DNA of 64,000 nt from Octopus vulgaris (Eukaryota): contig OX597836.1 in NCBI GenBank assembly GCA_951406725.2, positions 46,996,001 through 47,060,000 of the forward strand, written 5' to 3'. A program made the translations under genes and the position numbers. Under the pieces are notes generated by a model, which worked only from the letters and a program-made list of their open reading frames with translations, was not told where the DNA came from and searched no databases. Positions 1 to 64,000 of this stretch are shown here, piece after piece; within the stretch, counting starts at the first letter, position 1; each line of letters starts with the position of its first letter.

Positions 1-1310
1 AGGACACACACTTTATAGACAGTGAATTTGATAGACCTCGTCTGTTTGCCGTTTAACCAAACTTTTTGAGCTAGTTTGGTGAAGGTCGAAGCTGCTAGTC
101 CGATTCTCCTGTTCAGCTCCTGGTCGAGTGTGCGGTCATCCATAATTGTTGAGCCCACATCGAGTGAGTGGTTGTCGATGGTAATGATGGGGGGATCCGA
201 GACGCCTTGGCCCATTACCTTGGTCTTCTGTTGGTTGATTGTTAAGCTGAAGGCACAGCACACCCGGTTCAGATTGTCCATAATTGTTTGCAATTGCAGT
301 TATGAATGTGCCACTAGAGCCGCGTCGTCGGCAAACAGCATCTCCCGGACGTAAACCCTGCGAATTTTGGTCTTCGCATTAACCCTTGACAGATTGAGTA
401 GTTTACCATCCGACCTTGTGTGGAGGCAAACGCTGTCGTTTTGCGTACCAACTGCATGACAGCGAAGTAGATGGTTAAACAGGGTAGGATCAAGCACGCA
501 TCCCTGTTTTACCTCACATCGAACATCAACGGCTTCTGATGCGTTTCTGTTGAATTATACTGAGGCCTTCATTGCACAAATGGAAAGACTGATGGATGCG
601 GAGCAGTCGAGGACACCCAATCATCCCAAGAACTTAGAACAGCCCATTCCTACTCACCATGTCGAACGCCTTCGCCAAGTCAACGAATGGAGTGTAGGGA
701 AGTTGGTTCTGTTCCCTGCCTTCTCTTGTAACTGTTTAAGGGAGAAAAATCATATCCATCGTGGATCGTCCGGATCTGAAACCACTTTGAGATTCTGGGT
801 AGATCCTTTCTGCAAGTTTCCGAACTCGGTCGAGAGCCACGTGAGCAAATGCCTTCCCGACGACACTGAGCAGTGATATACTTCTACAGTTGTCACAGTG
901 ACTCCTGCATCCTTTGTTTTTATATAACACGGCAATTTTACTGTCTTTCATATCACTGAGTATCTGCCCTTCTTCCTAGCAATGACACAGGATATGGTGG
1001 AGTTGGTGTAGGATGTCTTCTTTCGGACACTTGGTAACATCAGCTGGTGTCCCATCCGGTTGGTAGTGAGTCGAGTTCTTTTTCTAATTCCTCTACGGTT
1101 GCGGGTATGGCCAGTTCGTCCATAACCTACAAGCTTACCAAGCTGTTCAGTGCTGTTTCCGAAATGCAACTATCCTGGGAGTATAACTCGGAGTAATGCC
1201 CCACCCTTTCTCCGTTTGCTTCAGCATTGATTTTCAGTGGCGCTATCTTGCATTGTGCTGGTCCTTTATCCCGTCATATATCCCACGTATGTCCCCTATG
1301 CCAACCGCTA
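1..1310 (-). mobile_element. Decayed RTE-clade LINE fragment (reverse transcriptase region)
   Basis: Minus ORFs 736-951 (YKNKG..DNCRSISLLSVVGKAF..PESQSGFRSGRSTMDMIF) and 300-497 (REMLFADDAALVAHS) carry RT motifs typical of RTE elements; frameshifted. Confidence 0.9.
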
Positions 1311-1326
1311 GTTGGATGAGCGAGCA

Positions 1327-1357
<31 letters not shown>

Positions 1358-1570
1358 GAGGAGGCAAGAGAGAGAGAGAGAGAGAGAGAGAGGAAGAGGA
1401 GGCAAGAGAGAGAGAGAGAGAGAGTTAAATGCTAGATTGGTAAATAAACATACATAACTAGTTACCTAGCAAACCAGCAGACACAGACAGACAGTAATAC
1501 TTTACATGTACCACCTCCTCGCGTTGTTGTTTTTTCTTGTGTTTTTCTCCGTTTTCTGTTATTTTTATTA

Positions 1571-2366
1571 ATATATATATACATATACATATACATATAC
1601 ATACATATATATATATACATATATACATATACACATATATACATATATATATATACATATACATATATACATATATATATACATATACACATATATACAT
1701 ATACACATATATACATATACATATATACATATACATATATACATATACATATATACATATACATATATATACATATACATATATACATATACATATATAT
1801 ACATATACACATATATATACATATACATATATACATATACACATATATATACATATACATATATACATATACACATATATATATATACATATACATATAT
1901 ACATATACACATATATATATATACACATACACATATATACATATACACATATATATATATACACATACACATACACATATATATATATACATATACATAT
2001 ATACACATACACATATATACATATACACATATATATATATACACATACACATATATATATATACACATACACATATATATATATACATATACATATATAT
2101 ACATATATACATATATATATATATACATATATACATATATACATATATACATATATACATATATATATATATACATATATACATATATACATATATACAT
2201 ATATATATATACATATATATATATACATATATATATATACATATATATATACATATATATATATACATATATATATATACATATATATATATACATATAT
2301 ATATATATACATATATATATATACATATATACATATATATATATATACATATATATACATATATAC

Positions 2367-2399
<33 letters not shown>

Positions 2400-2432
2400 C
2401 ATATATATACATATATATACATATATACATAT

Positions 2433-2467
<35 letters not shown>

Positions 2468-2490
2468 CATATATACATATATATATACAC

Positions 2491-2523
<33 letters not shown>

Positions 2524-2592
2524 CATATATATACACATATATATATACATATATACATATATATATACATACATATATACATATATATATAC

Positions 2593-2663
<71 letters not shown>

Positions 2664-3004
2664 TATATACACACATATATATATATACACATATATATAT
2701 ATACACACATACATATATATATACACACATATATATATACACACATATATATATATACACACATATATATATACACATACACATATATATATACACATAT
2801 ATATATACACACATATATATATATACACACATATATATATATACACACATATATATATATATATATATACACATATATATATATACACACATATATATAT
2901 ATACACATATATATATATATACACATATATATATATACACATATATATATATACACATATATATATATATACACATATATATATATACATATATATATAT
3001 ATAC

Positions 3005-3055
<51 letters not shown>

Positions 3056-3172
3056 TATATATACATATATATATATACACATATATATATATATACATAT
3101 ATATATATACACATATATATATATATACACATATATACATATATACACATATATATATATATACACATATAT

Positions 3173-3220
<48 letters not shown>

Positions 3221-3585
3221 TATACATATATATACATATATATATATATACATACATATACATATACATATATATACATATATATACATATACATACATA
3301 CATATATATACATATATATATATATATACATATACATATACATATATATATACATATACATATACAAATATATATATACATATATATATATACAAATATA
3401 TATACATATACATATACAATATATATATATACATATACATATACAATATATATATATACATATACATATACAAATATATATATACATATACATAATATAT
3501 ACATATACATATACATATATATATATATACATATATATATACATATATATACATATACATATACATATACATATATATATATATA
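1571..3585. repeat. ~2-kb compound (TA)n/(ATAC) microsatellite
   Basis: Direct reading; source of the spurious YI/TH ORFs; flanked by (GA)n at 1328-1423 and 3601-3629. Confidence 0.98.
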
Positions 3586-3596
3586 GCTAGATAGAA

Positions 3597-3633
<37 letters not shown>

Positions 3634-4370
3634 TGGAGATAGATGTGTGCGGAAATGTATGTATTTTCATATATTTGGAATGTATGACATTAATAAAATA
3701 AATGTATGTGGGCTGATAGATGTGTTTCGTTGCTTTTTACTCCGAAATTGATTCGTCAACAAGAGTTATGCAAACGAAGAGCAAAGAGCTTATTCAACAT
3801 CGTAAATCATTTATGTAAAGACATTAAAACAGAGCTGAGCGTAATTCAGCTTTTAACAGCAAGATGACTCCACTAGTTCTGGAGACATCAATAACAACGT
3901 AAGATGGCAGATTTAATTGTATGTGATGTTTGTGTGATCAACAGAACGACCAATAGGAACCTACAAAAATTAAAAACAGATCTGTTGCGTTATGGTTCTT
4001 CTTCCCATTTTTTTTGTTTTCTTTTTCTCATCAATAATTAAGCTTTATAACTGTTTTATGTATTTTGTTGGTAGAAATGATAATGTACTACTTTGACGTC
4101 ATTAGGTGTCATAATGTCCAAAATTAGAAACAGCTTTCAAGTGATTTCGAACATAATTATTTATGCATGTACGCGCACGCGCGCGTGCAAACACACACGG
4201 ACACACACACACACACACACGAGGACACACACATACACACATAGTGTCGTCATTATGTCATAATGGAGCTTTATATACAAGTTATGATATTTAGAGTGCC
4301 AAATAGCTAAGTGTAAAAATGAAAATATTAGTTAATGGTTTACACTGCTTTGTGTATGTGTGTGTGTGTT

Positions 4371-4445
<75 letters not shown>

Positions 4446-4488
4446 TATGTATATGTATGTGTGTGTGTATGTGTGGTATGTATATGTA

Positions 4489-4521
<33 letters not shown>

Positions 4522-4552
4522 ATGTAATAAGTGACAACTATTCGTTAGCCAT

Positions 4553-4613
4553 GATAAGACTCCGAGTTTCGGATGTCGGGATGGGAATCCATGCCGCCAT
4601 CTCTTCAGTTATC
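4553..4613 (-). ncRNA. Type I hammerhead ribozyme (GUC site)
   Basis: Reverse complement: gataa-CUGAAGA-gatg..catc c-GAAA-ctcgga-GUC-ttatc; stems I, II and III all pair. Confidence 0.85.
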
Positions 4614-4641
4614 CGGCCATCAGTATTTTTTCCGATGGTCG

Positions 4642-4702
4642 GATAACTGAAGAGATGGCAGCGTGGATTTCCACCCCGACATCCGAAACTCGGAGTTTTA
4701 TC
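4642..4702 (+). ncRNA. Type I hammerhead ribozyme (GUU site)
   Basis: gataa-CTGAAGA-gatg..catc c-GAAA-ctcgga-GTT-ttatc. Confidence 0.8.
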
Positions 4703-4798
4703 ATGGAATAACGAATAATTGTCACATATTACATTTATAGATAAATTCCTCTATTTACATAATATCGAGGTCTCTTTCTTTCTTTTGTTGTCTAGCCA

Positions 4799-4850
<52 letters not shown>

Positions 4851-4871
4851 TGTATGTATATATAGATATAT

Positions 4872-5096
4872 TTCTTTATTAACCACAAGGGGCTAAACAC
4901 AGAGTGGACAAACAAGGGCAGACAAACGGATTAAGTCGATTATATCAACTCCAGTGCGTAACTGGTACTTAATTTATCGACCCCGAAAGGATGAAAGGCA
5001 AAGTCGACCTCGGCGGAATTTGAACTCGGAACGTAGCGACAGACGAAATACGTCTACGCATTTCGCCCGGCGTGCTAACGCTCTTGCCAGCTCGCC
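4872..5096 (-). mobile_element. tRNA-derived SINE with Meta-like central domain (family M); other copies ~21676-21870, 54978-55190, 59778-59955 (all minus)
   Basis: RC head ggcgagctggc..gagttcaaattcc (B-box-like) followed by gactttgcctttcatcctttcggggtcgataaa..agtacc, recurring four times in the window. Confidence 0.8.
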
Positions 5097-5724
5097 AGGC
5101 ACAAGCGTAACACCCTCCATGTTAACTATTCTCTGTTTCCCTCCAAAAATAAACAGAATTTTGTTTATTTCTTTACTTTGTTCTTATTGTATTTTACTAT
5201 TTCTGAAAGTCTATGTTGTCCACATTGCTCAGTTAATTGTCCATATTGCCTCTGCTGAAAAGATATTTTCTTTTCTCGCTAAGCATGTAAATTACGAATG
5301 TTTCAATTTGCTTAAGCTGTCACTTTGTCTGGGCCAGCCCCGTCGGATGAGGTTTATGTTTAAGGACATTTTGGCTGGGATCCTGTCATCTTTTGAGAGT
5401 TATGTATAGTATTCAATTAAGACGCGATATCGATGGAGATTGTGTTGATACACTTAACAGATTTGGCGACTATGCAGACGTCCCACGCTATATTGTAATT
5501 TGTAGTTTACTTAATGTTATGACACACTAACAGATATACTGGTGACATTACGACAAGTTGGCAGAATTACTTGATATGTTATGATTGTATCACATATTTA
5601 TTAGATATGTTAAGATGACAGATTAATTGAAAGATATTAAGACAACATAACAGATCTAATCGATATTTTATGAATGGATAGCAGTTTTCCGGTTCGTATT
5701 TTTATATAACATTGACGACAGTTT

Positions 5725-5790
<66 letters not shown>

Positions 5791-5970
5791 CATACATACA
5801 TACTTATTTTTTTATTCTTTTAGATGTTTCAGCCACTTGATTGCAGCCATGCTGGAGCAACGCCTTAAAGAGTTTTATTGGAAGAACTCGTCAAAGACTA
5901 TATATATTTATTTATTTTTTTTTTTTATTTAGTTTCAGCTCACAAGCTGTGGCCATGCTGGGGCACCGCC

Positions 5971-6025
<55 letters not shown>

Positions 6026-6305
6026 TGTACATCTATTTGTCCCATAATTATACGTTAATTATTAGCGCCCTTGCTGATGAAGAACACGGATAACAAAGTA
6101 TTTTATTTTTCATCCCCTTCGAAATTACTCTTAACCGTTGTTTGGACTTTGACTATTCTATTTATTATGCAAGGTGACCTGTTTGGGGTCATCTCTTTTG
6201 TGTATAAAGGTACACTAATTTTATATGAAAAATATGTTGTCTATTTTATGTATGCTAACCACTGGTAGAACATTTCTCTAACTTTCCTACTCTCTCTCTC
6301 TCTCT

Positions 6306-6351
<46 letters not shown>

Positions 6352-6352
6352 T

Positions 6353-6422
<70 letters not shown>

Positions 6423-6849
6423 GCAACTTTCACAAACATACTATTTACTATTTATTGTTTTTGTATTTTAATGATTTTTATAAGGTTTTTATAGTGTATG
6501 TTTTCAATATGGTGTGAATAGCATCTTTCATTATTAAATTCTTTAATAGAGGTTTTTCTCTAAATTATACACACACACACACACACACGCACACACATAT
6601 ATATATATATGTATACGGTAATAACGATTTCTATCGGTTTGTTTCGAGACGCATAAATTATAATGGTTATTGAAAAGTTTTGTCTTTTTTTCAGCATATT
6701 TGGCATTAGAATTTTTCTTTTGCCCTTATCTTGTAAATTATTTATAAATTTTACCTTTAAAGGTATTTTTGATATGCTGGCCATTGATAAATTTTTTTTC
6801 CCGAAAATAATTTTATCCTACATTAGTTATATATATATATTTATATATA

Positions 6850-7262
6850 TATTTATATATACATAATTACTGCAGAGTAATTTCCGATCTCAGCGCGCCA
6901 AAGTGAAGGCATTTGAAAGATACACATAAATATAACTTGTGGAACTCTATGCAATGCTGGATTTCGGTCGAACGCCCTGTATCTAGTTCTGGAAATTGTG
7001 TTTTGTAAACGACAGACTATGCTGATGATCTTGCAGATGTTTATGTATCCATATACGCAAATTATTAACAAGTGAAACTAATTAGTACATAAGTAATCGT
7101 TTTTTATTTCATATATTTTCATTTGTCTTGCTTATTTTTACGCTTTGGTTTTTTGCTGAATTTTTCCTTAAAAACACATTCTCCGTGGAAAATGGCGATT
7201 TTGACGTCTATATCTAGCATATAGGCTGTCCACTTTTAGTGGTTAGTCCTCGAAACTTTGTG
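6850..7262 (+). mobile_element. PLE-end cassette between (TA)n tracts, related to 31985-32252
   Basis: Carries a hammerhead followed by a tail (ttttcat.tgtcttgc..gctgaattttt..ctagcatat.gg.t.tccac..agtggtt..ag.cct) shared with 32110-32250. Confidence 0.7.
7016..7094 (+). ncRNA. Type I hammerhead ribozyme (GUA site, long stem II)
   Basis: actatg-CTGATGA-t cttg..caag t-GAAA-ctaatta-GTA-cataagt; palindromic stem III actaattagt. Confidence 0.8.
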
Positions 7263-7362
7263 TATATATATATATATATATATATATAGTTTCAATAATC
7301 TATACTTATATATCAACTTACACTCTTGTACTCATATTTTTCGTAAAATATTTGTAAAATAA

Positions 7363-7689
7363 ACAATTGCAGCGTGGAAGGTGTTTGTAAGCCATTTAAG
7401 AAACACACAAAAGCCGTTCGATTCACTTCAACATTTAAGTTTAATTTGTCAAAATATTTTCGTCGCTAAAATCCGCGACCTGTTCACTGACAAAAATCCG
7501 TGCTGCATCTCAAACGAAAATATTTTAGCGACGAAAATATTTTGACAAATTAGACTTAAATGTTGAAGTGAATCGAACGGCTTTTGTGTGTTTCTTAAAT
7601 GGCTTACAAACACCTTCCACGCTGCAATTGTTTTCGTTCCAGCACACGATCTCAGATCAAATCACTTGCTATGCGAGTACATCTCCGTA
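7363..7689. mobile_element. Fold-back PLE-end cassette with 13-bp TSD
   Basis: Inverted arms ~7361-7470 and ~7524-7633; right arm has a 57-nt extra tail; direct repeat atttgtaaaataa at 7350-7362 and 7690-7702. Confidence 0.8.
7445..7494 (-). ncRNA. Hammerhead-like motif with covaried G3:C8 core
   Basis: RC: tttgtca-GUGAACA-g gtcgc(ggatttta)gcgac-GAAA-ata-UUU-tgacaaa; 7-bp stem I, 5-bp stem II, palindromic stem III. Confidence 0.7.
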
Positions 7690-7857
7690 ATTTGTAAAAT
7701 AATCTAAAAATTAGTTTCCATTTCTGTCATTTGAAATAATCAAACTAACATGTTGACTAATTGAAAGAATTAGGCGTAAGAGCTAGGCGTAAGCGAATTC
7801 AGCATGTAGATGGCGCTCGATGGTTTTCAAAAACTGGGCAATTTTCTTAAACACACG

Positions 7858-10900
<3,043 letters not shown>

Positions 10901-11020
10901 ATTGATATAGTCTATATGTGATAATGTATAAAATTATACAACTATGATATTATTGTTTTCAAAATATGGATCCAAACTAAATATCAAATTCTAAGTATTG
11001 GGATTTAATTCCAGTCTCAC

Positions 11021-11071
11021 ATGATAGCTGTTTGCAACTCTTTGTTTAGTAGAATGCAGATGAAGTATACA
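11021..11071 (-). CDS. Possible 51-nt host-gene exon
   Basis: RC: ..aattctcAG | 51 nt, open in two frames | GTgaga; splice signals only. Confidence 0.25.
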
Positions 11072-11129
11072 CTGAGAATTGTAAATTTAGTATTTTTCAA
11101 AATATACTTCAATATAAAATGAGAAATGG

Positions 11130-11527
11130 CATACATACACACATACACATACATACACACACACATACATACACACATACATGCATACATACATGCATAC
11201 ATACATGCATACATACACATACATACATACATACACACATCACACACACACACATACACACATACATACATACATACACACATACATACATTTATGCATA
11301 CATACATACATACATACATACATACATGCATACATACATGCATACATACATGCATACATACATGCATACATACATACATGCATACAAAAATACCCTGTTG
11401 ATGTTGTTGAAAGTTCAAGGAAGGAGCCACGGATCTAGGTTAGAAACCGGATCTTTCACTATTGGTAAGAAATCTTGAAATAGATTTAATAATGACATAC
11501 ATACATAGATACATACATTCGTGCATG

Positions 11528-11559
<32 letters not shown>

Positions 11560-11775
11560 CATACCATACATACATACATACATGCATACATACATACATA
11601 CACATACATACACAAATAAATACATACACACATACACACATACATACATACGTACATACATACATACATACATACATACATACATACATACATACATACA
11701 CACACACATACATACATACATACATACATACATACATGTCTGCATTCACGCATGCATACACACATATACATATAT
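11130..11775. repeat. (CATA)n microsatellites split by a ~110-bp island at 11387-11495
   Basis: Direct reading. Confidence 0.95.
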
Positions 11776-11799
11776 ACAGTTGTGCCCTCCTCTGGAAAC

Positions 11800-12690
11800 T
11801 TAAAAACTGAACAGCTTAAGGATGCAACCTCTACAGACAGGTGAAGAAGAGGAGAAAATTTTAAATATGATGGAACCGTAAATAAAGAGAGGACCAGGAA
11901 TGAATACCTCAGAAGAGTAAAGAGAATATGGTCAGTAGGACTCTCAGCTTACAATAAGCATATTGCCCACAACACCTTTAAAGTACCTGTCCGCACCCTT
12001 ACGTTTGGCTTTCTCGAATAATCCCTACAAGAACTCAATGAGAGAGATGTTTGAACTCGAAGGCCCCTCAGGGTTACAGGGAGCTTCTTGGCTTTCTCGA
12101 ATAATCCCTACAAGAACTCAATGAGAGAGATGTTTGAATTCGAAAGCCCCTCAGGGTTACAGGGAGCTTCTTGGCTTTCTCGAATAATCCCTACAAGAAC
12201 TCAATGAGAGAGATGTTTGAATTCGAAAGCCCCTCAGGGTTACAGGGAGCTTCTTGGCTTTCTCGAATAATCCCTACAAGAACTCAATGAGAGAGATGTT
12301 TGAACTCGAAAGCCCCTCAGGGTTACAGGGAGCTTCTTGGCTTTCTCGAATAATCCCTACAAGAACTCAATGAGAGAGATGTTTGAACTCGAAAGCCCCT
12401 CAGGGTTACAGGGAGCTTCAACATCAAAAGCTATATTTCCCACGCAAGGACGGTGGCCGTGAGTTTAAATCTATATTGATGTCATATGAAGCACATATTG
12501 AGGCACTGAAGCAACCTCTGCAAAGAAATGAGGCCAGTAGCAAGTTTTTGCGACCACAAAAGCAATAACATGATTAAGATAGCTATTGGCGTTGAGGCAA
12601 GCTACGAAATAAGAGCTGCTACAGATCTCTCTCCAAGGAGTATTGGTAAATCCTTTTTATCAAGAGAACACAATAAGACAAACATTGAGA
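11800..12690 (+). mobile_element. Decayed R4/Dong-like non-LTR retrotransposon fragment
   Basis: Translates to EYLRRVKRIWSVGLSAYNKHIAHNTFKVPV..FGFLE..LYFPRKDGGREFKSI, resembling the post-RT region of R4/Dong elements. Confidence 0.75.
12005..12419 (+). repeat. Minisatellite, 5 x 83 bp
   Basis: Units start at 12005, 12088, 12171, 12254 and 12337; near-identical. Confidence 0.97.
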
Positions 12691-13222
12691 AGTCGTGGCG
12701 CAGTGGTAAGAATCTTACTTCACAGCCACATGTTTCGGGTTTCAGTTCGTGGATTTTGGTAAAAGGAAACTGAAAGAAGCCCGTCGTATATACATACACA
12801 CACATACAGGCATATAGACACACACACACACATTCTTTTATTCTTTTACTGGTTTCAGCCAGAAGTTGGGACCAATGATATGTATGTGTGTGTGTGTCTG
12901 TCTTTATGTATGTATGTTTGTGTGTGTGTCGATGTGTATGTTTGTCCCCTGCTACCGCGTGACAACCGGTGTTGGTGTACTTACGTCTCCGTAACTTAGC
13001 AGTTCGGTAAAAGAGCCCAATAGAATAAGTGCCAGGCTTAGAATATAAGTACTTTGAATCTATAAGAATCTGAAGGAGCTTCTTAAGACTTAAAGGATGT
13101 TGAACAAAGCAAGATGCTTTCTTTCACAACCTTGCTACCAAGAAGGTGGCCGGTCAAAATAAAATCATGCATCCACCCTCACCCACCCCAACTATACACA
13201 CACACACACACACACACACATG

Positions 13223-13437
13223 GAGGTAATACTGAAGAGTTTCTGGCTTTAAGGTTACTACGAAAGGCCTGATTGGAGGCCCAACCTTGCGAGTTCTTTT
13301 ACAGATCTTAGAAAAACTTAAGGACCCTTGCAATGAGTGTGTGACTCTGAAGTTGGAATATGCTGGATAAAATTTTAATCAACTGATCCTCCTGCATTTT
13401 CTTTTACCCGAAGCCAGGAAATTTTCAACACCCCCTC

Positions 13438-13438
<1 letters not shown>
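13223..13438. mobile_element. Mariner-like MITE (diverged)
   Basis: Imperfect TIRs: gaggtaatactgaagagtttctggctt vs RC gagggggtgttgaaaatttcctggctt. Confidence 0.55.
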
Positions 13439-13468
<30 letters not shown>

Positions 13469-13724
13469 TGTATGTATGTATGTATGTATGTATGTATGCA
13501 TGCTTCTGTCTGTGTGTACTTTTAAGTTCTGTTTCTTTATGTGCCGTAAACAAGTGGTTCGATAAATATACACAGATTTGGGCAAAAATCACCCGACAGT
13601 AAATCCAAATTCCATAAATACTTAACATTCGATTTTATTTATTCATTCCAATTATGTACGCTTAGTAATTGGATGCTGTGAGTTAAAATCACCGTTTTGT
13701 TGACTATTAGTTTATATGGAGATT

Positions 13725-13932
13725 CTCTCTTTTACTCTTTTACTTGTTTCAGTCATTTGACTGCGGCCATGCTGGAACACCACCTTTAGTCGAGCAAATC
13801 GACCCCGAGACTTATTCTTTGTAAGCCCAGTACTTATTCTATCGGTCTCTTTTGCCGAACCGCTAAGTGACGGGGACGTAAATACACCAGCATCAGTTGT
13901 CAAGCAATGCTAGGGGGACAAACGCAGACACA

Positions 13933-13980
<48 letters not shown>

Positions 13981-14153
13981 CATATTTACGACGGGCTTCT
14001 TTCAGTTTCCGTCTACCAAATCCACTCACAAGGCTTCGGTCAGCCCGAGGCTATATTAGAAGACACTTGCCCAAGGTGCCACGCAGTGGGACTGAACTCG
14101 GAATTATGTGGTTGGTAAGCAAGCTACTTACCACACAGCCACTCCTGCGCCTA
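13725..14153 (-). mobile_element. tRNA-derived SINE with an internal TA/TG microsatellite (family B); other copies ~12690-13050(+), 17250-17635(+), 18955-19375(-), 24915-25260(-), 45261-45728(+), 46530-46915(-), 50704-51100(+), 57696-58068(+) plus fragments
   Basis: Head ggcgcaggagtggctgtgtggtaag..gggttcagtccc (A/B-box-like), conserved body, tail aaatgactgaaacaagtaaaagag. Confidence 0.9.
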
Positions 14154-14500
14154 TGTCTCATGTAAAGTAATTTTGTTTTTTAATCTTGGATTTAAATGGT
14201 TTTGACTTACTGTGAGGTGACTTTTGGCCAGACCTGTATATCGACAAAACAAGTACTGCGAAAGATAAACTTCATGGCGGTGCTCCAGCATGGTCACGCG
14301 TAAAAGAATCGTATACAAATGAGAGGAGAGTATATTTTTTTACCTTTCGGATTAAATATCGTTATAATCGTTTGTTCAAAGATGGATTTAAGAACGAAGT
14401 GTCTAATGTCCACATACACATGCATACAAACACCCACGTATGCAGACACCCACCCACACACATACACACTCACACACACGCAAACACATACACAAACATG

Positions 14501-14542
<42 letters not shown>

Positions 14543-15114
14543 CATATACACACACATACCTACATACAAAACACGCGCACACCCACGCAAGTACGTGAGC
14601 AGGTGAACAGTTTTGTGATTAGAGAGCATTTAACGTTTGTTCATCCATCTACACACACACACACACACGTTCACACGTATTTAAACACACACGCGCGCGC
14701 GCGTCAACACTTATTTACACTCACACATACATCAGGAAACAAATGAACAAACACAACTACGAATTAACTGAAACGGTCAGACGCCATTCCTCATTCTCCC
14801 CACATACACTTACACCCACACAAGGAAAGATAAATGGTCCTAATACATTATTGATAAAATTACGCTCATGTTTACATCCACATAAAAGAGACATATACAC
14901 AAATACACACCCACCCGTTTGCTCGCACCTTCACACTTGTTAACAAGACTCAGAAGTGTACAACAGGGTACATCGTAATTACTGTTGCTCAGATATTTCC
15001 TACGTCATGTAGTACAGAGAAACTCTTTACAACTATTCGCTATTTTCCCTTTCATTCCCTCTTCTTTTCTGTAAGATATATATATATATATATATATATA
15101 TGTATCGGTGTGTG

Positions 15115-15156
<42 letters not shown>

Positions 15157-15157
<1 letters not shown>

Positions 15158-15560
15158 GGGAAGCTTTATGAAATTAAACAAAAGACGAAGGCAGGTGGAA
15201 CACAAACAAACAATTGTATTAGTATGGCGCTCAGAGATATAAATAAAACAAGTCTTTTACGTTTCGAGCCTACGCTCTTCAACAGAAAGATACACAGAAA
15301 AGAAACACAGAAAGAAACAAGGAGAGAGAAAAAGTGCGTGCGGGGGCTAGCGAATCAATATATATATATATAGGGAGAGTTTACGAAAAAAACAAAAGAC
15401 GTAGACAGGTGGTGTACAAAACAAACAGATGTATTAGTATAACGCTCAGGAATAGAAAAAAGTCTTTTACGTTTCGAGTCTACGCTCTTCGACAGAAAGG
15501 GACACAGAAAAAACAAGGAGCGAAAAAGTGAGTGTAGTGGCTAACGATCTATCATGGCGA
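15157..15560 (-). mobile_element. Two tandem ~200-bp PLE-end/retrozyme-like units separated by (TA)n, each with a minimal hammerhead-like motif (15253-15290, 15464-15499)
   Basis: RC of unit 1: tcttt-CUGUUGA-a gagc(gtag)gctc-GAAA-c-GUA-aaaga; unit 2 has CUGUCGA; related unit at 41654-41850. Confidence 0.65.
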
Positions 15561-15713
15561 CTATATATATATATATGTATGTTTGTATGTATGTACGTAT
15601 GCATGTATGTATGTATGTATGTATGTATGTATGCATATATGTATGCATGTATGTATGTATGTATGTATGCATATATGTATGTATGTATTTGTGTGTGTAT
15701 GCATGTATGTATG

Positions 15714-15820
15714 TGAAGGCGCGTGGCTTAGTGGTTAGGGGCATTCGGCTCACGATTGTTAGGTCGTGAGTTCGATTCCCGGCAACGCGTTGTGTCCTTG
15801 AGCAAGACACTTTATTTCAA
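15714..15820 (+). mobile_element. tRNA-derived SINE 5' head
   Basis: tggcttagtggtt (A box)..gagttcgattccc (B box)..gttgtgtccttgagcaagacactt. Confidence 0.7.
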
Positions 15821-16439
15821 GTTATTTCCGTAAGTGAAACGTTCATAGTTGTGCTAATTCTCCTTGGGAACAATTCTTGGTGGTTGAGACCATTGCGGAT
15901 CTATTTTTAGCACAAGAGCGACCTCATAGTGGACACTCTCTTATATATATATTCCTTAATGGAATATATGTGCCGGTCCGTCGCAGGATTACTCATGTTT
16001 TACCAGCTGAGGGGACTGGAGCAACGGGAAATTTAGAATATATAGCATACATATATATAAACCTTATATATACTCCTAAAATAAATGAAGTTCTTTGCAT
16101 GAAGAGAAAGACAATTTGAGGGATAAAATAATTTAAAGACTAAAACAATAATCTTCCCGTGGAATCATACAATATCTGGAAGCATACAATTTAAGAAAAG
16201 GTGAATAATAAAATTACTGTATTTACACCTTAAAAGATAATTTCTAAGACAAAGATTACATTGGAAAGCACCGAGAAAGTATTGTACAAATGATTTGTAT
16301 TAAAGCTGTCAGGAAGTGTAGCCGTTTTGTGCCGATGCTTATTGCTTAAACGTCTTTTAAGGAGCAAATGAACATTGGATGAGAGGACGCATTTAATTAT
16401 GAAATGCTAAAGAATTTCAAGATTCGTCACGATATTGGT

Positions 16440-16825
16440 GGAAGCACTCCGTCGGTTACGACGACGAAGGTTCCGGTTGATCCGAATCAACGGAACAGCC
16501 TGCTCGTGAAATTAACGTGTAAGTGGCTGAGCACTCCACAGACACGTGTACCCTTAACGTAGTTCTCGGGGATATTCAGTGTGACACAGAGAGTGACAAG
16601 GCCGGCCCCTTGAAATACAGGTACAACAGAAACAGGAAGTAAGAGTGAGAGAAAGTTGTGGTGAAAGAGTACAGCAGGGATCACCACCATCCCCTGCCGG
16701 AGCCTTGTGGAGCTTTTTTAGGTGTTTTCGCTCAATAAACACTCACAACGCCCGGTCTGGGAATCGAAACCGCGATCCTATGACCGCGAGTCCGCTGCCC
16801 TAACCACTGGGCCATTGCGCCTCCA
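16440..16825 (-). mobile_element. Full-length OR1-like tRNA-derived SINE with 12-bp TSD
   Basis: TSD cacgatattggt at 16428-16439 and 16826-16837; near-identical to 60166-60552; 5' fragment at 19463-19626. Confidence 0.9.
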
Positions 16826-17435
16826 CACGATATTGGTAGGAATTATTAGATAGCCAGTCGTCTCATACACAGTGCAGCATTAAAAAGGTATATGGTCACC
16901 GACTATGATCTAACAGCCGACCAAATTTATATAAATTGTAAAACAGAAATTCATGGAAACTGTTTTCTCACAAAACCTTGAATGGAAACCAGGAACGAAA
17001 TAAGCTTAGTAAGGTAAGATTAACCGGATTAACGTGTGTCAGTGTTTCAGTTCAGCATAAAATTAAGTTTTTGGTCATTGGCAAATTCCTTGAACGACAT
17101 TATTTACTTTCCTACCACATATAAAACCGAAAAGAGCATTTGGATGGACAAATACATATGATATTTCGCGATGGTTCACTTATGATTTTATTCCATCAAT
17201 TCCCCGGAAGTTAAGGGAATTGTGGGAAGCATATAAATACAAAGCGTCAGCTAGGCATGGCTGTGTACTAAGAAGTTTTCTTCCTAACCATATAGTTCCG
17301 GGTTCAGTCTCACTGTGTGGCACTTTGGGCGATTGTCTTCTAGTACAGCCGCGGGCCGACCAAAGACTTGTGAGTGGATTTTTGTTAGACGGAAACTGAA
17401 AGAAACCGCTCTCATATATGTGTGTGTATATTTAT

Positions 17436-17468
<33 letters not shown>

Positions 17469-18264
17469 GACAACTGGTGCTGGTGTTTACGTCTCAGTAA
17501 CTTAGAAGTTCGGCAAAAAAAACCGATGGATTGAGTACCAAAATAAAATATTACTGGGATCAATTAGTTCGGTTACAGTCCTTCGACGCTGTGCTCCAGC
17601 ATGGTCGTAGTCTAATGAGTGAAACCAGTAAAAGGTAAGAGGCAAAAGGTTCTTCTCAACAGCTGTAGCAACCCACCCTTCCCCCGCATCAGTAAAACAA
17701 GTGTCGAGTTGCAGGAATATTCAGGCAAGCTTCTTGCCAACAAACGTAACATTCATAGGTCAAGGGGCCAACTCGAAACTTTAAATGTTGTCATAAAATT
17801 GGATTGATGACGAAAATACCGAGCAACAATGTCAACCATAGAAACTTTCAATGCTGTGTTTATAATCGACAATGTTATCATTTACACTTGTGGAATGCTG
17901 TTAAACTTGGAATATTTTAAGAGCGGGATGAAAGGTAAATGTTTGCAGATTTAGAGTGTGATGAAGGCAAAAGTTTAGAAGGATTCTATATCTACTAAAA
18001 AAAGAAAAACGGTGTCTGATGTACGAGAACTGATGAGACCTTTCGAATTATTTCTAGAAATCAATTCCCTGTACAAGCTGAATGCTGTTTGTGCAGAAGA
18101 TTGGATACACAGTGGAGACGATAATAGAAATACAGAGACTTTCATTCAAAGCACAATATTTCTACCGAAGACAAGAGAATTATTCAAAAGAATCGAATAA
18201 AGAAGACAACAAATTAGAAGAAGGGATATCTTGGCAGAGTGTTGTAAAGCACTTTGGAACGATT

Positions 18265-18511
18265 ATGTATGTATGTATGTATGTATGTATGTATGTATGT
18301 ATGTATGTATGTATGTATGTGTGTGTGAATGTATGTGTGTGTGAATGTATGTGTGTGTGAATGTATGTGTGTGTGAATGTATGTATGTGTGAATGTATGT
18401 ATGTATGTGTGTATATGTATGTATGTGTGTGTATGTATGTGTGTATATATATGTATGTATGTGTGTATGTATGTATGTATGTATGTGTGTATATGTATGT
18501 ATGTATGTGTG

Positions 18512-18543
<32 letters not shown>

Positions 18544-18945
18544 TGAATGTATGTATGTATGTATGTGTGTATGTATGTATGTATGTATGTATGTATGTAT
18601 GTATGTATGTATGTATGTATGTGTGAATGTATGTATGTGTGTGTGTATGTGTGTGTGTGTGTATGTGTGTATGTATGTGTGTATGTATGTATGTATGTAT
18701 GTATGTGTGTATGTATGTGTGTATGTATGTGTGTATGTATGTGTGTATGTATGTGTGTATGTATGTGTGTATGTATGTGGGTATGTATGTGTGAACGTAT
18801 GTATGTATGTATGTGTGAACGTATGTATGTATGTATGTGTGAACGTATGTATGTATGTGTGTGTATGTATGTATGTATGTATGTATGTATTATGTATCTA
18901 TGTATGTATGTGTGAATGTATGTATGTATGTATGTATGTATTATG
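18265..18945. repeat. (TATG)n/(TG)n microsatellite
   Basis: Direct reading. Confidence 0.97.
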
Positions 18946-19168
18946 TAAATATATACTCTTTTACTTGTTTCAGTCATTTGACTGCGGCCATGCTGGAGCA
19001 CCGCCTTTATTTGAGGAAATCGTCCCCATAGCTTATTCTTTGTAAGCCTAGTACTTATTCTATCCGTCTCTTTTGCCGAACCGCTAAATTACGGGGACAT
19101 GAACACACCAGCATCGGTTGTCAAGCGATGTTGTGGGGACAGACACAAACATATACATACACACACAT

Positions 19169-19219
<51 letters not shown>

Positions 19220-19689
19220 CGACGGGCTTCTTTCTGTTTCCGTCTACCAAATCCACTCACAAGGCTTTGGTCGGCCCGAGGCTATAGTAGAAGACACTTG
19301 CCCAAGGTGCCACGCAGTGGGACTGAACCCGGAATCATGTGGTTGGTAAGCAAGCTACTTACCGCACAGCCACACCTGGGGCTATATATTTTTTTTTTTT
19401 TTTTTTTTTTTTGTACTTGTTTCAGTCATTTGACTGCGGCCATGCTGGAGCACCGCCTTTAGAGTGGTGAAAGAGTACAGCAGGGATCACCACCTCCTGC
19501 CGGAGCCTCGTGGAGCTTTTAGGTGTTTTTTTCGCTCAATAAACACACACAACGCCCGGTCTGGGAATCGAAACCGCGATCCTCCGACCGCAAGTCCGCT
19601 GCCCTAACCACTAGGCCATTGCGCCTATAATAACAAAATAATAAATAAAACATATGCATATATACATACATATATGTATGTACCTACAT

Positions 19690-19891
19690 CTATATGTATA
19701 TATACATGCATATATGGGTACAGGACACCAAAAAAAAAAAAAAAACGTTGAACACAATGAGAAACGAAAAGATAAAAACAGAACCATGGAAACGGACATT
19801 TTTTTTAAACAACGTAAAAACAGGGTACAAGACATACAATACAAGGAAAATTCCCCTTCTTCAGCCGCCTCCGTTTCGTCTACTCCGTGTT

Positions 19892-19895
<4 letters not shown>
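19690..19895. repeat. Interspersed repeat in TA context; longer copy at ~49830-50470
   Basis: Shared catatatgggtacaggaca..aacgttgaacacaatgagaaacgaaaa..aaggaaaattccccttcttcag. Confidence 0.75.
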
Positions 19896-19973
<78 letters not shown>

Positions 19974-19974
19974 G

Positions 19975-20720
19975 GATGAGGGCTAAATGACTGCCCAGAA
20001 GACGACCAGAGTGGAAAAGAAGTGTCTGAAAGCTTAAAGATCCTCTGAATGGACAAAGATTTCGAGACATATTACTTGAAGTTTTTGACGAAAAAGAGGA
20101 GGATGTAGTATCATATAACATGGAGGACAACTGGAGGTTCCTACGGGACAACCTAATGGGGGCTAATGACCAGATCTGTAGCTGGTGCAAAGTCCCCTCT
20201 CGTCCTTAGGTGACATGGTGGTGGAACAATGTAGTTTACAGGACCACTAGGGAAAAGAAACAGGCATGGAAGGACTAGAAGTGTAGTGGTAGCAAGGAAA
20301 CGTATCAGATAGCTAGACGGGAAGCTAGGGGACATGTTTACTTAGAGGGGAAGCAGATAAGAAGAAATTTATTAATGTTCTGCGTCGTGAGGACCAGAGA
20401 CTTGAAGTGTTTCGCATTACAAGACAGTGTGTGAAAGAAAATCGCGATGTCATAGGAGAGAAATGTGTCCGCGCGGATGATGGCTCACTTGCATTTAATG
20501 ATGCTGCAAAGAGAGAGGGACTTAGCGACGTCACTAAATTAAGAGAATGAATGGGAGAAAGAGAGTTTGCCAAACATCGACATAACAGAGGGACCAGCTA
20601 TCCGAATTAAAAGTACCTTGGTAGATAAAGCAATTAAGGGTTTGAATACAGGGAAATCCCCCGGCCCATCAGGAATCACTGTTAAGACGCTTAAAATATC
20701 TGGTGGTGTAGGCTATAGTC
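19975..20720 (+). mobile_element. Decayed RTE-like LINE fragment (endonuclease-RT linker)
   Basis: Translates to EWKRSV*KLKDP..WWWN..VDKAIKGLNTGKSPGPSGIT..LKISG. Confidence 0.75.
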
Positions 20721-20744
20721 TACGAGTGAAATTGTTACCGTTGC

Positions 20745-21120
20745 AGGTAAAAAACACCATTCGAGAGGGGCCGATGCCAGTGCCGCCTGAATGGCATACG
20801 TGTCGTTGGCACATAAAAAGCAAAATTCGATCGTGGCTGATGCCAATTGCTGCCTGACTGGCACCCGTGCTGGTGGCACGTAAAAGCCACCATTCGAGCA
20901 TAGTGCCGTCTGACTGACTCCCGTGTCGGTGGCACGTAAAAAGCACCCACTATACTCTCAGAATGGTTGGCGTTAGGGAGGGCATCCAGCTATAGAAACC
21001 TTGCCGAATAAGATTGGAGCTTGGTGCAACCGCCCATCTTGCCAGTTCTCAGTCAACCCGTCCAACCCATGCCAGAAACGAAAGCGGACGTTAAACGACG
21101 ACGACGATGATGATGATGAT
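20745..21120 (+). mobile_element. SINE/RTE-related 3' segment with internal ~60-bp repeats and a (GAT)n tail
   Basis: Three tggcac(g/a)taaaa..gc units, ggttggcgttagggagggcatccagc motif, ends gacgacgatgatgatgatgat. Confidence 0.65.
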
Positions 21121-21149
21121 GTATACATACATATATTACACACACATAT

Positions 21150-21650
21150 ATATCAGATAAAAGAGTTGGAATCAAAGAACCTAGCGGAATTCACGGTAAA
21201 CATTCCAGCGCCCAACCTCAGATTCGTTGTTCCAGAGGAGGTGACGGTAACATCGCTCCAGCCAGACATGTTCGTATAAATCCAGAAGCGCAAAAGCAAT
21301 AACTGTGGTTGAACTCCCAATGCCCTGGGAGGACTGATTTGACATTTCGCACCAGCTGAAGAAAACCTGATATCAGTATTCGATCGATGAGGCGCATGTG
21401 AAGAGATGGTACGCGGCCTCATTCCTTTTTTCAAGTAAGCTGTCGTGGTTTTCCACCAGGATAGGTGCGCTATCTACTGCATAAACATTGTTCGGAATAC
21501 AAACGACTGAAAAAAGGCATCGCAGCTAAAGCCAGCTCAAGTGGCTTTGGTTGACAAGAGACCGCAGATGGAAACTCCGTAGGCGAAGGCTAAATGAGTT
21601 CGAGCAACCCCTATTCAGGAAAGCTTATAGGCTAAGGAACGAGGAGGCGA
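21150..21650 (+). mobile_element. 3' fragment of a restriction-like-endonuclease non-LTR element (HERO/NeSL-like)
   Basis: With frameshifts: VTSLQPDMF..AITVVELPMPWED..HQLKK..QVSCRGF, the PD..E-x-x-PW..GCRG RLE pattern. Confidence 0.75.
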
Positions 21651-23410
21651 TATATACATACATCCTTTATATTATAGGCACAAGACCTGAAATTATGGAG
21701 GAGAAGGCTAGACGATTTCATCAATCCCAGTACTCAACTGGTATTTATTTCATCGACCCCGAAAGGATGAAAGACAAAGTCGACCTCCGCAGGATTTGAA
21801 CTCAGAATGTAGAGAGATTAAATACTGCTTAAATTAGTTCCCGGTGTTCTTACGATTCTAACACCTCGCAGCTTTTCTTTCTTTCTTTCTTTCTCTCACA
21901 CACACACATACACACACACACACACAGATTCTAATTTTTGGTCTGCATTATATTTATATTTATATTTTGCCTTAAATTATTTTTAATTTTAATCCATTCC
22001 TTATTTAATAGATATTCGAGTGTATACACGCACATTTGTGTATGTATTCAATTTTAGCACCAACACTTAAACGAATACTTCACATAACAACATGAGTTAG
22101 CACCCAAGTCTGACATTTTACCTGTTACAGAGCAGGTGTTTTACTTCTTACGCTCCACTCAAGGCTTATTGTAAGAGATTTATGCACCTGAAGATTGAAT
22201 TGCGAATGTATGATTTAAGATCATGAAACAATACGTAGTGATCGCTTGAATTTTCATTATAATAAACTAGCAGGAAGACCACACGCCGGGCGGTTTTCTG
22301 CTAGCCCCTTGATAATATTTTCACATTTGATTCCCAATTCTAATAATTTTGATATTTTACGTCTAATTATTTCGTTGTATAATAGTGCTCACTTGCTTAG
22401 TAATCGCATTGCTTTCATTATTTTATCACATCACAGTCATAATCTCTCTTTTTTAAACAAACATCATAGTAGTCCAACAATAGAGGAAGAAGCAGTTTGT
22501 TAAGTTTCACCTTCCCCTCAAAGCAACATAGAGATTTCAATTCAGCTGCCCTTGTGTAAGCTTTGCAGTGTGTATGCAAGAGAGAGTGGGGAGAGAGTGC
22601 ATTGCAAACAATGAATGAAATAAACATGAAATGAAAAAATCGTATAAATGAAAGGTGTTTTCGCCCCCGACTTTGTTGGCTCATGACATCCAGAAAAATG
22701 GATATTTTTTAACAAAATTTTCTACAAATACGGCTTAGATATTATGGCCTCAGAGTATACAAGGATTTATGAGAAAAAAGTTTTCCGAGGGGGTGGAGAG
22801 AGGAGTTTTGGAAAATTTACTGACTTTTCACCTCATAACTTTCAGGAATATGGATATCATTTAATGAAAATGTATACAAATCCCTTTCAAACGGCATAGA
22901 TTACGATTACAAAGAAATTTGTGGGGAAGTTTTTTTCAGAGATTTTCCTCATTTTTTCTAAACCACAGCCTTCTAAATGATGGGGTGGTGGGGACATCTT
23001 TGTATGAAAAAGTTTTGTAAACTTTTTTTTACACCCCTTCCCTCATCATCCCACGCCGGACCTATTTTGCCCAATTTTTTTTACACTTCAAAACCATGGG
23101 AAGAGCATTTTCGATAACAAAATTTTGTTAATATTTTTAGAGGGAAGAGTGATTTAAGGGCGATTGGGCTGTTGCTTCTAGCATATCCAAAGACAACCCT
23201 CCTCGTTTCTTTATCACTCTTGCATGTATTGATGTTTTTCAATATTTCTTCCCCATAAATACATTTATTTGCTACCAAAAAAGCATATTTGAGAAAATAT
23301 GAATTTTTTGCAACCCCAATCCCTGCCCCGATTGTTTCTGTTTAGAAATTAAAATATTTGAGAGCCTGAGAAGGTCATTGCTGGTATTTATCCACAGTGA
23401 TTTAAAAAAA

Positions 23411-23820
23411 TTACGGAGATGTACTCGCATAGCAAGTGACTTGTTCCGAGATCATGTGCTGAAACAAAAACAATCGCAGCGTAGAGCTTGTAAGCCTCTC
23501 AAGAACACTCAGAAACCGTTAGTTTTACGGTACCACTTAAATACAGAGGTCCCGATGCATCTGCGTAACGATATGAAGGGGGGAGGGTTAGTTTTAGAGT
23601 TAAGGTCAGGGCTAGTTGTAGGGATAGATAGGGTTAGGGTGTCATTATACGTCCACACGGCGTACATTTAAAATGTTTTGTACATAACACCTGTATTTAA
23701 TTAGTACCAGTTACCCATCGACATTAAATTTCATGTGACAAAATATTTTCTTCGCTTTGAAACCGCGACCTGTTCACTGACAAAACTTCGCAAAAGTAAT
23801 GCAGCACGAAGTCAGTGAAC

Positions 23821-23821
<1 letters not shown>
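23411..23821 (-). mobile_element. Second, more diverged copy of the 7363-7689 PLE-end family, interrupted by a MITE
   Basis: ttacggagatgtactcgcatagcaagtga.. matches RC of 7620-7690; retains the GUGAACA core within 23735-23784. Confidence 0.8.
23529..23708. mobile_element. Small MITE with GG-starting TIRs and a degenerate TTAGGG-like interior
   Basis: TIRs ggtaccacttaaatacag / ctgtatttaattagtacc. Confidence 0.7.
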
Positions 23822-23854
<33 letters not shown>

Positions 23855-24343
23855 TTCATTGTTTTTCATTTGTGTGTAAGTGTATCTATGTGTGTGCGCG
23901 AGTGTGTCACTGTTGAAGTTGCTCGTTCTACTTGTTTGTGTATATACTGGTCTAACCGTACAGAGTGTGAATAAGGTGCAAGTTTCGAGTACTTGACGGT
24001 AACTTTTTTCTCTTCGTCTTCCAATAGTAATGACCCAACTTTCTAAGCTCTTCTCACAACGATCCCGCGATCAAAAATTATACGTGTATTTAAAAAATTT
24101 TCATTCAATAAATAGAATAATTTTTATTCAATAAATAGAATAATAAATAATAAATTACGAATACATCAATAGAATAAACTGTCTGTTTTCCATATAGCAA
24201 ATGAAAACTTAAAAGAGAAAGTGAGAGACTTTGCAAATGAGAATGAAATACTCCGCAGTGAACGCAATGAGTATTTAAATTTGCGAGAAATTGGAATTAA
24301 AAACATTCAAGAAACTTCACAAATCGAAATTATAGGAAATTTC

Positions 24344-24756
24344 GGATCTTTTCGGTTTGAACGGCAGTTTTTTAAAATAATTTCCACGTAACTAAACACT
24401 TTTAAACTTCGTATACTGGTAGAATGTGTTTATAAAACATCTTTTTCTCTTGGCTTTATTGAGAAAATTCTATAGTTTGTAAGATATTTGTTGTTTTTTT
24501 TCTTCAATTTCTGCAATTTCAACCAATCAATTACGTCTATTGAGGTAAAAAAACATTCTGTGCCGTATGAATATGTCCCTCGTTTAAGAAACAGATTGGG
24601 TTTATTTACATTTCTGAAGAAAAAAAGATACCCTTCCTCCAACCCCTAACCCTAAAACAGATTGAAATGCAATAGATCGATACTAGGGTCATAATTATGG
24701 GTGACAATTTCATATGACACCGCTAGAAAAAACTGCCGTTCAAACCGAAATGATCC
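24344..24756. mobile_element. Merlin-like MITE with 8-bp TSD
   Basis: ~30-bp TIRs ggatcttttcggtttgaacggcagtttttt; TSD gaaatttc at 24336-24343 and 24757-24764; GG termini with an 8-bp TSD suggest Merlin. Confidence 0.8.
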
Positions 24757-25260
24757 GAAATTTCTTAGAACATGAATTTATAAAAAATATTTCCAGGCGA
24801 CCAAACCATTAATAATTGCTTTCTTTAGTACTTTTAGTAATTGTGAGATATCTAATTAATAAGAAGCTCTCTCCATTATAATATAGATAAGTATATATAC
24901 ATACCTCTTATCTATTATTTGTTTCAGTCATCAGACTGTGGCCACGCTGGAGCGCCGCCTTGATGAGCATTCACTGGAATGAATTGACCCTAGGGCTTAT
25001 TTTTTAAAAGCCTGGCGTTTATTCTATCGGTTTCTTACTGCCGAACCGCTATTACGGGGACGTGAACCAACCAACAATGGTGGGGACTAACACAGACACA
25101 AAGACATACACACCACACTTGTAATATATACGACGGGCCGCTTTCACTTTCCGTGTACCAAATCCATTCACAAGGGTTACCCAAGGTACCATGCAGTGGG
25201 ATTGAATCCAGAACCACGTAGTTGGGAAAAAACATGTTATCATACTGACGCGCCTGCGCC

Positions 25261-25296
<36 letters not shown>

Positions 25297-25340
25297 CATA
25301 TATATGCATACATATACGTATGCATGTATGTATGTATCTC

Positions 25341-25402
<62 letters not shown>

Positions 25403-25527
25403 TACATATATAGCATATAGCTTAACTTTGATTTAATTTTGATTTTCGAATATCTATCGGCTATTTATCATATATTTTCTAGAGAGATTGCTCAAGAGTT
25501 GTTCAAGATAGAAAAGATGTGACTTAC

Positions 25528-25725
25528 TTTGATGCCCGAGAGACCTTGAAATTGTATTCACTTGGGTGAAGAGACATGTTGATAAGTTCAACACAAAATT
25601 CTTGGATGAGCGCATCTTTGGCCTGAATACTTTTTTGGTTGTTCTGAATGCCTCGAGTAAACATATTCATCGGAGTTGGAAAATCCTCGAAAGAATAAAG
25701 TTCAGCAACAACTTCTTCATTTTTC
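25528..25725 (-). CDS. Probable internal coding exon (198 nt, phase 2-2) of an unidentified host gene
   Basis: RC: ttttttcAG | G-KNEEVVAELYSFEDFPTPMNMFTRGIQNNQKSIQAKDALIQEFCVELINMSLHPSEYNFKVSRAS-AA | GTAAGT; consensus splice sites and an open frame. Confidence 0.7.
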
Positions 25726-25978
25726 CTGAAAAAATATTGAGAAATATATATATATATATATCAGAAATATGAAATTTCTAAATATCTCATAGAGATATGT
25801 ACGGTGGTGGGGCGATAGAGTGGTTGTATACTGTCAACTTAACGTGACAGTAAGGGAATTACACCACCGCTGTTTAGCCCTAGGAAGCATCGACGCTTCC
25901 TGTCGGCTTCGACACATTTCCTGTGTCCTTATATATTTACGAAGGGGAGATAAATACCCCCAACAGCTAGGCCTGCAT

Positions 25979-26023
25979 CTAGAGACACGCATGTTTCAGG
26001 GTCTTTGCCCATCATCGGTCTAG
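25979..26023 (-). ncRNA. Type I hammerhead (U4C variant, GUC site)
   Basis: RC: ctaga-CCGAUGA-t ggg(caaaga)ccc t-GAAA-catgcgt-GUC-tctag. Confidence 0.75.
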
Positions 26024-26172
26024 AGTAGCAGAGGCCTGCTAGCTGAAGATATCTGTCTAGACTTCGTAAATATATATATATATATATATTTTCAGTGAAA
26101 TTTATTCGCTGATCACCAAAGTATATTTACGAAGTCTAGACAGATATCTTCAGCTAGCAGGCCTCTGCTACT

Positions 26173-26217
26173 CTAGACCGATGATGGGCAAAGACCCTGA
26201 AACATGCGTGTCTCTAG
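26173..26217 (+). ncRNA. Type I hammerhead (U4C variant, GUC site)
   Basis: ctaga-CCGATGA-tgggcaaagaccct-GAAA-catgcgt-GTC-tctag. Confidence 0.75.
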
Positions 26218-26429
26218 ATGCAGGCCTAGCTGTTGGGGGTATTTGTCTCCCCTTCGTAAATATATAAGGACACAGGAAATGTGTCGAGGCCGACAGGAAG
26301 CGTCGATGCTTCCTAGGGCTAAGCAGCGGTGGTGTAATCCCCTACTGTCACGTTAAGTTGACAGTATACAACCATTCTATCGCCCCACCACCGTACATAT
26401 CTCTATGAGAGATTTAGAAATTTCATATT

Positions 26430-26489
<60 letters not shown>

Positions 26490-26941
26490 CTAAAATCATT
26501 GAACAAACAAATGCAAGGTCATCCGCATATCATTTCATAATTCGAACATTTAATTATAGAATAAACATATAACCCACAAGATGGAACAAAATTCATCTGT
26601 ATAGTACATAATAATAATAATATGGTGCGAGAAAAAGTCTTATCATTAAAAATTTAGATTTAATATTTTAGCGATTCAAAGAAAATACATTTATAAAAGG
26701 ACGTAGAAAGTAAAATATAATATAAGTAATATATAAAAAAAATATATAGGTATATAAAAATATAGGTATATAAAAATATATAAAACATATATATATATAT
26801 ATACATATAGGCGCATATAAAAAATATATAATATATATCATGTAAATAAAGTAAAATAAGGTTCATCGTTTAGACATTTTATTAAATAAATAATTCAGGT
26901 AAAATAAGCCTTATAGTTGAGAAGGAAATCATGTTTACTTA

Positions 26942-27018
26942 TCCCTATGGCCATTTCAGGGGTGTATTATGTTTAAAGCACTAGGGTGCATTCAGATAAT
27001 ACCTCCTTCGTCAGGGGA
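26942..27018 (-). ncRNA. Type I hammerhead (AUA site, long stem II) heading a TA-flanked cassette ~26490-27020
   Basis: RC: tccc-CUGACGA-agg..gtattat..ataatac..cct-GAAA-tggcc-AUA-ggga; palindromic stem III atggccat. Confidence 0.8.
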
Positions 27019-27039
27019 AAATATATATATATATATAAA

Positions 27040-29950
27040 CACAAAGATTGACATCTGTTTTATTATTACCCACTAGGAGCGAACATAGAGGGGACAATAC
27101 AATCTGATGTGGGGTCAGATACACGAATGGGATTACAAAAAGATGAATTTAAAAATTTACAAAAATTATAAAAATATGAAGAAATCGAATGAAGAACAGA
27201 CCGGAAGACATTACGGATGGAGTGGGAGCGGGTTTAGCTCGGACCCCACGAGCCCCGCCTCCCCACTGATACTTTGGTTTCGTCTGGTATTACATTTATG
27301 TGGTATCATCCACTCGCAACTTTCGTGCTCCATCCTTCCATCGTTCTTCATACACTCTCTTAGTCAGGCATTTTCTCTCTAGCCCTATCTTCCTTTTTAG
27401 GTGAAAGATGAAGTAATTCATCAATCCAGGGCCGGAGATGAACTTACCTGACCGTATACCATTCATCCTAGTCTTCCAAATCACCTCTTTCGCAATTGCT
27501 ACTACAACGAGAAAACAATTCTTACCTTCTTTCGCGAGGAAATCTAGTGGGTCAATTTTTATAATAGACTCAGTCGACAGCTGTACTCTTCGTGTGCTTG
27601 ACAACAGCTGTTCGGCATAAACCCACACCCCTGACACGACCGAACAATGAACAATAGCGTGCGGGACGGTTTCCCTATCCCGCTCGCATCTTGGACATAT
27701 CGGACTGCCCCGGCCACCGTGCCTTGCGAGTTTATCCCGAACAGGTAGAGCTCCTCTGTAACACTGCCATGCCAGAGACTTCTGGTAGTTGTCCAGGGTC
27801 TTCGGCCCGAATGTACGTTGGAACAGACTGGCCAGCTGGTTATCGTCGAGACCTAGGGCTTCCCCTAAGGTATCTTCACATTCCGCCTCTACCAACCCTC
27901 TATAGAAGAATGTGGTGGAACCTCCACCGCAGGCGTTGCCCGAGCGACGGAATAGCAGGAGAGCCTTGCGACACTCCGTGTACCATGTGCCCAGTTTCGA
28001 TCTACGATTCAGCCAGGTTTCCCGTCCGCCGAAACTAGTGAACTTGGGAAACATCAGTTTTGCTAGCGGAGACCACACCCGTTCACCATCCAGGTAGAGC
28101 CACAGATGTCTTAACTTCAGCGCATGTCTGCGCATCATCAGCCAAGGCATCCCTAGTCCACCCTTTAACGGTTGTTGACAGCAAGTAGAGCGTTTCACAA
28201 GTAGTTTCCCGCCCTTCCACAAGTAGAAGAGCTGTCTTTCCAACTTGATCAACCACGAATCAGGGCAAGGAACGACGGATAGGCGGTAGGTGATAACCGA
28301 TGCGATAAACACATTGGCTACCTCCGCCCTTCCTTTCAGGGATAGCTACCGCCAAGACCAGGTCTTGACCTGATATCATTAAGGAAACGACCTTGCTTCC
28401 AGCTTGATCCCAGGCCGCGCATATTTAAACAACCAACATAAATGTAATTCATGGCTTACCTTATATCAGTGGTTCGACTTCACTTTTTCCTTCACTTTTT
28501 TTTTCTTTTTCCTGGGCTCGTGGGGGAGTCTGACGCAGGCCCTCGTATATATATGGTGAAGATATGTCCATTCTCAGAGGGCCCACGTCATGATAAAATT
28601 CGGACTTCATCCGTCCGTACTCCTTCCGGCCTATTCTGTACAAAATAAAATCTTTTGTTTTTTTGATTTTCTCTACTTTTGCCATAGCTGCCAAAACGTT
28701 GGTTAGTCTATTATTAGAAGCCTTAATGGCCATAAATGAGTTCGTTGTTTCCTTTCTTTTTTTTGGCTCACTTTCAGAGGGGTGGTTTCTTTTTTTCGTT
28801 TTTTCTTTACGATTTTCTCCCACCCCTCCTCATTTTCTTTTTCCTCGCAGCTTGTTGTTGCTTCTGTTGTTGATTCTGTTGTATCTGCTGCCTCTTTTCT
28901 TTCTGCTGTTTTTCCTGAGTCGTCTGGTGTTGTCTCTGGTGAAGCTTCTTGCTTTTTCTTTTCTGCTTGAGCTGCTTCCTGCGGTTTAGGTTGGCACTCT
29001 GCCCTCACGTGCCCCTTTTTACCGCAGCCGAAGCACCTCGGCTTTCTGCCTTCTACGAAGACCATCACTCTCTCCTCCTCGCTGATCTTCAGCGTCTCTG
29101 GTATTTCCTCTAGGGTTTGTACCTCCGCCTGAATTGACATTGATATGCATTGGCCTTGCCAATGCTCCTCCTCCTCTACTGTAGCCTGGAGGATATTAAT
29201 CTTGTCTTCCAGGCCTAACATCACTGCCGCCACCAGGCATGTGGCGTCTGCTTCTGGGGGAATATTTTTTATTAATATTTTTGAGGTCCTTCTGCCTCTG
29301 TACAGGGGAAGAAGGACAATGTTCTCTGCTTTCAACGGTTCAGTTGATAGCTTCTTAGCTATCTCTTCCGTCCTGAACCTTACCTCTACTGTACCAAATT
29401 TTTTACCGCGATTTAAGTAGATGATATCTTGCCATACTGACTTCAAGCAGTTTTCTTTTTTTTTTTTTTCTTCTATTTTTTTGGATGGTTCTACTTGTGG
29501 TGTTGAACGTTTTATATATAATTCTTTGTTTTTCCACTTCCTCAATTTTTTTCCTGTCTGGTGTTCACTTCCGTTCCTTCTTTTTTAAACACTGCTGTGT
29601 ATTTTTCAAGGTTTTCTGTATCGATTTTCCTCTGTTTTTTCTCCGCAACTTCAGCGAACTTCTTTGCTGGGGCTTCTGCTGCTTTAGGTGGCACCGTCGG
29701 TGAACTTTCTTCACCTGACACAGGTGAATCGGAGCCAGAGGTGTCCATCTCCGAGTCTGGCTTTAACAAGCCTTTCAATTGAAAACAAGAAAAAAAGTTC
29801 TGGCCTCGTGTGTGTTTTCACAATAATGTATAACAATAATAATTCCCCCACGGAGGGGGGAACTCTAATACGTAGTCTTCGCGCGAAGGTTAATAACAAA
29901 ATTTGTACAAAAGACAAATTAACACAGCAGTAAACAACCGTAACAGTAAT
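27040..29950 (-). mobile_element. L1-clade (Tx1-like) retrotransposon, internally deleted
   Basis: ORF1 pieces 29778-28461 with a CCHC knuckle (CFGCGKKGHVRAEC); ORF2 start MNYIYVGCLNMRGL at 28452 fused to the post-RT C-terminus (KGGLGMP..CPRC..ETVPHAIVHC) ending at 27296; AATAAA then (TA)n at the 3' end; 5' boundary approximate. Confidence 0.9.
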
Positions 29951-30089
29951 TAATTAAATAAACAAACCGATATTCACCAAGGCTAGCACAATGTTGTTTA
30001 CTTTCCCACCGTGGTATTCATGCTCGGATGGCCCAAAAGATAAAGCAGTAAAAGAATTTTCTTTTAAAGAGAAGGCGGTAAAAAAAAAA

Positions 30090-30500
30090 AATTAAATCAA
30101 ATTAATTCCAATTAAATTAAATTGAATTAAATTGATTTAAAAAGAGCCTCCGTGGTTTCAAATCCTGCAAAACTTAAATACTTTTATTTCTCAATTTATT
30201 TAATTTCTATATACTCAAAAAGAATGGGTTTACTTAACTAAATTAAACTGAATTAAATTGAGTTAAAATTGAATTAAATTGAGCCTTCGAGGTTTCAAAT
30301 CCTGCAACAGCTAAACCAATTATTTTTTACAACTTATTTTTTTCCTAAGACTCAGAAGGAATGGGTGCATTAAATTAAATTAAATTAATTTCAATTAACT
30401 AAACTGAACTAAATTGAGTTACATTGAGCCTCCATGGTTTCCATCCTGCAAAAGCTAAATCCATTACTTACTACAATTTATTTTATTCCTGTAGATTTTC
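30090..30500. repeat. Three diverged ~140-bp tandem units in the PLE 3' region
   Basis: gagcct(c/t)c..ggtttc..atcctgcaa at ~30145, 30281 and 30426, separated by (AATTA)-like runs. Confidence 0.85.
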
Positions 30501-31935
30501 AGGAATGTAGAAGAACATTTATGTATGCAAAAGGGGATCACGTCCGTAAATTTATTCAGAATGTGCGGTCCCTAACACCTAAGGATGGTAAGTGATTCCC
30601 TTATGCATAGCCTACACTTGCTGATATTTCTCTTGAAGTTTGGGGTTTTAGAAATGATGGACCATTCTAGAAAATAATTCTTATTGTTCTTTCTCAAGTT
30701 GTGTATATGCGAAGCAAGTGTAGTTGAGTTATAGTATTTTTCGTTAGCAAAAGAGCTCATGTGTGATCTATATCGCGCCTTGAAATCCATCGTACTACCT
30801 GTATATAATTTGTTTAGCTTATCTACATCCCTGACTACACATTTATATATTACGTTGGTAACCAGACAGGAACCATCCAAAGGACATAATTTGGGTTTCC
30901 TACAGTTACATGTCTTTCCGGGGCCTTTCCTAATTTTTTTCCTATTGTTATCTTTATTTATTTTATATCCAGATCCAGACGGGTTTCCCTCATTCCTTCC
31001 CTCAAAACTACCCTTATTACATGGGTTCGATGAGTCCGGTAAAGGTAGACCGCTTGTAGCTTTGGTATTCGGCTTTACAGGATTATCAAACACATTTCCT
31101 TGGTCATCCTCAAAGGAACTTTTTTTGCCGTTCCACCTAGTAAGCTTGCTTCTATTGATTGAAGCAATGATGGAAGCAAAGTTAGGCATTACAGAATAGG
31201 AGAATTTTATCGTCGACTTGTTGGAGATGCTATAATATTTATGGTCCTTTGGGAAGTTCTCCTTCAGAATCTTAAAAAATAGTTTCGGTAAATTCCTTAC
31301 TCTAAGGGAGAAAGGGGGAGCGAACCAAATAACTTCCCTTATTCTAGGCCGTGAACTTCCTGTTTTGTTTAACTCCTTATCAAGATTTTTAATTTCCTTA
31401 TACCTACACCTACTGCGGTTATCCCTAAACATATTATTATTCCTAAGCATATTATTATTATTCAAAGGCCTCTTATTATTACAGTATTTATTATTGTATT
31501 TATCTGTAGTAATTGCAACTTGCTTAATTGGCAAACCAGCCATCTTGTTTTTGAGTCTAGTATTAAAGATATAGAATATTTTAGACTTGAAACCACTTAA
31601 ACTTAGGGCATTATCATACACCGGTGCATGCTGCTCAAAAATCTCTTCGTTCGCAGATAAATTGGATATTCTAGTTGAAATCGCAGTTATGATACTAGCT
31701 ATTGTGGATTTCGGATGATTAGATGACACATTGATATATGCTATCGATTTATTAGCCTTACGAAAGGGATAATATAGACCGGTATTAAGACACAAGGTAA
31801 CGTCCAAGAAATTTACCACCCTAGAGTTACTGTCGAAGATGATATCAAGATTTAAAAAATCCTTCAAAAAGCTTCTCAGCGACTTCTTTAATCTGTTTAA
31901 TTCGGTCTTAGAGAGGCCCCTGACAGGAAACAATT
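30478..31935 (-). mobile_element. 5'-truncated Penelope-like element (Naiad-type): RT thumb + GIY-YIG endonuclease
   Basis: VNFLDVT..YINVSSNHP..IWFAPPFS..CNCRKPKLCPLDGSC (CxCx5Cx5C)..NVIYKC..YTG..FKARY..CRLC..E; frame continues past a TAG at 30572 to LNK..CIH. Confidence 0.92.
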
Positions 31936-31949
31936 ATTGTATTATTAAT

Positions 31950-31988
<39 letters not shown>

Positions 31989-32018
31989 AGGCTTTCAAAT
32001 TATATTGCTTTTGGAACG

Positions 32019-32092
32019 ATCGTACTGATGAATCTACGGACGAAGAATTACGTAAGTAATTTATTCGATAATTGACGAAACCGGTATACGAT
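32019..32092 (+). ncRNA. Type I hammerhead (GUA site) in TA-flanked cassette 31985-32252
   Basis: atcgta-CTGATGA-..-GAAA-ccg-GTA-tacgat; 6-bp stem I, palindromic stem III accggt. Confidence 0.8.
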
Positions 32093-32250
32093 TAATTCTT
32101 GATTTTTATGTAATTTTCATCTGTCTTGCCCGCCTATGTTCTGGTGTTCGCTGAATTTTCTCTAGAGAACAATCTTTCTTTGTAGTTAGATCGTTTGTGA
32201 TCTTCTAGCATATGGTTATCCACCTAGTGGTTTTTAGCCCTAAAATATAC

Positions 32251-32300
<50 letters not shown>

Positions 32301-32302
<2 letters not shown>

Positions 32303-35300
32303 GGAGTAAACACATAAATGTGAAACAAGGTGGAAAAAAGAGTACTCAAATACCAGTGGTAGAGTAATATGCTTTATTTAAAGCAGCAGAAAATTCAACA
32401 AAATCTGTTACTCTGAGTTTCTCGTTGCCGTTCATCAGACAGTTTTTGCTAGAATGGAACCGATATATCAATTCAATCTAGACTCTTACAAACGCTACAC
32501 CTTTAAAAAGAAATGGACTTGTTTGATTGGCCCTTTAGAAAAAACAGTCAATCTTCGAGCGATAAACAAAAAGGTCAAAAATATATGTATATATATATAA
32601 AAACTTATAAAAATTATAAAATTCGAGGAAAAAACCTTACATTGAATAAAATACATATTGACATTAATGAAGAAAGTATAATTAAAGCTTAGAAATTAAA
32701 CCTATTATAAATATTACACTGCAATACATATTTATGTTAACGTGTACATATATATATCAACATACACAGAAGGATGCGTGCCAACGCCATACATATACAG
32801 ACGTATAAATATAAATCTGAAATATACACATAAATGCATGCGTACATATATTTACGCAATCCGTCTCGCACGCAATTTAAAATCATCTATGTAGCGATTC
32901 TCATATACTGAGTAAGGGAGGGGCGAAAGAAAGGAAGAGAGAGAAAAAGGAACGAAGAAGGGGGAAGGAAAAAAGAAAAAAGAAAAAGGAGGGGTGGGGA
33001 AAAAAACGAAATAAGAAAAAATATGTATACAAACTATGTAACGGCATTATTGACATGTATGGAGACATGTATACAAATACACAAGCTCGAAAGGATACAT
33101 ACACATACAGTCGTGTATATGTGTGCTTAAGCACAAACATACATCCACTTACACATACACAGATACGCATGCTTACAAATACATATCCATGGCTATACAC
33201 ATATATAAAAATTTTAATTTTTGACAACATTGCTTTTTTAAAGAAATGGGTGCAATAATAAAAAATATATACGAAAGATATATAAAAATAAAATATAACA
33301 CCCTATTTTGGATCATCTATAAAAAATCAAGGTAATCCTATACAATACAATAATTTGAAATAAACAAATTCGAAGGTTTTTCCTAATGTATATGTCGAAA
33401 CATAAGACTTTGCTATACGGATTAAAATCTGTATAACGCGGAACAAAATCCATCGTAGCGCTCACAGCTCAAGAGTCAAAATCAAAATTTCAAAAATCAA
33501 AAATACAAAATATATACTCTATCCATATGGTATATTTATATTCGACATTTTAAATTTAGCCGCGTGCCTACATAAATTCATTAGCTCACTTCTTTGATTC
33601 AAAGAATTATTGTCTTTGAATAAAATGTACATTTTTTCTAATAAGCAAAGTTTGCACTTGAAATTATTTTTGTATGCTCCATGCCTGTATAGTGCCGCCC
33701 TGTCCAGAATGCTCCATGTCACGTTGAAAGGTGGGGCTTCCTTTTCTTTTAGTTCCCAGACATATTTTGCTAGGCTGGTCCTCTTCCTATTCTCTGGGTA
33801 TTTAAATGAATTTTTATGAGAATAAAATCTTGTTTTAAATGAATTTCCTGAAGCCCCTGTGTATGTCTTGTATTCCGATGAGCCTTCTACTTGCACCTTG
33901 GCTCTATAAACTACTCCTTTCACTAGACATTTCCCTTCTAACGGACAGGAGCTTTCGTTTTTGAAATTGCATTTCTTAATGGGCTCGGCACCATGCCTAA
34001 TCTCAATTAGCTTCCTATTATGCTGGCTACTGTAAGAGGCGAAGTTTCTGCAACAAGAATAGCTAACCTTCAGGGTTCTTCTATTAAATATCCTATAGAA
34101 TTTATGACCCTGCTTAAAATGCTATGGGACTAATCTCAAAAATTCCTTACCTATATTAGTCCTTACGGCCAAATTGAAAGCCGGGTTGAACCACAAGACT
34201 TTCCTGGTCCTAGTTCTTCGTGCAGCATTATTATCAGCATTAAGCTGGTTGTACTGGATCTTCTCAGAGAATCCACTATTCTTTAATGCGCTATCGTAAT
34301 AAGGTGCAGCATTATGGAATGCTGCCTCGTCCGAAGAAATTGAAGATATTCTTCTACCTACATTGCTGACTAAGTTCCTAAGGATAACTGGTGGATGGTT
34401 CGAATCTTTGCTAATATACGATAGCTTTTCATTGGGCTTACGGAAAGGTTTAAATCTATCCGACCTTACATTAAAATTTACGTCTAAAAAATCTACACTA
34501 TTCAGGTTAGCATCTATCGTAACCCGTAAGCCCATCCTTTGAAAGAAAGCAATGAGGTCCTTCCTAAGTCTATCTGATTCATGGCCGTTTAGATTATGCG
34601 TGGCTATAAGGCCGTCATCCCTATATAAACCTGCATCTATAAATGGGAATTCTATTTTTAGATTATGGAGAATAAAGGCTCCTATGAGCATACATAACTC
34701 AGCCCCGTCGTATGCCCCCATCGGTACATCGAAAAGAGAATCCTCAGTCTTCTTAATCCAGGTGGAATCCTCGAAAAAAGAAGCGATTTCCTCGCATGCA
34801 TAATAATATCAATTTCCGAGCTATCGATGTTGACATACTGCTTGGCGAAGTCCAATGCCCTTAGGAGCAACGTCCTAGATATCGACGGGTAAAAGTCAAT
34901 AATGTCGAATTGTGTGAAACTACAATTATTCTGATAGCTAATACCTTTAAACCACTCTATGACCGACTTACTATTCTTCCAAATTCTCAAGTCTACTTCA
35001 CTATCTAACTTAACTAAAATACGGTCCAAAATATTTTTGCTAATAATTCCTATCTCAGTTTTAGCCGGATTTATCAATCTACATTTGGGGTTTCTACTAA
35101 AATTGGCTTTATGGTCTTTCAGAGTAATAAAAGCTGGTCGTGGTGAAAGATATTCAATCCTATCGCTAATCTTAAGATCGTTAGCTATTCCTCTTGCTTC
35201 TAAGTTCACCTCTTTGTATATATTCGTGTCGTCTTTTTTGTATGTGTCTGTGACACTATTCGAAATCAGGCGTTTATAAACGTCCTTATCAAGTGCATAT

Positions 35301-35402
35301 AAGTTCCTTGTCTTATCAGAATTAACGAAGATCTTATTCGAGTCGTTAATCTCCTTAATTTTTTCTCTCATATTCCTGGAATTTGATTTTCCTAATAAGC
35401 TC
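32301..35402 (-). mobile_element. Penelope-like element (Naiad-type), left arm of a 6-kb palindrome
   Basis: ORF pieces 35440-34682, 34721-34122, 33923-33519: SDKT, FDIIDFYPSI, PMGAYDGAE, GLYRDDGL, SNHPP, GVVY..YTG GIY-YIG, CKLC..E..CRH; ~1.2-kb 3' region with hammerhead and tail. Confidence 0.95.
32400..32446 (-). ncRNA. Minimal type I hammerhead in the PLE 3' end
   Basis: RC: aaaactgt-CUGAUGA-a cg(gcaa)cg a-GAAA-ctcaga-GUA-acagatttt. Confidence 0.8.
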
Positions 35403-38400
35403 GAGCTTATTAGGAAAATCAAATTCCGCAAATATACCAACCAATTACAGAGGAATATGAGAGAAAAAATTAAGGAGATTAACGACTCGAATAAGATCTT
35501 CGTTAATTCTGATAAGACAAGGAACTTATATGCACTTGATAAGGACGTTTATAAACGCCTGATTTCGAATAGTGTCACAGACACATACAAAAAAGACGAC
35601 ACGAATATATACAAAGAGGTGAACTTAGAAGCAAGAGGAATAGCTAACGATCTTAAGATTAGCGATAGGATTGAATATCTTTCACCACGACCAGCTTTTA
35701 TTACTCTGAAAGACCATAAAGCCAATTTTAGTAGAAACCCCAAATGTAGATTGATAAATCCGGCTAAAACTGAGATAGGAATTATTAGCAAAAATATTTT
35801 GGACCGTATTTTAGTTAAGTTAGATAGTGAAGTAGACTTGAGAATTTGGAAGAATAGTAAGTCGGTCATAGAGTGGTTTAAAGGTATTAGCTATAAGAAT
35901 AATTGTAGTTTCACACAATTCGACATTATTGACTTTTACCCGTCAATATCTAGGACGTTGCTCCTAAGGGCATTGGACTTCGCCAAGCAGTATGTCAACA
36001 TCGATAGCTCGGAAATTGATATTATTATGCATGCGAGGAAATCGCTTCTTTTTTCGAGGATTCCACCTGGATTAAGAAGACTGAGGATTCTCTTTTCGAT
36101 GTACCGATGGGGGCATACGACGGGGCTGAGTTATGTATGCTCATAGGAGCCTTTATTCTCCATAATCTAAAAATAGAATTCCCATTTATAGATGCAGGTT
36201 TATATAGGGATGACGGCCTTATAGCCACGCATAATCTAAACGGCCATGAATCAGATAGACTTAGGAAGGACCTCATTGCTTTCTTTCAAAGGATGGGCTT
36301 ACGGGTTACGATAGATGCTAACCTGAATAGTGTAGATTTTTTAGACGTAAATTTTAATGTAAGGTCGGATAGATTTAAACCTTTCCGTAAGCCCAATGAA
36401 AAGCTATCGTATATTAGCAAAGATTCGAACCATCCACCAGTTATCCTTAGGAACTTAGTCAGCAATGTAGGTAGAAGAATATCTTCAATTTCTTCGGACG
36501 AGGCAGCATTCCATAATGCTGCACCTTATTACGATAGCGCATTAAAGAATAGTGGATTCTCTGAGAAGATCCAGTACAACCAGCTTAATGCTGATAATAA
36601 TGCTGCACGAAGAACTAGGACCAGGAAAGTCTTGTGGTTCAACCCGGCTTTCAATTTGGCCGTAAGGACTAATATAGGTAAGGAATTTTTGAGATTAGTC
36701 CCTAAGCATTTTAAGCAGGGTCATAAATTCTATAGGATATTTAATAGAAGAACCCTGAAGGTTAGCTATTTTGTTGCAGAAACTTCGCCTCTTACAGTAG
36801 CCAGCATAATAGGAAGCTAATTGAGATTAGGCATGGTGCCGAGCCCATTAAGAAATGCAATTTCAAAAACAAAAGCTCCTGTCCGTTAGAAGGGAAATGT
36901 CTAGTGAAAGGAGTAGTTTATAGAGCCAAGGTGCAAGTAGAAGGCTCATCGGAATACAAGACATACACAGGGGCTTCAGAAAATTCATTTAAAACAAGAT
37001 TTTATTCTCATAAAAATTCATTTAAATACCCAGAGAATAGGAAGAGGACCAGCCTAGCAAAATATGTCTGGGAACTAAAAGAAAAGGAAGCCCCACCTTT
37101 CAACGTGACATGGAGCATTCTGGACAGGGCGGCACCATACAGGCATGGAGCATACAAAAATAATTTCAAGTGCAAACTTTGCTTATTAGAAAAAATGTAC
37201 ATTTTATTCAAAGACAATAATTCTTTGAATCAAAGAAGTGAGCTAATGAACTTATGTAGGCACGCGGCTAAATTTAAAATGTCGAATATAAATATACCAT
37301 ATGGATAGAGTATATATTTTGTATTTTTGATTTTTGAAATTTTGATTTTGACTCTTGAGCTGTGAGCGCTACGATGGATTTTGTTCCGCGTTATACAGAT
37401 TTTAATCCGTATAGCAAAGTCTTATGTTTCGACATATACATTAGGAAAAACCTTCGAATTTGTTTATTTCAAATTATTGTATTGTATAGGATTACCTTGA
37501 TTTTTTATAGATGATCCAAAATAGGGTGTTATATTTTATTTTTATATATCTTTCGTATATATTTTTTATTATTGCACCCATTTCTTTAAAAAAGCAATGT
37601 TGTCAAAAATTAAAATTTTTATATATGTGTATAGCCATGGATATGTATTTGTAAGCATGCGTATCTGTGTATGTGTAAGTGGATGTATGTTTGTGCTTAA
37701 GCACACATATACACGACTGTATGTGTATGTATCCATTTGAGCTTGTGTATTTGTATACATGTCTCCATACATGTCAATAATGCCGTTACATAGTTTGTAT
37801 ACATATTTTTTCTTATTTCGTTTTTTTCCCCACCCCTCCTTTTTCTTTTTCTTTTTTCCTTCCCCTTCTTCGTTCCTTTTTCTCTCTCTTCCTTTCTTTC
37901 GCCCCTCCCTTACTCAGTATATGAGAATCGCTACATAGATGATTTTAAATTGCGTGCGAGACGGATTGCGTAAATATATGTACGCATGCATTTATGTGTA
38001 TATTTCAGATTTATATTTATACGTCTGTATATGTATGGCGTTGGCACGCATCCTTCTGTGTATGTTGATATATATATGTACACGTTAACATAAATATGTA
38101 TTGCAGTGTAATATTTATAATAGGTTTAATTTCTAAGCTTTAATTATACTTTCTTCATTAATGTCAATATGTATTTTATTCAATGTAAGGTTTTTTTCCT
38201 CGAATTTTATAATTTTTATAAGTTTTTATATATATATACATATATTTTTGACCTTTTTGTTTATCGCTCGAAGATTGACCGTTTTTTCTAAAGGGCCAAT
38301 CAAACAAGTCCATTTCTTTTTAAAGGTGTAGCGTTTGTAAGAGTCTAGATTGAATTGATATATCGGTTCCATTCTAGCAAAAACTGTCTGATGAACGGCA

Positions 38401-38453
38401 ACGAGAAACTCAGAGTAACAGATTTTGTTGAATTTTCTGCTGCTTTAAATAAA

Positions 38454-38454
<1 letters not shown>
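35403..38454 (+). mobile_element. Penelope-like element (Naiad-type), right arm of a 6-kb palindrome
   Basis: ORF pieces 35457-36146, 36107-36820, 36904-37308; near-identical reverse complement of the left arm; ends in (TA)n. Confidence 0.95.
38380..38426 (+). ncRNA. Minimal type I hammerhead in the PLE 3' end
   Basis: aaaactgt-CTGATGA-acggcaacga-GAAA-ctcaga-GTA-acagatttt. Confidence 0.8.
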
Positions 38455-38505
<51 letters not shown>

Positions 38506-38507
<2 letters not shown>

Positions 38508-39079
38508 TAGCAGTGTAGTCCGGCGTTGTTCGGGTTTGTTTTTTAGTTGCGCTTCGTTCATTCGTTCTGTCTTATGCTAATGCAATTAGTTTTTCTCATA
38601 GAAAATCGATTGAAATCGCTGAATTGTACTCAACGATGTAGCAGTTGACGACCTTGAAAATTAGTGCATTGATGCAGCGAACATTATTCCTCTGCATTGG
38701 ATCAGCTGATCCGTCGTTCGCTCAAAACCAATGACATCACAAAAATAATTTTTTCGACCCTTTACAATTAGAATTTTTGAAAAGTAAAAATTTTGCATTA
38801 TGTAGCTTGTTATTCTCTTTAAGTGAACATTTCTGGTTGAAATACACCGAAAAATGGCGACACAGCAGTCAAAAAATCGTAAAAATGAGGATTTTGATAG
38901 AAAAAAAGCACCTTTTTAATGTAAATGATTTTTGGTCTTAACATGGTCCGATTTGATTTTTTTCTTCTACGGAATAAAGATCAAGCCTTCTTCTATCATA
39001 CTCTCAACTTGCGCCACATCGTCTCGGATGAGTTAGTTGAAGGCTACCAAACCCGCCACACACACACAGACGACTTCAG

Positions 39080-39090
<11 letters not shown>
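38506..39090 (-). mobile_element. Non-autonomous Helitron-like element
   Basis: RC 3' end aaacccgaacaacgccggactacactgCTAG|t, similar to the end of 47017-47400. Confidence 0.6.
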
Positions 39091-39128
<38 letters not shown>

Positions 39129-39269
39129 TATGAAGTAAAAGTAGCTCTAGCGTAATAAATATTATTAAATACATTCACTAATGTATATGCTTTTTGTATT
39201 TTCCGCTGCTTACATAACCATATAAGTCGTGGGCTGGCTAGGTAAGTCGCCCTCCACTTATTAGAGTGC

Positions 39270-39315
39270 GTGATGCTGACAAGCCATAAAAAGGCGAAAC
39301 ATTGATGTCCTTCAC
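39270..39315 (+). ncRNA. Decayed type I hammerhead (G8A, GUC site)
   Basis: gtgatg-CTGACAA-gcc(ataaaaa)ggc-GAAA-cattgat-GTC-cttcac; the core differs from CUGACGA by one CpG-type transition. Confidence 0.7.
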
Positions 39316-40199
39316 TCCGAAATGGGATTTGAGAGTGAGTTATCTCACCTGTCCATGACTAAGATTTTAACACCGGATGAGAAAGAACTGAGTTAATGAT
39401 AGTTAAGTCATCCATTTTTCCAGCGGATTTAAAAACTTTGGGCCAGACTTGAAGAATGAGTCGAGTTTCTTTTTTTTCTTTTGGCTTTGCTGATGTTGTT
39501 ACAACACCACTAGTTCACTTAATTTAATACGTGAAGTCTATTTAGATGACTGGAACTTTATTGTAGCGACTGAACAAGATTGGAACTTTGAACACAAAAG
39601 CCTGAAAAATACTGCATGATATTTAGTCAAATGCTCTAACTACTTTTCTAGTTCACCACACTTGAAGTTCTGCGCTAATTCGAACTATCTGCGCTCTTGA
39701 TTGAATATTCTTCTATGAAAGTCAAAATAAGAGGAAGTCGTCTGCTCTCCGATTTCTCATTACCAACGGCTACAAAGAACAGCTATGCAGATCAGCATCC
39801 TACAAATAGGCAGCTAGTAACACATATTTCGTTTTCCTTGCATGGGTTTAACCAACTTCAATAAGTTTCATGAACATTGAAAACATGAATGAATTCACAC
39901 TTTACGCTCACAACTCTATTTTCAGCCTTAGCAGCTATTACAGTTTACAAATCACTGCATTTTATAGTTTGCCAGCCATTTTGCAGCTTTATTACTTTAA
40001 ACCGACATCATTTTGCTTCTATTGTTACACATTCTTCTTCGTTCGTTGCAACAAGAAAAACTGAACTACGAAAGAAACGTTCGTTCAGCTGGTGCCACAC
40101 GAAACGCATGATTAACTGAATAAATCAGCTAGCTTTCTGAAAGGATTTCATTCAAAGGCAACGAAATTATCTGCTTTAAACTGTGACATTCAAAAGGAC

Positions 40200-40249
40200 C
40201 TCTCATAAATATCCAAATATAAAACTATTCTTTCATAAATATATTGTCT
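40200..40249 (-). CDS. Possible 50-nt host exon (phase 0-2)
   Basis: acttttttcAG | RQYIYERIVLYLDIYE-AG | GTcctt; weak donor, but its phases bridge exons 45815 and 25725. Confidence 0.2.
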
Positions 40250-40360
40250 CTGAAAAAAGTTATGTACCGCTACTTCTATCTAAAGAGATAAACTTTCGAA
40301 TTTAATTCATGAACTGCTGTGTTTACTTTTTTACTTAGCAGTCCTCTATAGTTCATGAAC

Positions 40361-40424
<64 letters not shown>

Positions 40425-40488
40425 TTACATACATACACGATAGTTTCTTACCATTAAGACACATAGTATGGGCAGCTTTTTATCATGT

Positions 40489-41580
40489 TGTTGTGGCGAG
40501 AGTACGACACCCTCTGATGAGAATAGACGGGGCAACTACATATGAACAGTAGCGGGCTGACGTAGTCGGCAATTCATAGTTTGGTTTTCGAAATCCAGTT
40601 ACAGTTCGCAGTTCAAGTTCGTGTGTTGGAAATATTGATTGTTGGTTCGTTACGTATTTGTTACTGCCGCTGATTCTATTTTGTATTGTTATAATACTGT
40701 TATAACTATCTATCGCCGACAATATCAACCGAATTACGATATTGGAGGCGTAAGGATATAACAACTGGCAACGAGGATTTTTGGAAGCTCACGTAAGTTA
40801 TTTGATAATTTGTGCGTCATACAAATTGGTTAAATTATGGAGAACCTATTAACCGCAGTAATACAGCTTCAAGAGAAGCAACAGGAACAACAACTACAGG
40901 AGTTGCAGAAGCAAATATTACAACAACAACAACAACAGTTCATTGAGTTACAGTGAAGGAAGTCAGAAAGTTCGATTACGCCAGACGGCGTGACGAACTC
41001 GATTTCTAAATTCACTTATAATCCGGAGGATGGTATTACGCTTCCTGCGTACTATAGAAGGTACGAGGAATATTTTTAACAAAGTTTGCAAGTCATGGTC
41101 GGATGAGGAAAAAGTGAGGTTATTACTGCGCAAGGCTGCTCCCGCCGAACATGAACGCTACTGTAACTTTATATTGCCCAAAAAGTCGAGTGAGATTTGT
41201 TTCCACGAAACTATTGAATTACTATCAAAGATCTTTTGCGATAATAGTTCATTATTTAACACTAGCATGGAGTGTTGGAACTTAACAAAAAATGACGATG
41301 ATGACTTTATTACATACGCCGGATTGGTCAACCGTAAGTGTGAAAAATTTAAACTTCAGGAACTCACTCCAGATGTGTTTAAATCCCTTATGTTCGTACA
41401 AGGCCTTACAGCAACCGAAGGTAGAGAAATTCGGGCAAAAACTCTCTCAAAAATGGAGCAAACGAACCAAGACTTAACCCTACAGACCATTGCAGAAGAA
41501 TGTCAATGGTAAATTTGAATGACGACATGAAAAATATTCAAGAGAAAGATACCGCAAAAATTCAGATGTCCCGACCCGGA
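40489..41580 (+). mobile_element. Gypsy-type LTR retrotransposon 5' remnant: LTR (40489-40763), PBS, decayed gag
   Basis: TG..CA LTR, then tggcaacgaggat at 40766 (one mismatch to a tRNA-Ser(GCU) PBS); gag MENLL..FTYNPEDG..WSDEEKVRLLLRK..HERYCNFILPK. Confidence 0.85.
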
Positions 41581-41589
41581 AATATACAT

Positions 41590-41653
<64 letters not shown>

Positions 41654-41656
<3 letters not shown>

Positions 41657-41844
41657 ATCCAAACATGAAAGCACAAAAAAACACAACAACAGGACGTGGA
41701 ACGAGTATAGTATTATTGGACGCTCAGGAAAGAAGGAAAGAATGAGGGTTTTACGTTTCGAGCGGAGCTCTTCGTCGGAAACATAGAAGGAAAGATCCAG
41801 AGAAGGGATGACAGAGGAAAAAAATTCGCCAACGGTACACACGC

Positions 41845-41850
<6 letters not shown>
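41654..41850 (-). mobile_element. ~200-bp TA-embedded unit with a minimal hammerhead-like motif (41748-41782)
   Basis: RC: gttt-CCGACGA-a gagc(tcc)gctc-GAAA-c-GUA-aaac; tail cctgagcg..aatac resembles the 15157-15560 units. Confidence 0.65.
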
Positions 41851-41928
<78 letters not shown>

Positions 41929-41992
41929 GTTTAAATATTTGTTGTGCAAGATTTTTATTGGCTAAACTGGCAATATGACCATTCCGAAATAT

Positions 41993-42049
<57 letters not shown>

Positions 42050-42705
42050 TGGTTTTGATTTCCAAAACTTGACTAACATAGCTTTGTTTGACTCGAGTCT
42101 ACAGTGGAAGAGATTTGCTGAAGGCGCCACGCACTGTCTTCGAATAGAACCCAGAACTACATTACAGAATTGCAAACCAAACTTCCTAATTCCACAACCG
42201 CCTGTACCATATACTTATTATTTACAGATAACTTTGACAAGATGTTTCAAACATTTCTTGATGATTTATTACGTTAGTAAGTTAATTTCCTGTCCGATGT
42301 GTCCCGTACAGCAACGAGATGACGGACTCATGTAACAGTATGATTAACTGATAAAATAACACGAGATTTACTTTCTCACATGCAAGACTTTTATGTAAAT
42401 AGCAGAATATAATCACAACGTCGTTCAATTTAGCTGACAATCGTTATTGATATTTTGTCAAGTCGGCAATTCAAAACTTTGGCCAATTTTCAGTTCTCCG
42501 AGAATTAGAACTGAAGAATTAACACATATGTCTGTCCTTAATTCCTTGCTTTTTGGTTGTTCTTTCCTCGCCAATCTCCTCTGCCACCTGCGTGTCCTCA
42601 TCAACATTATTAGCAGCAACAATTGTCCAACACCATCATCGTCATTATCATCATCGTCATTATATTGTTACCAACACCTTTATGTCCCAGGAGATTTTTA
42701 ACTGC

Positions 42706-42890
42706 TTCTTCTTCTCCTTCTTCTTCTTCTTCTTCTTCTTCTTCTTCTTCTTCTTCTTCTTCTTCTTCTTCTTCTTCTCCTCCTCCTTCTTCTCCTCCTC
42801 CTCCTCCTCCTCCTCCTTCTTCTTCTTCTTCTTCTTCTTCTTCTTCTTCTTCTTCTTCTTCTTCTTCTTCCTTCTTCCTTCTTCTTCGTC
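42706..42890. repeat. (TTC)n/(TCC)n polypyrimidine tract
   Basis: Direct reading; gives the spurious poly-E/K/F/S ORFs. Confidence 0.97.
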
Positions 42891-43399
42891 CTCTCCTGCC
42901 ATTTGGCGGTTCATTATCGGGAACCAATATCGGAATGTAAATCAACTGGTCATCTCTAACTAATACGTAATGAGTTTGTTCACATGTTGTCTAGAAGATG
43001 TAAAACTGCCCACCACCATCACCACCGCTGCCTAACATGTAAAACTATACTGTTAACAAGTTTTGTAACATCATTGATTTTGAGAAACAAATTTTGATTT
43101 TGTCTGGTAATTTGAGTTTGGTGAACAGTGATGGTTGCGGGATGACATCGAGCTATAATGATTTTGCAACTTTCTCGATTTCTGTTTGAAGCCATAGTAT
43201 GTCACTGATATCTTTAATGCTCATGAGAAAATTGGGTGTCTCATGGAAATTAGATACTCTGTATAAATTATATATAAAAATAGAAAGTTGCAAATAAGGT
43301 TAGAAGGTAAAATTGAGAAAATATCGAGACAAACGTCTGCCTCTGATCGTTAAAAGATTTCTCTTTGAAGTCTTTATTTCTCTTGTGTTGTATTCCCTC

Positions 43400-43950
43400 T
43401 GACGTCAAATGTCTTCAAAGCTGGTCTAATATTCTGTGTGATCACCACATTTTCTTCCAGCTCTAATCCTGAAGCACTGCGCGTAAATCAGAAATCCAGT
43501 AAGCAATTAAAGTTGTTCGATAAACTGAATCTGTCCTCCCTTTGGAAATTTGGTAGAAGGCATTTCATTCTCCTAATTCATTCATTTTTCCGAACATTTA
43601 TAATCGCCTTCTGTGATCTATCTAATTAAATCTCCTAACGACCTATGTAAATAACATCTGTACTCCTTTTATATCCAATGGCTGTGCGTAACCGACTGAC
43701 AACTTATCCAAAAACATTCATAGAGGTACTGTATGATGGTGGCGAAAAATCGCTGTCAAATTCAGTCTATCGGATTAGAATATTCACGTCCGTATCCGTC
43801 GAAAGCATTTTGTTGTAGCGTTGGATGGCACACTTTATTGTGCGTGCCATACACGATCCTGTTATAGGGAGTTGGTACAAGGACCACAGCCAAAAAATTC
43901 TATAATCACACCCACAGAGCAACAAAGGCAGTATAAATATCAAAAAGTAA
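43400..43950 (-). pseudogene. Possible highly decayed DNA-transposon coding remnant (XPG-like GCD motif, Academ-like)
   Basis: LCGCDY-[frameshift]-EFFGCG resembles the GCDxxSxFxGxG motif; many stops. Confidence 0.25.
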
Positions 43951-44339
43951 AATATTTGCCACTTAAAAGTGAATGTTGCGTTAGAACACACAAATTCTGT
44001 GATGTTTATCAAGAAAGAAAAGTCTCATTTGGTTATTTAGTGCATAACCATATCTTACATATGAAAAACTTTATTTCTCGATCATTAAGCACTACAGAAA
44101 CAGACGTGAATTAATATACTTCAATTTGCTATACTTTACACAAATGGTTTATTACTTTTAGTTGGTAAATTCTACGGTTTTTCTATTGGATTTATGACTA
44201 TTTTTTCGACTACATTCTCTAATAATTATATTTCCATGGTTTCTAACACGAGCCTGTAATTCGTACAACAGACTTAGTCCCCTTGTTATACATCAGATTT
44301 ATTATGCAATCAATTAGGACGTACGAAATATAATGTTTT

Positions 44340-44344
<5 letters not shown>

Positions 44345-44436
<92 letters not shown>

Positions 44437-44443
44437 CATATAC

Positions 44444-44503
<60 letters not shown>

Positions 44504-44560
44504 CATATACATACATATATATATATATATACATATACATACATATATATATACATATAT

Positions 44561-44622
<62 letters not shown>

Positions 44623-44637
44623 TGCCATTTATATATA

Positions 44638-44685
<48 letters not shown>

Positions 44686-44690
44686 TTATA
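44345..44690. repeat. (TA)n microsatellite
   Basis: Direct reading. Confidence 0.95.
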
Positions 44691-45425
44691 TATAAATGGC
44701 AATTTCTGTCTGTCTGTTACCATCTTGGTGCCCAAACCAGCGAACCAATCTTCACCAAACTCTGTATATATGATGAACTAATATTCAGTTTAATTATAGG
44801 CTAATTTCAATAGAAATCGATAATGGACTGACTACGGGGGTTCGGCTACTACATGATAAAATGAGAGGGGTGCAAAAGTGTTAGGTTCAGGTAAATGTGA
44901 CACAATGTGGGTGACTGGTATCAGGGAAGAGGAGGAGAGAGAAAGAGATAGACACACAGGGAAGAGGAGGAGAGAGGAAGAGAGAACGACAGACAGGGAC
45001 AGAGCGGGAGAAAGAGAATGTGTTTACTGAAGGGAAGATCGAATTTTAATAGTTTGTTCTTTCATTTCTTCCTATCACTTAATGCTTTCGTGAATTAAGT
45101 ATCGTCTGCTCAGTCAAAGCTTTTACAATATGTCCAACAACAGATGTTTAACAAGTGAAAGATAAAGTGTTTTTATATTTGTTTTCAAATCACCGTATTC
45201 AGATTTATTAACGTACTCAAACAATACCCTATATATATATAACGTCTTACCTTTTCTTCCATAGGCGCAGGAGTGGCTGTGTGGTAAGTAGCTTGCTAAC
45301 CACCCACATGGTTCCGGGTTCAGTCCCACTGTGTGGCACCTTGGGCAAGTGTCTTCTACTATAGCCCCGGGCCGACCAATGCCTTGTGAGTGGATTTGGT
45401 AGACGGAAACTGAAAGAAGCCTGTC

Positions 45426-45511
<86 letters not shown>

Positions 45512-45814
45512 TTGTGTGTCTGTGTTTGTCCCCCTAGCATTGCTTGACAACCGATGCTGGTGTGTTTACGTCCCCGTAATTTAGCGGTTCGGCAAAAGAG
45601 ACCGATAGAATAAGTACTGGGCTTACAAAGAATAAGTCCCGGGGTTGAGTTGCTCGACTAAAGGCGGTGCTCCAGCATGGCCGCAGTCAAATGACTGAAA
45701 CAAGTAAAAGAGTAAAAGAGTAAAAGAGATAAATAGCCCCTCGACTTCCTTAGGGGTCATTTTTTACACTTCATTATGATACGAACTCTCTGTGCATAAG
45801 AAAGAATTATTTAC

Positions 45815-45880
45815 CAACTTGTAACATTCATAGACTTGTAATGAATATATGCCAGACATATAATTTGAAATGGATGTAAA
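45815..45880 (-). CDS. Probable 66-nt host exon (phase 0-0)
   Basis: RC: tgcttgctctcactgtttcAG | FTSISNYMSGIYSLQVYECYKL | GTaaat. Confidence 0.5.
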
Positions 45881-46042
45881 CTGAAACAGTGAGAGCAAGC
45901 ATTTTGAAGGGTGGTGATTTGACCCAACCATCCCAGGGTAGTGATTTGAGGGTTGGGACATGTATAGAAAAAGGGTTGGGACATAGTGGCGCTTGGAATA
46001 AGTGATATTTTAGTTGATTGTACGCTAAGATGAAACACTTAC

Positions 46043-46225
46043 ATATCTACATATAAATGATTTGTGGTCTATTTTCAAGCTTTGAGAACTCCACTTCGTT
46101 CGACATTCGGAATAGCAGCTCGGTGGAAGCTCGGTGAAATGTTGGGTGACTCTGTCATTGAATAAGAAACTTAATTGGAGAACATCTACTTGGCTTTCAT
46201 TAAGATGATGCTGGATGATCTTGAT
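46043..46225 (-). CDS. Possible host exon (acceptor uncertain: 46225 or 46253)
   Basis: 61 open codons IKIIQHHLNESQ..KSFICRY ending at GTAAGT, in phase with exon 45815-45880 across a 162-nt intron. Confidence 0.4.
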
Positions 46226-47016
46226 CTGTTACTATTCACAGAACACATCTTGGCTAAAGGGATAAATTCCCAGAGATAATGCTTTAAGCAGTATGACCAT
46301 GTACCTGAGCATATGAAACGAACTCAAGAATGTCATATACTGTAATCGACTTTCCGGGATGGGAACGCATCCAGTTATCAACCGCTTAACTATATGCCGT
46401 CTTGAATGGCTTATAGCAGCTCACATCCATCGGTTGGAGCTTGTGGCTTGTGTGAGGTGGGATTGTTAATAATATGACCAAGTCTTGGCCAAGTCAATAG
46501 TTGCAAGAGACACATGAGTTTCGTGATTTACTTTTACTCTTTTACTTGTTTCAGTCATTTGACTGCGACCATGCTGGAGCACCGCCTCTAGTAGAGCAAA
46601 TCGACCCCAGGACTTATTCTTTGTAAGCCTAGTACTTATTCTATCCGTCTCTTTTGCCGAACCGCTAAGTTACTGGGACGTAAACACGCCAACATCGGTT
46701 GTCAAGCGATGTTGGGGATGGGGGAGCAAATACAGACACACAAACATATGTATATATACATGTATACGACGGGCTTCTTTCGGTTTCCGTCTACCAAATC
46801 CACTCACAAGGCTTTGGTCGACCCGAGGCTATAGTAGAAGACACTTGCCCAAGGTATCACGCAGTGGGACTGAACCCGGAACTATGTGGTTGGTAAGCAA
46901 GCTACTTACCACACAAACGGTTGTACTGCATTACTACTTGATATCCTGTTGCTTATTTTGATTACACACACACACACACACACACACACATATCTCTCTC
47001 TCTATATATATATATC

Positions 47017-47400
47017 TCTATATATATAAACGGCAGTTTGTCTGTGCGTGTTTCTGTGTGTCTGTTTGCTTGTACCCTCACCCTGACCACGGCTTCCAAC
47101 CGATTCTGATGAAACTTGACACACACATAGCCCAATGTCATAATTCAAAACTAACGCAGCCAAAATTTTGAAAAGTTTCCCCAGTTCTGAAAAAAATCGA
47201 TAAATTCGTCATGGGGTCGAGAATCAGAAACACGAACCACAAACTGTCTAGGGGACGCAACTCCATCCTTTTTTAACTCTCAAAAAAAATTTACCATCAT
47301 TTTTTTTCCATTTTTTTGCTATTTTTTGGCTATAACTCTCTAAAAATGCTTTATAGTTATTTCCCTTACAAACCTGAGCAACGCCGGGCGATACTGCTAG
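47017..47400 (+). mobile_element. Non-autonomous Helitron-like element; a more decayed relative at ~44683-45110
   Basis: 5' TC-tatatata, gtctgt repeats, 3' cctgagcaacgccggg hairpin + CTAG|t. Confidence 0.7.
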
Positions 47401-47428
<28 letters not shown>

Positions 47429-47431
<3 letters not shown>

Positions 47432-48325
47432 GTTGGGTGGAAAGTAACTAGGCATTAGAAATTGCGTATAGAATTTTTAGTATCCCTGAAGTGATGACGA
47501 AAACACTTTTTAAACAGACAACACTAACAGGGATTTCTTATTTTCTTATTTCTTATTTTTTATTTTCCAGATGACTGGTCGCTAGACTGTTCAGGATCGA
47601 GCTAAGATAGCAGCACGCTATGAAGCGTGGAATTCCATTGTTTTGATTCAGAGATGATGGCGTGTATGGAAAGGTAAGTATGCAACACTACATCCGGAGA
47701 CAATAAACTGTTGTCATGCAAAGCTGATGACCACGGGCTCTATGAACGATGCAAAAAGAAGTGGCCGTCCAACCACATCGCGATCAGCGGAGAACGTGGC
47801 AATAGAAATGTTTAATCGCAGCCCACAGAAATCAATAGGTCAAGCAACTCGTGAAAGTGGACTCACAAGACACGATACGTACAGTGTTACGTAAAGAATT
47901 AAATTTTCGTCCGTGGAAACTCCATTGCGTGCAGGAGCTAAAATCTGAAGACTGTGACCGCAGAAGTCCAGAAGTCCAGAACTACAAGAAGTCCAGATAT
48001 CACTCGGTGTGACTTTTACCTGTGGGGGTTACACAAAAGAGGTGGTGTACAAGACAAAATCTCGTACAATGGAGGACCTAGAGACACAGATTCAGGAGGT
48101 TCTCAATGATATCCCAGACGACGTCCTTCAGAAGGCTGTTCATCCCATCCCTGGCCGTTTGAGGAAACTGGTTGATGCCACTGGTTCTTACGTTCAAATA
48201 TGAAGATTTACTTTCATTTCTCCATGTAATAAAGAACATGTCTCTTTTGTTTCAATAAATTTGTAAAAAGAATATGAGATTTTTGTTACAAATTTTTAAT
48301 GCCTACTTACTTTTCGCCCATCCTG
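47429..48325 (+). mobile_element. Internally deleted Tc1/mariner transposon
   Basis: TIRs caggttgggtggaaagtaactaggcatta / taatgcctacttacttttcgcccatcctg, TA flanks; remnants SGRP and SPDIT..CDFYL.GYTKEVVY. Confidence 0.9.
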
Positions 48326-48619
48326 TATATACATAAACATCAATATGCTGATATCATGAGTCTATTTATGTATAATTGCATATGTATGTAAATATACACA
48401 CGTATACAACTGAGTAAGAGTTTGAGTGGGTCCTGTGTATTTATGTAAACAATACAGGACGGTTTATTTATATGATATTTGATTACATCATCTAATACGC
48501 GTTTCATTAGCAAAGAATGATTACCAGTTATATAATGGAAATCATGTAATTAAACTCCACACCTATCTATCTATTTATCTATATCTAACTGCATATATAT
48601 GTGTCTGTGTATGTGTATG

Positions 48620-48708
48620 TGTCTATGTATATCTATCTGTTTATCTATCTATCTATTTCTCTCTCTCTCTCTATCTATATATCTATCTATCCCTCTTATC
48701 ATCCATCC

Positions 48709-48764
<56 letters not shown>

Positions 48765-48801
48765 GTCTGTCTATCTATCTGTCTATCTGTCTGTCTATCT
48801 G

Positions 48802-48856
<55 letters not shown>

Positions 48857-48865
48857 GTCTATCTG

Positions 48866-48928
<63 letters not shown>

Positions 48929-48929
48929 G

Positions 48930-48988
<59 letters not shown>

Positions 48989-49001
48989 GTCTATCTATCT
49001 G

Positions 49002-49072
<71 letters not shown>

Positions 49073-49123
49073 GTCTATCTGTCTGTCTATCTGTCTATCT
49101 ATCTATCTATCTATCTATCTACC

Positions 49124-49130
<7 letters not shown>
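48620..49130. repeat. (ATCT)n microsatellite
   Basis: Direct reading. Confidence 0.97.
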
Positions 49131-49162
<32 letters not shown>

Positions 49163-49189
49163 GTCTTAGTTACAAAGATCTGTAAAGAA

Positions 49190-49410
49190 CGTAGGCATCT
49201 CAACGCGAAGCACGCTCCCGATTAGCGAGTGAGAATCCCGCCGAGGCAGACAAAAGTAAAGTAATCCGCCTTCAGTGCAGAAAGCATCGATGAAGTAAAG
49301 ATTGGTCGAGCGATCCATTAAATCCCGACCACAGAATGAATGAATCACTCAACAGGTCGTTACGTCACTCCGCTTTGAGACGTTGCCTGGCGAACTTGGA
49401 AGTCGATTAG
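49190..49410 (-). promoter_or_regulatory. CpG-enriched unique segment with RFX X-box-like and CRE-like motifs; candidate promoter or first exon
   Basis: GTTGCCTGGCGAAC at 49382-49395; TTACGTCA at 49360-49367; lies upstream of the minus-strand exons. Confidence 0.3.
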
Positions 49411-49755
49411 TGAATTACAGAAACTGGATAATGGATAATGGTATTATGCTTACATCATAAATAAAAGCTTCTAAAGAAACAATTGTAGCAACTTCCAGAA
49501 ATTCATTCGCCTGCTTTATTTATATATATACATACAATTCTTTTTTTTTTCTTTTACTTGTTTCAGTCATTTGACTGCGGCCATGCAAGAGCACCGCATT
49601 TAGTCGAGCAAATCTACCCCGGGACTTATTCTTTGTAAAGTTGTCAAGCGATGTTAGGGTGACAAACACAGACACACAACATATACACACACGCACACAC
49701 ACACACACACACGCACACACACGCACAAACACACGCACATACACACACACACGCA

Positions 49756-49791
<36 letters not shown>

Positions 49792-51123
49792 TATATATAT
49801 ATATATAAATGAATAAATAAAACATATGCATATATATATACATATATGTACGTACCTACCTCTACATGTATATATACACGCATATATGGGTACAGGACAA
49901 CAAAAAAACGTTGAACACAATGAGAAACGAAAACATAAACGCAAAACCAAGGAACTGGACATTTTTCTTAAACAACGAAAAAATAGAGTACAGGACAAAT
50001 AACGCAAGGAAAATTCCCCTTCTTCAGTCGCCATGGTTTCATCTACTCTGCGTTTCGAAGGTGAAGGCGATACGCATCTTCAAGAGAAACTTTCCTTCCC
50101 GCGAAAAGCAAATTAAATAAAATTTGAGATCTTTTTGCGGAGGAGTAAAAATGGTAACAAAAACAGGACAGTAACGACAGTACAAAATATAAACAGTAAA
50201 AGACAGGACAAGGTGAATAACAAGAAAAGAAGGGCTGTTAAGCCGAACGAGATAAGCTGTTACGAACGCTATTTTTGAGAACGGCGAAGGAGCAACAGAA
50301 AATGCCGTCTACACTTCAAGGACACCAGACCATAAAGGCAGTAGCAGAGCTCTCGTCGCGGGCCAACGACGGGAGGGTGGAGGAGGAGCAAGAGAAAGGG
50401 AGAGAAAAAAGGGAATGGTTATGAGGAAACCAGAAAGAATGAGAGAGAGAGACAGTAAGGTAGAAGAAGAGGAAACACACTTGCCCAAGGTGCCACGCAG
50501 TGGGACTGAACCCGGAACCATGTGGTTGGTAAGCAAGCTACTTACCACACAGCCACTCCTGCGCCAATGTTTAAGTTTCGTTTTAATTTTCAAATCACTT
50601 AAAGAAAACGATTTTTTTTACCTGATGTAATTGATTTGTTCATCAATAAAAAACACACCTGAAACAGCTGTAGTGAGCCTCAGCCCATTTCTGTTATATA
50701 TAGACGTAGGCGTGGCTGTGTGGTAAGACGCTTGCTTCCCAACCTCATGGTTTTGCGTTCAGTCCCACGGCGTAGCACCTTGGACAGGTGTCTTCTACTG
50801 TAACCTCGCGCCGACCAAAGCCTTGTGAGTGGATTTGGCAGACGGAAATTGAAAGAAGCCCGTCATATATCTATCTATGTGTGTAAATTTATGTGTGTGT
50901 GTTTTGTGTCTGTGGATGCCTTCCCACCATCGCTTGACAACCGATGTTGGCATGTTTATGTCCCCGTAACATAGTAGTTCGCCAAAAGTGACCGATAAAA
51001 TAAGTACTAGGCTTACAGACAATAAGTCCCGGGGTCGAAATCGTCGAATAAAACCCTTTAAGGCAGTGCTCCAGCATGGCCGCAGTCAAATGACTGAAAA
51101 GTGTAAGATAATAACAGAATGAT

Positions 51124-51184
<61 letters not shown>

Positions 51185-51502
51185 TATATATATTTATAAG
51201 TTCAGCAAAATTTAGATTCAAATGAATATGGTACTTAAGTTAGAAGATAAACTCTACTACCTTAATGTTCTTAAATTTTAAATCGACATCTTTGTCTATA
51301 TATCTACCTTCTCTATAATGTTATCAATTGATATGAAAATTATGTAGTAATGGAAAACCTCTATAAATGGCTGATGATTGCTCAACATTTTAAAACTGTT
51401 GTAATACTTACAATATTTAATAAAATGATGTAGCCTGAAACGATCGTACCAAATTACCGAAGTTATTCTTGTTGCTTATTTTGATTATACACACACACAC
51501 AC

Positions 51503-51545
<43 letters not shown>

Positions 51546-52487
51546 TATATGTATGTATGTAAGTATGTATGTATGTATAGGTTTATATGTTCATATACAT
51601 GCATGTATGTGTGTGTCTGAGCCTCTGTGTGTACGCTGACGTGCGCATGTGTATATGAGCAGCAACACTGTGTACAACGGTGTGTGTCGGTTCAATTCCA
51701 CCTTGATAATGATATTTATACGGCGTTGGATGTTTTCTTTTCGCATATCATATACTTTTTGTTTTCCACAGAATGGTAAAACAATATTGGTTTTTCTTAA
51801 TCTGAGTCTCCTGTATTTTATTTCTGTGTGTCCGTCTTACTAAAATTACGATCAAAGAGTGTTTTTATTCTTAGTGAACAAAAACCATTTGAATTTCTCT
51901 GCAAGGTATTTCGTATATAAATGTTTTTCCGCTTCATTTGGAGGAATCAATCTTCAAATAATCTCGCCGTCCCGATGTGTTTTATAGACGTGAGAAAATA
52001 TCTCCACCCTCCCAACAACATCTCTCGGTACCTCTTATTTCTCTTCTGTTGATTGTATATTTGCATACATATTTATATACAGTACAGACGTGCGTGTGTT
52101 GAGTATGTGTTGTGTGTGAACAGTTTACAAATAGAACAGACTGTATTGAAAATATAATAGATAGACACACAGACAGACGGATAAACAGACAGACCGATAC
52201 ATACATGCCTGCCTGCATACATACAATGATGAAATATAGAATTTTTCTGTATGTTTTGAAATAATAAAAATTAATTATCTTCTAGACATTTCCAGCAAAG
52301 TAAATTTATATTATATATTATATATGAATGAAGAAATATTGCTTTATCATTTCATCTTGTACTTGATATTTCCGGTATTGCAAGTTATCATATGACAAGT
52401 CCTTGAACTTATAAAACGTTGAACTTGTAGTTCATGGAATTGTCATCTGAAGAAATAACTCAAACTGTCTCTATACATGGCAATGAA

Positions 52488-52489
<2 letters not shown>

Positions 52490-52555
<66 letters not shown>

Positions 52556-53930
52556 TAAATTATTGTATACAGTGCTCAGGTGCACCACAACTTGTCAAGA
52601 GTGCATATAAAGCATATGCAGTAATGTAAAAATGTCTGGAAAGCGAACAGTGTATGAGTCAGATACATGCTTGCGTGTGTATGGAGGGGAGAAAATCAGG
52701 TGTAGTGTTGGCGAATCTCAGGAAGCATGGAAGTTTTGAAGGATGCAGTGCTCCGACAACTCACAACTGATGCCGGCAGTTTGTTCCATGCTTCAGCAAC
52801 TCTTGGAGTGAAAAAATGTTTCCGAAAGTCATGGGAGCTGTGCTGTTTCCTGACTTTGTAAACATGTCCATGGGTGTTAGACAGGTGGAGTTTGAAAAGG
52901 TGCTCAGAGTTATTATCTGTAAGATGGTTAATAATTTTATGGGTGTCTGCCAAGTCGTCTGCTAGGCGTCGGAGTTTCAATGTATCCATGTCCAGGGAAG
53001 TAAGGCGTTCAGAATATGGCAAATGCCTGATGGAGGGTATTCTCTTGGTTGCACGTCGCTGAACGGTTTCCAGACGATTAATAACCTGGGCAAGATAGGG
53101 TTTCCAGACCGGTGATGCAAATTCCGGGTGAGGTCGCACCATAGCTATATAAAGCCTCAGATAGATAGCCGGAGAGCAGCTCACAAAAGATTTGGTGAGT
53201 GATGCCAAGACACCCTCAGCCTTCTTGGCAATTTTAGCAATTTGTTTTGTCCAACGCAAATCACTGTCGACAATAACACCCAGGTCACGTTCACATGAAG
53301 ACTTTTTGAGATTAGTGTTGTGGAGGGAGTAAGTGGACGCTGGGCTTCTCCTCCCCAAATGCATGGTGGTACATTTGTCCACAGCCATCTTGAGTTGCCA
53401 GTCCATGATCCACTGCTGCATTGTGTCCAGTTCTGCTTGCAATAGAGATCTATAGTGTACAGGATCTGACCTCTTTATTTCGAGGTACAGCTTGATGTCA
53501 TCTGCATATTTCAACACTGGGGCATTCTTTAAGATGGCATCTATGTCATTAACATATGCAACAAATAAAAGGAGGCCAAGAACAGATCCCTGTGGTACTC
53601 AGATGTCATCTCATAGGGTTAAGAGTGCTGTCCTAGAACAGTGGCAACCTCTTTTCGGCCGACAATAAAGTACTTCAACCAGTAATGGAGTTCGTCTCTT
53701 ACACCCATTGAAGAGAGTTTCACCATAAGTCTTTTGTGTGGCACAGAAAAGCCTTAGCAAAGTCCAGGTAAACAACATTCACCCAGGATCCGCGATCAGT
53801 GATTCGGGTAATGTCCTGAAGAAACTCGATGAGTTGATTACAGCAGCTGGAGTTAGGAATAAATCCAAATTGTGACGACTGGATGAGGTTGTGAGACTTC
53901 CAGAAGTTCCAGAGGGTTTCTCTGACAGGA
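52490..53930 (-). mobile_element. 5'-truncated CR1-group LINE with an (ATT)n tail
   Basis: VPQGSVLG..YVND, LKYADDIKLY, ERDLGVIVDSDL, LETVQRRATK, RVAEAWNKLP; the tail is seen as (TAA)n at 52490-52555. Confidence 0.93.
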
Positions 53931-54084
53931 TGTTCAGAAAGATATCAATTCAGATAAGTGACTCTGTTTCCGCTCTCCAAAAAGCGTTGTTTTGATTTTG
54001 TCAGACAAACCATTTGGTGGGTGAGGGCGACCACACTTCACAACTCTTCAAACTGAGTGTGGGAATCGTTGCCTCTTTATTGTA

Positions 54085-54677
54085 TTGTCAGGGACGGCAG
54101 ATCTCAAAGGGAGATAATAACAAGACTCAGCTTAGCCTCTGCTGCAAGGACGAAGCTGAACAATATATGGAAAAGTATTTTTATTAGTTTTCCAACAAGA
54201 CTCAGAGTGTACAAGACTCTGGTGACTTCGATCCTTCTGTATGGGTGCGTGGACTCTTACAGCTGACATGAATTGAAAGATCCGGGTATTTAAACACAAG
54301 CGCTTCAGAAGGCTATTACACATCCCGGACACAAAGTACAAAATGAACAGCTTTGTCAGGCGGCAAGTCAACTGGCAGACGAGAACCAACTCCTTACGCT
54401 GGTAAAAAAGAATGGAAGTCTGCTTGGTACGGTCAGGTATCCCGCCGCAACTCCCTGCCCAAAACCATTCTTCAGAGCACAGTCGAGGGAAAGCGAAATA
54501 CAGGCAGACCGAGAAAATCCTGGTTTGACAACATCAACGACTGGACCGGTCACAACACAAAGAGCTTTAAATGCATGCCAGAGAACAAAGACCTGTGGCG
54601 ATGCTGACTTTGAAAGCGTCTCGAGTGGCCCCCACCAATGACTGTCTGCATCCGTAAAGGGATTTTGATGATAATGA
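54085..54677 (+). mobile_element. RTE-clade LINE 3' fragment
   Basis: RLRVYKTLVTSILLYGC..WYGQVSRR..EGKRNTGRPRKSWFDNI; (GAT)-like tail. Confidence 0.85.
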
Positions 54678-55802
54678 TGTACCAAATAAGCAGAGGAATC
54701 AGAGACGGCAAAGTGAAATTTGATGGCAATAAAATGTTGATTACAGAAAGATTCCAATTTAGTTGTAAGACATCCACAGAAAAAGAAGACACAAATAAAT
54801 AAAAGAAAAAGGTATCACTGAAAGCCTTCAGGAAGTCTGCAATTTTGCAGGGATCATAAAAATTTAACAATAGGGGACTGACTTGAAATCATATTCAATC
54901 CATGCAAAAGGTACTGCACTTATTTCCTGGCAAATAAATAAAGCTCTAATCTCTATCATCAATGGAAGGTATTAATATTGGTTTCAAGTTTTGACACTAG
55001 GCCAGCAATGCCAGAGGGCAAGCTAAGTCGATTACATCGACTCCAATGTTCAACTGGTATTTTTTTTTATCGACCACGAAAGGATGAAAGGCAGTCGGCT
55101 CCGGCGAAATTTGAATTCAGAATGTAAAGGCGGACGAAATGCCGTTACACATTTCGTCCGGCGTGCTAACGCTTCTGCCAACTCGCCGTCTTTATAGAAG
55201 GCATTAATTTTCCGACAGTGAATGTGTGATATTAATGTTTTTCGTAATTGTATTAACGAAATCTATAAAGGGAAGTTCCATCAACATAGTATTGAAACCG
55301 CACCGTGTTGGTTTGACTCGCTGAGACAGAACAACATTCATTAGTATCCAAAAAGATATCTGTTTTCTGAACAAGGCATGAAACATTTGTTGAAAAAGTG
55401 TATTATATATCCAAACAGCCGCAGTAGATCACTGGTATTTGTTTTATCAACTATGAAGAAATAAAAAGGGAAGGAGATATCTTTTGTGTTCGAACTCCAA
55501 ACGGGTTGGTACCAAACCATATTTTACAAAACATCTAGCTTAGTGCGTTACTATCTCCACATATGCCTTAGAATAGTTAATGAAGAAAATGATATAAATT
55601 AATAATTATATTAACGATTTATCCGAATTTCATTTCTAATCTTCATACACAGAACGATCAAGAGGATTTCCTTGGTGAGACCGTCTTAGTATTTTGTTAG
55701 TTGTTATTTATAAATGTAAAGGTAGGTGGTTTCACTCATATACCACCTGTGACCAGTCTTATTGCCAAGTAAAGACTATAATCATTGCGGAGTACTAATA
55801 TA

Positions 55803-56372
55803 TTGGGTTGTCCGGAAAGTTCGTGCCGATTTTTAAAGGAAAGAAAAAGGTCAATAAATACTTGCCATTATATTTTTAATCAACCAAATATGAACCATTT
55901 TGTTGCACAATGCGTCTCCATCTTCCCTTTAACTTGAAAATACCCTCTTCCCAGAAGTGAGGTGGTTTCATGGCAAAGAATTCATCAACGTATCTTTTTA
56001 TGTCATCCAAGGAATTGAAATTTTTACCATTAAGACTATTCCGCAGAGACCTGAATAAGTGGAAATCCGAAGGAGCAATATCTGGTGAATATGGAGGGTG
56101 GGGTAACACATCCCAGCCGAGCTGCAGCAATTAATTTTTGTCTGGTTCCCGAAGCATCAAGTACCGAAAATGAACTTTCTTATCTTCCATTTTAAAGGGT
56201 TACAGAATTAACACAGGTTATAGGAACATAAACCTTCTTCCACGAAAAGATAGCTTAAACTGTGCTCTAAATGGAGGTGTAGTCAAATCCTATTTTATAG
56301 ACTCAACCATGTTCTAAAATAAGTCGAAAGGTAAGCTACTATAAATCGGCATGAACCTTCTGGACAACCCAA
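55803..56372 (-). mobile_element. Internally deleted mariner (DD34D-type)
   Basis: TIRs ttgggttgtccggaaagttcgtgccgattt with TA TSD; ORF 55876-56130 WDVLPHPPYSPDIAPSDFHLFRSL. Confidence 0.95.
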
Positions 56373-56825
56373 TAGTTAAGTAAAAACATTAAAAGTATGG
56401 TGGTAATGGAAAAGAAGATGGTCCCATTGAAAGATTGACTAACAGACGATGATAATGGTGATAATAACTAAATTCCCTGATGTAACCCTATTTCTACTCT
56501 TTTTTTACAATATGTACGAGATCATTTGCGTAATTTACCAACATAAGAAGCAAATTTTGCCCAGCATTTGCCGACAAATTCTCATACATTTACAACAAGC
56601 GACACAACTAACATCATTGGAATATACCAACCTGCAGCAGCTAACTCAAACTCAATTTGAGAAATGAGCAATTTGGCTGGCAGCAGCATGAATGGCCAGC
56701 GCAGGGACTCTAACTGCTTATCCTGTATAACATGGATATGCAGTCATTCAGGGATCTTGCTCAAGAAAACCTGGACTGAGGCATATTAACTTCCTTATAG
56801 TTGTGTAAGTGAAGCAAATTATATT

Positions 56826-57260
56826 TCATCATCATTGTTCGACCGTGGTTGAGACAATGGAATTTACCATGCTACGCCAGACTTCACGGTCCATCATAGC
56901 ATTACAGAGGTTCTGTTGCTGGATGCCTGTATCCCTGGAGATTACATCAGGGTAGGAGAGTGTGCGCCCTCTGGTATCGCGAGTAGATGGCTTCCAGAGG
57001 GGAAGAGTAGAAATTATCTCGTTTCCAGCTCTACAACAATGTCCGGCAAACTGGACTCTCCTACCTTTCACAAGAAATGACACAGGTGATAGTTTCCCAT
57101 ATATTTGCATTTTGGTTGGATGACGCTTCCACAAGAGATTTTGAGCTCTCATAAGGAGGCAAGTGTAGGTTTCATCCAACCACCTCTCAAGCTTTTTTGA
57201 TAACGTCCAGGTTTCTGAGCCATATAGTAGAATTGGTTCGACTGTGGCTTTGAAGATATT
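56826..57260 (-). mobile_element. RTE-like LINE 3' fragment
   Basis: FKATVEPILLYGSETWTL..RRVQFAGHCCR..MMDREVWR. Confidence 0.85.
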
Positions 57261-59336
57261 TTTTGAAGATTTGAAGATTTTAAGATTTTAAGATTAATTG
57301 AAGATTAATTATATTTAATCGTGTGCTGAAACCGTAGGACAACCTCGATTCAACGGAAATATTTTAGTTTTTCGAGAATTGTTGACTTTTTATAAGAAAA
57401 CAATTGATAACAATGTGGAGTTGTGCTGAATGAATATTTCGACTTTTAATTAAATATTTCAAATGTTTGTCCCTGAGAAGATCACTTCTGTTAAAATCAA
57501 AAGTAAAAATTGGAGCTGTCGCAATATTTATTTTTATTCTGCAGACAAAGTATCGATGACGGAAATATCGATGACAAGGAACAATCGGACTCTGGCCTCG
57601 ACTTTAGAATACTAACAGTTTCAGTTAGATTTTGTGGTATTTGCTCCAATGTTGAAGATATAAAATTGAGAAATATATATTGAAAGTGAACAATTAGGAG
57701 TGGCTGTGTGGTAAGTAGCTTGCTTACCAACCACATGGTTCCGGGTTCAGTCCCACTGCGTGCCAACTTGGGCAAGTCTCTTCTACTATAGCCTCGGGCC
57801 GACCAAAGCCTTGTGAGTGTGAAAGAAGCCCGTCGTATATATATATATATGTATACATATATATGTGTGTGTGTGTTTGTGTGTCTGTGTTTGTCCCCCA
57901 CCCCAACATCGCTTGACAACCGATGCTGGTGTGTTTACATCCCCGTCACAAAAGAGACGGATAGAATAAGTACTAGGCTTACAAAGAAAAGGCCTGGGGT
58001 CGATTTGCTCGACTAAAGGCGGTGTTCCAGCATGGCCACAGTTAAATGACTGAAACAAGTAAAAGAGTAATTAGTAATTAAGTATAAAAAATTAAAATAA
58101 AAAAGAATTTCAGAAATCGAAAAAGACTCATAAGTACAGTGTTGAGAAACAGAAGGATGTGGAAGAGAGATCAATGAACAACTGGATGAGACGCTAGTCA
58201 GGATCCTGTGGATTTAACTCAATCTACTTATTGTTATGAAATAGCTTAAATGATAAACAAAGAAAAGTTTTCACTCCGAACACATCATGCAGACGAGTGT
58301 ACCGTGGAAGTCTGGCATTGCATTGTCGATGCCTAATGGAGTTGAAATGCCTGGTTCAGACAATTTCAAGAGATCTAAACATTGCAGAGAACTAACAGAA
58401 TCAGTGACCAATAACAGTGTATTAAATACTAAAACTTGTAGAAGCTCCAATCGAGAATTTTAATATGTTCTCTGATCGGGACTGTTTCTGCTCTAACTTT
58501 TCGAATATCTTCCTGTCTTTAACACTATCCTCTTTTTCTAAGCGTCAATGATGCTTCGTGTTAAAGTGTATTTTTACATTTCAAGTTATACTCGCAAATA
58601 GCTCTTTTAAAAAATATAAATTTTATTAGTTTTACCAACAACTCCTTATGGTTCGCTGGAGTAAACTTTGAAAATTTCGCCCACTTCCTTTTCGTGCTAA
58701 AATATATCTTTTTATAAGCAGTTAGTTAATGCCATTTTGATTGGATTCAAAAAATAACTGGAAGAAAAAAAGGAACTAAAATCCTTCACCTGTCATATCG
58801 TGTTCGCCTGCACGAGTGATCAATGATGAGTAACTAATCCGTTAATTTGTAGGCGACTTTTAATGAATGTGTTGTGATACGATGTACTGTATCAGTGGAT
58901 ATCACAGAAAAAATATAAAAATTTCAGACTAATATATTAAATTTGCGAAATTTTTTGTCAAATCTAATAACGTGTTATATAGCACGGAAATTTGTTTCAA
59001 AGTCCATCACGTGTACCATACACACGTCTTTCCTGTGCTAAATACTCTGTTAAAAAAATACAGTACTGTCACGGTTGGATTGCTTTTGATGGGATACTCT
59101 CCGTTGCACTCGACCTGTTAGATATACCAGCCAAATCTCTCTCAAATCACAGTCAATGTTAAAATGGATACTGTGTTCAATGTGATCTTCAATTGCCTGC
59201 ATTTAAGAAAAAACGGGATGGTCACGGCTAGAATGCCTCTGATACTTAACTTCAATTTTCTCAACAGTATCAACACTCCACCACTATAAATTACACAGTA
59301 CCACAACATATAAGACTCTATGACATTACACTAGAC

Positions 59337-59555
59337 CAGTGGTTTTCAACCAGGGTTCCGCGGAACCTTAGGGTTCCGCCAGTACAGTCCAGGGGTTCCG
59401 CAAGAAGTTACAAAACTGCTAAAATCGGCAGTAATTTTTAATTCTCCTGTGCAGATATGTGTGCATAAGACTATTAAATTATTGCACAGGGGTTCCTCGA
59501 GCCAGTGGAATGTTTCCTTGGGGTTCCGCTCCAGCAAAAAGTTTGAAAAACACTG
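59337..59555. mobile_element. hAT MITE with 8-bp TSD
   Basis: TIRs cagtggttttcaa / ttgaaaaacactg; TSD cactagac on both sides; subterminal gggttcc repeats. Confidence 0.92.
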
Positions 59556-60165
59556 CACTAGACCATACCATACAATACTAGGCAATACAACACCACAAAA
59601 TAGTTACTAAAACATTATATCAAACAGCACCACGTTACACAATACTACCCCACCCGAGCAAAACCGCACAACACCTCACTACTAGGCGCCATACCACTTT
59701 GCTCACGCAATATATTTTCATTGAACCAAACCATATTCTCTACACCACAACAAAGTACATTCCACTACACCAATCTTTATCGGTTTCAAATCTTGGCACA
59801 AGGCCAGCCATTTCGCAAGGCGGAGTAAGTCGATTAAATCGACTCCAGCGTTCAACTGGTACTTATTTTGTGAACTCGGAAAATATGAAAGGCAAAGTCT
59901 ACTCTGACGGAGTTTGAACTCAAAATTGGAAGTTGGACGAAATATCGCTAAGCATACAAACAGTCGAGGAAAAAACCTGATAAGAGCCTGGGGCGTGCAT
60001 AGGCTGGAACGTTGTCGGATAGGAATCTCTCGAGAGGCAGGTTATGAAACACACTGAGGATGGACTAAAAGCAGTTAATGGTTCAAAGCTACCAGGCAAG
60101 TATAAAATATAGTGTCTCTAGTTTGGTTTATATTCGCGCCTACGTGGCCACCATTAATATACGAG

Positions 60166-60552
60166 TGTGGAAGCGCAATGGCCCAGTGGATAGGGCAGCG
60201 GACTCGCGGTCATAGGATCGCGGTTTCGATTCCCAGACCGGGCGTTGTGAGTGTTTATTGAGCGAAAACACCTAAAAGCTCCACGAGGCTCCGGCAGGGG
60301 ATGGTGGTGATCCCTACTGTACTCTTTCATCACAAATTTCTCTCACTCTTACTTCCTGTTTCTGTTGTACCTGTATTTCAAGGGGCCGGCCTTGTCACTC
60401 TCTGTGTCACGCTGAATATCCCCGAGAACTACGTTAAGGGTGCACGTGTCTGTGGAGTGCTCAGCCACTTACACGTTAATTTCACGAGCAGGCTGTTCCG
60501 TTGATTCGGATCAACCAGAACCCTCATCGTCGTAACCGACGGAGTGCTTCCA
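60166..60552 (+). mobile_element. Full-length OR1-like SINE with 11-bp TSD
   Basis: TSD taatatacgag at 60155-60165 and 60553-60563. Confidence 0.92.
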
Positions 60553-60564
60553 TAATATACGAGA

Positions 60565-61800
60565 AGATACTGTGACGGGTTGAAATCATTGAGAAAAAGT
60601 GCAATGTGTTCATAAGGAAATGGCTAAGTTTATCTTGTATGATGAACAGCTAAGCTCTTTATAGCAAAAAGGGGCTCATTGCAATTAGCCCTGACGTCAG
60701 TAGTCGAAACTTATAAAGTAAGATACGTACGAACAGGAAGTTGAAGGATACAGAAATAAGGGGTTAGCCACCAGATGTAAAAACAGCTAAGAGGTGGAGA
60801 GCAGCAGAAGCAGAAACTGATGAAACCTTGTCTTCACTTAAACACTGAGGCACGGAAAGGATTTGGGTTTGGCCTCAGATCGGTTCTGACTGTTTTCAAG
60901 TATGATTCACAGCAAATAGATATTTCTTGTTAGCAATAGTATCGATGCAAGGGAAGCAGAGAGAAGAGAGCTTCATTTGATTCAAGGCTCTCACGTATGA
61001 CTGATGACAAGATGGGAGGGGCACGTAGCTGAGATAAAGATAAGCTGGAATGGAATGTGTGAGTGGAGGATATCACGACTGAGTACTTTTATTCCTTTAT
61101 CTTACGATACCCTGCCGTCCCCTACAAATCTGGCGATTTGAAATGACAAATGTAGATGCAGGGAAGGTAGTAACACTGAAACATATTCCTTCCAACCGTT
61201 CAGAGGCGTTGGATAGATATGCCTGGCGCCACAATTTGGTCCTTAAGATATTCTTCAATGCTCAAAGAACCGAACTGTTCTGGGCAACAGTGGCAAGAAA
61301 TCACAGAAGAAACCAAACCGAGATTTCATTGCCTTCGTGCGTCCAGGACAGCAGATTCGTTTGAAGGAATGATGAAAGTGGAACGGTTATTGGGACGCGG
61401 CAGCAGATTTACCAGAGTGCAAAGGATTCTGCTCTATTCCAATTGCGAAGAAACCAGATATTATGACATAGTATGAGGAAAAGAAAGAAGTAAATACGGT
61501 CGAGTTAACGGTTCCTTTTAACGATGATATGGACGCCGCTCGAACGCGAAAGATCGACCGTTGTGAACATCACGAAGATCCGAAGATGCATGCTGGGATG
61601 CAAAACATTATCCAATTCAACGGATGCAGAGGATTCATTGTAAATAGTATGAGGCGATGGTTGTGTCCACTTGACCTAAATCTCAATGTGAAGGAAGCAC
61701 CATAATTATTGCTATTCAAGCTACAGTGTAGAAGGCAAACCACTGGAACTGATTGAAAAGAGACAATGACCCATTGGTCATAGGAGAATATTAAGTGAAG
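60565..61800 (+). mobile_element. Decayed RLE-type non-LTR element (HERO/NeSL-like)
   Basis: Remnants FIRKWLSL, LTSVVETYK, YDTLPSP, RYAWRHNLVL, KPD..VELTVPF, GCRGF across frames. Confidence 0.75.
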
Positions 61801-62115
61801 TCTAGTAACCAGTTGATCTAGCAAACGGGGCTTCATCTCGGTGAGGAAGGGGATGGTGCCAATAACGCCGGCGAGAGGAAGACCTCGAGACGGCACGCAA
61901 TTCTTCTCTCCTATTGATCCCATAATCCTGCGAGTGACCAGTTTTTGGTGCTTTCAATTGGTAACACTTGTATCTGCAAGTTGTTTGCAAATAAATATAT
62001 TATTATTCGTGTTTTTGTTGTTTAATTCTAGCTCTTTCCTAACTCAGATGTTATGAGAAAGAGGCCATTACTATATTGCTTCTTGTTGATTTTTCAACAA
62101 GTGTGTACTTCGCAT

Positions 62116-62346
62116 CAGGGCCGGCGCTAGGAAGTGCGGGGACCCAATTAGAGAATTGTCAAGGGGGCCCCTCAACTCTACAATCGCTGAAGATTGATGT
62201 TTTATGCTTCGTGTAGTGTGCCAGTCCCAGTGAAAAAGCGCTGGGTGCTTGAGATTGCAATATTAGCTACAATCACAGAGTTCTCCCATCGAGCGTGTGC
62301 GCGGGACCTTCTCTTGGCGCGAAACCCAATTTGAACGACCGACCCT
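62116..62346. mobile_element. Possible diverged hAT-like MITE
   Basis: cagggccggcg.. / ..cgaccgaccct imperfect termini; internal gg(g/a)ccc motifs. Confidence 0.4.
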
Positions 62347-62999
62347 CTCCCGAATTACAGTATTCAATGTTATCCTTTTAAAGACCTTTCTAAGATGTGG
62401 TTTCGAGTGGGATTTTGCTATTTACTGCTGGCCGAATGGACATTTAGAGGCTCTTTCATTTTTATAAAGTGACACACTCCACTCGTCGTAACAAGTGGGT
62501 TACATGTGAAATAGAAGATTGTTTAATTGATTTGAAGCGTTGAATTACGAGTTATTTCCTGCTAATAAACACAATCTGATTTAACGCCATCTTAGAGATT
62601 GGTGGCATCAATGGAAGTTAGTTCGCCTAATTTACGAAATTTAAGTACAACGTCATTGATCGCCTCTGCAAGCCCCAATGACTTACTTGACCAGCAATAG
62701 CTTCTGTGGTCGTTGTAATACACTGAACATCACCACTTCAACATCCTTTAAATAATGATGACAAAAGATAAGGAGGAGTTCATTGAAGACCGAACAAACC
62801 ATTTTATCTCAAGATTTCGTTTGAGTAGGCTAATAATAGACGGTGCGCGCACGTCATAGCGTGAATGGAATATGGTAATCTTCGTATGTCTAACAGTCCC
62901 TAAAAGCGAAATGATACACACACGCATACATGCACATACACACACACACACATCCACACACACACATAAGTATAGAGACAGACAGACAGAAAAGTAGAT

Positions 63000-63357
<358 letters not shown>

Positions 63358-63665
63358 GTTTCTTTATTAGCCACACAGGGCTGCACACAGACGGGACAGA
63401 TTACAAAGTAGAGCCTTTCTTTATGGGGAGAAAAGAAAAAACAAAGTAGGGTAGGTTTTCGATCAAAAGGGATCGTAAAAGGAAAAGAAAGAAAAAGGAA
63501 AGAAAAGAAAAAAAAGAAATAGAAAAAAATGATCAATAGGGATCGTGTATCACAGAAATGTCATGATGTAAAGTGTAAAGGGGGAAGCAGATAGGGTTAA
63601 TCCGTGGAAAGAAAAGCCTACGGAGAAGACCACGGTAACCTCGGTCAATAATGTCACATGTTAAC
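63358..63665 (-). mobile_element. Probable 3' UTR of an L1/Tx1-like element abutting the microsatellite
   Basis: RC end tgtcccgtctgtgtgcagccctgtgtggctAATAAAga resembles the 3' end at 27060-27100. Confidence 0.5.
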
Positions 63666-63679
63666 AAAATTGTTTGCAA

Positions 63680-64000
63680 GTAGGTAACCCTCGCTACCAA
63701 ATGCAGATTGGTGAATGCAATTATCTTCCCAATAGCAACATATGGATGCAAGACCTGGACACAAAAGAAATCTGACCAGAAGAGAATTAATGCATTCGAG
63801 CTTTGGTGTTGGAGAAGACTTTTATGGATTCCATGGACAGCGAGGCTCACCATTGGAGAAGTTCTTAAGCAGATAAGGCCGAAAATGTCGCTAGAAGCTA
63901 GGATCACCAAGCATAGATTGGCATATTTTGGTCATATTATGAGGAGAAAATCCCTGGAGAAGGACATCATGCTCGGAATGGTCAGTGGCAAGAGAGGAAG
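63680..64000 (+). mobile_element. RTE-BovB-like LINE fragment running off the window
   Basis: TKCRLVNAIIFPIATYGCKTWT..RINAFELWCWRRLLWIPWTAR..LAYFGHIMRR..EKDIMLG. Confidence 0.92.

Follow-up and report, generated by a model that had tools for sequence, protein, structure and literature searches.

In the window, the 64-kb stretch of Octopus vulgaris DNA analysed here, two inverted copies of a Penelope-like element (PLE) meet head-to-head (Table 1). When the left arm was reverse-complemented and aligned to the right one, we recovered a palindrome without spacer, with a perfect centre of 25+25 bp, an axis at 35402/35403 and a 23-nt segment lacking from the left arm, all as described in an earlier sequence-only reading of this DNA. 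The same reading had given two arms of about 3.05 kb. There are two arms, but they are unequal (3,102 nt on the left and 3,052 nt on the right), and a 71-nt tail found only on the left arm, beyond the end of mirror symmetry at 32372/38454, had been overlooked. Beside the 23-nt gap the arms differ by 11 substitutions, seven of them transitions, and four one-nt indels, three of them changes in homopolymer length, across 3,028 aligned columns. The earlier count of about a dozen differences with one indel therefore stands as to the reality of the differences and not as to their numbers; the Q/K, G/E, L/P and TAG/AAG differences that it named are all present. Both ends of the palindrome abut (TA)n, in agreement with the earlier description, and the flanks past the two (TA)n tracts are neither related to each other nor mirrored. 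The runner-up among zero-spacer palindromes outside AT microsatellites in the whole window has arms of only 10 bp, and the 50-bp apex palindrome is thus not due to chance. The window is without any N and contains kilobase-size microsatellite arrays, which suggests a long-read assembly.

Table 1. Positions of the palindrome, its parts and its borders in the window.
Feature	Positions	Strand	Remarks
Left (TA)n, presumed target half	32245..32300		
71-nt tail, left arm only	32301..32371	-	one-sided tail described in excerpts of PMC8557442, PMC11167929
Left arm, 5'-truncated putative Hydra-clade PLE copy	32372..35402	-	shared frameshift; TAG stop 34122-34124; 23-nt gap 35377/35378
Type I hammerhead motif, left arm	32405..32442	-	identical to the right-arm motif
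Apex palindrome, perfect 50 bp	35378..35427		common native TCGA of the arms at 35401-35404
23 nt present only in right arm	35428..35450	+	loop of imperfect 9-bp stem
Right-arm ORF without about 81 N-terminal codons	35403..37308	+	DKT, YRDD, linker CNFx5C, C-terminal VY..YTG, CxxC, CxH
Right-arm frameshifts	near 36048; near 36771		common to both arms; right arm only
1.15-kb 3' untranslated/pLTR region, right arm, up to short terminus	37309..38454	+	
Type I hammerhead motif, right arm	38384..38421	+	
Right (TA)25, presumed target half	38455..38504		

Each arm carries one ORF, broken by frameshifts, that can be aligned collinearly with intact relatives about 710 aa long. The relative P0003 (713 aa, one ORF) was 60%, 60% and 53% identical in three pieces, and the missing N-terminus corresponds to about 81 codons, the median over 88 full-length-like proteins out of 120 relatives returned. 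The earlier identification of a PLE with an ORF 5'-truncated at the axis was borne out. The motifs of the ORF follow each other in the order DKT, YRDD, cysteine linker, VY..YTG, CKLC..E and CRH, with the linker and the VY..YTG endonuclease motifs after YRDD, i.e. C-terminal, in both arms. The motif at the DKG position reads SDKTRN and is DKT, not DKA, as in 80 of the 88 relatives. The interval from VY to YTG is without cysteine (no CCHH), and CKLC..E and CRH form the CxxC/CxH pair around E and N, a CxxC..E..N..CxH pattern shared by 84/88 relatives. The N-terminal motif of the relatives, RW[KR] in 79/88 and strict RWK in 60/88, falls in the region truncated away from this element. The linker was CNFKN(E/K)SSC in both arms, compared to CxCx5C in 81/88 relatives. 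In three of four sequence runs the tally contained no T>G change, and in the fourth it contained one, unplaced; the CNFx5C linker looks family-wide. It is a one-residue departure within an otherwise aligned linker.

The sequence-only reading had called the element Naiad-type. According to excerpts of Craig et al. 2021 (PMC8557442), Naiads are defined by an N-terminal endonuclease, DKA, CCHH and the lack of a canonical hammerhead. Here all four points go the other way (endonuclease motifs C-terminal, DKT, no CCHH, a hammerhead motif in each arm), and the Naiad designation was wrong. The same excerpts give for the Hydra clade a C-terminal endonuclease without CCHH, DKT, RWK, CxCx5C, CxxC/CxH, hammerheads and (TA)n targets. 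The element shows all of these save RWK, whose place is in the truncated part, and the linker. The motif strings in the alignment of relatives match Hydra entries in every passage of the PMC8557442 supplement shown (the first two places per search term). Judged by these features, the element is a Hydra-clade PLE. The C-terminal endonuclease was called from the motifs and from similarity to Hydra proteins in the literature. Pfam assigned no domain to the three ORF pieces and, in a set of 20 aligned proteins, neither a reverse transcriptase (RT) nor a GIY-YIG family; a PDB sequence search gave 0 hits, and no relatives were found in viral contigs.

The hammerhead motif near each outer end was called by consensus, with the description of the ribozyme taken from excerpts of Cervera and de la Pena 2014 (PMC4209133). 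It has a 4-bp stem I, a palindromic stem III with a 1-nt loop and, in this copy, a stem II of only 2 bp. The core and stems I and III have the layout of Hydra-2_Amil as given in the available part of File S2 of PMC8557442. The hammerhead of Hydra-1_Obim, compared by eye in the same source, differs from that of this element, and hence the two belong to different families. Rfam gave no hammerhead on the arms, only sub-threshold microRNA models. Plain folding of the two hammerhead regions was not better than shuffles (z -0.73 and 0.32), so the motif call rests on the consensus, and the 3'-end motif is regarded as a candidate canonical type I hammerhead. The exact hammerhead pattern had 0 matches in metagenomes. 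A loose pattern of the core had 17 matches in 15 of 80 metagenome loci of relatives, which are of mixed families. In these 17 the core lies upstream of (TA)n, at a distance of 65-84 nt (8 matches) or 108-153 nt (9 matches). The distances in the two arms here are 67 and 138 nt, and the two different ends of the arms fit these two classes of relatives. Outside the palindrome, Rfam gave one weak HH9 match at 39258-39329, and a neighbouring segment at 31985-32244 also bears a hammerhead and points into the palindrome.

Part of the stretch was contained in 20 of the 24 public sequence runs listed. Four runs, possibly from other individuals, were compared with 35378-38454 as contigs only; between 76 and 100% of every run was read, while 5 rows of indels and 876 loose ends lay outside the comparison. 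All 30 bins of 35378-38454 were covered in each of the four. One contig starting to fit at 35401 had a depth of 1,792, while rare joints in the same run had depths of 14-22, which points to roughly a hundred family copies reaching 35401. Family contigs matching from 35401 and leaving by a loose end there were listed in two of the four runs, and a third run held a contig beginning to fit at the same position. The loose end prolongs the ORF as ELEAFEKDL-F-ELIRK and resembles, by eye, the same stretch of Hydra-1_Obim in the published excerpt. Since the family contigs match from 35401 and the ORF continues past it, the axis lies on a native TCGA common to both arms. At 36048-36049 the family contigs of all four runs have an extra base that is missing from both arms, and the frameshift common to the arms is therefore derived. 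From 40 of 76 rows, 26 sites were chosen at which most of the depth has another letter. Both arms had the same non-family letter at 25 of them, the exception being 36871 (right arm only). Because of the common frameshift and the 25/26 common letters, both arms are, as far as the family contigs tell, copies of one source.

Derived changes specific to one arm were found at 36771, 36871 and 38191 on the right arm and, on the left arm, as the TAG stop and a P-to-L change at a proline kept in P0003. Gene conversion between the arms could have produced the variants that they share. We also considered RNA editing and GC-biased conversion as the origin of these variants and rejected both, since AT-to-GC changes account for 12 of the 17 shared transitions (p=0.14 against 0.5; p=0.80 against the AT share of the arm). 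Strand-switching joints at 36064/37549, 37091/38016 and 38298/38348 show that other inverted junctions exist in the family. No contig crossing the apex and no 23-nt skip was among the rows listed for the four runs, and contigs drop rare variants.

The palindrome is very probably a real PLE insertion. The explanation put forward here, which we consider evenly balanced between right and wrong, is a single insertion of a Hydra-clade PLE into (TA)n, formed head-to-head by dual priming. The copy would have been made from one non-autonomous source and would now be dead. The element endonuclease would cut both (TA)n strands, by extension from another PLE studied in vitro, and both 3' ends would prime reverse transcription at start sites 71 nt apart. 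Two such start sites would account for the observed tail on one arm only. Both antisense cDNAs would stop at 35401, the end that the arms share, possibly where a broken or structured RNA ended. The identical 3' ends of the cDNAs may then anneal over the native self-complementary TCGA found at the axis, and each cDNA would copy the other, giving the zero-spacer palindrome and the second strand. One arm would lose the 23-nt loop of a local stem, either at insertion or later, and the arms would subsequently diverge by 0.36%. Such a route would require no host function. Its basis in vitro comes from the Poseidon clade and not from the Hydra clade. In excerpts of Frangieh et al. 2024 (PMC11167929), a Poseidon-clade PLE protein cuts the two target strands, extends each of them and is modelled as a dimer, and reverse transcription starts at two RNA sites, the interval between the sites forming the tail.

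For two truncations drawn independently and uniformly, the computed chance of lying within 4 nt was 0.24%. A single template or a single strong stop is consequently needed, in agreement with the shared variants. Centres of 4-bp palindromes occur at 248 of 3,048 arm positions (8%), making the TCGA at the axis only a modest signal. No target-site duplication (TSD) can be read in the (TA)n target. Against dual priming, the head-to-head arms in four metagenome loci of relatives end far apart and not at one base. Inverted repeats of at least 30 bp were present in 12 of the 80 metagenome loci. Six of these were examined, and in four (L013, L042, L066 and L074) part of the locus's ORF recurs inverted on the 5' side, with arm ends far apart; these four serve as precedents for the head-to-head form. 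In L018 the inverted segment lies close to the hammerhead end, and L071 is a tail-to-tail pair, 64% identical. The other six of the 12 gave self-overlapping inverted matches, mostly 73-83% identical. Short-read contigs would break at symmetric junctions, so the rarity of such junctions in the metagenome loci says little.

The sequence-only reading had proposed a snap-back product of reverse transcription. The part of that proposal that assumes one retrotransposition event remains the most likely, given the common frameshift and the 25/26 letters, while pure snap-back is weakened. It would have one cDNA start from the left (TA)n with the tail, fold near 35401 and copy itself; the hairpin would be resolved 71 nt short of its start by endonuclease or repair, and a loop and the 23 nt would be lost later. 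One template would directly account for the identical truncation points and the shared variants, and the junction palindromes of inverted PLEs were interpreted as self-priming in the available text of Arkhipova et al. 2013 (PMC3846280). By eye, however, no stem without a loop can form from the native sequence 5' of the axis. A second native TCGA lies 15 nt upstream of the axis and, together with a weak intervening stem, could prime a fold-back, but this leaves a spacer and a second TCGA, and the apex has neither. Snap-back would therefore need a further deletion removing a spacer that is itself stabilising. The order of synthesis is also a difficulty. With the tailed left arm first, the 23 nt unique to the right arm would call for a separate event afterwards; with the right arm first, there is no source for the tail. 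We regard snap-back as doubtful, though a possibility to be kept in view.

An improbable origin is an assembly artefact, in which a fold-back long read joined two near-identical copies, one tailed and one untailed, or two haplotypes. Among ONT genomic reads about 0.55-0.6% are fold-backs, whereas HiFi reads are nearly free of them (PMC12870357, in part), and PLE structures are hard for assemblers according to excerpts of PMC8557442. The absence of the apex from the contigs listed in all four runs and the homopolymer nature of three of the four indels also speak for an artefact. On the other hand, the 11 substitutions include seven transitions, each arm has derived states of its own, the same rare haplotype would be required at two loci, and two adapter motifs were not found in 35201-35600. 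A fold-back read mirrors whatever sequence preceded it. Here the flanks are unmirrored, and the mirror is confined to the element and halts at plausible element ends. This position of the ends also bears on a rearrangement after insertion, which we hold to be very unlikely. A single copy would have been broken at 35401 and duplicated in inverted form by fold-back repair or sister fusion, with conversion homogenising the arms. The frameshift common to the arms would be accounted for, and in repair-deficient yeast, 5-9-bp inverted repeats can give rise to palindromic duplications (PMC7999016, excerpts). The duplication must, however, halt at the short end of the element beside (TA)n and spare the flank, and the head-to-head form is already usual for PLE insertions.

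If a single dual-primed insertion is the correct reading, the locus may tentatively be seen as the footprint of an undescribed PLE step, in which two RTs, primed by the two target ends at the two start sites already described, copy one RNA as far as one common final base and the cDNAs cross-prime over a 4-bp self-complementary end; we lean against this. Were it true, the head-to-head form, the one-sided tail and the second strand would arise in one step, without an antisense template, and a 3-kb-armed palindrome would have lasted long enough for 0.36% divergence.

The 23-nt gap removes the loop of an imperfect stem formed by 35419-35427 and 35452-35460 (8 of 9 positions paired), with one base remaining. 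Simulated deletions of 10-40 nt in the arm had the same effect in 0.23% of cases, the pattern having been noticed before testing. The stem at the gap is weak, -2.7 and -1.4 kcal/mol as DNA. The gap looks structure-guided. It keeps the 50-bp centre, and the long arms are now 73 nt apart. The sequence-only reading had taken the gap as an asymmetric central deletion of an unstable palindrome. A classical central deletion is not favoured, as the centre is spared, and the gap could date from insertion. In eukaryotic cells, inverted Alus no longer stalled forks once a 52-bp spacer separated them (PMC7999016, excerpts), and by analogy some stabilising effect of the 73-nt separation is plausible. The divergence between the arms, 0.36%, equals 0.18% per arm. 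On the Octopus scale given in part of PMC13282606 the age would be about 0.5 million years, if conversion, reverse transcription and assembly errors were small contributions.

A hairpin RNA from the palindrome had been suggested earlier as a source of endo-siRNA. The idea is not new, with a precedent in Drosophila Penelope. In transformed Drosophila melanogaster, Penelope siRNAs match inverted regions and silencing is inefficient, according to excerpts of a review (PMC3681739). The rearranged Penelope copies of that species have, as here, long inverted repeats within the element, in a different clade and host. From its sequence and orientation, the segment 31985-32244 might drive a 3-kb hairpin RNA.

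The formation of inverted PLE copies and second-strand synthesis are still open in the available text of PMC8557442 and PMC11167929. The value of the locus is modest and mechanistic, in that it gives base-exact constraints: an end at a native 4-bp palindrome, one source and 3' ends that differ between the arms. As a genome contains about a hundred or more copies of the family, dual priming and snap-back can be separated by counting junction types. A further contribution is a Hydra-clade family with a long tail and an altered linker. In the literature searched, which has most subscription papers outside its scope, no Hydra-clade palindrome with zero spacer and the whole ORF was found.

According to excerpts of PMC8557442, PLEs typically carry a 5'-truncated copy in inverted orientation adjoining their 5' end, together with a tail on one side, and this form is present here. 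The tail is longer, 71 nt compared to the 30-40 nt described in that source. The element is like the Hydra clade of the same excerpts in its C-terminal GIY-YIG-type motifs without CCHH, DKT, CxxC/CxH, 3' hammerhead and (TA)n target. Penelope-13_HM, of that clade, has a 966-nt inverted 5'-truncated copy at its own 5' end, according to the available text. Hydra elements are given there as "generally <3 kb" with a CxCx5C linker, whereas the unit here exceeds 3.3 kb, with a 3' region of 1.15 kb, and its linker is CNFx5C. Unlike in the Hydra clade, both arms here end at one base. Naiads are alike in the (TA)n target, the inverted copies and the tail, again according to PMC8557442 as excerpted.

The elements Pen2a_Av and Pen3a_Av of Adineta vaga, as described in excerpts of PMC3846280, likewise have a head-to-head inverted copy with a shorter inverted arm and a tail at one end, and junction palindromes of 18-38 bp, called abundant, are reported for that species. 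The inverted part in those examples is a pLTR of about 200 bp and the TSD is readable, while the inverted part here is 3 kb, includes most of the ORF, and has a TSD that is unreadable in (TA)n. The structure is of a known kind, a head-to-head PLE insertion with a junction palindrome and a tail, in which only the join, by being exactly symmetric, is slightly unusual.

Judged from its sequence, the insertion site of the palindrome, a head-to-head Penelope-like element (PLE), appears to be a place where several elements that target TA have gathered, because the short repeat that opens the right flank (38479-38539) adjoins (TA)n elsewhere in the window too, in a second copy at 47368-47428. The two copies were 90% identical over 61 nt, an alignment that is partly TA.

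On the left side, a more divergent PLE fragment of the Hydra type was identified. Its CNCx5C linker was intact, it carried an Asn-rich insertion, and a sub-threshold Pfam match to GIY-YIG was obtained (E 0.0039). The 5' end of the fragment was interrupted by (TA)n, and the 3' end passed into a 137-bp tandem repeat (30115-30495). The hammerhead-bearing segment between this fragment and the palindrome is probably the 3' end of a further PLE. Its hammerhead core was oriented toward the palindrome, which could be transcribed from this segment if a pLTR promoter is present there. Two hammerhead-like cores toward the left end of the window, separated by 38 nt, may mark a small insertion in which a different PLE, or a retrozyme-like element, sits head to head.

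Mobile-element, hammerhead and repeat features in the window
Feature	Coordinates	Strand	Remarks
Paired hammerhead-like cores	4608-4567 and 4647-4688	- and +	similar; span 4567-4688
83-bp tandem repeat	12005-12419		five copies, 99% identical
Non-LTR retrotransposon remnant	26500-29700	-	zf-RVT domain and gag-like ORF
zf-RVT domain of the remnant	27296-28345		E 2.6e-9
gag-like ORF of the remnant	28703-29584		zinc knuckle
Second Hydra-type PLE fragment	30500-31953	-	37-45% identity to relatives of the palindrome's PLE
Hammerhead-bearing segment	31985-32244	+	between two (TA)n arrays; degenerate type I core at 32025
Hammerhead_HH9 match	39258-39329	+	weak; Rfam, 20.3 bits, E 0.4, far under cut-off

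The 11 substitutions between the palindrome arms may represent nine events, because two of the differences each involve several bases close together: at 36703-36704 / 34124-34125 AT and TA are exchanged, and at 37735-37738 / 33089-33092 there are two changes within 4 nt. At position 35453, both arms carried G, whereas A was found in all aligned depth in each of the four public runs analysed. This base belongs to one of the eight pairs in the stem around the 23-nt gap.

In the metagenome relative L066, the head-to-head junction, at position 187, likewise lies on a 4-bp palindrome, AGCT. Despite this, the L066 arms end about 780 nt apart.
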